From positions 1-59,501 of the IMG/VR virus record IMGVR_UViG_3300023179_005665: 59,501 nt of DNA, one strand, 5' to 3'. Positions 1 to 59,501 of the stretch are shown one piece after another. The DNA comes from a virus. Taxonomy: Duplodnaviria > Caudoviricetes. Positions within the stretch are counted from its first letter, which is position 1. Every line of letters starts with the position of its first letter. A program made the translations under genes and the position numbers. The notes beneath the pieces were generated by a model. It was given only the letters and a program-made list of their open reading frames with translations, searched no databases and was not told the origin of the DNA.

Positions 1-503
1 CCGATTGTATTGTTAGAGGAAGAATTAAGCATCAACTGTAGTCCATTAATATTGCTTCCTATTAATGAACCACTACTGCTTCCTGTTCCTATCAAGCCAT
101 TAGAGACTAAAGACGATGGTGATCCTGCAAGAAAAATACTTATATGTTTATTATTTTGAGGATCAGCATTTTCTAGTCTATTAGTCAATAAATATTTAGT
201 ACTACCATCTCCTTTTAATCCAGTCTCCCTATTATAGTCCGCACTCACAAAATTATAATTAGTTGGCGCTGTTCCTTTTAGTGGCACCAAAGCTCCAGCT
301 AGAGTTCTAGCCCCACACAACAAACAACAACTCTTAATAGCTCCCCAAATTCCCCTAGTTTTACAGTCTATAACAAATTGATTAATGGCTCTTTTAACTC
401 CAATTTCTAAAGTTTGACCATCAGCAGTTTCAACCGCTGAAATATATGTTGCAGCATCTTTATCCCATGATACTCTGCGATCACCTAGCAATGCTAATGT
501 CAT
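1..503 (-). CDS. Putative virion-associated protein, truncated by window edge
   Basis: Not in the ORF track. ATG at 503 overlaps the upstream stop (ATGA). Manual translation MTLALLGDRRVSWDKDAATYISAVETADGQTLE...GARTLAGALVPLKGTAPTNYNFVSADYNRRTGLKGDGSTKYL resembles a family I recognise from freshwater phage tail regions. Confidence 0.7.
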   Translation of the reverse strand, partial: MTLALLGDRRVSWDKDAATYISAVETADGQTLEIGVKRAINQFVIDCKTRGIWGAIKSCCLLCGARTLAGALVPLKGTAPTNYNFVSADYNRETGLKGDGSTKYLLTNRLENADPQNNKHISIFLAGSPSSLVSNGLIGTGSSSGSLIGSNINGLQLMLNSSSNNTI

Positions 504-1042
504 AATATTCTCCATCTAGAAGCATTACTATCATATAATACCACAACAGAATATCCTGCTTCTAAATAATAGTCGGCCGCAAAAGGACTTAAAAATCTAT
601 TTTCCGCAGTGCTAGCGGTGTCCTGATGATCTAAAATAATAGTATATAAGCTGGTATTAATTAATATTTTTATAGTATTTGCGGGGGCACTAGCTAATCC
701 AGTAATTTTATAAGCCGCAGTAGAACTTAAATAAATTATATCGCTATCATTATGAGCGTAATTGTTAACATTAGCAACTAATGCGGAAGGATAATATCCG
801 CTATTAACTACTGTGCTAGATTGAACATAGGAAGCATTACCCAAAGCCCCACTATCTGGTCCTATTTCGGCGTAAAAATTTCCTGTCCACTGATACATTC
901 TACCATCATCAGTAGATCTATAAATATAATTAAGATTACCAGAGGCTGGAAAAGCACTTGCTGCCATATATTCTAATAGCGGATCAAAAGATGGAGTTAA
1001 TCCGCTTCGTGCTACTAAAACATTATTTAAAGCTAGTGTCAT
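500..1042 (-). CDS. Putative virion/tail accessory protein
   Basis: 180-aa ORF in structural operon; C-terminal ITGL...ENRF...YDSNASRWRIL motif typical of tail-fibre-associated modules. Confidence 0.6.
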   Translation of the reverse strand: MTLALNNVLVARSGLTPSFDPLLEYMAASAFPASGNLNYIYRSTDDGRMYQWTGNFYAEIGPDSGALGNASYVQSSTVVNSGYYPSALVANVNNYAHNDSDIIYLSSTAAYKITGLASAPANTIKILINTSLYTIILDHQDTASTAENRFLSPFAADYYLEAGYSVVVLYDSNASRWRIL

Positions 1043-1055
1043 AATAATTTCTCAT

Positions 1056-2321
1056 TTAAAATGTTGATAAAGAGCTTGCTAGTTGTTGACCAGCAGAAGC
1101 TACTGTTGAGCAATTTTTTAGTCTTTCTCCGATACTGCCAGAAACATTTAGTCCTGATGTCGCTATATTCCATATGTCGTTAGCATTTAAAACGGCTGTG
1201 CCAACAGTATTATCTACAGATACTCCTAAAGCCACATTAGCCGCATTTGGTACACTCATTGTTCCAACATTATTACTATAATTATAGTATACACCTGAGC
1301 GAACATCTGATGGTGCGGGTAGCAGATTGGCCGTGCTGTCTGCTGATATTAGTGTTTTTTTAGAAGATCCTGGTCTATGAACTAAACAAACATTAGTTGT
1401 GGCATTTAGGAGAACAATAGGCCCACTCGTTGGACTTTGACCAAGATCGCCGTATTCTATTTCGTATACTCTTACGTTTGTATTAGCTAAATTATTAGCA
1501 ACGCCTACCACAGAGAATAAACCAGATGATCCTAGTCCAAACCCATTTCCTTTTGCTCTAGTAACGGTCATTAAACCGGTGGAGTTATTTTCAGCGCCAG
1601 GAGCGGCCGATCCACCAATAGCTGTGCCAAAAATATTAACCGTTCCATTTATTGAATTAAACACTCCTCTCGCATTACTTAGCCCTCCTCCTGTAACAGA
1701 CCCTGTTATATTTAGTGTTCCTGTAGATCCTTGATGCAAAACTCCATGACACGTTGCTGTATTTCCTGCTACAACATTACCTATAATATTTAGTGTGCCA
1801 TTGTTACCAGCATGAATAACACCCACAGCAGATGAACCTGCTCCCCCATTAACATTTCCTGTAATATTGATAGTTCCACCGGAGCCAAGCCAAACACCAC
1901 CAGATCCAGCACCAGATCCTCCAAATACATTACCGGTTATATTTAATGTTCCTGTTCCTGCCATTAAAACTGAAGTATACACAGCACTAGAACCTCCATA
2001 TATATTACCAACAATAGTAGCTGTATTGGGAGCATTTCCGTTATAAGTTAAACAAACAGCCGCTCCAGAATAAATATTAGAAGACAGGGTAACACCATCA
2101 TTTATAGTAAAACCTCCTCCAGCAGTTGCGCTGTTTGAGTTATCATTCTTTATTTCTAAAACAGTTGTATTAACATTAATCGTAATAGCAAAACCATTAG
2201 ACATTAATGTATCAGCATTAGTAAAAGAAGAGAAAACATTACCGGCTGTTCCTGTTGGAGTTGTGGCCCAAACATCAGCAGCATTAATATTTCCAGTTTT
2301 TCTAGCATAATAAGTAGCCAT
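1056..2321 (-). CDS. Gly/Asn-rich beta-helix repeat virion protein (paralog of 2321..3625)
   Basis: Repeats GTLNITGNVxGG; C-terminus EIEYGxLGQSPTSGPI...SDVRSGV...VDNTVG...KNCxTV shared with neighbour. Confidence 0.7.
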   Translation of the reverse strand: MATYYARKTGNINAADVWATTPTGTAGNVFSSFTNADTLMSNGFAITINVNTTVLEIKNDNSNSATAGGGFTINDGVTLSSNIYSGAAVCLTYNGNAPNTATIVGNIYGGSSAVYTSVLMAGTGTLNITGNVFGGSGAGSGGVWLGSGGTINITGNVNGGAGSSAVGVIHAGNNGTLNIIGNVVAGNTATCHGVLHQGSTGTLNITGSVTGGGLSNARGVFNSINGTVNIFGTAIGGSAAPGAENNSTGLMTVTRAKGNGFGLGSSGLFSVVGVANNLANTNVRVYEIEYGDLGQSPTSGPIVLLNATTNVCLVHRPGSSKKTLISADSTANLLPAPSDVRSGVYYNYSNNVGTMSVPNAANVALGVSVDNTVGTAVLNANDIWNIATSGLNVSGSIGERLKNCSTVASAGQQLASSLSTF

Positions 2322-3625
2322 TATAATACTTGCTCCAACTGTTTACCTATAGTTGATACTGTGGCACAGTTTTTCATTCTAGATCCTATAGTTCCACTAG
2401 TTGATATATTAGAAGTTAAATAATTCCACACAGAAGCTGGAGTTAAAATACCACTACCAACAGTATTATCTACTGGAACTCCAAAAACAACGCTATTGGC
2501 ATTGGGAATAATACAGGTTCCTGTGTTAGTTCCAAGATTATAGGAAACTCCGCTTCTAACATCGGAAGATGCCGGTACTCCGCCAGCAACTATACTAGAA
2601 TCTATTAGTGTTTTTTTAGTTGTTCCAACTCTATAAAATACTGCCACATTAGAACTTTTATCTACAAATCGTATAGGGCCGCTAGTAGGACTTTGACCCA
2701 AAGATCCATATTCTATTTCTTCAACATTAGTTAATGAACCGGCGACACTACTGACTACTCCTGGTTGAGATGTCATACCGCTAGTTCCTAATCCAAAATT
2801 ATTTCCAACTGCTCTTGTCACATTTAATACTCCAGTACTAGCATTATTAGCTGCTGCACTAATATTACCGCCTATTGCTGAACCGGTGATAGATACAGTA
2901 CCCGTACTAGCATTGTTCACTGCAAATGTATATGCGCCATAAACATTCCCTGTAATATTTATAGTACCAGTAGAATTATTATTAACTCCAAATTGAGAAC
3001 TAGATACATTAGTTCCTCCGAATACATTTCCTATAATATTTATTATAGCAGTACTAGAGCCATTTTGAACTCCGTGAGACTGCTGCGAAGAACCTCCCGT
3101 TATGTTTCCAACAATAGTAATTGTGCCACTACCTGTTGCCCATACGCCGAAACATTGAAATGCTATTCCGCCTATACAATTACCTGTAATATTTATAATT
3201 CCATTTGATGTATTATTGACTCCGCTTCCTCCGGAACCCCCAGCACAATTGCCTGTAATATTTAATGTTCCACTACTAGTATTAGCTACAGCATGAGCAG
3301 TACCATTAGCAGAACCTCCATATAAATTTCCTATGATATTAGCACTATTAGGACTAGCTAAAGAAAAATTTACACAAACAGCACCTACAGTTGATCCTCC
3401 ATAAATATCTGCTCTAAGAGTAATTCCGTTATTCAAATTAAAACCCCCGCCGGCCGTCCCTCCCCCCGTAGCGTCATTTCTCACTTGACTAACAGTTGGA
3501 CTAATATCTATTGTTACTGTTTTATTATTAGCAACAACAACGTCTCCGCTACTTGGTACTACTCCACCAACCCATGTGCTAGTTGCACTCCAGTTTCCAT
3601 TTTGATTTGCTAATATAGTTGCCAT
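2321..3625 (-). CDS. Gly/Asn-rich beta-helix repeat virion protein (paralog of 1056..2321)
   Basis: Same repeat unit and C-terminal domain as neighbour; N-terminal GNWSATSTWVGGVVP motif. Confidence 0.7.
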   Translation of the reverse strand: MATILANQNGNWSATSTWVGGVVPSSGDVVVANNKTVTIDISPTVSQVRNDATGGGTAGGGFNLNNGITLRADIYGGSTVGAVCVNFSLASPNSANIIGNLYGGSANGTAHAVANTSSGTLNITGNCAGGSGGSGVNNTSNGIINITGNCIGGIAFQCFGVWATGSGTITIVGNITGGSSQQSHGVQNGSSTAIINIIGNVFGGTNVSSSQFGVNNNSTGTINITGNVYGAYTFAVNNASTGTVSITGSAIGGNISAAANNASTGVLNVTRAVGNNFGLGTSGMTSQPGVVSSVAGSLTNVEEIEYGSLGQSPTSGPIRFVDKSSNVAVFYRVGTTKKTLIDSSIVAGGVPASSDVRSGVSYNLGTNTGTCIIPNANSVVFGVPVDNTVGSGILTPASVWNYLTSNISTSGTIGSRMKNCATVSTIGKQLEQVL

Positions 3626-3912
3626 TAATAACCTTTACTTTTTAATAAATTATTAATAGTAGAAATTAAATTAGATGCAAAAACTTGTTCATTTTCATCC
3701 ACTAACTCATTTAATCTTCCTCTAAATATTCCAATGCTTTTACTATCTTCAGTAACTGCTCCTAAAACTGGATCTAATCTTGTTGGGACTAATCTTAATG
3801 CGAAGCTTAAATCTTCGTCTCCATCTTTTTCACATTTTGTGGAAATGGCCAAATTAATAGTTAAATGATCATAAGTTACACTATCAATAGTTACCGGGTC
3901 TGTAATTTTCAT
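3625..3912 (-). CDS. Hypothetical protein (possible fibre chaperone)
   Basis: 95-aa ORF, RBS AAGGA, translationally coupled to downstream gene, directly follows tail fibre. Confidence 0.55.
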   Translation of the reverse strand: MKITDPVTIDSVTYDHLTINLAISTKCEKDGDEDLSFALRLVPTRLDPVLGAVTEDSKSIGIFRGRLNELVDENEQVFASNLISTINNLLKSKGY

Positions 3913-3924
3913 GATAATTTCCTT

Positions 3925-6630
3925 TTAAATGTATGTTGCAGTTAATCTGTCGGTCCACCTAACATTTGTAGCTGTTGTTGTTATTATAGTTGTTCCATCA
4001 CTATTTATCACGTTTTGTTTTATTCTCCAAACACTACTACTTTCTGAACTACCAGCAGCTGCTACTCCAATATAATTAATATTACCAACATAATCACTCC
4101 TAACTTCTCCCAAACTTAAATTAATTTTAGGAACACTAATAAAACCTGTCCATTCCACAACATCTCCACTAACTGCGGGACTAGTTAATGTAAAAGAAGT
4201 TCCATTAGAAGCTGTAAAATCTTCACTATTAACTAATTTAATTCCATTATGATAAACATCTATATTATTAACAGAGTAGCCTCCATCAACAACAAATGAA
4301 CTTTTAGTAGTATTAACTAATTCATAATTTCTAAAACTAGAGGGCGAACTTACTGTAATGGTATTAGAAGCATCATTATAAGATACGCTGGTTGATCCTG
4401 AACCTACTATATTTAAATTTTCCGATAAATTATAAGATATTACTGTTCCTGAACCGTTACCAATAAGAGCAGTGCTAGATAATCCACTAACAGATACTGT
4501 TAAACTATTAGCATTATCATTATAGTTTAAATTAATTCCACTTCCTGCTACTAATAATGCTGCTACTCTATCATCAACTTCTTCTGTGGTCAATCCTAAA
4601 CTACCACTAACACTAACAGTATAATTACCACTAGTATTAACGACTGATATATTTGATCCTCCAGTTATATTTTTGACCGGCAGTAATCCGCTAACACTAC
4701 TATTAAAATCAGTAATATAATTAGAACCTATTCCTGAACTAGTGGTTAATATTCCACTCGCTCCTGTTGTTATTAATAAACCGCTAGTTGATCCGATAGT
4801 GCCGCTATTAGTAATATTCCCATGAGAATGACTTGTAGCTGCAAAATTTTCACTATTTGCCGTTGCAGCACTCCCTAGTCCGAGATTGGTGCGAGTGGTG
4901 GCGGCGATTGCGGCGGCATTTGCCCCAGTGAATAAAATAGGCAGATTGATTTGCATATTGCTTGTGCCGATCTGCATGTACGCAGATTCTCCAACTTCAA
5001 TAAGCAGCGCCCCGTCGGCGTAAACATGAACGGGAACGTCACTTTGATTAAAATCTACGGCATAGCATCTCACGGTGCCGTCTGTTTCGATGTCGCTGTT
5101 TTCGACGTACAGACTACCCCCAATAGTCACGCTACTGTCGAAAGAAATATCACTACTGCTCAACGGCAAATTAACAGTCGCGGCCGTGCCAAGGCCGAGA
5201 TTTGTACGGCTTGTCGCCGCCGCCGTTCCGCTGGTGTCATTGATAAATGACAGCGGCTTGGCAATGGCGAACGCCGTAGTGTCGGCAATCAGAATTGTTC
5301 CGAATCCACCGACATCAACCGAGATTCCGCCCTCGTTGTAAATCACGGCAGCAGGTTCGCCGCCAAGTGTGATTTGCCCGCCTGCGAACGTCCCGTAATC
5401 TTGAATGTCCGTACTGCTCAACGGCAAATTAGCAACGGCAGCACTTCCAAGACCAGTAACACTAACAATATAGTTTCCAGAACTAGAATTTACATTAATA
5501 TATCCACTTCCAGCTATATTTGTAACTGGTAATAGTCCGCTAACGCTACTATTAAAATCATAGATACTCTCTGATCGGATACCGCCTACAGAATTACATG
5601 CTTCAGTTAAGCCGTTTATATTTAATTGTTGTAAAAATATTGTTGTATCAGATCCTTTGTAAAATGTAGTACTATTATAGTCATCTGATTCTATTAATAT
5701 ATCATCTCCTTTGTGAATATGACCACTAATACTCACCGGAACATTATCAACATTTAAAATATTAAAATTTCCACTATTACACACTAACTGTCCGCTAGGA
5801 AGCAAATTAATATTTTTAGCACCAATACTAAAAGCATTAATATATGAGCTAGTCAAATATATACTATTTAATCCACTAGCATCAACTATACCTTTAACAT
5901 CAAGTTTATGACTAGGACTATTAGTACCCAAACCAATATATCCACCACTGGTAATCACAAAATCGTTTTGATCTGGTCTACCAGCAACTAATCTTCCGTC
6001 TTTAAAAACTTGAAAAACTGATTGTCCAATTTCATTATTAGCATTTAAGACAACATCACTATTATTATCAGAAATACTAAATAAAACTCCATTAGATCCC
6101 TCGACAGTAAATAAACTAGCCCCACTAACCGGTGAATAAACATGAAGAGTTGATAGTGGTTCTTGAGTACCTATGCCAATATTTCCACTATTACTTATTA
6201 AATTAATATTTCCATTAGTATTGACTATATTAATATCGCCACTATTACTAGAATTTGATTCTATATTAAAATCATAATAGCCAGATCGTCCAACTTCTAA
6301 AGCATTACCTTCTATAGATACCTTTCTATATGCTGTGGCCGGATTACCTAATCCAGAAGGTTTTAATACAATATTTCTACCAGTAAAAGATTCTATAGTA
6401 TCAACTTTAATTTTATCATTTGCTGATAATTGTGCAAAAATTCCAGTAGATGCTGTAAAACTAGGTATATTACTATTAATAATAGGTAAACTATTCCATG
6501 ATGAAGATCCATCACCAATTTTTAATATATTATTAGTAACATCAAAACCAGGTTCGCCGCTAGCTAAAACTATATTAGCAGCTTCCCACTGAGTTGATAA
6601 TCCTCTTTTTAGTAGTATAGTATTACTCAT
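3925..6630 (-). CDS. Tail fibre protein with Mtd_N-like N-terminal domain
   Basis: N-terminus LKRGLSTQWEAANIVLASGEPGFDVTNNILKIGDGSSSWNSLP (Mtd_N/hyaluronidase-N motif); GNIGIGTxxP and RTNLGLG fibre repeats; C-terminal YIGVA...VWRIK...WTDR module. Confidence 0.8.
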   Translation of the reverse strand: MSNTILLKRGLSTQWEAANIVLASGEPGFDVTNNILKIGDGSSSWNSLPIINSNIPSFTASTGIFAQLSANDKIKVDTIESFTGRNIVLKPSGLGNPATAYRKVSIEGNALEVGRSGYYDFNIESNSSNSGDINIVNTNGNINLISNSGNIGIGTQEPLSTLHVYSPVSGASLFTVEGSNGVLFSISDNNSDVVLNANNEIGQSVFQVFKDGRLVAGRPDQNDFVITSGGYIGLGTNSPSHKLDVKGIVDASGLNSIYLTSSYINAFSIGAKNINLLPSGQLVCNSGNFNILNVDNVPVSISGHIHKGDDILIESDDYNSTTFYKGSDTTIFLQQLNINGLTEACNSVGGIRSESIYDFNSSVSGLLPVTNIAGSGYINVNSSSGNYIVSVTGLGSAAVANLPLSSTDIQDYGTFAGGQITLGGEPAAVIYNEGGISVDVGGFGTILIADTTAFAIAKPLSFINDTSGTAAATSRTNLGLGTAATVNLPLSSSDISFDSSVTIGGSLYVENSDIETDGTVRCYAVDFNQSDVPVHVYADGALLIEVGESAYMQIGTSNMQINLPILFTGANAAAIAATTRTNLGLGSAATANSENFAATSHSHGNITNSGTIGSTSGLLITTGASGILTTSSGIGSNYITDFNSSVSGLLPVKNITGGSNISVVNTSGNYTVSVSGSLGLTTEEVDDRVAALLVAGSGINLNYNDNANSLTVSVSGLSSTALIGNGSGTVISYNLSENLNIVGSGSTSVSYNDASNTITVSSPSSFRNYELVNTTKSSFVVDGGYSVNNIDVYHNGIKLVNSEDFTASNGTSFTLTSPAVSGDVVEWTGFISVPKINLSLGEVRSDYVGNINYIGVAAAGSSESSSVWRIKQNVINSDGTTIITTTATNVRWTDRLTATYI
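5154..5431. repeat. 20-nt exact direct repeat (5154-5173 and 5412-5431) within GC-rich tail-fibre insert
   Basis: tactgctcaacggcaaatta occurs twice, 258 nt (86 codons) apart; encodes NLPLSS in both copies. Confidence 0.85.
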
Positions 6631-6658
6631 AATTATTTTTTGTTATTTTGATGATTTT

Positions 6659-6926
6659 GACCCGCAGCTCATAATGCCAAGACAAGTTTTGAAATATTCA
6701 ACAAGCTCCGACTTCTGAACGCCGCACATCATTTTCTAAAATTTCTTTTAGGATTGGACTATATCTTTTATACACTAGTATAATCAGGGCGCTCTTGCCT
6801 GTTATTAAGACAAACCATTTTGTCTCAGGTAGTCTCTACACCTTCGCAAAGATGGCTTTGCGCTTGGCTCGGTATTGCCATCAGCATTATCTGTTAAGGT
6901 TTCACCGAATTCACCCCGAATGGGCC
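6659..6926 (-). ncRNA. Group I ribozyme (IA-like, with P7.1), intergenic, candidate circularly permuted form
   Basis: Minus strand shows P (GAAUUCGGUGAAACC), Q (CAAUACCGAGCCAAGC), R (GUGUAGAGACUA) and S (AAGAUAUAGUCC) elements. Helices: P3 UCGGGGUG(6919-6912)/CGCCCUGA(6791-6784); P4 UUCGGU/ACCGAG; P6a CGCAAAG/CUUUGCG; P7 GACUA/UAGUC; P8 UUAUAC/GUAUAA; P9 CUAAAA-GAAA-UUUUAG. Terminal AAUG places omega-G at 6730. The core call is strong; the permutation is inferred. Confidence 0.88.
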
Positions 6927-6941
6927 TTTAAATTTTTTAAC

Positions 6942-7460
6942 TTATATGTTCCTCCTATTATTTCTAAATAAAACTATAGTATTATTAACTATAACTCCAT
7001 ATCTATATATTCTATATTGGTATAATGGTTTAATTTTAATTGGCGGATTAAGACCTGGGTTTTTATCTGTATATTCTAAAAATAATACTTCAATAAACAC
7101 TTTACTATTATTAGGTAGTTCATCAGTAAACATGAGAGGTATAGTATCAGATATTTCTGTCGGTGGATTTTCATTGATAATATCAGTACAATAAACTCGA
7201 CTTTTTAAATTTAACGTTCGAAGGTCCATTTTTTCAGATTTTTTATTAAAAACAGCATTTGTGGTTTTTTCAAAAGTGAAAATATTATTGCTATAATTAT
7301 AGTAATATCGTCGTACTGATTTTTTAGTTAAATTAGGCAATGTTGTATCTGGTCCATAGCATCTAGCATTAAAAAAATCCTGATTTTGATTATTATAAAT
7401 ACCAACTTTATTTAAACAATTTTGAATTTTAACTATATTTTTTGGTCCATAAGTTCTCAT
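6942..7460 (-). CDS. Hypothetical protein
   Basis: 172-aa ORF, ATGA-coupled to upstream tail fibre; no recognised motif. Confidence 0.55.
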   Translation of the reverse strand: MRTYGPKNIVKIQNCLNKVGIYNNQNQDFFNARCYGPDTTLPNLTKKSVRRYYYNYSNNIFTFEKTTNAVFNKKSEKMDLRTLNLKSRVYCTDIINENPPTEISDTIPLMFTDELPNNSKVFIEVLFLEYTDKNPGLNPPIKIKPLYQYRIYRYGVIVNNTIVLFRNNRRNI

Positions 7461-10400
7461 AATGATCCTCCATCAATAATACAATTAGTCAATACTGTTG
7501 GATTATTAATATTATTTCCTACTATACTAGTGAGACCAGATAATGATCCATAGGTTCCACCAATACTAACTGTTGTTGATCCTAAAGTTAAACTATTAGA
7601 TATTGTTGATATTAATCCGTTACTTGTTGTGCTTAATAATACACCAGAAGTTGAACCTATCGTACCACTATTGGTTATATTGCCATGAGAATGAACGCTA
7701 TTAGCATAATCTCCACTGGGTTGTACTCCAGTAATATTAATTGTATAAGTACCACTAGTATTAGAAATATTAGCATATTCACTACCAACTATATTTTTAA
7801 CCGGTAATAAACCACTAACACTACTATTGAAATTAGTTATATCAGAACTAATATGAGAGTGACCGCTAACGCTAACTCTAATCCCATTCTGCTGTAAGGT
7901 TGTAAAATTACCACTAGGAGCTGTAATGGCTCCTATAAAAGAAGCTCCGTTAAGATTAGCTTTACCAGCCAAACTGTTAGTAACCGTTGTGCTAAAATTA
8001 GCATCATTCCCTAATGCGCTTGCTAACTCATTAAGAGTGTCTAATGTTGACGGGGCCGAGCCAACAAGATTACTAATCTCATTTCTTACAAATGCTGTAC
8101 TAGCGATTTGATTAGTATTTGTTCCACTACTAGCTGTTGGAGCTGTCGGTATTCCTGTTAATGCTGGACTATTTAACGGAGCATATATTCCACTCACCAA
8201 ACTATTTACACTACTATTAAAATTAGTAATATCATTAGACAAATGACCATGTCCAACTAAACTATAATTACCGCTGGGCTGTAAGCCTGTAACACTAACA
8301 GTGTATGTTCCATTAGAGTTACTAATATTAACATATCCAGAACCAGACACATTTTTAACGGGTAATAGCCCGCTTACTCCACTACCAAAATTAGTTATAT
8401 CAGAAACTATATGACTATGGCCAACGGTGCTGTAATTACCACTAGGCTGTAATCCAGATGTAGAAATGGTTAATGTATCTAGTACTGAATCATAATTGAT
8501 CGTTATAAATGATCCTGCTAATAATGTGGTAGTTAAATTATTTTGAACCCCACTAGCAAAATTAGCGATATCAGTATAATTATGATAGTGTCCAGAAACT
8601 GAAACGGGAATTCCACTAACTGATAAACTATTAAAATTAGCTCCAGAGGTATACGCTAAACCAGTAGCAGATATATTAAAATTAGTACCAATAGTTGAAA
8701 TATATATTCCACTATTACCTGTTATATTTGTAATTGGTAATAAACCACTTACGCTATTATTAAAATTAGTAATATAATTAGAACTTATTCCTGAACTAGT
8801 TGTTAATAAACCACTTGGTCCTGTTGTTACTAATAATCCACTAACCGATCCTATATTTCCACTAGAAGAAATATTGCCAAGATTATTTAAACTAGCTAAA
8901 GATCCTACTCCTGATACTTGAGACAAATTAATATTTTCTGCTGATCCTAATAATACATATAATCCAGAATTAAAAACTGATCCACTATTACCATCGGGAG
9001 ATTTTTTTTGATATACTCGACCATTATATGTATATCGACGATAAATATATTGATCTTGATTGGGCTGCCAGATGACTGATGGTAATAAAGATCTATATCT
9101 AAATAAGTCAAAATCTGGTAATATTGAAGATAACTGAGGACTAACAATATTTCCACCCTGGTCTTGATAGCTTAAAGAATTGCATATTATTAAATTATCA
9201 ATAATTCCCCCAAAACTATCTATAGCATCAGTTAGTCCATTTGCTTCTAGTTGTGCTAGAAATCCATCGGCACTACCATTATCAGAATAATTACCTCCTA
9301 AATTATCTGATACTATATCACTTATCTTTATATAATTTTTTGTTGCAAGACTTCCCAAATCTGAGTTTTTTGCGTAATTACCGCTAGGCTGCAATCCTGT
9401 TACACTGATATTATAAATTCCACTAGTATTAGTAATATTAACATATCCCGATCCTGTAATATTTTTAACTGGTAATAGTCCACTAACCGCACTACCAAAA
9501 TTAGTATTTAACAATAATACATTAGATGATAATCTAGCATCGGGCAAAATACCAGTAGTTAATAAATTAGCATTAATTGTGGGAGGAGCTGTAGCTATTA
9601 CAGCGCTTGTAAAATCAGTAATTTGACTAGATGGTATTCCAGAAACAACAGTTAGTAGTCCGCTTGTGGTTGTTATTACTAATTGTCCGGATAGTGATCC
9701 TATTCTTCCATCATTAGTAATATTGCCATGAGTATGAGATAAAGATGCTTTGGTATCTAATCCAGATTGAGTAGCTAAACTAATTGGTTTATTAAGATCA
9801 CTAGTATTGTTAACATTACTTAATCCAACATCATTTTTAGTTAGAGTAACAATGCCTATACGACCAGCAACACTTTGTACGGGGGCAGCGCCGCTAGCTC
9901 TAGCATCAGTATAATATTTATTTATACTACCTTCTGGCACACTATCAGTACTACCAGGAGAAGAGCTAATTTCTATATAACTACTACCACCCCATCTATA
10001 GGTTTTATTATTATCTAGAGTAACATAAATTTTACCAGGTTCACCAATAGATGGAAAATTTCCACTACTACTATATTCTAACACATCATCAACATAGCTG
10101 GGTAATTGAGATGCTGGAATCAATCCATTCACCAGTATAGCATAACTACCCGATATTTGTTTGTTATCTAAAGCAGACTGAAGTCCTGTAACGTCACCAA
10201 TATTATGAATATGTCCAACAACACTGTAGTCACCAGATGGTTGTAGTCCAGTTACATTAATAGTTAAAGTATTATTAGGATCATTATAATTTAAATCTAT
10301 ATACGATCCACTCTTTAGCAAATCATTTACTCTATCATCAACTTGTTCGCTAGTTAATCCAAATTGCCCAGTGACACTTACTTGAAAATCTTTATCAGTA

Positions 10401-10789
10401 ATACTGACCGATATGCCACTACCAGCACTAACATTTTGAACAGGCAATAAACCACTAACAGCACTATTAAAATCTGTTACTTCAGAAACAGTATGACGAT
10501 GTCCTACCGTGCTATAATTACCACTTGGTTGTAATCCAGTAGTATAAATTTTAATTATACCAGAATTTAATGGATCTATAGATATACCTGATGATCCAAC
10601 TATAGTATTATTTAATACAGTTTGAATATTATAGCTAAAGTCATTTGGTAACAAAGCTATATCGTGAGATACTAATATCTCTGATGAATTATTTTGTATA
10701 ATCTCTATTGTTGGAGGATTATCTCCAATAGTAGCTTCTAGCTCTATAAAATTAGAAGATGATTCTACAATCTCTACGCTATAACTCAT
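7457..10789 (-). CDS. Long tail fibre protein
   Basis: Many VTGLQPSGNYSxVGHxHxxSDITNFxSxVSGLLPV repeats; APLNSPALTGIPTAPTA...LDTLNELASALGNDANF tail-fibre motif; ends IDGGSL. Confidence 0.85.
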   Translation of the reverse strand: MSYSVEIVESSSNFIELEATIGDNPPTIEIIQNNSSEILVSHDIALLPNDFSYNIQTVLNNTIVGSSGISIDPLNSGIIKIYTTGLQPSGNYSTVGHRHTVSEVTDFNSAVSGLLPVQNVSAGSGISVSITDKDFQVSVTGQFGLTSEQVDDRVNDLLKSGSYIDLNYNDPNNTLTINVTGLQPSGDYSVVGHIHNIGDVTGLQSALDNKQISGSYAILVNGLIPASQLPSYVDDVLEYSSSGNFPSIGEPGKIYVTLDNNKTYRWGGSSYIEISSSPGSTDSVPEGSINKYYTDARASGAAPVQSVAGRIGIVTLTKNDVGLSNVNNTSDLNKPISLATQSGLDTKASLSHTHGNITNDGRIGSLSGQLVITTTSGLLTVVSGIPSSQITDFTSAVIATAPPTINANLLTTGILPDARLSSNVLLLNTNFGSAVSGLLPVKNITGSGYVNITNTSGIYNISVTGLQPSGNYAKNSDLGSLATKNYIKISDIVSDNLGGNYSDNGSADGFLAQLEANGLTDAIDSFGGIIDNLIICNSLSYQDQGGNIVSPQLSSILPDFDLFRYRSLLPSVIWQPNQDQYIYRRYTYNGRVYQKKSPDGNSGSVFNSGLYVLLGSAENINLSQVSGVGSLASLNNLGNISSSGNIGSVSGLLVTTGPSGLLTTSSGISSNYITNFNNSVSGLLPITNITGNSGIYISTIGTNFNISATGLAYTSGANFNSLSVSGIPVSVSGHYHNYTDIANFASGVQNNLTTTLLAGSFITINYDSVLDTLTISTSGLQPSGNYSTVGHSHIVSDITNFGSGVSGLLPVKNVSGSGYVNISNSNGTYTVSVTGLQPSGNYSLVGHGHLSNDITNFNSSVNSLVSGIYAPLNSPALTGIPTAPTASSGTNTNQIASTAFVRNEISNLVGSAPSTLDTLNELASALGNDANFSTTVTNSLAGKANLNGASFIGAITAPSGNFTTLQQNGIRVSVSGHSHISSDITNFNSSVSGLLPVKNIVGSEYANISNTSGTYTINITGVQPSGDYANSVHSHGNITNSGTIGSTSGVLLSTTSNGLISTISNSLTLGSTTVSIGGTYGSLSGLTSIVGNNINNPTVLTNCIIDGGSL

Positions 10790-11190
10790 GAGTTACAATC
10801 CAATATATTATTGGTTTTACTGAATCGTTTAGTTATATTAATAGTTCCGTATAAAAGTCTTATAGTATATTTGCCACCATCCTCATATAAATCTTGTGGA
10901 CTTTTTAATTCTAGATCATATTTAGCAGACCCGAAATTAATACTATTAGTGTAGTGTGCTGAAAATAATAGCACTATTAACCCATTTGCTTCATCTATAT
11001 AGAATTTATAGTTAGAGTTGGGCGGGTCAGTTGTTAACAGTGTAGTAATTTCGCCAGTATTGGTTGACCATATTATTCGGCCACAATATCCGGTTAGGGG
11101 TACCACATCACCATTATTATCCTTATATTTTAAGCTTAATTTATAGCTACTGCCTTGTTCAATACTAAAATCATACTTACTAGCGGCCAT
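10786..11190 (-). CDS. Virion structural adaptor (BppU-N-like)
   Basis: YDFSIEQGSS...YDLEL...RLLYGxI pattern typical of baseplate/fibre adaptor proteins that precede tail fibres. Confidence 0.6.
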   Translation of the reverse strand: MAASKYDFSIEQGSSYKLSLKYKDNNGDVVPLTGYCGRIIWSTNTGEITTLLTTDPPNSNYKFYIDEANGLIVLLFSAHYTNSINFGSAKYDLELKSPQDLYEDGGKYTIRLLYGTINITKRFSKTNNILDCNS

Positions 11191-11225
11191 AATATCCCCT
11201 TTATACTAGACGGTATGATTATTAA

Positions 11226-11231
11226 TACACC
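11226..11231 (-). promoter_or_regulatory. GGTGTA motif, putative phage-specific (late) promoter element
   Basis: GGTGTA plus AT-rich tract about 36 nt upstream of ATG 11190; the same motif precedes other starts (24515, 26923, 47938, 59286). Confidence 0.45.
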
Positions 11232-12232
11232 TAACTATATTTAGCGTATACAGATCCCAAATCTACGGGAGTTAATGAATATCCTTGACCCGGAGATAAA
11301 CTTTCTATTATAGAATTTACTTGATTATATCTATTTGTAATAAAAGGACCGCCAGATGGTATCCACCAAGCGCATAAAACTACTAGCTCATTATCTATAA
11401 TTAAAAATAAGGGATTTCCACTATCTCCAGTTATTATTGGTTCACTAAAATTAGCAAATTGTCCAGGATAAGGTACGGTTGTTCCGCTCCAAGTATATTG
11501 AAGATTGGGGTCAATATCACTGGCTGACACTAATTGAAACCATATGGTATTAGGAGAGTTGCCACTACTATACAGATCACATCCATTAAATATTTTTACA
11601 ATGGCTTTTTCTTCTTGATCTAAGCCAATAGCATATAATAATGGCATATTTCTAAAACTATTTATTTGAATATTATAATTATCATAAATTGATCCTATAA
11701 TTGAAATATTCATATAATCAGTAAAATTAGGAGGCAAAACTTTAGCTATTTTAATATTAGAAGGAACCTCGCTATCTAAAAGAGCTATAGCAATATCGGT
11801 AGAGTCATAACCATATTGTATAATATTTCGTTTTATAGCATTATTATTTTCGTCAACAAATATGAGAGGAGTTCCGCCGTTGGGTAATATGCTAGTTACA
11901 AAGTGTTTAGCGAACAGTGCATGTTTTTTTGTTATTAATGTTCCTGCTCTTTGCCACCAATTTGCTCCGCTTCTTTGAGCAGGACTAAAACAACTAATAT
12001 TGCTAACTCCATTTAACCAGCAATTAGGATTACGAACCCATATTCCAGCATCTATTGGTCCTCCGTAAGGATTTTGATATGAGTATACATATCTAGTATC
12101 AGGACTTTTCCCAAACAATCTATTAGTTGTTGATATATTAATATGATTAGAAATAATATTTTTATTTATAGAAGTATCTTTAAAAGATATTTTATCTTTT
12201 AAAATTTTATTATTTTTCATATAAAATGGCAT
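11231..12232 (-). CDS. Trypsin-like serine protease in virion module
   Basis: Triad motifs GTLITKKHALFAKHF (His), TDIAIALL (Asp), GDSGNPLF (Ser). Confidence 0.7.
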   Translation of the reverse strand: MPFYMKNNKILKDKISFKDTSINKNIISNHINISTTNRLFGKSPDTRYVYSYQNPYGGPIDAGIWVRNPNCWLNGVSNISCFSPAQRSGANWWQRAGTLITKKHALFAKHFVTSILPNGGTPLIFVDENNNAIKRNIIQYGYDSTDIAIALLDSEVPSNIKIAKVLPPNFTDYMNISIIGSIYDNYNIQINSFRNMPLLYAIGLDQEEKAIVKIFNGCDLYSSGNSPNTIWFQLVSASDIDPNLQYTWSGTTVPYPGQFANFSEPIITGDSGNPLFLIIDNELVVLCAWWIPSGGPFITNRYNQVNSIIESLSPGQGYSLTPVDLGSVYAKYS

Positions 12233-12888
12233 TAGACTACTCCTAATAAACTAGATCCATTAATTCCACGTTTTAGGGGATAAGAGGTTCTATTTTGGAA
12301 TGTTACAGTTCCGCCATATGATGCTCCTGCTGAAGTTGGATAGGCGAAGGAGCTGTGATTGAATGTGGCGTTGCCAAAGATCATGCCGGCATTAAACGAA
12401 TTGTCATTAAATGTAGCATTTCCGTTAATAGTTCCTTCGTTAGTTGAAATATAATTTAATGTTACAGCTCCATTTATAATGGAAGAGGTATATGAATTAT
12501 TGAGTATTGTATTACCATTTAAAGTACCACGATTCCATGACATATTATTAAAAATTGCATAACCATTAACATTAATAGAATAGTTCTCTGAATAGTCATT
12601 AAAAATAGCATCTCCTAAAACCGTGCCGCCACCATCGGTTGATGAACCATTATTAAAAGTTGCTGAATTTGTAGCAATGAATGCGATATAAAAGACACAA
12701 GATTCACAAATTATATTTGCAACAGTGGGTGTGTCTCCCGTGTTGTTATCACACGTTCCACTCAACACAACATCATCTATACTTGTTGGTAAGTTTGTTG
12801 CTGGAATAGTATGTAGACTATCGATCCACCAATTTGATATATTATTCCAATCAGTATCAACCGCCGCGTTGTAATACAGTGTTGCCAT
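12232..12888 (-). CDS. Beta-helix repeat virion protein (paralog of C-terminal third of 12888..14699)
   Basis: TLYYNAAVDTDWNNxxNWWxDSxHTxPATxLPTSIDD, GNATFNDxSxN repeats and RTxYPLxxGIN end shared with neighbour. Confidence 0.7.
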   Translation of the reverse strand: MATLYYNAAVDTDWNNISNWWIDSLHTIPATNLPTSIDDVVLSGTCDNNTGDTPTVANIICESCVFYIAFIATNSATFNNGSSTDGGGTVLGDAIFNDYSENYSINVNGYAIFNNMSWNRGTLNGNTILNNSYTSSIINGAVTLNYISTNEGTINGNATFNDNSFNAGMIFGNATFNHSSFAYPTSAGASYGGTVTFQNRTSYPLKRGINGSSLLGVV

Positions 12889-14699
12889 TATATCATCCCC
12901 AGAATGTTAGAGTTGTTGATTCCGTATCGTAATGGATAGGGTGTGCGAGTTCCAAGAAATATTGTTCCTATTGATGAGTTTACGTCTGTGTATGAGCTGT
13001 CGTTGAATGTGGCGTTGCCGTTCACGTAGCCAGAGTAATTGACCGAACTGTTGTTGAAAATGGCGTTGCCAAGGACAAAGCCATTGTTGTTCGAATATTC
13101 ATTGAATGTCACGTTGCCATTGATAGTGCCAGTGTTGTATGAACTATCGTTGAATGTAACATTGCCTGTAATAGTACCAACATTGACTGAAAAGTTACTG
13201 AATATCGCATTGCCAGATACGGCGATAGTAATAGCTAAAAACAATTCATTCGGAGCATTGAAAGTAAGGTTCACAATAGTCGGCTCGCTACCGCTGTTAG
13301 TAGAACACATTGCAGTCATGATAGCATCATCAATACTCGTTGGTAAACTTGTTGCTGGTACTGTGTGATTGCTGTCCATCCACCAGTTGCCTAGATTATT
13401 CCAATCAGTATCAACAGCGGCGTTATAATAGAGGGTGCGTGGTTGTGGAACTATTTGGCCGTTGAGGTAAGTATTCCCATTCCAACTACCAGACCCGCTA
13501 CTGTCTAATGTTGTTTGTTGACCATTTATGTAATATGTATTATCGCACTCGTTCCAACCACTAAAATTATATGCTGGCGAGCCACTAGCGTATTTAGTAT
13601 TATTCCAACAGCCATCGCCATTTTGGTCAAGCGTGGTTGGCTCGCCGTAAAGGTAATATGTATTATTCCAATAGCCATCACCATTTTGATCAAGAGTTGT
13701 TGCTACCGATAAAATATAAAAAGTTCCAAGCCAATAGCCAGTATTGTTTCCGTTGTCTATTACCGAACCGTTTGAACCATCAAAATTTCCATTCTCAGAA
13801 GGGTCACCTAATCCCTTACTTACAGATATTATCTTAAATGTAGCATATTGAATTGTAACAATACCGCCAGAACCACCATGACTAAAGCCACTATTTCCCC
13901 CATCAGAATATATATTATTACTATTGCTGTTATTTAATGATATAGAACCACCACTACCAGCTGAACCATTATAAATATAACCACCATTAGAATATATATC
14001 TCGTGATGTGCTATTGGTAAGAGTTATGGAGCCGCCATTGCCTGCTTGCATACTAAAGCTATCATTACCATTAGAAATTATATCTCTACTAATACTATTA
14101 ACAAGAGTTACAGAACCTCCAGTGCCTCCAGTATTATCTCCACTAGCGTTGGTATATATATCTTTACAAGTACTATTAATAAGATTTATTGATCCGCCAT
14201 CGCCAAATCCTTCTGTTTTTCCGCCATTAGAATATATATCTTCACTAACAGTATCAGTAAGAGATATTGATCCAGCAGATAAACCATTCTGTCCGGGAGT
14301 TACGTCGCCAGCATTAGCGTATATATCTCCAAGATTAATTGATTTATCGCTAACTACAGATATATTGTTTCCACTTGTACCGGGAGTAATCTCGGTATTA
14401 GTATCATAATCAAAAACCGCATCGATACCATTACCATCTATTCCACCAAGAAAACTTTGAGTTGCCCCAGCACCCCTGACAGCAATCCTGTTAGGCCATT
14501 CGCTAGCATTTGCAACATTAAGATCAACACCTCCAAAGTTACCCGCACCAAAATCTAAAACCTTGTTGCCACTTCCAGCATAAGCAACTTCAAAAGCTTT
14601 CTGAGCAGTTAAAAAAGGAGATCCGATGCTACCGTCTCCAGTAGCATCATTCCCGTTACTTCTTACATAGATTGGCGAATAGCCAGACAAATCTGCCAT
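12888..14699 (-). CDS. Pectin-lyase-like beta-helix virion protein
   Basis: N-terminal IYVRSNGNDATGDGSIGSPFLT (DUF1565-like cap); GGSIxLxNSxSxDIYSNGG repeats; TTLDQNGDGxWNNTxY repeats. Confidence 0.7.
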   Translation of the reverse strand: MADLSGYSPIYVRSNGNDATGDGSIGSPFLTAQKAFEVAYAGSGNKVLDFGAGNFGGVDLNVANASEWPNRIAVRGAGATQSFLGGIDGNGIDAVFDYDTNTEITPGTSGNNISVVSDKSINLGDIYANAGDVTPGQNGLSAGSISLTDTVSEDIYSNGGKTEGFGDGGSINLINSTCKDIYTNASGDNTGGTGGSVTLVNSISRDIISNGNDSFSMQAGNGGSITLTNSTSRDIYSNGGYIYNGSAGSGGSISLNNSNSNNIYSDGGNSGFSHGGSGGIVTIQYATFKIISVSKGLGDPSENGNFDGSNGSVIDNGNNTGYWLGTFYILSVATTLDQNGDGYWNNTYYLYGEPTTLDQNGDGCWNNTKYASGSPAYNFSGWNECDNTYYINGQQTTLDSSGSGSWNGNTYLNGQIVPQPRTLYYNAAVDTDWNNLGNWWMDSNHTVPATSLPTSIDDAIMTAMCSTNSGSEPTIVNLTFNAPNELFLAITIAVSGNAIFSNFSVNVGTITGNVTFNDSSYNTGTINGNVTFNEYSNNNGFVLGNAIFNNSSVNYSGYVNGNATFNDSSYTDVNSSIGTIFLGTRTPYPLRYGINNSNILGMI

Positions 14700-14701
14700 A
14701 G

Positions 14702-14983
14702 TTAATTATTCTTGGTTGGTGGTTCAACATACAATTTTGCCAGTTCAGTTGCGGGATCGCTGCCCAACAACTCCAAAAATCTTGCTTCAGCCTGACTCTG
14801 GGTATAATCACCAACGGCATCATAACTTTCACCTTCCCATAGGGTTAAAGTTTTATAGAACGGAGCAGACTGTGCCTTGCAAACTTTACTTCTTTGAACA
14901 TCAACAACTACTAGTGGTAACTCTGCCACCTTGATAGTTTTATCTTTTACTACTACTTCTAGTGGTGGATCAAATTTAATCAT
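14702..14983 (-). CDS. Hypothetical protein (paralog of 14998..15309)
   Basis: Shared LWEGxxYxxxGDYTQxQxExRxxELLGSxPA. Confidence 0.7.
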   Translation of the reverse strand: MIKFDPPLEVVVKDKTIKVAELPLVVVDVQRSKVCKAQSAPFYKTLTLWEGESYDAVGDYTQSQAEARFLELLGSDPATELAKLYVEPPTKNN

Positions 14984-14997
14984 ATCTATATCCTTAT

Positions 14998-15309
14998 TTA
15001 TCTAGATGGTGGTGCTGGCGGAACAAACAAGCCTTCTAATACCTTGGCTGGTTCACTACCAAGCAACTCATTAACTCTACTCTCAACCTGAGCCTGGGTA
15101 TAATCACCAGCGGTTGTATAAGCATCACCTTCCCAAAGAACTAGTGGTCTTGGACAGGGACGAATTTGGGCCATTACACTCTTACGCTTGTTGTTATCAA
15201 TAATAGTAACATCAAGTTCAGTTAAAGTGATAGGATTAAAGGTCTTAACAGTACCATCAGTTTTAGTAATAGCTGGTGGTGTTACAGTAACTGGGTTAGC
15301 TAAAATCAT
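14998..15309 (-). CDS. Hypothetical protein (paralog of 14702..14983)
   Basis: Shared motif as above; start refined to ATG 15309 behind RBS AAGGAG. Confidence 0.7.
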   Translation of the reverse strand: MILANPVTVTPPAITKTDGTVKTFNPITLTELDVTIIDNNKRKSVMAQIRPCPRPLVLWEGDAYTTAGDYTQAQVESRVNELLGSEPAKVLEGLFVPPAPPSR

Positions 15310-15334
15310 AATTTCTCTCCTTAAGTTTAAATTA

Positions 15335-16441
15335 TTAGTAACCGGGAACAAAAGCAACGATATCCCACTTATCTCGTCCAGAGTGATATGTTGCTGCTAA
15401 TACATCCATTTTATTCGCACTTGTACTCCAAGGTAGTGGAGACGAAGCTGAAGATGGAAGATTAAACTTATTTCCTAGTGTTACAGCTCTATTGCCTGTA
15501 GAGTCTTGAGATATTCTCCAACGAAGAGTTTTACCGTTGACTGGATTTGTTGGGTTAGCCAAAGTAGCATTACCTGTGAGAGTAATATCAGTTATATCAA
15601 TTTCACTAGCATCTACATTAATAGTTCCACTAGTATTACCTAAAACGTTTATATTTGGTAAACTTGATCCCGCAGCAGTAGTTTGAGTTGAACCGTCTGA
15701 AAAAACAATTCCAGCGGGAATTTCTAGATTTCCTTGATTGTTGAAATTCCATTCATACGATGGAGAGCCGAATGTCCAATTAATAGTCTGCTGAACTGGT
15801 CCCTGTGGAAAAACATCAGTTGGACTAATATATAAAATAGGATCTGGACCTGGACTTGGATTAGGATCGATATCGGTAACAGTAACAAAAGTTCCATTAA
15901 CAAAAAATGTGGCGCCAACCGGTGGAAGAGGAGAAAAAGCTTCTATATGACCATCTGGACGAGAGTAATTAATGTATGTTGATCCAGTTTGTACTCCCAA
16001 TCCTCCAGCTTTAATTTGTACTTTATGATCATAATCTGTTACTTTAACATGAGCTTGCTCACCTCCCACTATCAATTCAGCATCACTACCATCCTGAGTT
16101 CCACCGGCTCTTAAATGAATATGATTAGGGGCTGTTGGATCAATAATTAAGTATTGGTCATTATTATATAAAGTATTATCTGGAACAAGCTCAATAGTTC
16201 CCTTATTACTACCATCTCCAGAACCAGTACCACTGCCGATAATTTTTATACTATCAAATGTAATATCTCCGGTATCCGCAGTTCCAGAAACTCCTCCTCC
16301 ACCAATAGCATTTGCAATTTGACTTAAACTAATTTTCTTAGTAATTCCACCATTAGATGGATCGTCCATAAATAAGAAAACATCATCATTACTTAAACTA
16401 CCGCTACCTTCTGGAAATTGATTTATTCTTTTAATACTCAT
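15335..16441 (-). CDS. Tail-fibre-like virion protein
   Basis: IKRINQFPE N-terminus, GIVFSDGSTQTTA motif, C-terminal TLTGNATLANPTN...QDSTGNR domain common in phage fibres. Confidence 0.65.
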   Translation of the reverse strand: MSIKRINQFPEGSGSLSNDDVFLFMDDPSNGGITKKISLSQIANAIGGGGVSGTADTGDITFDSIKIIGSGTGSGDGSNKGTIELVPDNTLYNNDQYLIIDPTAPNHIHLRAGGTQDGSDAELIVGGEQAHVKVTDYDHKVQIKAGGLGVQTGSTYINYSRPDGHIEAFSPLPPVGATFFVNGTFVTVTDIDPNPSPGPDPILYISPTDVFPQGPVQQTINWTFGSPSYEWNFNNQGNLEIPAGIVFSDGSTQTTAAGSSLPNINVLGNTSGTINVDASEIDITDITLTGNATLANPTNPVNGKTLRWRISQDSTGNRAVTLGNKFNLPSSASSPLPWSTSANKMDVLAATYHSGRDKWDIVAFVPGY

Positions 16442-16662
16442 TATGCACCTACTATGGTTTGGCCACCAATCAATTGTACAAAGATGCCGTTATAGAATCT
16501 ATTCCCATATTTGCTTTGAATATCTTGTATCAATGGATAGTTTTGAGTGTATGTATTCAATGTGTTATAATTACCATGAAAGGTAGTAGAAATAACACAG
16601 GAACCATTTTTAATGGGATTATTACTATTAGCTTGTATAATATCTGTATATGGTCTGGGCAT
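16441..16662 (-). CDS. Hypothetical protein
   Basis: 73-aa ORF with RBS GGAG, coupled to next gene. Confidence 0.55.
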   Translation of the reverse strand: MPRPYTDIIQANSNNPIKNGSCVISTTFHGNYNTLNTYTQNYPLIQDIQSKYGNRFYNGIFVQLIGGQTIVGA

Positions 16663-16675
16663 GATTTACTCCAAT

Positions 16676-16918
16676 TTAAAGTATGATTTGTGAACTATTT
16701 AAAATCAGATTATTATCTTGATCTAGTATCTCTATCTTAGATACACCGTTTATTTCTTGCAGATATTCAACGAGTTTTTTAGGAGTATCTAATGTGTTGA
16801 TTATTAATAAATTATCGTTAATATGAGCAATATCTACTGATATATGATCTAAGCCATATAGTTTTATTAAATAATTATTTATTGTTAATTCATATGCTAA
16901 AATAAAAGAATCCGACAT
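16676..16918 (-). CDS. Hypothetical protein
   Basis: 80-aa ORF with RBS AAGGAG. Confidence 0.55.
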   Translation of the reverse strand: MSDSFILAYELTINNYLIKLYGLDHISVDIAHINDNLLIINTLDTPKKLVEYLQEINGVSKIEILDQDNNLILNSSQIIL

Positions 16919-16947
16919 TGTATAAATACTCCTTAAATAATTAACTT

Positions 16948-18288
16948 TTAGGTGGTAATGCCATTTCCTTGACTATCTAGAGATACGCATGATGGTGCAA
17001 TGTTGCTCTGTGTTGCAAACAACCAGTATCCGCTATTCGTCCCATTTCCTTTATAGAAAGCGGCTTTATACCATTCGTTTTCTGAACACAAAAAGAATAA
17101 AGCGTTATTGGATCTAGAAGGATTATTTTGACTCATATTATATGCTCCAGTTTCTGTAGTAGAAGCATCTTGTAAACCACTAGGTTTACCATTATGTAGC
17201 CAATTACAATATCTAGCACAACTATTCCATGTTACTAAATTTACTGGTTTATTAGCCATGTTTGTTTTAGCAGAGTATGTATAATTTCCAACAGATCCTG
17301 ACCTATTGATTCCGCCATATGGTGAAAAATACATATTATTTACATACAATCCATGAGTATCTGTTTTAGCTACTGCATTTAAAAATTCTATATATTCTTG
17401 ATTAGTAACTTCATATGTTCCTATATAATATAGATATGAAACACTACCATATCCAGTAGTATCACTACTATTGTTTATATCTCCAACAGGCAATAAATTG
17501 GTATATATATTAGATGATTGTATTGCGGCAACTCTCATACCTATATATTCGCTATATGACGAAGCAGATGTATAGTTTCGATAAGAAGAACTCAGATAAG
17601 CAGCATCATAAGCTAGATTACCACCTCTAAAAACTCTAGAGTCTGAACCTACTAAGCCCTCCGTCCATTCCCAAACATTACCAGCAAAATCATAGGCTCC
17701 ATAATAGCTTGGTTTACCATTAGTACCAACTGTTGAAACATTACCTCCGCAATTATTATAGTTTGCAGTATTAGAAACTAATACTATTGCTTTAGAAGGT
17801 GTGATAGTAGGAGTAATTGAGGGCGTTAATGTTGATGTTGCGGTTACTGTTGGCGTGATTGATGTAGTAACTGATGGAGTAATAGTATTGGTCACTGATG
17901 GCGTTGGAGAAACTAGTGAAGAAGTCGGTGTTTGAGTTAAAGACGTAGTAATAGATGGAGTAATGGTATTGGTTACTGTTGGTGTGGGTGTTATTGGAGA
18001 AGTTGTTGGAGTCGGAGTAACTGGAGTTATAGTAGGTGTTGGTGTTAGTGATTGTGTTGGAGTAGGAGATAAAGGCACATATACTAGAGGGTCTGATAGC
18101 CATAGATTATATTCTATGTCGTTGTTAATAAATTTATTACTATATTTTAAATCTATATTATTGATATTAGCAATAGATCCATTGTATTCTCTATGATAGG
18201 TACTATTTTTATTACCAACACTAACAGAAATAGATAACCTATTATTTACAGGTTGTCCACTAATTGCGCTATAAATAATAGGTGACAT
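16948..18288 (-). CDS. Pro/Thr-linker protein with circularly permuted FGE-sulfatase (C-type lectin fold) domain
   Basis: Motifs GNVWEW, RGG, IGMRVA, IGTYEVTN, KPVNLVTW and SENEWYKAA are all present but in permuted order; long TPT linker. Confidence 0.8.
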   Translation of the reverse strand: MSPIIYSAISGQPVNNRLSISVSVGNKNSTYHREYNGSIANINNIDLKYSNKFINNDIEYNLWLSDPLVYVPLSPTPTQSLTPTPTITPVTPTPTTSPITPTPTVTNTITPSITTSLTQTPTSSLVSPTPSVTNTITPSVTTSITPTVTATSTLTPSITPTITPSKAIVLVSNTANYNNCGGNVSTVGTNGKPSYYGAYDFAGNVWEWTEGLVGSDSRVFRGGNLAYDAAYLSSSYRNYTSASSYSEYIGMRVAAIQSSNIYTNLLPVGDINNSSDTTGYGSVSYLYYIGTYEVTNQEYIEFLNAVAKTDTHGLYVNNMYFSPYGGINRSGSVGNYTYSAKTNMANKPVNLVTWNSCARYCNWLHNGKPSGLQDASTTETGAYNMSQNNPSRSNNALFFLCSENEWYKAAFYKGNGTNSGYWLFATQSNIAPSCVSLDSQGNGITT

Positions 18289-18301
18289 AGTATTTATTTT
18301 T

Positions 18302-18619
18302 CTATTTTTCTATACGATCTTCTAATGCTTCTAAAGTTTTACTAAGCATAGCGATCTGAATTTTAAGTTCATTCATCACTTCTGTATTTCTTTGTAAAGC
18401 ATTGGCAAACGCAGCTTGAGTTTCTTTATTTGTTGCTAGTCTTTCCATAATAAATTGACGATCATGCAAATATGGACTTTGTGTTTCTATCATATGAGAT
18501 ACCTCTGCTTTAGTCGCCATATTTCTGCCTATAGCGACCCAAAACCCTACCATAGTTACTATAATTCCTATACTCGTTGTGGCAATATTTTCCCAGAAAT
18601 GTATGATAGTATCACTCAT
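18302..18619 (-). CDS. Membrane protein with coiled coil (holin-like)
   Basis: One hydrophobic segment (IGIIVTMVGFWVAIG) then heptad-rich tail; start refined to 18619, downstream of the terminator. Confidence 0.55.
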   Translation of the reverse strand: MSDTIIHFWENIATTSIGIIVTMVGFWVAIGRNMATKAEVSHMIETQSPYLHDRQFIMERLATNKETQAAFANALQRNTEVMNELKIQIAMLSKTLEALEDRIEK

Positions 18620-18641
18620 ATTATTCTTTCTATATAAATTA

Positions 18642-18679
18642 AATAAGCCAACGACACTTTTATGCATCATTGGCTTATT
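18642..18679 (-). terminator. Intrinsic terminator-like hairpin
   Basis: AAGCCAAUGAUGC-AUAAA-GUGUCGUUGGCUU 13-bp stem followed by AUUUAAUUU, just after the stop of 18706..19248. Confidence 0.65.
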
Positions 18680-18705
18680 ATGTCGTTAATTGTAATAAAA
18701 CTAAA

Positions 18706-19248
18706 TTAGTGCTTTTCTTTATAGCTCGTTACAACTGGAGTTGATTTACCCAACATGTATGTTAAACGACCAGGAACTAATGTTGTGGGGTTAGCAGCAA
18801 CGTCGTTACCAAAACTATCTGTGGGTGATAAAACAGAACCGTTAGCATACTTACCAGTATACAAATTAAAATTACCAGCCCTGAAAGCTGTGGCAGTTTT
18901 ATTTGTTACGACTGATTCTAGTTTATTGATACTACGAGTAACAGTATCGCCAGTATCGGTAATAGCAGTTGACGCTACACCTGCAAGTTCTGTTGTGACT
19001 CTAGCAGCAATTGGCTTGATATGCTGATGAGCAAAAACTCCACCACTTACGGCCTTGGTATTGCCTACAACAGCACTTTCTACAACTACTGAACCAAATA
19101 CTCCAACATTAGAGCCTTTTGGATTTTGCTTTGAAACTACCGAAGAATTAGATCCTCCAGCAATAATCGAACCGCCATTATTTTTAGTTGATGTACCTTG
19201 AAAATAATTTCCGGTTGTATCGCTAAGGTTTTGTTGAATTGTGGCCAT
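18706..19248 (-). CDS. Probable abundant structural protein
   Basis: Small-residue-rich ORF with RBS GGAG, own upstream GGGGTA motif (19294-19299) and downstream terminator. Confidence 0.55.
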   Translation of the reverse strand: MATIQQNLSDTTGNYFQGTSTKNNGGSIIAGGSNSSVVSKQNPKGSNVGVFGSVVVESAVVGNTKAVSGGVFAHQHIKPIAARVTTELAGVASTAITDTGDTVTRSINKLESVVTNKTATAFRAGNFNLYTGKYANGSVLSPTDSFGNDVAANPTTLVPGRLTYMLGKSTPVVTSYKEKH

Positions 19249-19313
19249 ATTACTCTCCATTATTGTAAATAAAGATGACTAGTCAACAAAATATACCCCA
19301 AATATGTATAAAA

Positions 19314-19961
19314 TTAAATATTTTGAAGTAAAAGCGGAATATTAGCTATATAATGTGCCCTAACGCCATAAATACCAGAAGACTTTAGTGTTTCTATATG
19401 CTTTGGAGTCCAAATATTTCCATTACAAATAGTATGTATATTAGATTTAGCTGTAAGATATTTAGAAGCAATTAAATTATCATTAATATCATCAATCATA
19501 TGTCCCGTAGACGGTAGCACATATTCAACACCAAAACTTTTTAATATTTGACAAGTTTTAGCTAGTGTCTCATGGTTAAATACTCTATATTCTAGAATAT
19601 ATCTAAGTATAATATTATGGGTTTTACAAATGTCTATATTATTTTGTATATCTTCTCTTAATTTTTCATATTTTCTATTGGCAATAAATTTAGCCGGTGC
19701 TACAACATCTATAACCGAAACTCCTTGTTTGGCCGCTATAGCAACAGAGGAGGATCTGGTTTTAAGATCAGAAATACCGTAGGGATAATCTATAGGACAT
19801 GATATATTAATAGAATCCATATCTACTAAAGATTTAATAGTAGATAAATGTATAAAATGTAATGCGATATTTGATACGCCTAATTTAATAGCAGACGCGA
19901 TATTATGCTTAATCTCATCATCAGATAGTGAATAATCATAGCAAGCATACTCTATATACAT
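19314..19961 (-). CDS. DeoC/DERA-fold protein, catalytic Lys apparently absent
   Basis: IDYPYG, IDVV, RYILE and YVLPSTG align by eye to DeoC VGFPLG, IDMV, KVILE and FVKTSTG. Confidence 0.7.
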   Translation of the reverse strand: MYIEYACYDYSLSDDEIKHNIASAIKLGVSNIALHFIHLSTIKSLVDMDSINISCPIDYPYGISDLKTRSSSVAIAAKQGVSVIDVVAPAKFIANRKYEKLREDIQNNIDICKTHNIILRYILEYRVFNHETLAKTCQILKSFGVEYVLPSTGHMIDDINDNLIASKYLTAKSNIHTICNGNIWTPKHIETLKSSGIYGVRAHYIANIPLLLQNI

Positions 19962-19963
19962 TA

Positions 19964-20641
19964 CTATTTTCTTTTTACATAGGTTTTTAAAAAGTCTATA
20001 TTTGGATATTTTTTAGTACCAAGTATACCATCTGCAAAACCATAATCTACAGCTTCTTGTGCTGTCAGAATCCAATCGCATTTATTGGCTAATTGTGACA
20101 CAATATGCTTTTTGGCCATCATTCTTTTCCAATTTTTTTCTTTACATATGCTACTATTCATACACCTATCGGTAAATACATCAACCATCTTATCGCATTC
20201 TTTTTCGTTCCATTGGATACCAGCAACGGCCGCTTTACTATGTTCTCCATCTAGAGTGAACGAACCATAATGAATCATCATATTTGTATTGGGCATCAAT
20301 ATTCTTAAATCCGCAGCCTGAAACAAAAAGCTACTAGAAGACTCAGCTTTGGCATAAGATAGTATTATTACTCTAGCTTTGGATGCTTTGACAGCATCGT
20401 ACATGCCTAAACAGTCTTGCCAATCTCCTCCGGGAAGATGCATATGAATTAGAATAGGTTCCAAAGAAAGTAAATTTAGGTATCTTAAGTTTTTTTCAAA
20501 TGAAATGGCTGAACGATAATCAACACCGCTTTCTTCTTCAGTATCAGATAAATATGAATGTAGATATATTTCTCTATTAAGAGGATCTATATTATAGTTA
20601 TGAAGTAAAGATAGATCCAAATCTTTTTGATTATTAGACAT
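19964..20641 (-). CDS. clpP: ClpP-like (S14) peptidase
   Basis: REIYL, PGGD, AESSSS (Ser), MMIH (His), DWILTAQEAVDYGFAD (Asp). Confidence 0.8.
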   Translation of the reverse strand: MSNNQKDLDLSLLHNYNIDPLNREIYLHSYLSDTEEESGVDYRSAISFEKNLRYLNLLSLEPILIHMHLPGGDWQDCLGMYDAVKASKARVIILSYAKAESSSSFLFQAADLRILMPNTNMMIHYGSFTLDGEHSKAAVAGIQWNEKECDKMVDVFTDRCMNSSICKEKNWKRMMAKKHIVSQLANKCDWILTAQEAVDYGFADGILGTKKYPNIDFLKTYVKRK

Positions 20642-20646
20642 AATAA

Positions 20647-21096
20647 TTATTCCAGATATTCATAAACACTATTATTTATTCTTGTCATAACATCAGAATC
20701 TTTGAATGCTTTACCAATACCAATTCTAAATCTGTATCGCGTAAAAATATCTAATGTTTCTACTCCAGGAGTTACCTCAATAATATTAGCTACTGTTTCT
20801 GTGATATTAAAATTTGTATGCCCCACCCAAAAATTAAAAATTTTACTGCTGGCAGTATTTTCTGTAAGTGGTATTATTCCCATAGGCGTGGCTATTACTT
20901 TTATATTCTTTTTGTTATATGCTAAAAAACTCGTTTCGTGTTTTTCTTCATCGCCATCATACATTACATCATCATCTTGATTATCTTCGGTATCTTTTTT
21001 AAGCTGATTAATTAATTCTTGTTTATCATCTTCTCCAAAGGGATCAAACCATTTCTGCCACATAATAATATTTTCTGGTTTATGATAGGTAGTCAT
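20647..21096 (-). CDS. Hypothetical protein
   Basis: 149-aa ORF in operon; FNFWVGHTNFNIT...TRYRFRIGIG segment looks conserved but is unassigned. Confidence 0.65.
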   Translation of the reverse strand: MTTYHKPENIIMWQKWFDPFGEDDKQELINQLKKDTEDNQDDDVMYDGDEEKHETSFLAYNKKNIKVIATPMGIIPLTENTASSKIFNFWVGHTNFNITETVANIIEVTPGVETLDIFTRYRFRIGIGKAFKDSDVMTRINNSVYEYLE

Positions 21097-21161
21097 TTAC
21101 ATATACCGCATAGAATGAGTGTTTGTGTTCATGTCTTATAGTAAGACCAGACAACGGTATT

Positions 21162-21605
21162 TCAATTGATTTCACCACTAAATACAGATAATGGTCTAAT
21201 TACCGGTTGATCATTTTTTTCTTGGTATTGTTTAGATTTTAATAACTCAGTATGAAATAATGACCATGCTATAATAATATTGTCACATAATAGTGTATGC
21301 ATATCTTCTTGATTGGTTTTTTTGTGTTGTTTTAATATATTAATTAGGTCATTTTTTAAATACCCCTCATTAATAGATAACAAAAATTGACCATATTTTT
21401 CAGCTAAACTGGTTATCTCTGTCAAGTTTTTACCATTGGTTTCTGGCAAAATACAGGACACATCAATATCTAAATCATTAGTTAAAGCAAATATCAATCC
21501 TCCGATATATTGCTCTTTATCTAAGAGTGATGTTTTTTTAACTGGCTGCGGTTTATCAAAAAAATACTTATATAATCTGATAAAATATTTATTTAGATTA
21601 AGCAT
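21162..21605 (-). CDS. Hypothetical protein
   Basis: 147-aa ORF overlapping the sigma factor stop. Confidence 0.6.
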   Translation of the reverse strand: MLNLNKYFIRLYKYFFDKPQPVKKTSLLDKEQYIGGLIFALTNDLDIDVSCILPETNGKNLTEITSLAEKYGQFLLSINEGYLKNDLINILKQHKKTNQEDMHTLLCDNIIIAWSLFHTELLKSKQYQEKNDQPVIRPLSVFSGEIN

Positions 21606-22186
21606 TTGTCTGCGTTTCTAATTATCTCCAGTCCTCTTTTAATATTCTGTCGCACAGCTTCTCTTGAAACGCCAAAAACTTTTCCTATTTCTGATAATGT
21701 TTTATCCTGAAAGTAATACATTTCTATCTGCTTCTTCTGTTTAGCAGATAAGACATTATTATTATTGAGTAGTGAGTTGATATCCTGTTCTAAATTATTT
21801 TGGCTTTCATTATCTATTAATATTTGCAAAGGAGACTTTTGCTTTGAGTCTGGTAATAAAGCATCAAGCTTTTGCTCATTGTCATTATCCATATCTAAAC
21901 TATAATGCTTTTTATTTTTGTATCTTTGTGTAATATAGGTTTTAATTGCCCATATAGCGCATTGATTTCTATAAGAATAGATGGTCTTTTTCTGTCCAGA
22001 TTTACCTGTCCTATCGGCATCAAATCTCCAATCAGCATACATAATGGCAGTAGCAACATCGGATATCGCTTCTTCGTTCTTAAGCATCTCAGCAGATAAA
22101 CCATTGTAAAACTGCGGACCGAATTTAGAAATTGTTTTTTTTGCTAAAGATATATATTGCGATAAAGAATCAAACTTTTTTTCCAT
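21593..22186 (-). CDS. Phage sigma-70-family sigma factor
   Basis: Region 4 HTH LSAKQKKQIEMYYFQDKTLSEIGKVFGVSREAVRQ; region-2-like AIWAIKTYI; start refined to ATG 22186 (RBS GAGGA). Confidence 0.8.
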   Translation of the reverse strand: MEKKFDSLSQYISLAKKTISKFGPQFYNGLSAEMLKNEEAISDVATAIMYADWRFDADRTGKSGQKKTIYSYRNQCAIWAIKTYITQRYKNKKHYSLDMDNDNEQKLDALLPDSKQKSPLQILIDNESQNNLEQDINSLLNNNNVLSAKQKKQIEMYYFQDKTLSEIGKVFGVSREAVRQNIKRGLEIIRNADKCLI

Positions 22187-22228
22187 TTTAGTCCTCAAAT
22201 ACTTGACATCAAACCGCCAAAATATACG

Positions 22229-22675
22229 CTATTCGGGCTTTTTGCTGTCCTTCGTTAGTTTATTCCATGTCTCAGGATCGGGTCTATCCTTATCTCCTGG
22301 TTTGGCCGGGCGATATTTTTTTCCTTCTCTTTCTTTTTTCTTCCTGATGTTTTCCCACAATCCAGGTTTAGAGCCTCCTTCGGAGGTATCGTCATTTTCC
22401 GTAACATACATGACAAAATCATGAATTGTTCTCATGTAGTCCTCAGTTATGGCGATTTTACCCTGAAGCCAGCTCTCTGTCAAGTTTTCTTTTACGGCTG
22501 GGTTATTTAGGGCATCAAGTATATTTTGTGCGTGTGTGCGTATCGCTTTGATTGATCCTAAGCTCATATTATAAAAATCTTCTTTGTACTCTTGCAAATC
22601 TTCATTAGCTACAGGCTTATTGTTAGATAATAAATTTTCGTTAAGATTATTCAAGATTTTATGAAATCTGTCCAT
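22229..22675 (-). CDS. Hypothetical phage protein
   Basis: ESWLQGKIAITEDYM and KPGLWENIRKK motifs seen in large-phage hypotheticals. Confidence 0.65.
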   Translation of the reverse strand: MDRFHKILNNLNENLLSNNKPVANEDLQEYKEDFYNMSLGSIKAIRTHAQNILDALNNPAVKENLTESWLQGKIAITEDYMRTIHDFVMYVTENDDTSEGGSKPGLWENIRKKKEREGKKYRPAKPGDKDRPDPETWNKLTKDSKKPE

Positions 22676-23349
22676 TGTCGTTCTTTCTGTAACAAGGGGT
22701 GTAGCTCTTTGAAGAGATATTTTGCTAATATTATAGAAGCATCGTTGTCTGATTTATAATGTACACCTTGGCGTATGCGGGCATTAGCCGTATTATTAAC
22801 CTGCTCTTTTAGCTCGTATTTTAATGACGAATATAGCTCGCTTAATATTTCGCAGGCTAAAGCTGTATAGAATGTGTGTCCGGAGGGATATGATGGGGTG
22901 TGATGTGTTTGTGTCTCTAATACATCTATGTTTAAGCCATAAATTTTGCCAATAGTTTGTGGTCGTGGTCTATTATATAGATATTTAATATTCATCATTA
23001 CTGGTTTTGTAATACTATAAAACATATCGAAATAAGCAGAAGGAAACGCTAAACTTCTTTGTTCAAGAAGTTTTTTAATTCCGTAATTTGGATCGTCGTC
23101 AATATCTAGTATCGATTGTTTATCTGCTATTGATCTGTGTGACGATGATTGATCCTGAACATAAACTACTTCGTTGTATGTTTTCTTACTACTATTAGCG
23201 GCTGGGGGTTCTAGTTTTGTTTCCCAGTTAAAAGATATAACTTTGGCTACAGGATATTCTATGATCGAATCTGAATATTTTATTGAGTCTATATCAAGAT
23301 GAGTTAACTTATGATCTATATCAAATAATAGTTTATTAATTGCTCTCAT
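22651..23349 (-). CDS. PAP2-family phosphatase
   Basis: KxxYNRPRP, PSYPSGH and RIRQGVHYKSD motifs. Confidence 0.85.
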   Translation of the reverse strand: MRAINKLLFDIDHKLTHLDIDSIKYSDSIIEYPVAKVISFNWETKLEPPAANSSKKTYNEVVYVQDQSSSHRSIADKQSILDIDDDPNYGIKKLLEQRSLAFPSAYFDMFYSITKPVMMNIKYLYNRPRPQTIGKIYGLNIDVLETQTHHTPSYPSGHTFYTALACEILSELYSSLKYELKEQVNNTANARIRQGVHYKSDNDASIILAKYLFKELHPLLQKERQWTDFIKS

Positions 23350-23354
23350 TTTAA

Positions 23355-23915
23355 TTATGCTTGAAGGCTTAAGAAATTATCCAGACCCATTTGCTCGATA
23401 AGCTTAAGATATCCCTCGTATAATTTAATACCGTCTTCGCTACCCTGTAGCAAAGGAATCATAATATTGGCAGTGAGTTCATCTCCTACGGCTCGTGCGG
23501 CGGCAATAGTGGCTCTTTCGGCAGATGATGCTTCTCTTACGGAAGCTAAATTATAGTTAATCATTGCTACCATATCATGTCTTGTCCAAGATGGTGGTGA
23601 AACTATTAGTGGTTGATAATCACTATCAAAAAATTCTAATCTTTCTATATTTATCATGGCGTGTCTATGTTCTTCTATAGCGTCTTTCTTGATAGCGTCC
23701 GCTAGTTTTTTATAGCCCCATCTATCTAAATGAATAGCCTGAGCCGACAGCGCTGTTGTTTGCTGCCAGTGAATATTCAAAGATTTTTTAAGTAGTTCGA
23801 TGACAGTTTCTGTAGAATAATTAGTAATTTCTTGAGATTCTGTGTTTTCTAATTTTTTATCCATATTTAGTATTACTCTTTCTTGATCTTGTAATAGTTC
23901 TGATATTGTTTTCAT
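23355..23915 (-). CDS. bfr: Bacterioferritin-like protein, degenerate ferroxidase centre
   Basis: WGYKKLA...EEHRHA...IERLEF, GDELT and LIEQMGLDNFL match Bfr helices. Confidence 0.75.
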   Translation of the reverse strand: MKTISELLQDQERVILNMDKKLENTESQEITNYSTETVIELLKKSLNIHWQQTTALSAQAIHLDRWGYKKLADAIKKDAIEEHRHAMINIERLEFFDSDYQPLIVSPPSWTRHDMVAMINYNLASVREASSAERATIAAARAVGDELTANIMIPLLQGSEDGIKLYEGYLKLIEQMGLDNFLSLQA

Positions 23916-23919
23916 ATTA

Positions 23920-24489
23920 TCACCAAGCTCGACATGACCAGTATCGGGCTTTCCATTTTGGGCCAGGATTATCGCAGTTGTGTCTGGCTCTAAAACTTTT
24001 TCTTCTTTCTGGAATATTTTTCTTGATTTTCATATTTTTGTCACCGAATCTCACGATAACAACCTTACCCTTATCATTCTTGACATAAACTGCAGATTTT
24101 TTAGGACCGTCTGGTGTTCTAAAGGGTTTATTTAAAGTTACTTTACGTCCCTGATACTCTGCTGCTGTTAAATGAGAAATATCGTATTCTTCTGTAGCTT
24201 CTCCATAATCTATATAGTCTTCATTTTGAGGAAAGATTAAATTAGAAAGCGTAAGTAATTCTTCTGGTTGTTCATCATCTTGACAACCTTCACAGTCAAA
24301 AGCTAAACTAAAACCTAAAATTTCTAAAACTTGATCTAATAAATTGCCTTTAGTTTTTTTAGTTTGTCCTAAGCACACAGCTACTCTTTGCTTAGTATCT
24401 TCGTAGTCCTTCTTCATAGTTTCGTCGCCCATACAGCGACTTATAAACTTTTGACGATCTTCATTTTTTTCTGGTTGTGGAATGGGCAT
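23920..24489 (-). CDS. Conserved phage protein (DUF6321-like C-terminus)
   Basis: AEYQGRKVTLNKPFRTPDGPKK...RRKSFRARHNC...ARYWSC; start refined to MPIPQP behind RBS AAGGAG. Confidence 0.7.
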   Translation of the reverse strand: MPIPQPEKNEDRQKFISRCMGDETMKKDYEDTKQRVAVCLGQTKKTKGNLLDQVLEILGFSLAFDCEGCQDDEQPEELLTLSNLIFPQNEDYIDYGEATEEYDISHLTAAEYQGRKVTLNKPFRTPDGPKKSAVYVKNDKGKVVIVRFGDKNMKIKKNIPERRKSFRARHNCDNPGPKWKARYWSCRAW

Positions 24490-24503
24490 CAATAGAGTCT
24501 CCT

Positions 24504-25562
24504 TCAACTCTTTATACACCTTTCTATCAGATTGGCAGTATTACTCCATGATAGTTTTTTGGCCGTTTCTAAGCCACTAGAATTAGTTCTAATATTATTT
24601 TTATATAAATATCTCATATGTTCTATGCATTGATCTTTTTGTTTTGATTCTATTTTAGCCCAATAGCCTTGATTTCTAAAAGCCTTCCCATCAAAAGCTA
24701 ATTCTTTATCGTATATATCAATCAAATAACAATTATCTTTATTGCAAAATTCTTTATGTGCTGAATAATTTGTTGCTATAACTGGTTTGTTCATAGCCAT
24801 ACATTCCAGCAACTCTAAATTCCAACCTTCTGCACGCGAAGGGAAAATTCCACAAGAAGCTGCACCAATAATGTCTGCTATTTGAGCATGAGTTTCTACC
24901 CCGGTTGATATTTTAACCCTAGTATCACTAGAGTACATTTTTTTCCAATAATTTAGTTCGTCCTCATTTGAATAGCTATTAGTATGTTCAGAAGCCAATA
25001 TCCATAGTTCAACATCATTATTGTCTGGAAAAGCAGTTTGAAATAATTCTAATAATATATCATGTCCCTTGCGAACTTCCCATTTACCTATATTAAGAAA
25101 TATGTATTTATCCGAAAATTTATTAGTAGTTTTTGTATAAGAAAATGTGTTGGTATTAACGCCAAGAGGAATAACATCTACAGGTTGAGTTACCCCATTA
25201 TTAATCATAACCTGCTTTGCCCAATCACTAGTCACAAAAATACTATCCGGTACTTTGAGATGATTTTTCTCATGATCAGAAAAAGTGTCCAATTCAAAAA
25301 AGGGAAAAGCATAATATTTACCGTTACCAATATGTTCTGCTAAGTCAAACTGATGCCAGATTTTTAAACAAACATCATGTGGATAAAGTTTAGGATTTTC
25401 TATCCAGGGCTTAACAAGATCGTAGTCCTCTTGATTATCAACTACTGGTGAGCCTTTAGGGAAATATGCTATATTGTTATTTTTAGATAGCTCTTTCAAA
25501 ATATTAAAAGAAGCTATTCCATAACCTGTATTATTTATAGGTCCACAAAAATTAATATTCAT
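24504..25562 (-). CDS. GT-B glycosyltransferase (GT4-like)
   Basis: GKWEVRKG and PSRAEGWNLELLECMAMNKPVIAT. Confidence 0.85.
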   Translation of the reverse strand: MNINFCGPINNTGYGIASFNILKELSKNNNIAYFPKGSPVVDNQEDYDLVKPWIENPKLYPHDVCLKIWHQFDLAEHIGNGKYYAFPFFELDTFSDHEKNHLKVPDSIFVTSDWAKQVMINNGVTQPVDVIPLGVNTNTFSYTKTTNKFSDKYIFLNIGKWEVRKGHDILLELFQTAFPDNNDVELWILASEHTNSYSNEDELNYWKKMYSSDTRVKISTGVETHAQIADIIGAASCGIFPSRAEGWNLELLECMAMNKPVIATNYSAHKEFCNKDNCYLIDIYDKELAFDGKAFRNQGYWAKIESKQKDQCIEHMRYLYKNNIRTNSSGLETAKKLSWSNTANLIERCIKS

Positions 25563-26686
25563 TAAACACCTAAAGTAGGATTGTTATTGTTGTGTATTTT
25601 ATTTACTCGACAGAATTGGCTACATTTTGCCATATGTTTTATATGAGATGCTCCTATATAACAACAACAAGAGCGTATACCACCTAAAAGTTCTTGTATC
25701 ACTTTGTCTAAAGAGCCTTTATATTTAACTGCTATTTTCGTGCCTTCGCTTGCTCTATATTCTTTCACTGTATCTTCATATAGTTGTTGAGAGTGATGAG
25801 TACTCATTCCATAATAAGAAAATTTGACTTTGCGTTTTTCTGTTGTGTATCCCGGATCATTCGGTTGATAAAAGTTACCGTGACGAGACAGATATTCGTA
25901 TTCCCATTCTCCATCGCATGGTTCGCTACCAGCGAAGTACCCGCCAAGCATAACAAAATCGCTTCCGGAGCATAGTGATTTACATACATCACCAGAGGTT
26001 TTGTGCCCGCCGTCCGAAACGATTAGACCCAGTTTCTTCGGTCCGTTTTGAAGGCCATGAGCCACATAAGCATTTTCTAAACAAGCGGACAACTGAGGCA
26101 TTCCGCAGCCAGTCAAAAATCTTGTTGTACATGCTGATCCACCGCCTATACCAACCTTAACAATATCTACGCCGCCATAAATCAAAAGTTCTTGAGTAGA
26201 CGATGTATTGGTAACATTTCCTGCAATAATGATTGATTCTGGAAAATGTTCTCTAACCTTATGACAATACTTGACAAAAACATCCATATGTCCATTGGGA
26301 ACATCTATGCAAATATTAGGCTGTTTTCCGAGTTTGTTTTTTAGTTCTAATAAATGATTAAGATCACTTTTTTTATAACCTATTGAAACAAAAGTATAAT
26401 CTATGTTGGATTGATGATCGATAAAATATTTATATAGCTCTTCAACAGTATGATATTTATGTAAACATGCTATCATCTTATGATTCGCCAATTCAATAGC
26501 CATATCAAAACTACAAAAACTCATATTAGCACACATAATAGGTATGCCCGTCCAAGTTCTTGGACTATGATAAAAACTAAATGTTCTTTCTAAATTAATT
26601 TCTGATCGGCTAGTAAGAGTGGATCTTTGTGGTACAATTAACACATCGTCAAAATCTAGTTTAGTTTCATTCACAATCTTCTGCAT
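25562..26686 (-). CDS. guaC: GMP reductase
   Basis: LDFDDVLIVPQRSTLTSRS, DIVKVGIGGGSACTTR, DGG, FVMLGG, ASEG, LGGIRS. Confidence 0.9.
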   Translation of the reverse strand: MQKIVNETKLDFDDVLIVPQRSTLTSRSEINLERTFSFYHSPRTWTGIPIMCANMSFCSFDMAIELANHKMIACLHKYHTVEELYKYFIDHQSNIDYTFVSIGYKKSDLNHLLELKNKLGKQPNICIDVPNGHMDVFVKYCHKVREHFPESIIIAGNVTNTSSTQELLIYGGVDIVKVGIGGGSACTTRFLTGCGMPQLSACLENAYVAHGLQNGPKKLGLIVSDGGHKTSGDVCKSLCSGSDFVMLGGYFAGSEPCDGEWEYEYLSRHGNFYQPNDPGYTTEKRKVKFSYYGMSTHHSQQLYEDTVKEYRASEGTKIAVKYKGSLDKVIQELLGGIRSCCCYIGASHIKHMAKCSQFCRVNKIHNNNNPTLGV

Positions 26687-26687
26687 C

Positions 26688-26891
26688 TTATACTTTCTTT
26701 AAGAAATCATCTATGTCGTAGCATTTCCAATTTTTAAAATCTTCAAATCCAGTTTCACTCACACATATCCTAGATCCATACATAATATTTTTCTTTTTAT
26801 AGTGATACATCGCAGAGAGGATGGCTGACTCTGGATCGGTAGTATCAATAATATATCTTATTTCGCCAGATTTTACATAGTATTTTGGCAT
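26688..26891 (-). CDS. Hypothetical protein
   Basis: 67-aa ORF immediately upstream of guaC. Confidence 0.6.
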   Translation of the reverse strand: MPKYYVKSGEIRYIIDTTDPESAILSAMYHYKKKNIMYGSRICVSETGFEDFKNWKCYDIDDFLKKV

Positions 26892-26950
26892 TTTGGTTTT
26901 TTTGTGCGATTTCCAATGATCTGGTGTATCAACATATAGTACGAGGAGAT

Positions 26951-27634
26951 ATGTTTATGTCAACCAAAACTTGCGTAAAGTGCAAAGTATCAAAAGCTTT
27001 GTTAAATTTTACAAATAATAAAACAAAAAAAGACGGAAAAAATAATTATTGTAAAGTTTGTCAACAAACATATAGAAAACAAAACAGAAAAAAAATTCAA
27101 AAATATCTAAAAAAATATAGAACAAAAAATAAAAAAAAATTAACAAATCTATATAAAACATATAGACATAACAATAAAGAAAAAATTAAATATAAAGATG
27201 CTCAATATAGAGAGAAAAATAAAGAAAAAATACAAAAATACAATAAAAAATGGAGAAAAAAAAATAAGCTTTTGATTAATAAAAAAAAGAAAGAGTATTA
27301 TTACCGACGTATAGTAGATATAGATTATAGAATTCTTAATAATTTAAGAAGTAGAATAAGAATAGCTATTAAAAATGGGAAAAAATGTTCAAAGACGATA
27401 GATATTTTAGGAGCAAGTATAGAAGAAGTTAGATTTCATATACAGAAACAATTCAAGGAAGGTATGAGCTGGGAAAATTATGGTTTATATGGATGGCATA
27501 TAGATCATATTATCCCTTGTGATAAATTCGATCTTTCAAAAACTAATGATCAAAAAAAATGTTTTCATTATACAAATCTTCAGCCTTTATGGGCAAAAGA
27601 CAACATTAAAAAATCAAATAAAATCATATATTAA
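26951..27634 (+). CDS. Free-standing HNH homing endonuclease
   Basis: N-terminal CxxC...CxxC, Lys-rich helix, WHIDHIIPC...HYTNLQPLWAKDN; opposite strand to neighbours; RBS GAGGAG before ATG 26951/26957. Confidence 0.85.
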   Translation: MFMSTKTCVKCKVSKALLNFTNNKTKKDGKNNYCKVCQQTYRKQNRKKIQKYLKKYRTKNKKKLTNLYKTYRHNNKEKIKYKDAQYREKNKEKIQKYNKKWRKKNKLLINKKKKEYYYRRIVDIDYRILNNLRSRIRIAIKNGKKCSKTIDILGASIEEVRFHIQKQFKEGMSWENYGLYGWHIDHIIPCDKFDLSKTNDQKKCFHYTNLQPLWAKDNIKKSNKIIY

Positions 27635-28154
27635 AAAATTGCCATCTTCTATAAGATTCAATGTTTTCATCAGCATCAATATGCTTAAGATAGTTTTTAA
27701 GATCATCCCATGAAGAAAAAATCATTTGATGAGGAATAGTTCCAAATATCCAATCAGGAGCATTTATTTTCCCTTGCTCGACATGAATAAGAATGGGTTT
27801 CTTACATCTGTTTGCACTGAAAATTTCCTCATATGTTCCGCATGGATGTATATCTAAATTCAGATTTACTATTAGAAAATCACTGATATCTACTAATCTC
27901 AAATCAACACGACGTATAACTTTCATCATTTCTGAAAGTTCGTCGTATCTTTCTTTTTGTTTTAGTTTTGTCTTAACCAGATGAGAATCGTGATCTTCCA
28001 TTCCTGTTGTTGTTGGTTTTGTTATGGGGTTAAAAACTACAATACCCATTTGCTCCAAAAACGGAGTTATATTATCTCTCCATGTAGCTCCTCTATCGGC
28101 AACTCTATCCATAGCGCCGGCTAAGTAAACTCTTTGATTTTTCAGTCTATTCAT
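27624..28154 (-). CDS. Nucleoside 2-deoxyribosyltransferase-like protein
   Basis: VYLAGAM...WR...FNP...DLRLVDISD...GTYEE. Confidence 0.75.
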   Translation of the reverse strand: MNRLKNQRVYLAGAMDRVADRGATWRDNITPFLEQMGIVVFNPITKPTTTGMEDHDSHLVKTKLKQKERYDELSEMMKVIRRVDLRLVDISDFLIVNLNLDIHPCGTYEEIFSANRCKKPILIHVEQGKINAPDWIFGTIPHQMIFSSWDDLKNYLKHIDADENIESYRRWQFFNI

Positions 28155-28276
28155 TCGCCTAACAAAAAAGTTAATAAGTTCTTACTGGAAGATATAGAAT
28201 TACCAGATAAACATTGAGATAGTCCATGTATGATACCAAATATAATAGCCAATGTAAAAAATAATCCTAAATGCAT
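28151..28276 (-). CDS. Small membrane protein (41 aa)
   Basis: Manual ORF MHLGLFFTLAIIFGIIHG...LLGE fills the gap; ATGA-coupled to next gene. Confidence 0.45.
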   Translation of the reverse strand: MHLGLFFTLAIIFGIIHGLSQCLSGNSISSSKNLLTFLLGE

Positions 28277-28280
28277 AATG

Positions 28281-29003
28281 TTAAACTCCAATATTGTTAT
28301 ATTTTGCTCTCATAGAAACTACTTCATGAATCATTTGTTGTAAAGTTTCTGGGTTCGTAGATCTACCGAGAGGGTTTTCATAGTACAGGCCAACCGGATG
28401 GTTCACTAATTCTATTGTAGCACCACCGAACGCACAACGCAACCAAAAATCTCCATCGGCAGCAGTTTTATATTTTTCATCAAACCAACCAAAACGATCA
28501 TGTAAATTTTTTCTCCATAAAGGCATGCAATGGGGGCTGTTGTTTTTAAGTAAATTATTGAATGAATGGGGTAGGTATGGATATATTTCTAAAAAAGAAT
28601 TGTCTATATATTTTTCATTAGCTATATGGGATACATATGTAAATCCATAAACAATATCTAATTTAGAATTGTTTAAAAATTTATTTATTAATATTTCTAC
28701 TCCTTCTTTATTTTTACGATCATCAGCATTCCAATTACCTACAATTGGGGCCGAACATAATTTAATAGCCTGATTCCAACCAGCGTAAAGCCCAGGATCA
28801 TCATTCAATTTAAAGTATTTAATATTAGCATATTTACGGGTCAATGGCGATAAATACTTTTCTTCATTTTCTGGTGAATTGCAATTTAAAAAAATAAACT
28901 CTATTTGATCAAATATTGTTTGTTCAAACATATTTTCTATATAACCTAAAATAAACTTTTCTGCTTTATAAAAAGAGCAAAATAAAGAGCATATATAATT
29001 CAT
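28281..29003 (-). CDS. GT2-family glycosyltransferase
   Basis: DPGLYAGWNQAIK, WNADD, AADGDFWLR. Confidence 0.8.
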   Translation of the reverse strand: MNYICSLFCSFYKAEKFILGYIENMFEQTIFDQIEFIFLNCNSPENEEKYLSPLTRKYANIKYFKLNDDPGLYAGWNQAIKLCSAPIVGNWNADDRKNKEGVEILINKFLNNSKLDIVYGFTYVSHIANEKYIDNSFLEIYPYLPHSFNNLLKNNSPHCMPLWRKNLHDRFGWFDEKYKTAADGDFWLRCAFGGATIELVNHPVGLYYENPLGRSTNPETLQQMIHEVVSMRAKYNNIGV

Positions 29004-29686
29004 TTTGATATAGTGATCCATTCTCTAATTGGAAATATATCCCCGTGCCACTTAGTATATTCTAATGGATTGGGGCAAAATATTTTATTGTTACATCCTA
29101 AGAATCCTATCCACCAACTAAATGTTCCAAGCGATAATATTTTATAGGTAAATTTTGATGCAAATTTAATTGTATTTTCTGGAGTATTGTTATATGGTGT
29201 CAAATTAAATTCTTGAATTAGTTTTTTAACTATCGAATGATTTGGAGAATCCGTACTGATATAATTAATATCTCGTCTACTAGAGGCAATACTATCGTAA
29301 TAATATTTGTAAGTAGGTATTTTATCTGTTTCGTCTTCTATATCGCCAAGCCTAACATGAACAAATAAACCATCTATATAATGGGAGTCATGATAAAATA
29401 AATTTAAATTTTGTTCTAGTAATTTTACCATATGATAATTTTGAAAAAAACCATTTAAGTATATATTACTGTATAATAATGTTTCGTTATCAATTTCTAA
29501 AAAATTGTCATCTGTAATCTCGGTTGTTTTTAAAAATTTTGTATCTTGTCCATAATTATTTGAGTCAACAATACTATTATTTAAAGGATTATAAATAAGT
29601 TGATTATATTTATTTGATAATATTTTTGCTATAGCATACTGAAAAAGGTTATTACCAAGTCGGCCTTGATAGTTTATATATATCAT
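29000..29686 (-). CDS. GT11 alpha-1,2-fucosyltransferase-like
   Basis: GRLGNNLFQYA, GFFQ, VHVRLGD, GTFSWWIG. Confidence 0.85.
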   Translation of the reverse strand: MIYINYQGRLGNNLFQYAIAKILSNKYNQLIYNPLNNSIVDSNNYGQDTKFLKTTEITDDNFLEIDNETLLYSNIYLNGFFQNYHMVKLLEQNLNLFYHDSHYIDGLFVHVRLGDIEDETDKIPTYKYYYDSIASSRRDINYISTDSPNHSIVKKLIQEFNLTPYNNTPENTIKFASKFTYKILSLGTFSWWIGFLGCNNKIFCPNPLEYTKWHGDIFPIREWITISK

Positions 29687-30300
29687 GATAATCTGTTTTC
29701 TTTTATATACAAAGCATCTCCCCACTCATTGTACATGACGGTCTCTTTACGATAAAAGTCATAAGTCTCTAAATAGGCGTCCATATCTGTAATTAATGGG
29801 CAGTTTTTATATACGTGCGATATATTTATTTCGCTATATATATAATCAAATTTATTAATATATTCATCAAAACTTTTTATAGCTTCTAGTTCATATCCCT
29901 GAATATCTATGTTAAGAAAATTATATTTATTCATATTTATGTGATATTGATCTATTAGCGTTGACATTCTACGCATTTCAACAGAAATAGTATTTGTGTA
30001 AAAAATATCTGGATGCAATTCAAGATGCCTTCCCATTTCTAAAACAGATGAAGACTGCCCGTTGTTGGCTATATTCAGATTAATTGTACTATTTTTATTT
30101 CCTATAGCAGAAATTATTACTGTGTCTTCTGGTGAGGATTTTTGTTGCAAAAATTTAAAATACTCAGGGTTAGCTTCTATCCAAACAACTGGACGAATGT
30201 TATTATTCGTATACCAATCAGAATCCTCCCCCTTGTGTGCGCCTATATGAATAGCGCCAGTTACATTTTTAAGATAGGTATTTACGTTATTAATTAACAT
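29683..30300 (-). CDS. FkbM-family methyltransferase
   Basis: HIGAHKGE, IEANP, GQSSSVL, NIDIQGYEL. Confidence 0.85.
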   Translation of the reverse strand: MLINNVNTYLKNVTGAIHIGAHKGEDSDWYTNNNIRPVVWIEANPEYFKFLQQKSSPEDTVIISAIGNKNSTINLNIANNGQSSSVLEMGRHLELHPDIFYTNTISVEMRRMSTLIDQYHINMNKYNFLNIDIQGYELEAIKSFDEYINKFDYIYSEINISHVYKNCPLITDMDAYLETYDFYRKETVMYNEWGDALYIKENRLS

Positions 30301-30920
30301 ATATTTTGTATTAGTATCAAACAATTATCATGCTGATTCGTGGTATGTTCTAGATTTTTAATGATAAAATTAAAAGGATATTTTTTTTGTAAAATTGTGA
30401 GTTTATTTTTATATTCTGGAATATAATGTATATTTACATCCTCTATAATATACATTCCGTTATTATTTAGTTTATAGATAGAATTTTCTAAAAATATTAA
30501 ATTGGCATTAATTTCGTGTAATCCATCATCTATTATAATATCAAATTGATGTTGCAAATCTGCATTTTCCCATAGTTCTATTATGGAATTTTTATTTGTT
30601 TGGTCAACAAAGAATGTTTTTATTCTATCTTCGCTAAATAAAACTCTTTTATCTATATCTGCTCCGTATATGGTAGCGTTTTTAAAAAATCTTTTCCATC
30701 CTCTTAATGATGCCCCTGGTATACCATTCGGCCCCATAGAAGAAGCCACGTCGATATAGTTTGTACCTAGACCTAATTCAAATACATGTTTTATATCATA
30801 CTTTGTTGAATTAAATAGTGAATAATATTCTTCTGTATAGTTATGATGTTTTTGCAAAATATTACTTTTATCACTTCCTTCTTCAGCCATAATCTCACAA
30901 AGCTCTGTTGGCCTAATCAT
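30294..30920 (-). CDS. SAM-dependent sugar O-methyltransferase-like
   Basis: GSDK...HNYT, ELGLG, GASLRGW, GADID, FDIIIDDGLH, YIIED. Confidence 0.8.
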   Translation of the reverse strand: MIRPTELCEIMAEEGSDKSNILQKHHNYTEEYYSLFNSTKYDIKHVFELGLGTNYIDVASSMGPNGIPGASLRGWKRFFKNATIYGADIDKRVLFSEDRIKTFFVDQTNKNSIIELWENADLQHQFDIIIDDGLHEINANLIFLENSIYKLNNNGMYIIEDVNIHYIPEYKNKLTILQKKYPFNFIIKNLEHTTNQHDNCLILIQNIC

Positions 30921-31756
30921 TCATCATTCACCTTTCTAAGAATTTTTCTACATACACTGTCTAATGTAAAATAGTCATTATATATCTGATTAATGTTGTC
31001 TAGCATATTTATATACTGTTTATCATCTATAGAATTAAGGACGTCTTCTATCGTATCGATTTCATTTTCTTTTATTAATATACAAATATCTTTCCAGTTA
31101 ATATCGTTAACCCATGGTAAATAATGCCTATCACTTACATATACAGGCACAGATTTGAGCTGCATCGCTTCATACAGTCGAAAACTACTAGGACCATAAC
31201 CGCGAGGACATAACGAAAATTTGCTTCTGCTTGTAAAATTTAAGAATATATCCAGATCTTCTTTTGATACGTTTGGCGACCAGGTTTTTTGATAAAAAAA
31301 GTATTTTGTATTATTAAAATAGGTTTTAAATAATTTAGCTCGAATAGGATTAGTATTAGAACCAACAAAAGAGCAAAAAATATCCTTATCCTTAGCGTTA
31401 ATAATAGGAGGATTCGATATACCTGAACATATCAATGGAATTGGTATAACGTTTTTATTTTGATAATTACCTCCGGCCGAGAAAACCATTGTGTCTGGTG
31501 GCAAAATTTCTCTGGGAGCATCGTCATGCTGACAAACTATAAAATACTTATCATTTTTAGATAAGCTATCAAGATAACTTACAAGTTTTTGAATATCGCA
31601 ACCATTATTATAATAGCTTGTCCATCCAACATTTATAAATTTTCTAGATGTTTTTATATTGTTGTTTTTAACAAAATCAATAAAATAATCTTCTAAATAT
31701 AAACCTTTATGATAAGGAGGGTATGTGGGATAATTTGGAGCGGGCGTCAGGGACAT
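30917..31756 (-). CDS. Exostosin-like (GT47) glycosyltransferase
   Basis: SFVGS...SKFSLCPRGYGPSSFRLYEAMQLKSVPVYVSD. Confidence 0.85.
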   Translation of the reverse strand: MSLTPAPNYPTYPPYHKGLYLEDYFIDFVKNNNIKTSRKFINVGWTSYYNNGCDIQKLVSYLDSLSKNDKYFIVCQHDDAPREILPPDTMVFSAGGNYQNKNVIPIPLICSGISNPPIINAKDKDIFCSFVGSNTNPIRAKLFKTYFNNTKYFFYQKTWSPNVSKEDLDIFLNFTSRSKFSLCPRGYGPSSFRLYEAMQLKSVPVYVSDRHYLPWVNDINWKDICILIKENEIDTIEDVLNSIDDKQYINMLDNINQIYNDYFTLDSVCRKILRKVNDE

Positions 31757-32385
31757 ACGACTACTTTCTTTATTTCATCTAGTAGTTTTCGCTTATTGTC
31801 TACCCCAACAGTAAAATTAGCATGTGCCATTAATATATTTTTATCTATATAAGGAATTTTGATCGTTGGATCCCATCGTCTACCTATACTGAAAGAAACA
31901 TTGTAATATAATTTATTCAAAAATTTAAATGATATCTTATTGTGTTTCAAATGGTTTAATGCAACCTGATCATTCAAGTAGCTGTCTATATTTGTTCTAA
32001 TTTTTTGAAACAGATTTTTGATTCTGTCATTAGCTCTACAAATAAAAAAACCGCAACAAATATTATCTGGACCATCATCTATTCCAGCTAAATCATATTC
32101 CCCTAATTGCTCAACCAGATCTTTGGTTATTGGTTTATAAAACTCAATATCGCAATCAGCATGAATAAAAACGTCCCCATAACACTCATCTATGCTTCTG
32201 AGTATATAATCAACTTTTCTTTTCATGGTGATATTCCAACCACCATCCATATAATTCCCTGTTTCACATTCTTGAGGCATTTTCTCTACTATTAATTCCA
32301 AATTATCATTTTTGGGTATTGAGGGCAAAAAATAATTATTTAAAAGAACAGAATGAGATTCTGTATAAAAAGTATATAATTTCAT
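31747..32385 (-). CDS. Nucleotide-diphospho-sugar transferase (GT77-like)
   Basis: RKVDYIL, DCDI (DxD), CCGFF, NDQVALN, HANFTVG. Confidence 0.75.
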   Translation of the reverse strand: MKLYTFYTESHSVLLNNYFLPSIPKNDNLELIVEKMPQECETGNYMDGGWNITMKRKVDYILRSIDECYGDVFIHADCDIEFYKPITKDLVEQLGEYDLAGIDDGPDNICCGFFICRANDRIKNLFQKIRTNIDSYLNDQVALNHLKHNKISFKFLNKLYYNVSFSIGRRWDPTIKIPYIDKNILMAHANFTVGVDNKRKLLDEIKKVVVCP

Positions 32386-32942
32386 TATTTTTTATAATTA
32401 TAAACGTAGACAGTATACTTACCCCAAATATCGTCAATCAAATCACTAATGAAATTCCAATTACCACCGGCCAAACCGCTACCAAACTTGGGTGCGTGAA
32501 TTTCTATATTCTCTGTTTGTTTTGTCGAGCCTGTATTCATATGAATAAAATGAGATAGTTGAACCATACTTTTTGTTAATGCCGCATAGTTTAATGGTCT
32601 AGTATTCGATGGATTTCTAATACCATTTTGAGCAATCATGTTTACGACATATAAAGAATGCTTGTATTTTGAGTCTTCTTTAATTTTTATAATTTGAGCA
32701 TGTCCTAGATTTTGTCGTAAAAAATTCTTACCTAACATATGATAATTGGCTTTTGCTTCCGGATATCTTTCTGCAACAGCAGCGGCAAAACCTGCTCCAA
32801 ATAGATCTATATTATTACATACATGAGGAATAAAGACCGTGGATCCATTATGTTCTGCTTTAAGTCTGCTCTCTGCTATATCAAAAATATCTTTATTACT
32901 AATTATATATTTTTTATTATTATCAAATGTTTTGGTGCTCAT
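32385..32942 (-). CDS. Macro domain protein (Poa1p/TARG1/DarG-like)
   Basis: HVCNNIDLFGAGFA, NMIAQ, APKFGSGLAGGNW. Confidence 0.8.
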   Translation of the reverse strand: MSTKTFDNNKKYIISNKDIFDIAESRLKAEHNGSTVFIPHVCNNIDLFGAGFAAAVAERYPEAKANYHMLGKNFLRQNLGHAQIIKIKEDSKYKHSLYVVNMIAQNGIRNPSNTRPLNYAALTKSMVQLSHFIHMNTGSTKQTENIEIHAPKFGSGLAGGNWNFISDLIDDIWGKYTVYVYNYKK

Positions 32943-32947
32943 TGGTA

Positions 32948-33202
32948 TTATCCTTTTTGAATTTTGCCCCATTTATCTAATGGACATGATTGATCAGCCC
33001 AAGCTAATTTATTCAGAAAAATCTTTTTTCTATTAATAGCACAACCACATACTCCGCATTCTTGTTTGTTTTTATTAAATTGATCACAGGCAAAACAAAT
33101 AAGATATCTGCTATCTATTTCTTGTTGTGTTGATTTGGGAAATCCCGCCCACACATGAAATAGTAGGGATTTAAGAAATGTTTTGAGCTTTATAAGTATC
33201 AT
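32948..33202 (-). CDS. Small Cys-rich (metal-binding) protein
   Basis: RYLICFAC...CGVCGC...CPLDKW. Confidence 0.7.
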   Translation of the reverse strand: MILIKLKTFLKSLLFHVWAGFPKSTQQEIDSRYLICFACDQFNKNKQECGVCGCAINRKKIFLNKLAWADQSCPLDKWGKIQKG

Positions 33203-33428
33203 CTTTTTTGGTCTCTTTGATTGGTATAATATTATTATCTTTGTCCATAGTATAAATTTGTATTTTTTCTATTATTGTATTTCCTTTAAACCATCTTGGA
33301 CTACCATCTATCAAAGAAATGCCTAATTTTGATCCATCTTTTTTGTGATCAATACTCAAAACATAGTATATAGAATCCAACAAAAAAGAATCTCCTGACT
33401 CTAATTCTTCTATGAATTTATCATTCAT
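33171..33428 (-). CDS. Hypothetical protein
   Basis: ORF in operon, start refined to MNDKFIE. Confidence 0.55.
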   Translation of the reverse strand: MNDKFIEELESGDSFLLDSIYYVLSIDHKKDGSKLGISLIDGSPRWFKGNTIIEKIQIYTMDKDNNIIPIKETKKDDTYKAQNIS

Positions 33429-33618
33429 AATCTTGCCAATCTTCCCACAACTCATCTTGTCTTAGGTCTTCTATCTTCCGCTTATTTTCTTTTTTCCCCT
33501 TAGGAGAGTTCCAATCTTCATCTATATTATCTCTTTTATCCAAAGCTTTATTCTTAAGATGTTTTCTACGACCATTTTTACGCTCTATAAAATCATCTTT
33601 ATTTCGTTCTGATTTCAT
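33421..33618 (-). CDS. Hypothetical charged protein
   Basis: 65-aa ORF downstream of a sigma70-like promoter. Confidence 0.55.
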   Translation of the reverse strand: MKSERNKDDFIERKNGRRKHLKNKALDKRDNIDEDWNSPKGKKENKRKIEDLRQDELWEDWQDYE

Positions 33619-33671
33619 TGTATATTACCAGTAATCTCCCGAGTATCTTTTAAAATTACAAGCCATGTATT

Positions 33672-33752
33672 GTTATATGTCGAGCACCAGATTTGTCAAG
33701 CCAATCCTTAAAAAGTATAGCTGTTGACAAAGTAGCTTTAGGACACTAATAT
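33672..33752. promoter_or_regulatory. Divergent sigma70-like promoter pair
   Basis: Minus: TTGACA(33699-33694)-16 nt-TATAAC. Plus: TTGACA(33724-33729)-17 nt-TAATAT. Both sit at the strand switch. Confidence 0.55.
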
Positions 33753-33797
33753 TATGCAGGTCGGGTGATTTATACTCTTATATACTTACAATTCCAA

Positions 33798-35447
33798 ATG
33801 AATTCTACTCTAGTTACCGGAATATGGGATCTCGACAGAGCATCCGCCTCAGAGGGTTGGGGAAGGAATTACGATCACTATATTAAGAATTTACAGAAGT
33901 TACTGTCTTCTTGTTATGATATAAATTTTATAGTATTTATAGACCCTAAAGATGAACATTATGTTTGGGAAGTAAGAGATAAGAATAATACTGTGGTCTA
34001 TCATCACACAAAAGACCAATTTAATGGTAATTTCTTCCCATTTTTTGATAAGATACAGGATATAAGAAATAATCCAGCATGGTACAATCAAGCTGGTTGG
34101 TTGAAAGAGAGTACGCAAGGATCCATGGAATACTACAACCCTATGGTTATGAGTAAACCGTTCCTATTGCATAATGCAAAGATATACAATCCGTTTAATA
34201 GCGATTATTTGTATTGGATAGATGGTGGAATAACGAATACTGTTCATCCCGGTTATTTTAGTCATGATAAAGTTTTAGATAAAATAGAAAAACTAACTAA
34301 AAAATTCTTATTTATAGCTTTTCCCTATGAGACTAATAGCGAAATCCATGGATTTGATATAGCAAAAATGGACAGTATAGCAGGGCAACACGTAAATAGA
34401 GTTGCTAGAGGAGGATTTTTTGGAGGGAAAAAAGAATATATTTCGGCAGCTAATGATATGTATTATGGTCTTTTAAATGATACTCTTAATCAAGGGTATA
34501 TGGGTACAGAAGAGAGTATTTTTACATTAATGACCTATTTAAAACCGGAAATGTATCAATATGAAATGATTAATGATGACGGTTTAATAAATACTTTTTT
34601 TGAAAATGTGAAAAATAACAAAACAGACTTGCAAAAAATGTTAGCAACTAAACCATATAAGAATGAAGATATTTATTTATATATTAATGCTTTTAATTCT
34701 CCAGAACAATTGCAGATGGTTCTTGATAGTTTTGAAGTTTATGATCCTAAATTTTTAACACACACTAAAAAAGTTCTCATTAACAATACAACCAAAGAAG
34801 AATTGTTCTCTAAATATGATATTATTACTAAAAAATATAAATTTGATGAAGAAATAAGAAAAGGCAATTTAGGAGTATGTAGGGCAAGACAAGAGGCTGC
34901 CGAGCATTTCAAAAACACAGAATCAAAATATATGATGTTTTTTGAAGATGATATGTTATTAAGCATGAGTGGCGGCGATTATTGTAATTTTGGGCTTAAA
35001 CGCAAAGTTAATAATCTTTTCGATACTATAATAAATATTATGGATAATGAAGAGTATGATTTTTTAAAATTAAGTTTTAGTGAGTTTTATGGTCATAATG
35101 GAGAGCAATGGAGTTGGCATAATGTTCCTCAAGATAAACGCATAGAGTACTTCGGTAGTGTTAATGACAAACCCCCAACCCAATTTAATTGTATAAAAAG
35201 CCTAAATAATACACCATATGCAGAAGGAGAAATTTACTATTGTAACTGGCCTCATATTATAGGACAGAATGGTAATCAAAAGTTGTTCTTAGACACAAAA
35301 TGGAATCATCCATATGAGCAAACATGGATGAGTCATATTTATACTCTTACTAAGGAAAATAAAGTTAAACCAGCAATATTATTAGCTAGTCCCATCTTAC
35401 ATAATAGGATACATTTTTATGAAGCGAGCGAAAGAAAAGAAAACTAA
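33798..35447 (+). CDS. Two-domain glycosyltransferase (HtrL/WlaTC-like plus GT-A)
   Basis: TLVTGIWDL, MSKPFLL...NPFNSDYLYWIDGG, GGFFGG, GTEES; second domain with NLGVCRAR and FFEDD. Confidence 0.75.
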   Translation: MNSTLVTGIWDLDRASASEGWGRNYDHYIKNLQKLLSSCYDINFIVFIDPKDEHYVWEVRDKNNTVVYHHTKDQFNGNFFPFFDKIQDIRNNPAWYNQAGWLKESTQGSMEYYNPMVMSKPFLLHNAKIYNPFNSDYLYWIDGGITNTVHPGYFSHDKVLDKIEKLTKKFLFIAFPYETNSEIHGFDIAKMDSIAGQHVNRVARGGFFGGKKEYISAANDMYYGLLNDTLNQGYMGTEESIFTLMTYLKPEMYQYEMINDDGLINTFFENVKNNKTDLQKMLATKPYKNEDIYLYINAFNSPEQLQMVLDSFEVYDPKFLTHTKKVLINNTTKEELFSKYDIITKKYKFDEEIRKGNLGVCRARQEAAEHFKNTESKYMMFFEDDMLLSMSGGDYCNFGLKRKVNNLFDTIINIMDNEEYDFLKLSFSEFYGHNGEQWSWHNVPQDKRIEYFGSVNDKPPTQFNCIKSLNNTPYAEGEIYYCNWPHIIGQNGNQKLFLDTKWNHPYEQTWMSHIYTLTKENKVKPAILLASPILHNRIHFYEASERKEN

Positions 35448-36702
35448 AGAAAATACTATTTTTATTCAGATAGCTTCTTACAGGGACCCTCAATTAATAT
35501 TGACTATTAAAGATGCTATAGCTAATGCTTCTGATCCTGATAATTTAGTTTTTGGTATAGCTCGTCAATATAGCCCTAATGATAAATTTGACAATATAGA
35601 CGAATATAGAAATGATAAAAGATTTAGAATATTAGATATTCCATATCAAGAATCTAGAGGCGTATGCTGGGCCAGAAACCAAGTACAGCAGCTATACAAA
35701 GACGAAAAATACACATTACAAATTGATAGTCATATGAGATTTGAGAAAAATTGGGACGTTGAATTTATTAAAATGATTACTGATTTACAATCTCAAGGCT
35801 ATAAGAAACCTCTATTAACTGGGTATGTATCTTCTTTTGACCCAGACAATGATCCTGCTGCCAGAGTACGAGAACCATGGAGAATGGTTTTTGATAGATT
35901 TATTCCAGAAGGAGCTGTTTTCTTTTTGCCGGAGACTATTCCAGATTGGCAAAATCTAACAGGACCTGTTCCTGCTCGATTTTATTCTGCTCATTTCTGT
36001 TTTACTTTAGGAGAATTTAGCAAAGAGGTCCAGCATAACCCTGAATATTATTTTCATGGAGAAGAAATTAGTATAGCGGTACGAGCATATACCCATGGGT
36101 ATGATCTGTTTCATCCTCATAAAGTTCTTATATGGCACGAATATACAAGAAAAGGACGAACAAAACAATGGGATGATGATCCTAAATGGGTAGATAAAAA
36201 CAATAAATCTCATTTGACAAATAGAAAACTGTTTGGAATGGATGGAGAAACCCAAGAAGGTCACAACGGTCCTTATGGTTTTGGAGAGACTAGAACTCTA
36301 AAAGATTATGAAAAATATGCGGGTTTATTATTTAGTAAACGATCAATTCAACAACCAACAATAGATAAGCAATATCCTCCTAATCCTGATATTTATAAAA
36401 CTGAAGAAGAATGGTTAAATAGCTTTTCTCGTATTTTTAAACACTGTATAGATATACAGTATGTTCAAGTGCCAGAAAACGATTATGATTTTTGGGTAGT
36501 GGCATTTCATGATGAAAAAGATAATACTTTGTATAGAAAAGATGCAGATCTCTCAGAGATACAAAATATGAAAAACGACCCGGATAAATATTGTAAAATT
36601 TGGAGAGAGTTTCCAACAACAGTTGAACCAAAATACTGGGTGGTGTGGCCTCATAGCGATAGCAAAGGCTGGTGTGATAAAATTACTGGGAATTTATACT
36701 AA
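35419..36702 (+). CDS. GT60-like (Skp1 hydroxyproline GlcNAc transferase family) glycosyltransferase
   Basis: TIFIQIASYRDP, RGVCWAR, LQIDSHMRF..WD, FHGEEISIAVRAYTHGYD, WHEY. Confidence 0.85.
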   Translation: MKRAKEKKTKENTIFIQIASYRDPQLILTIKDAIANASDPDNLVFGIARQYSPNDKFDNIDEYRNDKRFRILDIPYQESRGVCWARNQVQQLYKDEKYTLQIDSHMRFEKNWDVEFIKMITDLQSQGYKKPLLTGYVSSFDPDNDPAARVREPWRMVFDRFIPEGAVFFLPETIPDWQNLTGPVPARFYSAHFCFTLGEFSKEVQHNPEYYFHGEEISIAVRAYTHGYDLFHPHKVLIWHEYTRKGRTKQWDDDPKWVDKNNKSHLTNRKLFGMDGETQEGHNGPYGFGETRTLKDYEKYAGLLFSKRSIQQPTIDKQYPPNPDIYKTEEEWLNSFSRIFKHCIDIQYVQVPENDYDFWVVAFHDEKDNTLYRKDADLSEIQNMKNDPDKYCKIWREFPTTVEPKYWVVWPHSDSKGWCDKITGNLY

Positions 36703-36704
36703 TT

Positions 36705-37409
36705 ATGATTACAATTAATCAATATAAGTTTGCTGATATAGGTTTTTATATTAATTTAGATAGCAGAATAGATCGTAAAGATAAATTAGAGTTACAATTA
36801 TATAATTATAATATAAGAAACGTAGTTAGATATTCAGCAAATACACAAACATCGTCTGGTCCTCAAAATTGTAAATCCAGTCATTATGAAATATATAGAA
36901 AATTTTTAGATACAGAATATGAAACTCTATTAGTCTTGGAGGATGACTGTTTATTTCTGCCGTATCTATATAATAATACTGAAGAGGTATATAATAATAT
37001 ATTTTCTTTAAATTTTGACTTATTTTGGTTAGGATGCAGAAATCGTCGCTGGCCAAAACCGTACAAGAATAAATGTTACCAAGTCCAGTCCGTTGCTCAT
37101 ACTCAGTCTTATATTATAAATCGCAAACTATGTGAATATATACTAAATTTTTTTCCAGAACATGGACACAACTCTTTAGCAATAGACGAGCTGTTATGTT
37201 TAGTACCATTTGGTTATGACGTCGCGTATGACCCAAATAAATTTAATTTTTATGAAATGGATAATCCTTTAGAGCAATTAGAGCAACATTTTTTATCTTT
37301 ATGCTATGAAAGAGCCCTTACTACACAGTATCAATCTTATAGCGATTTATGGCATACAGAAGCTAATTATGAATACTATCTATCTTCTTCTTTTCCGGTT
37401 GTAGATTGA
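36705..37409 (+). CDS. GT25-family glycosyltransferase
   Basis: YINLDSRIDRK, SH, LVLEDDC, HTQSYII. Confidence 0.8.
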   Translation: MITINQYKFADIGFYINLDSRIDRKDKLELQLYNYNIRNVVRYSANTQTSSGPQNCKSSHYEIYRKFLDTEYETLLVLEDDCLFLPYLYNNTEEVYNNIFSLNFDLFWLGCRNRRWPKPYKNKCYQVQSVAHTQSYIINRKLCEYILNFFPEHGHNSLAIDELLCLVPFGYDVAYDPNKFNFYEMDNPLEQLEQHFLSLCYERALTTQYQSYSDLWHTEANYEYYLSSSFPVVD

Positions 37410-38140
37410 TGAAAGTTTTATCTATTACATGGTCATATAACGACGATTTAATATACAAAGACAGCTTGTTGTATAAATCTTTCATTAAGTATAATTCTGC
37501 TAACGATTTTTTAAATATTCATTTTAATAGAAATAATTACATAGATGTAGAAGAAAAATTTAAAAATAAATTTGGATTTCAATACGAATATATTCTTTAT
37601 AAAATATTTTTATTGAAAGAAAAACTTAATATAATAAATGATAACTTTATAATATATGCAGATACTAATGATGTTGTTTGTATATCAAATATATTAAAAT
37701 TAAATAATTTTTTACCTGATAATCATGTTCTATTTTCTTCAGAATCTAATCAGTATCCATCGGCTGGTAAATTATGGAATTCGTATTCAATAAAAAATAT
37801 ATCGAAAGATACGTTTTTGAATTCTGGATTATTCATGGGGTCAAAAAAAAATATAGAGAGATTACTTAATAAGTGCCTAGAAGACATTTTGCCTTTAGAA
37901 TATAAAGATTTCGGAGGCGATCAAGGCGTTTACACATATAATTATATAAATTATGACGATATCATTTTAGACACAACAAATAATATTTTTTTAAGCACTT
38001 ATTTAAAATCTTCCGATTCTTATAATTTTGAGAATAATCGTATAGTTTGTAAAAAAAATAATACAAAACCGATATTTATTCATGATAATGGGTGGAACTA
38101 CGGTAGTCCTAGATTTATAGAAAAATTTAATCTAATTTAA
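37406..38140 (+). CDS. PLOD-GT-like glycosyltransferase
   Basis: DTNDV, FSSESNQYP, FLNSGLFMG, DQG, LDT..IF, IHDNG. Confidence 0.75.
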   Translation: MMKVLSITWSYNDDLIYKDSLLYKSFIKYNSANDFLNIHFNRNNYIDVEEKFKNKFGFQYEYILYKIFLLKEKLNIINDNFIIYADTNDVVCISNILKLNNFLPDNHVLFSSESNQYPSAGKLWNSYSIKNISKDTFLNSGLFMGSKKNIERLLNKCLEDILPLEYKDFGGDQGVYTYNYINYDDIILDTTNNIFLSTYLKSSDSYNFENNRIVCKKNNTKPIFIHDNGWNYGSPRFIEKFNLI

Positions 38141-38154
38141 TAGAGATATATAAA

Positions 38155-38829
38155 ATGAATAAAATTGAACTACAAGAACACATAGAATATCTATATAAAA
38201 AAGATGATTTACCTAGAAGTCATAAAGATTATTTATCTACTATAAGAGAAAGATTTAATTTTGAGCCTAAAGTAATATACGATATAGGATCCTGCGTCCT
38301 TCATTGGACCAAAGAGGCGGAAAAAATATGGCCAAATGCTAAGTTTTATCTTTTTGAGACGATGGAGACTGTAGAGTTTCTTTATAATAAATTAGGATAC
38401 GATTATAATTTAGGCGTGTTAAGCGACACGGAAAAAGAATTAATCTTTTATCAATCATCTGTCAGTCCGGGAGGCAACTCTTATTATAAAGAGAACAGCT
38501 GGGCTACCGATATTCATTACGGAGAAGACAGTAAAAGATATGTTAGAACTCAAACCGTTGATAATATAGTAAAAGCTAAAAGTTTTACATACGCCGATTT
38601 GATCAAAATAGACGTTCAGGGCTGTGAAATAGACATATTAAAAGGTATGGAAAAAACTTTAAAACATTGTCAGCATCTTATTGTGGAACTACAACACTCT
38701 CAGTATAATACAGGAGCCCCATTAGCAGACGAATCTATACCTATAATTGAATCTTTAGGATTTAAATTAGAAACTAGACTATTTTGCAATAACGGTCCAG
38801 ATGGAGACTATCATTTTGTTAAAAAATAA
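38155..38829 (+). CDS. FkbM-family methyltransferase
   Basis: YDIGS, GNSYYKE, LIKIDVQGCEIDILKG, YNxGAP. Confidence 0.85.
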   Translation: MNKIELQEHIEYLYKKDDLPRSHKDYLSTIRERFNFEPKVIYDIGSCVLHWTKEAEKIWPNAKFYLFETMETVEFLYNKLGYDYNLGVLSDTEKELIFYQSSVSPGGNSYYKENSWATDIHYGEDSKRYVRTQTVDNIVKAKSFTYADLIKIDVQGCEIDILKGMEKTLKHCQHLIVELQHSQYNTGAPLADESIPIIESLGFKLETRLFCNNGPDGDYHFVKK

Positions 38830-38838
38830 TTTTATATA

Positions 38839-39570
38839 ATGAATAAATATTGTTTAATTACTACATATTATGGACTTAATGCTACTTGTCCCTCCAAACA
38901 AGCAACCAAACATAAATTTAATTACGATGGGGATGAACAAAATTTATATATCAATTTCAGTAATGATTTCGATCCTTGGCATAAAGACCATTTAATTGTT
39001 GGTAATTCAGGTAGAAAAGATTTAATATATAGTAAAATTTTTTTATTAAAAGACTTTATAAAAGAGCATATTGTAGGCCGCTACGACATAATATGTCATA
39101 TAGATTATAGCGATGTTAAATTTGCACAAAGTTTTAATTCTATGATGACTAAATTTGACAAAACAGGCTTAGATTTCTGCATAGCAACAGAGAAGTCATG
39201 CTGGCCATATTTAGAAATAGTTCAAAAATGGACAAATAAAGAACTTTCACTTCAAGAATTTGATTACATAAATAGCGGATGTATAATATCAAAAACAGAC
39301 ACACTACTTAATTATTTAGACGAATTATCTCATCTTTGTTTGAATTCAGATATAGATTTTTGGGATGATCAAGGGGTTTGGCAGTATTACAACATAAATA
39401 TACAAAAATTAAACGCAGATAAAACTTGTGAATATTTCTTTTGCACGGGCTTACTGGATAATACATACTACTCTTTTGAAAATAATATAATCACAACAAA
39501 ATTTAATACTTGTCCATATATTATTCATGACAATTCTAGTTTCAGTTTAAATCTTATTCATCAAATTTAA
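38839..39570 (+). CDS. PLOD-GT-like glycosyltransferase
   Basis: DYSDV, ATEKSCWP, YINSG, DDQG, IIHDN; paralogous to 37406..38140. Confidence 0.75.
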   Translation: MNKYCLITTYYGLNATCPSKQATKHKFNYDGDEQNLYINFSNDFDPWHKDHLIVGNSGRKDLIYSKIFLLKDFIKEHIVGRYDIICHIDYSDVKFAQSFNSMMTKFDKTGLDFCIATEKSCWPYLEIVQKWTNKELSLQEFDYINSGCIISKTDTLLNYLDELSHLCLNSDIDFWDDQGVWQYYNINIQKLNADKTCEYFFCTGLLDNTYYSFENNIITTKFNTCPYIIHDNSSFSLNLIHQI

Positions 39571-39583
39571 TGGAGAACATACA

Positions 39584-40201
39584 ATGTCTATTAGCGGTCA
39601 TTTTGTTTATAAAAATTTAGCAATATCTCAGCACCATAATATTCAACATCCTTTCACAAATATGCTTATTTCTACAAAACCTAATAAAATAATAGAAATA
39701 GGAACATCTCAAGGCGGATTGACTTTGATGTTGAGGCATATATTAGATGAGAATAATTTAAAAGAAACCAACTTAATAACATACGATGTCTATGATCCTG
39801 TTTTTTTAAAACAAATAATTGTTGAAAATAATGAATTAATTTCTACTAAAGTAGAAACTTTATTTTGTCAACAATATAAGGTATTTAAAGATGAAGAAAC
39901 TAAAAATTCATTAAAAGATTATATTAGAAAAGATGGGGTGACGGCAGTAATTTGTGATGGCGGTAATAAATCTTCAGAATTTAATCTGTTTGCTGAACTT
40001 CTAAAGCCTAATGATATCATAATGGCTCACGATTATGCTCCCAACAAAGAGTATTTTGAACAACACATGAAAGATAAAATTTGGAACTGGCACGAGATAC
40101 AGGATTCTGATATCATAGAAAGTTGTCAAAAGTATGGTTTGGTTCCTTACATGAGGGAAGAATTTTTAAACGTTGCTTGGGCGTGTTTTAAGAAAGAATA
40201 A
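39584..40201 (+). CDS. CmcI-like SAM-dependent methyltransferase
   Basis: KPNKIIEIGTSQGG, CDGG, AHDY. Confidence 0.7.
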   Translation: MSISGHFVYKNLAISQHHNIQHPFTNMLISTKPNKIIEIGTSQGGLTLMLRHILDENNLKETNLITYDVYDPVFLKQIIVENNELISTKVETLFCQQYKVFKDEETKNSLKDYIRKDGVTAVICDGGNKSSEFNLFAELLKPNDIIMAHDYAPNKEYFEQHMKDKIWNWHEIQDSDIIESCQKYGLVPYMREEFLNVAWACFKKE

Positions 40202-40202
40202 A

Positions 40203-40616
40203 ATGAAAAATTTAGCGATATTGTTGGCGTGTGGCTTATTGTCTTTTGGATACGACGCATCGTATGCTCAACAGTATAATGGCAATACATCGAACCCTTC
40301 TCAAGTATATGGATTGTTCGGTTTTGGGGTTGGCTCTGCTCCTAGCTCTATGATGCTAGGAGATGCTGCTGTGATCAATGCACAAGCCAATCTAGTATTA
40401 AGTCAATCGTATGCTAATATTAATTACGAAACAGCTTATGCCATGAGGATGGATAATAATATTTTGAGAACACAAACATTTTTTCAGATGAGACAGATAA
40501 ATAGGTATTATAGAGATTTGGAGAATTGGCAAAAGCAAGAAAGAGCTATGCTTAAACATTCTGGTCTTTATGACAGAGAATCAATTGAATATATATATAA
40601 TGGTGTTAAAAAATAG
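40203..40616 (+). CDS. Secreted hypothetical protein
   Basis: Signal peptide MKNLAILLACGLLSFG; N...TFFQMRQINRxYR motif that I associate with planctomycete proteins. Confidence 0.6.
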   Translation: MKNLAILLACGLLSFGYDASYAQQYNGNTSNPSQVYGLFGFGVGSAPSSMMLGDAAVINAQANLVLSQSYANINYETAYAMRMDNNILRTQTFFQMRQINRYYRDLENWQKQERAMLKHSGLYDRESIEYIYNGVKK

Positions 40617-41535
40617 GATACAATATCCCATATCCCTGATATTTTTTAACCCCGGCATATCTAGGATCTGCTAAATTTTTTGCTTTTTTCTTAAATACTC
40701 TTACATAATCATCTGATGTCTTTAACATACCTGCTATTGGAGTGTAAGGAACTCGTCTTGCATGACTAAGGAGTAGAGCAGCGCACCCTACAGCAAATGG
40801 GGTACTCATGCTAGTGCCGCTCATAATAGCATATCGGCTTCCTGGAACGCAACTTAAAATATCGTGACCAGGAGCTAGAAAATCTAAAGTCTCTCCGCTA
40901 CAAGTGAAATCTGTTCGTCTTAAGTCTTGATCAATCGCTCCTATAGCTATGGTATGATCGTACTTAGCAGGATACATAATATCCACATCCTCTCCAGAAT
41001 TTCCAGCAGCACAAAATACTATACATCCACGAGATGCTGCGTATTTTATAGCATTCTCAAGAGCTGGCACAGACTGTGGGCTTCCTAAACTCATACTAAT
41101 AAAATCTGCGTTCTGGTCTGCTGACCATATAATAGCCTTGACTATGTCGTTTATATTACCATTTCCTTCGGCATTTAGTGCTTTAACAGGTATTATTTTT
41201 GATTTTGGAGATATGCCGACCATTCCTAGACCATTATCCGATGCCGCTATCGTGCCGGCAACATGAGTACCATGACCATTATCATCGTATGGGTCTTTTG
41301 CCGGGTCAATACAATTAAATCCATTAATTATGTTATCTTTTAAATCAGGATGATCTAAATCACAACCTGTATCTATAACAGCTATTGTTACATTTTCTCC
41401 TCTAGATTGTTGCCATTGATCTTGTATATTAAACTTTTTTATTTCCCATCCATAAATCTGAGCACTGTCCGGGGACAATCCGAAGATATCTTGCCTAACA
41501 TAAGGAAGCAGCCCTATTTTTTTATTTCTTCTCAT
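40606..41535 (-). CDS. Subtilisin-like S8 serine protease
   Basis: VIDTG, GHGTHVAG, AAGNSG, GTSMSTP. Confidence 0.92.
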   Translation of the reverse strand: MRRNKKIGLLPYVRQDIFGLSPDSAQIYGWEIKKFNIQDQWQQSRGENVTIAVIDTGCDLDHPDLKDNIINGFNCIDPAKDPYDDNGHGTHVAGTIAASDNGLGMVGISPKSKIIPVKALNAEGNGNINDIVKAIIWSADQNADFISMSLGSPQSVPALENAIKYAASRGCIVFCAAGNSGEDVDIMYPAKYDHTIAIGAIDQDLRRTDFTCSGETLDFLAPGHDILSCVPGSRYAIMSGTSMSTPFAVGCAALLLSHARRVPYTPIAGMLKTSDDYVRVFKKKAKNLADPRYAGVKKYQGYGILYPIF

Positions 41536-42304
41536 TTCTCAGCTCCCTATGTTGTAAAAATTGTACTGTGCTATTGATCCATTCTACATGATTGCTAATT
41601 CTAGTATGACCACTTTCTGTTTTATAGTCTGACTTAGCTTTATGTCCATTGGCCATAATACATGAATGAATACCAGCTAATTTATTTCCAATAAATAAAC
41701 CACCGCCACTATCTCCCGGTGCTATTATAAATTCTAATTCTGTTTTTTTAATATTTATAGACGGAGTACATACTAACATCCCTCTATCTATTCCATCTAT
41801 AGTATTAGATCCGGCTCTTTTGAATCTATCAGACTTTATAGCCCCAGTATTAAATGTACCAGTTATGCCGAATCCAGATAAGCTACATATCTTCCCATGC
41901 TCATCTTCTTGTTGGTATAGTTCAGGATACCAGTCAAGACCTATCGAATCTTTTAATTTAATAATTCCTATATCGTAGTATCCAAAATTATTAGAATTAT
42001 ATTTTTGATGAATTATAACAGTATCTGTTGTTAAATTTTTGTTATTAATATTAACTTTAATTATTTGATCTTTGGTTGCTGATAAAACATGTGCGGCAGT
42101 GATAATAATATTATCGCTGTAAGCCACACCAGATGCAAAATATGGCTCATTATCATCTGAGATACCGCTTATTTGTGCTATATATGGAAATTTTGAACCG
42201 TAATCAATATATTTTTGATCCGGAGTATTGGGGTCTATAGTCCCAGCTATTAGCTTATAACTATAAAGAAATAATAGAATAACGATTAAAGTTATTTTAT
42301 TCAT
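41522..42304 (-). CDS. Secreted trypsin-like S1 serine protease
   Basis: Signal peptide; TAAHV, DIGII, GDSGGG. Confidence 0.88.
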   Translation of the reverse strand: MNKITLIVILLFLYSYKLIAGTIDPNTPDQKYIDYGSKFPYIAQISGISDDNEPYFASGVAYSDNIIITAAHVLSATKDQIIKVNINNKNLTTDTVIIHQKYNSNNFGYYDIGIIKLKDSIGLDWYPELYQQEDEHGKICSLSGFGITGTFNTGAIKSDRFKRAGSNTIDGIDRGMLVCTPSINIKKTELEFIIAPGDSGGGLFIGNKLAGIHSCIMANGHKAKSDYKTESGHTRISNHVEWINSTVQFLQHRELRNEKK

Positions 42305-42320
42305 AGCTCCCCTTTACAAA

Positions 42321-42632
42321 TTATGGTCTAGTTTTAACCTTCTGCAAATATGACGAACAATCAGATTCTACAAACTTATTGTAACTTCTGTAATTGTATA
42401 GATGACCGAATATTAAATGACAAGGATTATCACAAAGAGTAATTAGATTATCAAATTCTAGTTCTAGTTCTGGATTTATATGTACTGGTATTTTGTGATG
42501 AACCTCCAACTTTTTATTTGCCCCACAAGCAGCGCAATAAGGATATTTTTCTAAATGTTTTTTACGAATACTGCTCCATTTAGGAGATCTAACAGAATAT
42601 CTGACTTTACTAAATAAACCTAAAATATTCAT
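42321..42632 (-). CDS. Small HNH endonuclease
   Basis: CAAC...EVHHKIP...NLITLC...CH. Confidence 0.85.
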   Translation of the reverse strand: MNILGLFSKVRYSVRSPKWSSIRKKHLEKYPYCAACGANKKLEVHHKIPVHINPELELEFDNLITLCDNPCHLIFGHLYNYRSYNKFVESDCSSYLQKVKTRP

Positions 42633-43636
42633 TATAACACTTTAGATGCAATTAAGCATCCTTTAGCAACTGCGTGTAAGGGGTCTTGAGCGTGCTTGAC
42701 TATCTTGATAGGTAAAGGAAAATTATTTTCTTTTAATTTTTCAGTAAAAGTATCTACATATCCTTTAGCTAAAGAGGTTCCACCTGCTATGACAACCGTT
42801 AATGGCTCTTTGAATTTTGGTAATAAAGGATGATTATTCAAAGCCTGACTGATATATTTAGTAACATAATCAATTAGTCTCACATAATATGCAGACATAG
42901 CATTTAAAATAGGGTTGTCGTTTTCTTCTCCTACGGTAAAATCCCCGTGCTCTTTCTCTGCTTGTACAACACTATCTTTTTCACCAGTAGCAACAGCGAC
43001 CATTCTATCGAGCCAATCCCCGCTATGAGTCACAGAGAATTTCACAGTTGGCTCTCCATTAAGCATAACACATACGTTTTGCATACCAGAGCCGCACGAC
43101 ACAGCGATCCCTGTATAATCTTCTTTTTCTAATTCAGCATAACATAAGGCTTCTGCTTCGTTTATAGCTCTAGCATCATACCCGCATTCTGCTAAAATTG
43201 ATTTAACAACATCTTCATGATAGCCTACATCAAAATCATCGTCTTGAATATCTACTGGTTGTGCGGGGACGCAGAACACAAGTTTAGTATTAGGCTCTGG
43301 GGCTGTCCCCGCGACCTCTTTTAAAATAAAAGACAAAACACGGCGAGCGTCTTTTTCTTTTGCTGACACGACCCCTTTGTACATCGGTCTTTTTGCTGTG
43401 TCATTTCTTTCTATTGCTTTTTCTATGGCATCTTTTCCTAAGAGAATAAAAGATCCATCTGTATCTTTGATAAAAACTTTACCAGCAAGACCTTTCTCTA
43501 TCATTTTGCTCGCTACTGGAGTTGTAGGTCTGATAACATAAAAAGCATCTCTAAACTCTGTGTATTCTATACCTTTATTAGATTCTTTTGATAGAACAAT
43601 AAAACTAGTACCGACGTCTAAACCTATTCCTGCCAT
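42632..43636 (-). CDS. Actin-like ATPase (MreB/MamK/ParM superfamily)
   Basis: Phosphate-1 GLDVGTS, connect-1 INEAEAL, phosphate-2 SCGSGM, adenosine IAGGTSL, connect-2 AVAKG. Confidence 0.85.
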   Translation of the reverse strand: MAGIGLDVGTSFIVLSKESNKGIEYTEFRDAFYVIRPTTPVASKMIEKGLAGKVFIKDTDGSFILLGKDAIEKAIERNDTAKRPMYKGVVSAKEKDARRVLSFILKEVAGTAPEPNTKLVFCVPAQPVDIQDDDFDVGYHEDVVKSILAECGYDARAINEAEALCYAELEKEDYTGIAVSCGSGMQNVCVMLNGEPTVKFSVTHSGDWLDRMVAVATGEKDSVVQAEKEHGDFTVGEENDNPILNAMSAYYVRLIDYVTKYISQALNNHPLLPKFKEPLTVVIAGGTSLAKGYVDTFTEKLKENNFPLPIKIVKHAQDPLHAVAKGCLIASKVL

Positions 43637-43655
43637 ATAGCACTCCTATCATTTA

Positions 43656-43979
43656 TTATTTTTTTAAATTTTTAAGTTTATTTACCGACTCTATTATATC
43701 TTCTTGGGTTTCTTTTTTATCGCCTAATGAGTCGTATTTTTTTTCCAAATGATCTGTTTTAATTTTAGTAACTATTTTTGTTTCGTCTATAGAAATATTA
43801 GTAGGTTTATGTAAGTTAGAGCTTTTTAATGGTTTATTATTGATGTTATTAAATACACCGCTAGGTCTTTGTGATCCCAATATATAACCGGTCAAAAAAA
43901 AACACGCCCCTATTGCTAGGAGCGTGATTGATACTAATAAAAGTGTTGGTAAATTAAGAGATATGTATTGTTCTGTCAT
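43656..43979 (-). CDS. Membrane-anchored hypothetical protein
   Basis: N-terminal hydrophobic helix, Lys-rich tail. Confidence 0.6.
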   Translation of the reverse strand: MTEQYISLNLPTLLLVSITLLAIGACFFLTGYILGSQRPSGVFNNINNKPLKSSNLHKPTNISIDETKIVTKIKTDHLEKKYDSLGDKKETQEDIIESVNKLKNLKK

Positions 43980-44890
43980 ATTTTTATATTGCCTATAATT
44001 CTGCCTTTCTGTGTTCTTATTACATACCCCATACGCACCAAGAAGGGCTCGATACTGTTTTCTATCGTTTCGATAGCGATACCGGTCATAGCAGACACGC
44101 TCTTTAAACCTAGTGGCTGACCCTTGGCTTTCTTTAAAGCATCGATGTAGAGCCTGTCGTATGTGTCCAGACCATCGCTATCAATACCTTGGTTCACAAA
44201 CACTTCGTTTATATCAATTTTAATATCTTTATAGTAAGACACATAATTTTTATACCAATTTAATCTAGCATTAAGAATACGAGGAGTACCCTTGCTTCTT
44301 TTAGCAATTTCGATTAAATGGTTATCTTCGATCATTAGTCCGAGCTTATTTGCGTTCAACCTTGCGAGTTTAGCTAGTTCATCTATGTCATAGTATGACA
44401 AATGTTCTTTAATAGTAAACCTATCATAGAATGGCTGACTTAAACTTCCACCACTAGTTGTAGCACCAGCAACCGTAAATTGAGGCAAGTCTATAGTCTC
44501 GGGTTTGTCTTTATCGTCATCTCCTTTGACTGTAATATTGATTACGAAATCTTCCATTACAGGATAAAGAAATTCTTCTACAATTTTTGGTAGACGATGA
44601 ATTTCGTCGATGAACAAGATAGATCTTGGAGCAATACCCATTAAATATGGTAATAAATTTTTAACACTACGAATATTGGCAGCATTAAGAGTATAAAGAT
44701 TAACATTGAGTTCATTAGACATTGCTTGAACTATAGTTGTTTTTCCAAGCCCAGGAGGACCGTCAATTAAAGTATGAGGCATTACTCCATCAGCTTCTTT
44801 ACATCCATGAATAATAATTTTTAATCTGTCGATAACAGATGATTGTCCAATGATACCATCAAAACTAGATGGTCTAAGATGATTAGCCAT
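43976..44890 (-). CDS. ruvB: RuvB Holliday junction branch migration ATPase
   Basis: LRPSSF..IGQ, GPPGLGKTT, FIDEIHRL, LYPVMEDF, GATT, DRF, GTPR, IEPFL..RTQKGR. Confidence 0.92.
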   Translation of the reverse strand: MANHLRPSSFDGIIGQSSVIDRLKIIIHGCKEADGVMPHTLIDGPPGLGKTTIVQAMSNELNVNLYTLNAANIRSVKNLLPYLMGIAPRSILFIDEIHRLPKIVEEFLYPVMEDFVINITVKGDDDKDKPETIDLPQFTVAGATTSGGSLSQPFYDRFTIKEHLSYYDIDELAKLARLNANKLGLMIEDNHLIEIAKRSKGTPRILNARLNWYKNYVSYYKDIKIDINEVFVNQGIDSDGLDTYDRLYIDALKKAKGQPLGLKSVSAMTGIAIETIENSIEPFLVRMGYVIRTQKGRIIGNIKI

Positions 44891-45308
44891 TATTTTTTAT
44901 CTCCAAAAGGGCATTTTTGATCAAAAGTGATAAATCGTCTATAGGATACTTTATATAAGTTTTTTGTAGCAGATCTACTGCCTCTGGCTTGGTGAATCCA
45001 AGATCGACTAGTGACGGAACTGCTTGATTAATTAATGAGTTATTTATTTGTGGTTGTGGTATTGTTTTCTCAACAGGTTTTTCTTGTTTAGTATTTTTCT
45101 GTTTTTTGTGGTTATATACAACTTTGATTTTTTTTATTAGTTTTGGTCTGAAAACACAACCGCACTCACAAACTATCTTAAAGTTTTTTGTTTGAGTTTC
45201 CAATAAAGATAGCCAATGTTCGTATCCGCAATTATTATTCGGACATCTATACTTTAGATGAACATCTAAACTAATTGGTTTTTGGTTTTTTATTGGTTTT
45301 GTTATCAT
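44883..45308 (-). CDS. Zn-ribbon plus RuvA domain III protein
   Basis: CPNNNC...CECGC N-terminus; C-terminal AVPSLVDLGFTKPEA...LIKNAL resembles RuvA C-terminal domain; overlaps ruvB start. Confidence 0.7.
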   Translation of the reverse strand: MITKPIKNQKPISLDVHLKYRCPNNNCGYEHWLSLLETQTKNFKIVCECGCVFRPKLIKKIKVVYNHKKQKNTKQEKPVEKTIPQPQINNSLINQAVPSLVDLGFTKPEAVDLLQKTYIKYPIDDLSLLIKNALLEIKNNG

Positions 45309-45696
45309 CTTCTTTGACCCAAAAAACGAAATCGTTCAATTCATCGTCATAGGCAGATTCGATTAAACCTTTTTTATTCAGATTAGACAGAATATTACTA
45401 ACAAGTCTAGCATTAAGTGCTTCAAGAATATCATTAAAAATTTTCTCGTTAACTACATACCTTGTTTTTTGAGTTTTTTTATTCGTTTGTTTCTTCACTA
45501 TAGACTCTACTATTAACAGAGACTCTTGTTGACTAAGAACCTCATTCATCTCATGTTCTTCATCATCAGATAGTGCTTCAAGCATATCTGTAAAATCATC
45601 CTTAGTTTCTTCTACGCTTTTACCAAATCCTCCAAATACAACTCGTCTAGCACTTTCAGTAAATTCTTCTAAATTTTTTATTTCGTATTTAGCCAT
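45271..45696 (-). CDS. Hypothetical protein
   Basis: 141-aa ORF in operon. Confidence 0.65.
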   Translation of the reverse strand: MAKYEIKNLEEFTESARRVVFGGFGKSVEETKDDFTDMLEALSDDEEHEMNEVLSQQESLLIVESIVKKQTNKKTQKTRYVVNEKIFNDILEALNARLVSNILSNLNKKGLIESAYDDELNDFVFWVKEDDNKTNKKPKTN

Positions 45697-45700
45697 AATT

Positions 45701-46108
45701 TTAATTCAGTATATCGAATAATCCTTTATAGTAATGAGGTTGTTTCATAAAATATACAGCATGAGATTGTATATGATTAATATACTGATGTTGTATGGGA
45801 TCATATACAAAATATTTCTTTTTCCAAACCTGACTATTCTGATAGTTACTCCCCAAATACTGGAAGGTTTGATCCTTGCCAGTATTGGAGAAATAACTAC
45901 TCATAGGAAACTTTTTTGGGGGGAAGCCAGTAACATACCATACGTTTGGCGAAGATTCAACTATGTCGTTTAGAGCGTCATATAGCATTTTACCCCAAGC
46001 GTCCCATGCTTCTGGATCAAACTTAAAGTAATGTTTATACTTGTTCTCTAAATCGTCCTGACTATCATCATAGTCATCGTAATCATTATAGTCGTAATCT
46101 TCATGCAT
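45701..46108 (-). CDS. Hypothetical protein
   Basis: 135-aa ORF with acidic N-terminus. Confidence 0.6.
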   Translation of the reverse strand: MHEDYDYNDYDDYDDSQDDLENKYKHYFKFDPEAWDAWGKMLYDALNDIVESSPNVWYVTGFPPKKFPMSSYFSNTGKDQTFQYLGSNYQNSQVWKKKYFVYDPIQHQYINHIQSHAVYFMKQPHYYKGLFDILN

Positions 46109-46114
46109 TATATG

Positions 46115-47203
46115 TTAGCCTATACAAAATTTGTCACTAAGTTGAGAAGCAAGGTCTTTTGCGGCACTGGCAAGGAACCGATTGTTACTAAAGTATAGTG
46201 CTGTAGACGCTTGGTTGAGGTACTCGACCACCGTTTTTAAAAGTTTGGTCTGTGACCCATCAAGGTTTATATCCTCGTCTGAGGGATGCTCTAGAGCATC
46301 GTCCTCGTCCACAGGCACCACAGGCATGGGATCGCCATAGACACGTTCAGCTATGGAATATTTGTTCAAGCCTTTTTGCCCAGCATTTTGCAGTTCATTA
46401 AGAATCTTTGATGCAACATCTACTGATACAGGAACACCAGTTTCGTCGGCTTCCTTATAAGCCTTGGCATACCCCTTATACCATTCATCGCTGCATTTAT
46501 CTGGAATGATCTGTAGTGTCGCTGGCTGACCAGTAAGAGCCGACTTAAGATCGGCAACATTAATTGCTTGACCAGTGCTACCGGGAAGCAAACTGGTAAA
46601 GTAAGGAGCCTTCTTTTCCCAGCACTTACGCCACCAAGTATAAGGAACTCTATAAATCTGATTAGGCTTGATGGCTCGCGGATCGCCACCAAAATAGTTA
46701 ACAAGTTTCTTTTGTAGGCCATTCCAAAAGGTTTTATTTGATCCAATCATTTGGCGACTAGCATCATCAAAAATCCAGTAGCATTGATAACCGTTACGGG
46801 TATCAACAACCCAACTTGGCCTTACCGGAAACTCGTTAATCTTTTTGAGAAACTGCTTCTTCTTTGTCATTACGACGCTGGGTTTAAAATACTTACCTTC
46901 ATTGTCTCTGCCAGCATCCATATCACAAAAACAACAAGTAAACTCTTTGATAGCGTATAATTTACGACCACCATTTACATAAAAGTAAACATCAGAGTTA
47001 TTACTAATATTAGCCTCTAGTGCTTCATTAATATCATTAGTATGATTCATATTACTAATTTTCTTGCGAGGATTACCATTGTAGCAGAAAATATTATTCT
47101 GCTTGAAAGAACTCAAAAAGCGGTTTCTTTCACCGGCATGACCATTAGCGTAAGTGCTATTATCGTTTGAAAACGGATTAAATCCAAGAGTATCATTAAA
47201 CAT
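46115..47203 (-). CDS. RepB-like (AEP superfamily) DNA primase
   Basis: VYFYVN, FCDMD (DxD), PSWVVDTRNGYQCYW, FGGD, RVP. Confidence 0.75.
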   Translation of the reverse strand: MFNDTLGFNPFSNDNSTYANGHAGERNRFLSSFKQNNIFCYNGNPRKKISNMNHTNDINEALEANISNNSDVYFYVNGGRKLYAIKEFTCCFCDMDAGRDNEGKYFKPSVVMTKKKQFLKKINEFPVRPSWVVDTRNGYQCYWIFDDASRQMIGSNKTFWNGLQKKLVNYFGGDPRAIKPNQIYRVPYTWWRKCWEKKAPYFTSLLPGSTGQAINVADLKSALTGQPATLQIIPDKCSDEWYKGYAKAYKEADETGVPVSVDVASKILNELQNAGQKGLNKYSIAERVYGDPMPVVPVDEDDALEHPSDEDINLDGSQTKLLKTVVEYLNQASTALYFSNNRFLASAAKDLASQLSDKFCIG

Positions 47204-47281
47204 ATTAGTTCTAACTTTTCTGTGTTATTTATCTACTAGATATTGGGACAGCAACCTCTACTATCATTAGCAATATCAAAA

Positions 47282-47341
47282 CGTGGAAGGGAATCGAACC
47301 CTCAAAATTAGCGATGCTTTATTTTAGTCACCAGACTCCAC
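47282..47341 (-). ncRNA. tRNA-like element (non-canonical)
   Basis: GUGGA/UCCAC acceptor-like stem, GUC-UGGU-GAC D-like arm, T arm AGGG-UUCGAUU-CCCU; no canonical 7-nt anticodon loop. Confidence 0.5.
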
Positions 47342-47902
47342 TTTATATTTTTGTTTTAAGTTTATTATTGTCCTATCAATTTTTGATTTACTTTTAGTTA
47401 TAAAACCAATCGTATCTGATTCTTCGTAGTGTAATTCTCTATGGCATCTATTACATAGTAATTTACATTTATTTATTTCTTTAAGAAGTTTACTGAAATC
47501 TGTATTAATTTCTCCAATTGCATATTCTTTATACTCTGGATCTATATGATGAAAATCTAAAGCATTTTGATATTTATTATATCCGCATATTTCACACTTA
47601 TTACCAAGTAGTTCTATCAAAATTTTCTTTTTCGCAATTTTAATTATTTTATTAGCACATCTGGTACAAGTTCTTAAAGATCCGTTCTTACCACAAATTT
47701 CACAATTAGTAATCCCAAGAGCTTTTCTATTAGTTTTATCTTGAGGTCGTAATTTACGACTCAGATATCCTAATCTATTTTTTACCTCATGAATTGTACT
47801 TTTTGAACAATTATATATTTCTGATAGATCTTTGGCTGTTTTTCCTTCAATGATAAGTTTTTTAAATCTGTTTTTGTCTTTGATAATTTCTTTTATAGTC
47901 AT
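47324..47902 (-). CDS. HNH homing endonuclease
   Basis: KCEICGYNKYQNALDFHHIDP...KCKLLCNRCHRELH; N-terminal HTH-like part; start refined to 47902. Confidence 0.85.
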   Translation of the reverse strand: MTIKEIIKDKNRFKKLIIEGKTAKDLSEIYNCSKSTIHEVKNRLGYLSRKLRPQDKTNRKALGITNCEICGKNGSLRTCTRCANKIIKIAKKKILIELLGNKCEICGYNKYQNALDFHHIDPEYKEYAIGEINTDFSKLLKEINKCKLLCNRCHRELHYEESDTIGFITKSKSKIDRTIINLKQKYKVESGD

Positions 47903-47974
47903 AATATAACCCTGGAGGATGAATGTATACTTTATATTACACCATTCAAACTCCAAAGGGTCATATTATATTAT

Positions 47975-48823
47975 TTAGTAATTGTCATCCTCGTCATCTT
48001 CGTATGCCTCTTCATCGTCGAATTGATCCCAATAAGACTCATTATAATCTTCGATATCCTCGTCGTCATTATAATTTTCTGAGTAATCAAAATTATCAGA
48101 ATAGAGAGGCTTCAATAATTCCCCCTCATATTCAGCGACTACTTCATAACGACAAGTACGAAGTTTTTCACAATTACTATCTGACGGAACACTAACAACA
48201 TCTTTTGGATTGATTTTGACAATCACGATCTTATCGCCAGCATCTATACTGCCATAACTAGCAACATAGTTCAAAGCACCAGCATGAAGTCCTTGAGAAC
48301 AGCCTCTAGATCTATTATCGTCAACTTTTGCTCTAGTCATTTCGCAAACGTCACCGACTTGATTACGAAATTTTCCAGCATACTTATCCATATAATCTCC
48401 ACGAACAGCCTTATAGGCAAGGAAATAACCGTCAGAAGTGATTGCCAGGTTTTCATGCTCCAAGAAATCATACAGTTCTTTCTGACTTTGCATACTTGGA
48501 TTTTCCATAAGGTTTTCCAAGAAATTAACAAGAGGCTGGAAAGGCAGACCCTTACTCATAAATTCAAGAATACGCTTACTGATAGCACCATGAACTTCGT
48601 CACCATCATAGTAAACCTTACCATTCTTGATCTCAATAAGACCCTGACCAAAAGACTGAACAGCCTTTTCAATATCTACAAGTTCCAGCAGTTCATCCTC
48701 ACCAGCACTATGTAGACTATCCATAATCTGTCGATAATTCAGATGGTCTGGCAGAACTTGATAAGCCTTATTCTGCAAAATCACCGTCAAATTACCATCA
48801 ACCCACATAAACGGAACACTCAT
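47975..48823 (-). CDS. rIIB: rIIB-like protein
   Basis: NPS...LYDFL...ITSDGYFLAYKAV...CSQGLHAG...VKINPKDVVSVPSD...KLRTCRYEV; follows rIIA. Confidence 0.88.
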   Translation of the reverse strand: MSVPFMWVDGNLTVILQNKAYQVLPDHLNYRQIMDSLHSAGEDELLELVDIEKAVQSFGQGLIEIKNGKVYYDGDEVHGAISKRILEFMSKGLPFQPLVNFLENLMENPSMQSQKELYDFLEHENLAITSDGYFLAYKAVRGDYMDKYAGKFRNQVGDVCEMTRAKVDDNRSRGCSQGLHAGALNYVASYGSIDAGDKIVIVKINPKDVVSVPSDSNCEKLRTCRYEVVAEYEGELLKPLYSDNFDYSENYNDDEDIEDYNESYWDQFDDEEAYEDDEDDNY

Positions 48824-48849
48824 TTTTTAAATCTCCTGTGAAATTAATA

Positions 48850-51504
48850 TTACTTGATTGAATCACTCACCGCTTTTCTGAATGATTCAACATCATCCAG
48901 TTTACTAGACCAAACACCATTTCTGCGATAATACCCGCTATCATTCAATACAGCCAAAGGATTATCTGCCTTAAGTTCACGCAGATTGCCTCGACTGTCT
49001 GTGCTACACACAATATACTTGAGCATCGGCTGTTTGTCAAGAGTCTCTTTAATTTCTTTTCTGAGGTCATTGACATTTGACAACTTATTCTGCAAAGAAC
49101 TATCGCTCTTGATAGTTTTAAGCATATCATTATTGCTCGGATAAAGTTTGGTAATCCAGTACGACAGTTTATTATAGGCTATATTAGCAGATCGAATATC
49201 TTTGCTATTAATACCATTAATACCCATACCATGTAGTATCTTAGTAATATGAGCAAAGTAATCTACTTGCTTAAACTTACCAAGATCAAATGGACTCTTG
49301 CTGATAGTTACAGCAAAAAACTCCATAACCATACACTTATCTACAAGATCAATAATAGCTTGATCATTGATATACTTAGCATAATCCAACCCAAACATAT
49401 TCAAAATATGCCACAAGAAATTCTTGTCGATTGAATACGAATTATAGTAATAATGACTCTCTTTATTTTCTTGCTTGGAGTATTCAGCCTGAGCGTACTC
49501 TATCAAACCATTATATGCTGACAGATCTTTAAATTCCTTGTTATATAGATCCTTCAGACCCTTCTTAAAGAAGTCATTGAAACTAACAAGATTATATCCA
49601 TCCTTGATGAGTTTCTTAGCATAACTATCTTTAATAGCAAAAATCTTAGTATCTCCAAACAATTGCTTAATATTACTATCACAATCTTTGTCAGCAATCA
49701 TTTGTATAATACTTTCGATACTAGGACAATCTCCAACGGAGGCATATCGTAGAATAGGAATATAGACAATAGTATCTTGATCCAAAATACCGTCTCTTTC
49801 TGATTGATCTGTTATCTCTTCTAGATAACCAGCATCATTCATAAGATTGTCACTTTTAATGGCTTCTGCACTATCCATATCTCCGTAAATCAAAAAGATA
49901 CTATCACTACTAACAGAACCAAGAGGATCGCGGGTTCCTTTATTACGGTTAGTATTAGCAATCAATGATTTATGTTCAGACACTAACACAACATTAGATT
50001 CTCCACCAATATCTCTAATAATATCATCAAAACCTTCGGCTGAATCTTCTGGAGTATCACTATCGACCATAAGATAAGCATAGCAATCATTTTGATTGCA
50101 ATATTTAGTCACAATCTTTTTGGCAGTCTCGGCTCCCTTAAGATCGCATCGGAAAAATACAAGTTTTCCAGCCTTGCTACTACCGTAGTATCCATACGCT
50201 TTACCACTAAGGGTTTCATAATGAATTTTATCAGTAAGATAAACCATACGGCGACTACGATAACCAGCAGTTCTATAATTAAAAGCATACAACTGCTTAC
50301 TCTTCTTGAATTTATACTCAAGGTCTGAGCCGCTTTGAAGATCATGCACCTTACCATTTGGATCAGTCCAAGATGCACCAGCAGTCCAGCCACCAGCGAT
50401 ATCACTCAAATTATAATATGTTTGATATGCTTCAACTAGACTTTTAGCACCAGCAAGTTTATTAGTCATATCTTCCTTGAGTTGAAGATAAATATCCTGA
50501 GTTCTATCGCGTAGAACTTGGATTACTTGCTTAGTATACTGCAATCCTTCTCGACTAACATCCATTTCCAATTCACCAATACCAAATTGAATTTCAAGGT
50601 ATAGACCTTGATTAAGGATTTCTCTTACAAGATTCTTCCAGTTATCAACGTCAGCCTTTCGGAAAGCCCTATTCCATGCCTGAATATGATCTGGCTGATC
50701 TGGTCGATCTTCGCCAACAATTTTACTAGCATCAACAGGGTATGCAATATTACCCATGATAGCGACCACGCCGCTACCGGGGCTATTGTGTTGACTAGGA
50801 TATTTAGTCCAATCACTACTAACTCGCCCAATCTTCCACCCCTTTCCTTCGATCACAACATTGTGATGAGAATAGGTATTATCATTCAGTGATGGGCAAA
50901 CACCACCATCAATAATGGGCTTGAGTCTAAAATAGTGGAAAACTCGTTTGGCCTTGGTGCTAAATTCTGTAAAATCATGCTGCTTAACAGCAAACTTAAT
51001 TTCAAGACCGTTAGGCTCCTTGGCATCAGTGACCCCAAAAAGGTTCAGACTAGGAACTCCATTATCATCCATAGCAGCAATATAAGCATAAGCCTTGCCG
51101 TTGTAATAAGAGGTTGTGGTAAAACTCTTAGTATAAGCAAAAGGACTTTTACTACCAAGACCAAGACAACCCACAAAATCATTGCTATCGTTCTTATTAC
51201 TGGCTCCGTATGTTGTATACAGATTCTCCATATCTTCCTGACTCAATCCTGTGCCGTAATCACGCACAATAAAATTAGGATTGGCCTGTGTGGGCAGGGT
51301 AACTTTAAAAGGATTCTTATTTCCCGCCGCAATATGACTATCGTATGCGTTTGTAGACAGTTCACGAATAACTGCCATGATCTTATCGGAATATAAAGAG
51401 TCCGAAAGAATACGAAACATTTTGGCGCTTTGTTGAATCGTGAACCTATTATGAGATTCAACGCCGCTGGAATGAATTTCGATAGTCTTGTCTGCCAATT
51501 TCAT
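48850..51504 (-). CDS. rIIA: rIIA-like protein (GHKL ATPase N-terminus)
   Basis: LYSDKIMAVIRELSTNAYDSH, RDYGTG, STK-like SNK, GCLGLGSKSPFAY, SREGLQY. Confidence 0.9.
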   Translation of the reverse strand: MKLADKTIEIHSSGVESHNRFTIQQSAKMFRILSDSLYSDKIMAVIRELSTNAYDSHIAAGNKNPFKVTLPTQANPNFIVRDYGTGLSQEDMENLYTTYGASNKNDSNDFVGCLGLGSKSPFAYTKSFTTTSYYNGKAYAYIAAMDDNGVPSLNLFGVTDAKEPNGLEIKFAVKQHDFTEFSTKAKRVFHYFRLKPIIDGGVCPSLNDNTYSHHNVVIEGKGWKIGRVSSDWTKYPSQHNSPGSGVVAIMGNIAYPVDASKIVGEDRPDQPDHIQAWNRAFRKADVDNWKNLVREILNQGLYLEIQFGIGELEMDVSREGLQYTKQVIQVLRDRTQDIYLQLKEDMTNKLAGAKSLVEAYQTYYNLSDIAGGWTAGASWTDPNGKVHDLQSGSDLEYKFKKSKQLYAFNYRTAGYRSRRMVYLTDKIHYETLSGKAYGYYGSSKAGKLVFFRCDLKGAETAKKIVTKYCNQNDCYAYLMVDSDTPEDSAEGFDDIIRDIGGESNVVLVSEHKSLIANTNRNKGTRDPLGSVSSDSIFLIYGDMDSAEAIKSDNLMNDAGYLEEITDQSERDGILDQDTIVYIPILRYASVGDCPSIESIIQMIADKDCDSNIKQLFGDTKIFAIKDSYAKKLIKDGYNLVSFNDFFKKGLKDLYNKEFKDLSAYNGLIEYAQAEYSKQENKESHYYYNSYSIDKNFLWHILNMFGLDYAKYINDQAIIDLVDKCMVMEFFAVTISKSPFDLGKFKQVDYFAHITKILHGMGINGINSKDIRSANIAYNKLSYWITKLYPSNNDMLKTIKSDSSLQNKLSNVNDLRKEIKETLDKQPMLKYIVCSTDSRGNLRELKADNPLAVLNDSGYYRRNGVWSSKLDDVESFRKAVSDSIK

Positions 51505-51548
51505 TTGTTTTCTCCAAAATTTCCTGTGAGTATCGAACCTGTCTCCGT

Positions 51549-51577
51549 AGTATACTATCGGTTGTCGGTCTTGTCAA
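51549..51577 (-). promoter_or_regulatory. Sigma70-like early promoter for rIIA
   Basis: TTGACA-17 nt-TATACT, 45 nt upstream of the rIIA start. Confidence 0.75.
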
Positions 51578-51824
51578 CCTTGAATTTCTTTTTGCTGCTA
51601 CTAAGAACTATTTTAAGTCCTATAAAAGCATCCACTAATCCGTAGTATCTAATTGCTGGGATAGGTAAAAGAAACCACCAGACCCCAACAAAAATACAAC
51701 ACAATCCTAATAACCATACTATGAATCGCGGCATCCAATCAAATAAAGAAAATAAATAACTTAATGGGCCTATGAGTAAAACCACAATAAAAATTAAGGA
51801 TACAAGCAAGGCCAAACTAGCCAT
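51555..51824 (-). CDS. Membrane protein
   Basis: Two to three hydrophobic segments. Confidence 0.65.
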   Translation of the reverse strand: MASLALLVSLIFIVVLLIGPLSYLFSLFDWMPRFIVWLLGLCCIFVGVWWFLLPIPAIRYYGLVDAFIGLKIVLSSSKKKFKVDKTDNR

Positions 51825-52141
51825 TACTCATTATCCTCGTTATCGTCATAATTTTCTTCCCAGTTATTTACTTCTGGTAGCCAGCCCTCATTAGACTGAT
51901 AATCCTCATCATGATCTTCTTCATCCACAATAGATTCAGTATCTTCTATAAAAATAGTTAATGTATTAAGTATTTCTAATATTTCATCTAGTTTAGAAGA
52001 TAATCCTCTTACTTCTTTTCTGAGATTTTGAATATCTTTGTCCAATAAACTTATTTCTTTAGAAAATTTATGATCTATCCTATTAAGGTCTTTGTTGCTT
52101 TTCATTACCTCTTTAATAATATTATCAAAATCACGAGACAT
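51824..52141 (-). CDS. Coiled-coil protein with acidic tail
   Basis: Heptad pattern; coupled to neighbours. Confidence 0.6.
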   Translation of the reverse strand: MSRDFDNIIKEVMKSNKDLNRIDHKFSKEISLLDKDIQNLRKEVRGLSSKLDEILEILNTLTIFIEDTESIVDEEDHDEDYQSNEGWLPEVNNWEENYDDNEDNE

Positions 52142-52433
52142 TTTTATATTCCTTTATATCCCCATGCTGAAGAATTTTTTTATTTTCATAGTTTTCGGCC
52201 ACTCGTCTATAGAACTCTTGTTTTATATTCTCTAATACACCAGTTATCATAACTATTTTATTATAAGAAGGCTGAGCCATTAATCCTGTTAAAATACGAG
52301 AAAAAGTATAGTTAATATCCCCTAAAATTTCTTCCAAAGAATCCGTATTATATCTACCACCATCCAAACAATTGACCATTTCGGCTATACAATCATCTAA
52401 TCTTAATCTGCGATTTTCTTCAATATATGGCAT
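52131..52433 (-). CDS. Conserved phage protein
   Basis: MPYI...GDINY...GVLENIKQEFYRR...YENKKI..GD motif common in phages. Confidence 0.7.
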   Translation of the reverse strand: MPYIEENRRLRLDDCIAEMVNCLDGGRYNTDSLEEILGDINYTFSRILTGLMAQPSYNKIVMITGVLENIKQEFYRRVAENYENKKILQHGDIKEYKNVS

Positions 52434-52435
52434 AA

Positions 52436-53674
52436 TTATATTATTCTCCTGATATTTTTGGATAGTAGTAACTTTTTCTCACCAGTAAGAGTATTTTCTG
52501 CAAAAATAGATACAGTATTTATTCCTCGTATAAAATATTTACGATTTAGTGAAATATCAAATCCATGATATTTATTTTCAAATTTGTACAAATCTTTTCT
52601 ATATTTGGATGCTTGAATAATATAAGTATTATTATTTATCATAATTTTTACTAAAATTTCATCTTGAGTATTTCCACTATCAAGAACCCACCCACGTATT
52701 CTGAATAGGTTTAATGTATCAACTTTAAAAATAATTCTATCTTGCCAGGTTTTTTGAATAATATTTATTGAAGGTGGTACTATTTTGTATTCTATATTTC
52801 CTAAAGATTTTTGAATATTCAACGATCCACCTGTTATAACTTTATTAGATAACGATTCTAGTTTATCAACACAATCAAATATTTTATGTTTTATTTGATC
52901 CACATTTAAATCACCATATTTATTACATATCGCTGCTATTGCTCCTGCGATTTGTGGAGCGGCCATGCTTGTTCCGCTCATATATCCGTAAGTATTATTT
53001 GGCAAAGTAGAGTATATTGATGTGCCGGGAGCCGCGATACTAACAGTATTTTTCCCATAATCAGAATACCCCGCCAAATCATTTTTATCATAATTCAAAG
53101 CAGCAACACTAATAATATTAGGCTGGTTATATGAACTAGGATATTTTGGAGAAACATCGTGGTTGGAACCAGTATTCCCAGCACTTGTTACAAAAACTAT
53201 ATTGTTATCATTAGCATTTTTTATAGTATCTTCTAACAAATTAGAATAACCAGATGAGCCGCCCCAACTATTGTTAATAGCAACAATATCTATACCATAT
53301 TTTTTTTTCATCATTATAGCATAATTAATAGCATTAATAGCGTCTCCAGTATATCCAATACCTTTATTATCTTGAAATTTTAAGACCATGATAGATACTG
53401 GACCATAACCAGCAACAATTCCGGCAACATGGGTTCCATGACCATAACCATCTTGCACATTATTATTGTTATTTGCAAAATTCCAACCATTTATATCATC
53501 AATATAACCATTATGATCATCATCAAAACTATTATTTGGTATCTCGTTAGGATTATGCCAAATATAACTTTTTAATGAATTATGATTAAGATCTATTCCG
53601 CTATCTATAATCGCTACAACTGGAGTTAAAACACATTTATTTTCTAATATCTCTATCCCTAGATTAGTTTTCAT
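52436..53674 (-). CDS. Subtilisin-like S8 protease with C-terminal beta-sandwich
   Basis: IIDSG, NPNEIPNNxxDDDxNGYIDD, GHGTHVAG, SAGN, GTSMAAP. Confidence 0.92.
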   Translation of the reverse strand: MKTNLGIEILENKCVLTPVVAIIDSGIDLNHNSLKSYIWHNPNEIPNNSFDDDHNGYIDDINGWNFANNNNNVQDGYGHGTHVAGIVAGYGPVSIMVLKFQDNKGIGYTGDAINAINYAIMMKKKYGIDIVAINNSWGGSSGYSNLLEDTIKNANDNNIVFVTSAGNTGSNHDVSPKYPSSYNQPNIISVAALNYDKNDLAGYSDYGKNTVSIAAPGTSIYSTLPNNTYGYMSGTSMAAPQIAGAIAAICNKYGDLNVDQIKHKIFDCVDKLESLSNKVITGGSLNIQKSLGNIEYKIVPPSINIIQKTWQDRIIFKVDTLNLFRIRGWVLDSGNTQDEILVKIMINNNTYIIQASKYRKDLYKFENKYHGFDISLNRKYFIRGINTVSIFAENTLTGEKKLLLSKNIRRII

Positions 53675-53756
53675 TAGAGTCCTTTCAGGAGTTTGAATCT
53701 TTTATGAACTAAACATGAAATTTAGCAGAAATATAGATTTTGTCAATAGAAAAATT

Positions 53757-54284
53757 TCATTGGTCACTACCACATTTACATTGATAAGTATGACAATAAC
53801 TGCATTTTGGTCCAGGCGTAATCCCTCCCCACGCATTACTTATGCCATTAAAACTTTCTTTTCCAGTATCAATACAAACCAACTTAGCACATTTATTTCG
53901 TTTTACTAAACCTACATTATACCAATGACAATCCCAAAACTTTAATCCTGTTTGATTATAGATATTTTCAACCAGATTTTGAATATCTTTCATAGTTTTG
54001 TCATTATGGTTAACCGAATATGCTCTTTCGGTGATATATCCCCAATCGCTAGGTTCATCGGGATCATAACCATCTTCAGGCATAAAATTTAATCTACAAA
54101 GTTTACTATAAATTTGCGGAGCCAAATCATATTGAGCTAATTTTTTTTGCAAACTAAGGCTCTCTTGGGCTTTCTTTTTATTCTTAAACTCTTTGAATAC
54201 CCAACCTTGTTTATCTTTAATAGGATAAACCTGACAATATCCACCCTCGTCGCTCCAACCACTATAGTCTATTAAGTATTCCAT
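53757..54284 (-). CDS. Protein-kinase-like protein
   Basis: GGYCQVY, FKEF, LAPQIY, catalytic-loop-like DCHWYNVG, IDTG (DFG-like). Confidence 0.7.
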   Translation of the reverse strand: MEYLIDYSGWSDEGGYCQVYPIKDKQGWVFKEFKNKKKAQESLSLQKKLAQYDLAPQIYSKLCRLNFMPEDGYDPDEPSDWGYITERAYSVNHNDKTMKDIQNLVENIYNQTGLKFWDCHWYNVGLVKRNKCAKLVCIDTGKESFNGISNAWGGITPGPKCSYCHTYQCKCGSDQ

Positions 54285-54285
54285 G

Positions 54286-54603
54286 TTAGTATGAAATAAT
54301 TACGGGAATTTCTCCAGTAAGATAGTATATAAATTGTCTAGCGTCGTTTAAATTATAGAATTCGCCAAGAAAAATGGGACCACTCATAACATCATCAATA
54401 TATCGTTTTCCATAAACTCTATAGAATGGATCGTCTATGGCACCCCAAGCGTCTGTTAAAAAATGTTCAGCATCTTTAACTTGTTCTATGATGGTTCCAT
54501 TTTCGTAATCATCATATTCACGAACAGTAATAAGTTCAAAATATTGTATAGGCGATTTAGGATTATTATTTTTTATTAATCCATTACATAACCTATTATC
54601 CAT
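54286..54603 (-). CDS. Hypothetical protein
   Basis: 105-aa ORF in operon. Confidence 0.6.
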   Translation of the reverse strand: MDNRLCNGLIKNNNPKSPIQYFELITVREYDDYENGTIIEQVKDAEHFLTDAWGAIDDPFYRVYGKRYIDDVMSGPIFLGEFYNLNDARQFIYYLTGEIPVIISY

Positions 54604-54607
54604 TACG

Positions 54608-54925
54608 CTATATCCTATATAAAGGCATTACCGTATTTTGATCTATATAAGGATTATTTTGAAGCCTCAGATCAAACAAATCTCCTGAACTATTTATTCT
54701 AGCATATGCTGCCGGTTTTGCAAGTTTATTATTTAGTTCGTCAACACTTTTACGAAGTCTTTTAAGTTCATCTTTAGCATTATTTACCCAAAACATATCA
54801 GCGCCACTTGCCCAAGCAAAATCAATAATAGATTCAAGAGGATCAGAGTTTTTATCCATATAAGTTGCCAGTTCTATAAAGGTTCTTCTTATACAATCTT
54901 CCCAGTTTTCATATTCTTCTATCAT
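54608..54925 (-). CDS. Hypothetical protein (paralog of 56138..56329)
   Basis: DPLExxIDFAWASGADxFWVNNAKDELKRL shared. Confidence 0.65.
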   Translation of the reverse strand: MIEEYENWEDCIRRTFIELATYMDKNSDPLESIIDFAWASGADMFWVNNAKDELKRLRKSVDELNNKLAKPAAYARINSSGDLFDLRLQNNPYIDQNTVMPLYRI

Positions 54926-55142
54926 TTTCTAATTTTGCTATTTTTTCTTCTAAAATTCTTACTCGTTCATGAATATCGTAATCGGCTATTGCTGGAAGGT
55001 CTTTAACTGGTGTTTTACCATCTCCAACATGAACTGTCAACCAAGTTCCATCTCCTAGTCTATCATATTGAATAGTCTCGCCTCTTTTTGGAATGTATAG
55101 ACTATTCTGAGGAGCTTTACCCATCATAAATTCAGCTCTCAT
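54909..55142 (-). CDS. Hypothetical protein
   Basis: 77-aa ORF; VGDGKTPVKDLP resembles the Mtd_N-type GDG motif. Confidence 0.55.
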   Translation of the reverse strand: MRAEFMMGKAPQNSLYIPKRGETIQYDRLGDGTWLTVHVGDGKTPVKDLPAIADYDIHERVRILEEKIAKLENDRRI

Positions 55143-55143
55143 A

Positions 55144-55986
55144 TTAATAGAATAAATTCATAGTATCAAAATATTTTTTACAATCTTCGTTACTATTATC
55201 ATAGCCATTTTTAGCTATTGATATGAGTTGAAATTTGGGAATTGGTTTAGAGAAATTATATTTGTTAGAGTATTTTTGTACAATGTCTTTATGTATAGCA
55301 ATAATATCAATAACACAAAAGGGGAATATTTCTTCTTTGTCTATATTTATTAAGTTTTGTCCATCAATTAAGAAATATCTATAATCAATAGAATCTAAAA
55401 CATCAAAAAGATCTTTTGGTCGTCTATTTTGTAATCTCAAACAATGACCATTTACCTCTATAAGCATAGGTGGCTTATTAGAGTTTAATGTTTTAGTTGC
55501 TCCTAAAAGAGCTTGAGCTTCATTACCTTCAATATCTAATTTGATCGCAGATACGGGTCTACCATCTACTATATCATCTATAGTAGAGGAGGTAAAAGCT
55601 CCGTTGTCATCATTTTTAGCAGAGCCGAACGGCCCATAATCTGAATTAAAAGAGCATTTCCTTGAACTATCCAATAGGATTTTATTATGTATCTCTACAT
55701 TAGAAATTCCATTGAAGGTTTTTTCTAGACAATCAGTATTCTTACTCGCCCCATCAATTAAAATCATTTTCTTATTATCAAACATAGCAGGAATAAAAGA
55801 AAATGTACCTATATGAGAGCCACAATCAAGAATATAGGAGTTTTCATTAGTATCAAGTATAAACTTATTAAGGATTACCCAGTTATGATATCCGTATAAT
55901 TGTTTATTTTTGATGTATCTTACTACCGGATCTTCACTATCAATATAGTATATAGATTTTCCATTAATCTCTTGAGATACAATCAT
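55144..55986 (-). CDS. FkbM-family methyltransferase
   Basis: LDCGSHIGTFS, IKLDIEGNE, LIEVN. Confidence 0.85.
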   Translation of the reverse strand: MIVSQEINGKSIYYIDSEDPVVRYIKNKQLYGYHNWVILNKFILDTNENSYILDCGSHIGTFSFIPAMFDNKKMILIDGASKNTDCLEKTFNGISNVEIHNKILLDSSRKCSFNSDYGPFGSAKNDDNGAFTSSTIDDIVDGRPVSAIKLDIEGNEAQALLGATKTLNSNKPPMLIEVNGHCLRLQNRRPKDLFDVLDSIDYRYFLIDGQNLINIDKEEIFPFCVIDIIAIHKDIVQKYSNKYNFSKPIPKFQLISIAKNGYDNSNEDCKKYFDTMNLFY

Positions 55987-56013
55987 TTTATTACAATCCT
56001 TATTTTAAGATGG

Positions 56014-56178
56014 TTAATTGTTTTTTGTAGAATCATAATAGCCAGTATCATATCCTTGTCCATGACCCACAGTATAAGCTGCCATGAGCCATTTTATAAT
56101 CTCATCAGTTGTATTTTCTGCAACATTAAGTTTTATCTCACTGATGATTCGATCTATTCTTGGATATATTAGCCCATG
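56014..56178 (-). pseudogene. Start-less gene fragment overlapping the end of the 63-aa ORF
   Basis: Open frame ...YPRIDRIISEIKLNVAENTTDEIIKWLMAAYTVGHGQGY...* bounded by TAG at 56179-56181 with no start codon near its 5' end. Confidence 0.35.
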
Positions 56179-56329
56179 CTACCGACCCATGAAAGCCAGC
56201 ATCTTTTTCTGCTTTAGCAGTTAGTCTTTTCAGCTCGTCTTTTGCATTATTCACCCAAAAACGATCAGCACCAGATGCCCATGCAAAATCAATAAGGGTT
56301 TCAAGAGGATCAGAAAACTTATCCATCAT
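56138..56329 (-). CDS. Hypothetical protein, probably truncated paralog of 54608..54925
   Basis: Shared motif; similarity ends after AWANI. Confidence 0.5.
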   Translation of the reverse strand: MMDKFSDPLETLIDFAWASGADRFWVNNAKDELKRLTAKAEKDAGFHGSVAWANISKNRSNHQ

Positions 56330-56541
56330 GCAAATCCGATTTTAGTTTTTTCGCCTACCATAACATCAATTTCATTTTCATGAAACCACTTGCTGTCGTG
56401 AGAGCGACCATTCCACCAAGCACACTCATAAGTAACATGATTATTACCACGAATACACACAGCACTAATAGTTCCAAATACATCATCAGCCAACTTAACC
56501 TTACTTCCAATCTTATAAGTATCTAGCGAATTTTTGCTCAT
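56326..56541 (-). CDS. Small SH3-like (DUF2158-like) protein
   Basis: YKIGSKVKL...YECAWWNG...FHENE. Confidence 0.6.
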   Translation of the reverse strand: MSKNSLDTYKIGSKVKLADDVFGTISAVCIRGNNHVTYECAWWNGRSHDSKWFHENEIDVMVGEKTKIGFA

Positions 56542-56578
56542 AAATTTTCCTTTGTTTAAAACGTAATGGTATATGTCT

Positions 56579-56606
56579 ATTGTAGCGTTTGCTTTTTAGA
56601 TGTCAA
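56579..56606 (-). promoter_or_regulatory. Sigma70-like promoter
   Basis: TTGACA-16 nt-TACAAT upstream of 56541. Confidence 0.55.
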
Positions 56607-56618
56607 GAGGAATTAAAT

Positions 56619-57080
56619 ATGAATATTAAATATCATTATAGCAAAGAAAACTTAAGCAAAATTTGTGCCAAGTCTTTTAGTTATAGAGAGTGTTTAACTA
56701 AAATGGGTTTAACTCCTGCCGGTGGTAATTATGCTTCATTAAAAAAACATATTAAACTATATAACATTGATATTTCACATTTTACTTTACAGGGATGGTC
56801 AAAAGGCAAAATAATTGGTCCTAAAAGAGAACTAATAGATTATCTTTCTAACAAGCAAACAATAACAAGTTGGAAACTCAAAAAAAGATTATTAAGCGAA
56901 AAAATATTTGAACATAAATGCTTAAATTGTAATAGTAAAACTTGGCTAAATGAAAAAATTCCACTAGAATTGCATCATAAAGATGGTAATAATATGAACA
57001 ATAATCTTTCTAATCTTGAATTACTATGTCCTAATCGTCATGCTTTAACTGATAATTATAGATCTAAAAATAGAAAATAG
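56619..57080 (+). CDS. HNH homing endonuclease (CPNCH altered to CPNRH)
   Basis: SWKLKKRLL, KCLNC..WL..IPLELHHKDGN..NNLSNLELLCPNRH; convergent with tRNA; start refined to 56619. Confidence 0.85.
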   Translation: MNIKYHYSKENLSKICAKSFSYRECLTKMGLTPAGGNYASLKKHIKLYNIDISHFTLQGWSKGKIIGPKRELIDYLSNKQTITSWKLKKRLLSEKIFEHKCLNCNSKTWLNEKIPLELHHKDGNNMNNNLSNLELLCPNRHALTDNYRSKNRK

Positions 57081-57152
57081 CCCGGATCGGATTCGAACCG
57101 ATACTGTATCGATTTTAAGTCGATTGTCTGCTGCCAGTTGGACTACCGGGCC
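57078..57152 (-). tRNA. tRNA-Leu(UAA), short variable loop, no encoded CCA
   Basis: GGCCCGG/CCGGGCU acceptor, discriminator A, D arm GUC..GAC, anticodon arm AUCGA-CUUAAAA-UCGAU, T arm AUCGG-UUCGAAU-CCGAU. Confidence 0.88.
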
Positions 57153-57247
57153 ATTATACATCTGACTACACAAACCAATTTTATGAGGTTGACTATTGTT
57201 GAGCCTCAAATGTAGTCTATGTAGTCAGAATGTATTTTGTTTTATAA

Positions 57248-57529
57248 TCAACCGTTAGCGTGAGCCTTGAGGCGACGAACAATGTCGGCCATAGCCTCAA
57301 CATTATCAACCGTCTTAACAGGCTTGGCACGTTCCATAGTCGGAAGTTCAATACCCTTCTTAGTCAGAGCGGCCTTAGTACGAGCAAAACGAGCCATTGT
57401 ACTAGCAATCTTCTGACCAGTCTTTGACGCAATTTCCGCATACGTCTTAGACGAAAAAACCGCCTCAAGGAACTGCTCATCACTGCAACGAACACGCTTC
57501 TGCTTCTCAGTCGAAATAAGTTCTGACAT
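57248..57529 (-). CDS. Small basic putative DNA-binding protein
   Basis: HTH-like TYAEIASKTG; strong RBS GGAGG; own promoter. Confidence 0.65.
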   Translation of the reverse strand: MSELISTEKQKRVRCSDEQFLEAVFSSKTYAEIASKTGQKIASTMARFARTKAALTKKGIELPTMERAKPVKTVDNVEAMADIVRRLKAHANG

Positions 57530-57607
57530 AATCAACCTCCAAATCATTTTCCAATTACTTGCCGAATCAAGTTGGTCACGCGACCAATCTCTTGCTTCGA
57601 CTTATGT

Positions 57608-57636
57608 ATTGTACAACAGAGTATCGGTCTTGTCAA
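57608..57636 (-). promoter_or_regulatory. Sigma70-like early promoter
   Basis: TTGACA-17 nt-TACAAT; spacer begins AGACCGA as in the rIIA promoter. Confidence 0.7.
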
Positions 57637-57680
57637 TGGAGAGCCTTGAAAAAAATTTGAGTCACGCCAGATTTTTCTGA

Positions 57681-58472
57681 TTAGTCAACAAAAATCCCGT
57701 CAAACTCAGTTTTTAAAAACTGTCTGATTGGCTCTGCGTCTTTATCTTTTAAAAGAGCCTGTTGTAGTCTGTCCTGTTCCTTATTACGAAATTCTGGAAT
57801 GTCCGCACCAGCACTAAAAGCCCGTTCTGAACGAATAAGATTATATTTTATAAATGCTTTAAAATGACTATTATTTTTCCAAAAAAAAGGATCGTGTTCT
57901 TTAACCGCCATTGCAAAAGCAACTGAATAAATACTAAATTCTAATGCTCCAGACACAGCATTGGTTTTTTCTAATTGTCTACCTCTTTTACTATCATCTA
58001 TTGCACATTCTGCACCTAGAATGTAGCAAGTCCATTCATCAAATATGTATGTTGGGGTATCATCCCAATATTGTAATTGGTCTACTAAATATAACTTATA
58101 TCTTGACGATCTTAAAACTTCTGGTACATATGGACCGATATGTCTCATTTTTATTTTTGGATCATCAACTATAACAGCCTTACCATTTAAACAATATAAT
58201 ACATTAATAGGACTTTTAATAATTGGTCTGTATTGATTTCTTAATTCGCTATGTATTCCATGAGCAGTTTCATGAACATTGGTATATCTTCCATCATGAT
58301 CTCCATGAGGTTTTTGTTTAGAATGATTAAGAACATCACCATAAACACAGTTACTATCTATATTCCTATATTTAGGAACAATAATAAAATCTATACCATC
58401 ATCTGTGTCGTTAGCCATAAGAGGTTGGCTAAGTAAAATCGCCAATATGGTAATAAAAAATTTAATCATCAT
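57681..58472 (-). CDS. Secreted HExxH protein (putative metallopeptidase)
   Basis: Signal peptide; TNVHETAHGIH; downstream DEW. Confidence 0.6.
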   Translation of the reverse strand: MMIKFFITILAILLSQPLMANDTDDGIDFIIVPKYRNIDSNCVYGDVLNHSKQKPHGDHDGRYTNVHETAHGIHSELRNQYRPIIKSPINVLYCLNGKAVIVDDPKIKMRHIGPYVPEVLRSSRYKLYLVDQLQYWDDTPTYIFDEWTCYILGAECAIDDSKRGRQLEKTNAVSGALEFSIYSVAFAMAVKEHDPFFWKNNSHFKAFIKYNLIRSERAFSAGADIPEFRNKEQDRLQQALLKDKDAEPIRQFLKTEFDGIFVD

Positions 58473-58516
58473 AGTGTACCTCTTATCCCTAAGTAAAATA
58501 CACTATATGCTATATT

Positions 58517-58699
58517 TTACTCTTCATTTGGCAATATTAATGCCAACAATAGGTAAAGCCAAAACACCAAACTCCCTGTAAATATAGCACCTAATACAAA
58601 GAGGATTCTGACTAAAGATACGTCCAGATTAAGCCACTTGGCTATACCTCCACAAACCCCAAATAGCGAACGATCTTTAGATTTACTTAGTTTGTTCAT
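58517..58699 (-). CDS. pspC: PspC-domain membrane protein
   Basis: KLSKSKDRSLFGVCGGIAKWLNLDVSLVRILFV...YLLLALILP. Confidence 0.85.
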   Translation of the reverse strand: MNKLSKSKDRSLFGVCGGIAKWLNLDVSLVRILFVLGAIFTGSLVFWLYLLLALILPNEE

Positions 58700-58777
58700 A
58701 ATTTATACTTATTGGGTTATATCTATAAATTAGTAATGCTTGATATAGTCCCACAACTGGGATTAATTCTTCTATCA

Positions 58778-59062
58778 TTATTTATCCTTATTATCTAATG
58801 TAATTTTTGCAATAATATAATTGACCTTATCACTATCAACTAAATCTATACCAATAATCTTTCCACGACCCAAAAAGTTATGACCAATATGAATTAAAGG
58901 CCCACAATCAAAGTCTATATAACTTATAGCGTATTCGCTTTCGCCGCCAATTTTTGTGTTGTCTGAATCGCCTTCGATCAAAAACTGAGTATCGCTAATT
59001 TGAGTAAATGTTAATCGTTTCCCACTCTTACATTTTGGTGGACTAGACACAAACTGCCTCAC
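58778..59062 (-). CDS. Hypothetical protein
   Basis: IDFDCGPLIHIG motif similar to phage DFEGGP-type proteins. Confidence 0.5.
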   Translation of the reverse strand: MRQFVSSPPKCKSGKRLTFTQISDTQFLIEGDSDNTKIGGESEYAISYIDFDCGPLIHIGHNFLGRGKIIGIDLVDSDKVNYIIAKITLDNKDK

Positions 59063-59243
59063 TATCGAGAACTAAATCTTTATTATTTTCTGACGCTAGA
59101 TTTATAAGAACGTCTTTGAGTCTATGGTTTTCAATCTCTAATGTATTTATAATATTCTCTGCTTGAGTTAGTGCAAATTGTAGGTGTTTTACTTTATTTG
59201 CAAGTTCATCAGCCACATAACTATTCATACTTCTTACTACCAT
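59043..59243 (-). CDS. Small coiled-coil protein
   Basis: RBS GGAGG; heptads. Confidence 0.6.
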   Translation of the reverse strand: MVVRSMNSYVADELANKVKHLQFALTQAENIINTLEIENHRLKDVLINLASENNKDLVLDSEAVCV

Positions 59244-59292
59244 AGGTAAAACCTCCTTGAAAAAGAAGATGTGATGAACATAATATACACCA

Positions 59293-59478
59293 CTATGATC
59301 GTAGATCTAAGTCTGATAAAAAACTTTTAAGATCATTTAATTGGTTATGATCCAACACTATTTGATCAGCATATGGTTTTTTATTAACCAAAACCTGATA
59401 GCAATAACGCATCCTTTGCCAAAAAGAAAGTTTATATTCATAAGACGATCTATTTCCAAATATAGCAAAATCAGCCAT
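59293..59478 (-). CDS. Hypothetical protein (may extend beyond the window edge)
   Basis: SFWQRMRYCYQVL...KPYADQIVL; frame stays open to the window end. Confidence 0.55.
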   Translation of the reverse strand: MADFAIFGNRSSYEYKLSFWQRMRYCYQVLVNKKPYADQIVLDHNQLNDLKSFLSDLDLRS

Positions 59479-59501
59479 ATTTATTTCATAATCATATTCA
59501 A

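Follow-up and report, generated by a model that had tools for sequence, protein, structure and literature searches.

A putative naturally permuted group I ribozyme conserved in intergenic regions of phages

Introduction

Group I ribozymes of bacteria and phages are known as introns that are spliced from genes, and the td, nrdB and nrdD introns of phage T4 are the textbook examples of the conventional phage type. In the engineered PIE layout the order of the parts is changed: the 3' part of the intron with its omega-G comes first and is followed by an exon and then by the 5' splice site, so that both steps of the reaction yield a circular exon and two linear intron pieces. In these constructs a peripheral loop is opened and the exon consists of a cargo of choice. 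The lariat-capping ribozyme GIR1 is derived from group I, does not splice, cuts just upstream of an open reading frame and forms the 5' end of the mRNA; it is not known to have a P1 or a U.G substrate helix, its core is remodelled and it makes a 3-nt lariat. The c-di-GMP-dependent allosteric group I ribozyme of Clostridioides difficile is located in a 5' UTR, has the normal order of parts and splices, and its reaction determines whether the ribosome-binding site remains beside the start codon.

Circularly permuted introns also occur in nature. The permuted group II introns of bacteria are natural, compact, conserved and self-splicing; they interrupt no open reading frames and release small circles (Roth et al. 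2021, PMC8637638). The original prediction for the locus described here named natural permutation as known for group II introns. A limitation to group II is incomplete, as a study on mushroom-coral mitochondria describes a permuted group I precursor, the giant intron ND5-717, that is removed by back-splicing (Chi et al. 2019, PMC6545197). This intron has a size of 18-19 kb, harbors most of the mitochondrial genome inside P8, and its removal restores the protein-coding ND5 (PMC6545197). No description of a permuted group I ribozyme from a bacterium or a phage was found in the literature searched.

Here we describe an intergenic element on the minus strand of a phage DNA of 59,501 nt (Caudoviricetes; IMG/VR virus record IMGVR_UViG_3300023179_005665, estimated completeness 43%), the whole of which is called the window in the following. 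With moderate confidence we read positions 6926..6649 (-) as a naturally permuted group I ribozyme of a conserved phage family, in which the guide comes first, a P2 is missing and the cut would take place after U6660.

Results

A group I core is located between two genes of the minus strand

The genes around the element are all located on the minus strand, and among the metagenome runs searched the DNA of the window occurs in lake and freshwater metagenomes only, and none of these runs is recorded as RNA. A 1110-aa tail-fibre gene (7457..10789, (-)) overlaps an ORF of 172 aa (6942..7460, (-), stop codon 6944-6942). Downstream of this ORF follows a gap of 311 nt (6941..6631) and then the AUG (6630-6628, (-)) of a 901-aa tail-fibre gene, which is the first gene downstream of the element. 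The original prediction of a complete group I core on the minus strand was confirmed with Rfam in the native order: RF00028 matched at 6735..6979 with 60.0 bits (E = 1.9e-14; gathering score 50) in a region search with permissive filters. A gathering-mode scan of the whole window missed this match, and for annotation it should be kept in mind that whole-window Rfam scans at the gathering threshold can overlook such an element. All strings quoted in the prediction were present at their coordinates. It was also right in placing the core between two intact genes without room for an intergenic P1 and P2, since the stop codon of the 172-aa ORF and the sequence GGCCC are 15 nt apart.

The RF00028 alignment assigns P3 to 6919-6912/6791-6784, P4 to 6908-6903/6874-6869, the P5 region to 6902-6875, P6/P6a to 6868-6840, P7 to 6834-6830/6761-6757, P8 to 6782-6769 and J8/7 to 6768-6762, and an inserted hairpin between P7 and P3', P7.1, to 6829-6798 (all (-)). 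The whole catalytic core thus spans 6757..6919 (-), as indicated by the 60 bits of the match together with covariation in the family. The P9 hairpin with a GAAA cap (6736..6751, (-)) belongs to the same match, and its helix covaries, with the strands flipped in relatives. The P1/P2 part of the Rfam model was placed only weakly at 6979-6940, at the end of the 172-aa ORF, in columns marked as non-pairing. In the region 6300-7500 no other Rfam family was significant (E up to 10); the six other matches belong to snoRNA and sRNA families with E values of at least 3.3, and a riboswitch aptamer fused to the ribozyme was not among them.

The element therefore contains what characterizes the core of RF00028, namely P3-P9, the P3/P7 pseudoknot, J8/7 and a guanosine-binding P7. 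The interruption of a gene, with 5' and 3' exons that are ligated, was not found; the element is intergenic and there are no exons to join. By its core and its predicted P1 the element is a group I ribozyme, yet it lacks the defining feature of an intron.

The helix GGCCC:GGGUC corresponds to P1 of a conventional relative

The sequence GGCCC (6922..6926, (-)) is located 2 nt (AU) ahead of P3 and pairs at 5 of 5 positions with GGGUC (6659..6663, (-)) at the far side of the core. G6925 forms a wobble with U6660, and the cleavage site or 5' splice site is predicted after this U (GGGU|C). The pairing 6926-6922:6663-6659 is present in the MFE fold of 6631-6945, and RNAalifold with seven relatives closed the whole core with the same helix, whereby 26 of the 48 predicted pairs change on both sides. 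The original prediction had regarded GGCCC:GGGUC as P2. The pairing is real and conserved, but the label is wrong: comparison with the relative L223 indicates that the helix is P1, not P2.

L223 is a conventional intron in a 5'-3' exonuclease gene (exon 1 matches PF02739, E = 2.6e-11) and carries an internal endonuclease-like ORF. Its order is GGGU|C, a 6-nt loop, GGCCC, 2 nt and P3. If exon 1, ending in this U, is fused to what follows a G of the 3' tail, the encoded product aligns without a gap across the junction with the uninterrupted exonuclease of a Klebsiella phage (query 7-220, 31% identity, E = 6e-22), whereas the unspliced read-through ceases to align at residue 197. Homology of the protein across the junction confirms that, by sequence, GGGU|C:GGCCC is the 5' splice-site helix P1 of L223.

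L223 and the window have in common the RF00028 core, P7.1, the absence of a P2, the guide GGCCC 2 nt before P3, the GGGU|C with its U.G and an A-rich 3' end that is followed by a G. They differ in the position of the substrate, which in L223 lies upstream of the guide, connected to it by the 6-nt loop, and in the window follows only after P9 and the G, about 260 nt downstream. Furthermore, both exons of L223 encode one protein and the endonuclease ORF lies within the intron, whereas the window has neither protein-coding exons nor an ORF in the element. Two more canonical relatives, L080 and L139, also have no P2, and 3 nt separate their guide from P3; among the family introns listed, the remaining ones (roughly 100) possess an ordinary P2 hairpin and a longer J2/3. 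The link of only 2 nt between guide and P3, which may be counted against docking of the helix, is the same in L223.

The signature of the helix consists of three pairs on the exon side, an invariant U.G and one more pair, 2 nt before P3. As in the P1 of group I introns, the guide pairs with a strand whose last base at the reactive site, a U, is held in a U.G pair, with the difference that the order of the strands is reversed. From this signature and the proven P1 of L223 it follows that GGCCC is the internal guide and GGGU|C a substrate resembling a 5' splice site. The predicted permutation is therefore opened in the loop of P1 and not in the loop of P2, as first proposed, and the predicted cut moves from U6703 to U6660.

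Guide and substrate are conserved in a family of 24 sequences

Relatives were gathered by scanning DNA for patterns taken from the core. GGCCC or GGGTCAAA was a requirement in two of these scans, and the first and the last ones required neither strand; two further scans found no loci. The resulting family comprises 24 distinct phage or metagenome sequences including the window (alignment A6). The substrate was located partly by complementarity, and its position is also fixed by the flanking AA and by a second helix, stem A. A scan for GGCCC-gap-AATTCGGTG delivered 103 distinct matches, nearly all of them chance matches in GC-rich contigs, plus L223. The occurrence of GGGUCAAA in a ribonucleotide reductase intron of L012 and L022 was rejected as a sign of relationship; a matching guide is not present there and the match is probably due to chance.

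All 24 sequences share one order: guide, core, P9, an A/U-rich linker with a G, the 5' strand of stem A, a hairpin H, the substrate, AA and the 3' strand of stem A. The AA follows directly after the substrate in all members. In the window, guide and core occupy 6926-6736, the G is at 6730, the spacer at 6729-6664 and the substrate at 6663-6659. The permuted order of core with omega-G candidate, exon and 5' splice site is thus found in 24 of 24 sequences, the window included. In contigs assigned to genomes we analyzed 11 loci, and none of these had the permuted arrangement.

The guide is present at the same offset in every family sequence and occurs in four covarying variants. Its helix with the substrate has 5 of 5 pairs in 21 sequences and 4 of 5 in the remaining three (L260, L269 and L295), with the mismatch at pair 1 in L260 and L269 and at pair 5 in L295. 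Pair 4 is a U.G wobble throughout the family (24 of 24), with covariation of the pairs next to it. GGCCC:GGGUC is the most frequent combination (16/24), followed by UGCCC:GGGUA and UGCCU:AGGUA (2/24 each), while CGCCC:GGGUG, UGCCU:CGGUA, UGCCU:UGGUA and the mismatched GGCCC:GGGUG of L295 were found once each among the 24. For L312 the guide UGCCC was predicted from the substrate GGGUA and then found. The corresponding prediction from the substrate GGGUG of L295 failed, and the actual guide of this sequence is GGCCC.

When the full structure was evaluated on A6, 92.4% of the cells were paired, compared with 75.0% in shuffles, and none of 500 shuffles reached 92.4%. Sliding the 3' partners by 1-3 columns reduced the paired cells to 35-47%. 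Changes on both sides were observed for 31 of 53 pairs, and P3, P6a, P7.1 and P9 covary. The P1-like helix alone was paired in 91.6% of the cells, though MAFFT sets the UGCCU clade one column out of register. Both strands of this helix are invariant within the window's own clade, and the covariation comes from the other clades. L268 and L274 present P1 from the 3' side in a second manner: a complete P1 hairpin (GGGUA, loop, UGCCC) is located 3' of the core, and a clamp of 16-18 bp connects the 3' end with the strand that precedes P3.

In 9 of the 24 members (L258, L278, L292, L293, L296, L309, L311, L312 and L314) a conserved start codon follows 2-12 nt after the predicted cut. The protein encoded from these start codons has a length of 900-1094 aa, and its first codons form the 3' strand of stem A. 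A test with the L293 protein gave a match to phrog_5838, a virion structural family (E = 4e-158). As an alternative function, the purine-rich substrate could be a Shine-Dalgarno element that is masked by the guide or removed by the cut.

An unlikely alternative is that the folded core persists without catalysis, in another role or in slow decay, and that the helix of guide and substrate is merely a closing stem. Such a role could be that of a 3'-end stabiliser of the upstream mRNA, of a mask of the downstream ribosome-binding region or of a conserved linker at which modules of tail genes recombine. The long perfect duplex that closes the ends of L268 and L274 would suit this explanation, and so would the substrate position in four of the nine members with a near start codon (L292, L293, L296 and L314), where it lies 5-9 nt before the AUG, the place of a Shine-Dalgarno sequence. 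The downstream genes also differ between the relatives, encoding a tail fibre, a LamG-like, a capsid-like or a virion structural protein, as expected at a module junction. A plain stem, however, should drift to Watson-Crick pairing, and the U.G is kept in all 24 sequences. P7 and J8/7 are invariant in 24 of 24 sequences of A6, and the compensatory changes of the core helices across clades argue for selection on the catalytic fold. We therefore continue with the interpretation of the element as a permuted ribozyme that would cut after U6660.

The predicted substrate is embedded in a three-way junction

Behind P9 the linker AAAAU is followed by G6730 (-), its first G and the candidate for the omega-G; this assignment is based on the A-rich 3' ends with a following G in canonical relatives. 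The position as first G after the A/U-rich linker is kept in every member read. G6730 is paired with C6650 within stem A, which is formed by UGAUG (6727..6731, (-)) and CAUCA (6649..6653, (-)), the latter located after a linker AAAAU at 6658-6654. Stem A was found in 21 of 21 members tested and in at least 11 different sequences. In a cross-pairing control the own strands had a mean of 5.95 bp compared with 4.62 bp for crossed strands, a weak difference as the relatives share A/U-rich strands. A P10 was not detected, as there is no consistent canonical site between the 5' flank of the guide and a downstream site preceded by G. The remaining 6631..6648 (-) are an A-rich leader without a Shine-Dalgarno motif that runs to the AUG of the 901-aa tail-fibre gene.

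Hairpin H (6664..6725, (-)) has a base helix (6725-6721/6668-6664) that corresponds to the small hairpins of relatives, and an expansion of about 50 nt that is specific for the window. Its size is 62 nt in the window and ranges from 45 to 85 nt in seven other members; in L003, L004, L007 and L009 it has 10-14 nt and no U.G. In the predicted fold, the substrate strand sits in a three-way junction together with the variable H and the covarying stem A.

The same region raises the question of a different reaction of an active ribozyme, namely hydrolysis at G6730 as at a 3' splice site, or a subsequent attack of the G on the substrate that would remove 6729..6660 as a linear piece. The conserved G behind the A/U-rich linker, similar to the omega-G of canonical relatives, and stem A, which keeps G6730 near the substrate helix, would be compatible with this. 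Exclusive use of the G site would, however, leave the conserved substrate helix with its U.G without an apparent function, and we regard this alternative as quite improbable. A cut after U6660 remains the preferred reading.

The P1 and P10 first proposed are located in a private expansion of hairpin H

In the original prediction P1 was formed by 6707-6701/6672-6666 and P10 by 6677-6671/6729-6724, the cut was placed after U6703 and a circle of 27 nt was proposed. These pairings exist, but the local MFE structure of 6726-6664 (-14.0 kcal/mol) uses the base helix of H and does not contain this P1; forcing it gives -9.3 kcal/mol, which is a cost of 4.7 kcal/mol. Taken alone, the P1 is at the level of chance, as shuffling the 84 nt that follow AUGUGC produced a helix of at least 7 bp with a U.G in 254 of 400 cases. 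P1 and a P10 of 6/6 together were found in only 26 of 400 shuffles, a point in favor of the proposal, as is the conserved U.G next to covarying pairs in H of the GC-richer clade (L014, L016 and L021). Both pairings lie in the part of H that is private to the window: the stretch is missing in most of the 23 relatives, and the seven loci with an enlarged H carry unrelated sequence there. Moreover, what was named P2 in this model is the proven P1 of L223. We judge the model to be very improbable, and any circle released by the element would be 6729..6660, of 70 nt, rather than of 27 nt.

The upstream 172-aa gene ends shortly before the guide

A word search with the 172-aa protein returned one protein, which was the protein itself, and there was no match to a viral locus, PHROG or Pfam. 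Homologues with 32-35% identity and the shared motif ..IYRYG.I..N.. are encoded beside the element in L003, in loci of the L004 type (L004, L005, L007, L008 and L010), in L009 and in L011, and the element follows directly after their stop codons. In L003, L004, L009 and L011 these homologues end just before the guide, so that the gene does not serve the ribozyme as an exon; in L009 the first G of GGCCC is even part of the stop codon. A comparison of the final codons (..ERRPS..) of L004 and L009 revealed three synonymous changes; therefore, the tail of the 172-aa protein is translated up to the stop, which leaves no space upstream for a conventional 5' splice site and its guide. The element is intergenic in all contexts checked (window, L003, L004, L009, L014 and further family loci), and the upstream ORF stops 0-26 nt ahead of the guide. 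A conserved peptide behind the core was not found, and GGGUCAAA is read in different frames in different loci. Within 400 nt upstream of the guide no partner GGG[U/C] was detected in the window, L003 and L009.

Several further arrangements were tried and discarded. The 182-aa ORF of the GC-richer clade is not a homologue of the 172-aa family (hhalign probability 0.3%). The 172-aa ORF is not an intron ORF with a 5' splice site in the 1110-aa gene, since genes of its family are conserved neighbours that are preceded by complete genes. Splicing that would bring AGGAGG (6956-6951) next to the AUG at 6729 was excluded as well, because this hexamer belongs to coding sequence (it encodes RR or GG in relatives), L004 has incompatible spacings and no P1 can be drawn.

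An ordinary intron that splices the 172-aa gene, with a P1 near its end (e.g. a 5' splice site after 6994) and a short 3' exon, is hardly credible: the hairpin 6998-6970, which the original prediction had offered as a conventional P1, and the weak Rfam P1/P2 at 6979-6940 exist, but the Rfam columns are non-pairs, the hairpin is absent in relatives and its stretch is coding and conserved as protein (..IYRYG.I..N..), the 172-aa tail is translated to the stop, and neither a conserved peptide after the core nor an upstream partner of the guide is available.

Discussion

Judged by the comparisons presented here, the permuted layout of the element is very likely real. The general order in the original prediction, with the catalytic core in front of an omega-G candidate, a short 'exon' and a helix resembling a 5' splice site, is supported by the comparisons; its anatomy was misassigned. 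The order in the window is the one of engineered PIE constructs, with the 3' intron part and its omega-G in front of the exon and the 5' splice site, and if both steps run the same products would be expected, that is, a circular exon and two linear intron pieces. It differs from these constructs in that the break is in the P1 loop, which leaves a 5' intron part of just a few nucleotides, and in that a variable, short hairpin takes the place of the 'exon'.

With the lariat-capping GIR1 the proposed phage function shares the derivation from group I, the lack of splicing, the cut just upstream of an ORF and the formation of the 5' end of an mRNA. The remodelled core without P1 helix of GIR1 is not found in the phage element: it has an RF00028 core in which the ordinary P3-P9 and J8/7 are kept, and the P1-type helix with U.G is present. 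The ribozyme of C. difficile has the normal order and splices, and the window contains no riboswitch or other Rfam family beside the element. The precursor of ND5-717 is a natural permuted group I arrangement, as predicted for the phage element; the phage element, however, comprises about 280 nt, is intergenic and joins no coding exons. The element also parallels the permuted group II introns of bacteria, which belong to a different ribozyme class with branching chemistry.

We propose that the element probably cuts mRNA rather than splicing a gene. The guide at its 5' end would dock the downstream GGGU|C like an ordinary P1 into the unchanged active site, and guanosine or GTP would attack after U6660. 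Cleavage at this site would split the polycistronic late transcript in two: the upstream piece would terminate in the folded ribozyme, and the downstream piece, the tail-fibre mRNA, would start with the added G, followed by an A-rich leader of 29 nt (6659-6631). In the nine members with a near start codon, cleavage would create a near-leaderless mRNA. With an upstream stop codon 0-26 nt before the guide, a terminating ribosome would presumably cover the guide.

In a possible, less certain second step the 3'-OH of U6660 would attack behind G6730 and release a circle of 70 nt (6729..6660); in relatives its length would vary with the size of H, from about 18 to about 85 nt. If this step runs, the release of the circle would make the cut irreversible. 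The pairing of G6730 in stem A, the lack of a canonical P10 and the very short spacers, which in relatives have only 18-26 nt and may not suffice for a second step, may be counted against it. In the contigs of run X2 the locus is covered with identical sequence, and X3, X4 and X7 contain only the core of relatives. A joint at the element was not present in the contigs of X2, X3, X4 and X7, which are DNA runs apart from one that is only guessed to be RNA.

Our wider interpretation is tentative and in its full extent rather doubtful. Widespread phage ribozymes of group I intron descent may have given up splicing; with cellular GTP they would cut late RNA upstream of the starts of structural genes and then release a mini-circle of 18-85 nt. 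If this is true, the upstream mRNA would be capped at its 3' end by the ribozyme, and the downstream mRNA would have a G-initiated, possibly triphosphorylated and near-leaderless 5' end. The element would then be the counterpart of the lariat-capping ribozyme in bacterial viruses and the first compact natural permuted group I ribozyme.

Taken together, lake and other metagenomic phage contigs contain a conserved set of at least 24 sequences with a full group I core, a textbook P1 and a predicted reactive strand downstream of the core, which are strictly intergenic. If active, the element would be a self-contained RNA-processing device in phage late operons and a natural precedent for the engineered PIE systems that are used for circular RNA, with a break in the P1 loop and very small exons. 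The family makes it testable whether group I ribozymes took over non-splicing jobs beyond the single case of the lariat-capping ribozyme.

Detection of the group I core and the region downstream of it

The group I match at positions 6735-6979 (minus strand) scored 60 bits and exceeds the gathering score. A gathering-mode scan over the whole 59.5-kb window left this match unreported, and it surfaced only in a search of 1.2 kb under more permissive filters.

A 29-codon ORF (AUG AUG UGC ...; 6646-6732, minus strand) begins at the candidate omega-G of the ribozyme and spans both hairpin H, the variable stem that follows, and the substrate strand. This ORF is not conserved, as GGGUCAAA is read in different frames in the relatives, and it is probably spurious. 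In the window hairpin H is enlarged, and its 3' strand (6664-6672, minus strand) reads AUGAGCUGC. This strand is similar to the start of a LamG-like gene, AUGAGCUAC/U, which comes after the element in the related loci L003 (473-481) and L004 (3870-3878). The likeness may be a remnant of an earlier module swap, or it may be due to chance. Within the clade formed by the loci L014, L016, L021 and L287, hairpin H contains a conserved U.G beside covarying pairs.

A second rearrangement of the ribozyme

Two further loci, L268 and L274 (identical to L306), carry the whole P1 hairpin on the 3' side of the core. In L274 a perfect 16-bp duplex ties the 3' end to the strand immediately before P3, and the corresponding duplex of L268, between the 3' end and the strand just before P3, pairs at 17 of 18 positions. 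This layout is a second, distinct rearrangement of the same ribozyme.

In the locus L022 (G001:C1:22862-26010), two group I introns, each with an endonuclease-like ORF, split a ribonucleotide reductase gene. About 15 expected residues are absent between exons 1 and 2, and therefore this interval may hold a mini-exon or else a third intron. The sole tRNA gene of the window (57077-57153, minus strand; Rfam, 56.6 bits) was assigned by ARAGORN to tRNA-Leu with the anticodon UAA; it is 75-77 nt long and has no long variable arm. A long variable arm is expected for bacterial tRNA-Leu.

Genomic surroundings of the element

The 1110-aa and 901-aa tail-fibre proteins (3925-10789, minus strand) have repeated blocks in common, such as ..FNSSVSGLLPVKNI.. 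and ..HSHGNITNSGTIGSTSG... One contig from X2, a metagenome run covering the locus, connects position 7845 back to 6490 over 25 other letters, which is consistent with recombination between the tail-fibre repeats or with an assembly artefact.

A promoter-like signal, TTGACA - 17 nt - CATACT/TACGAT, is located about 20-50 nt after the element in L014, L016, L021 and L287, between the ribozyme and a capsid-like gene of 503 aa. For this clade, the element is possibly a marker of an operon's 3' end.
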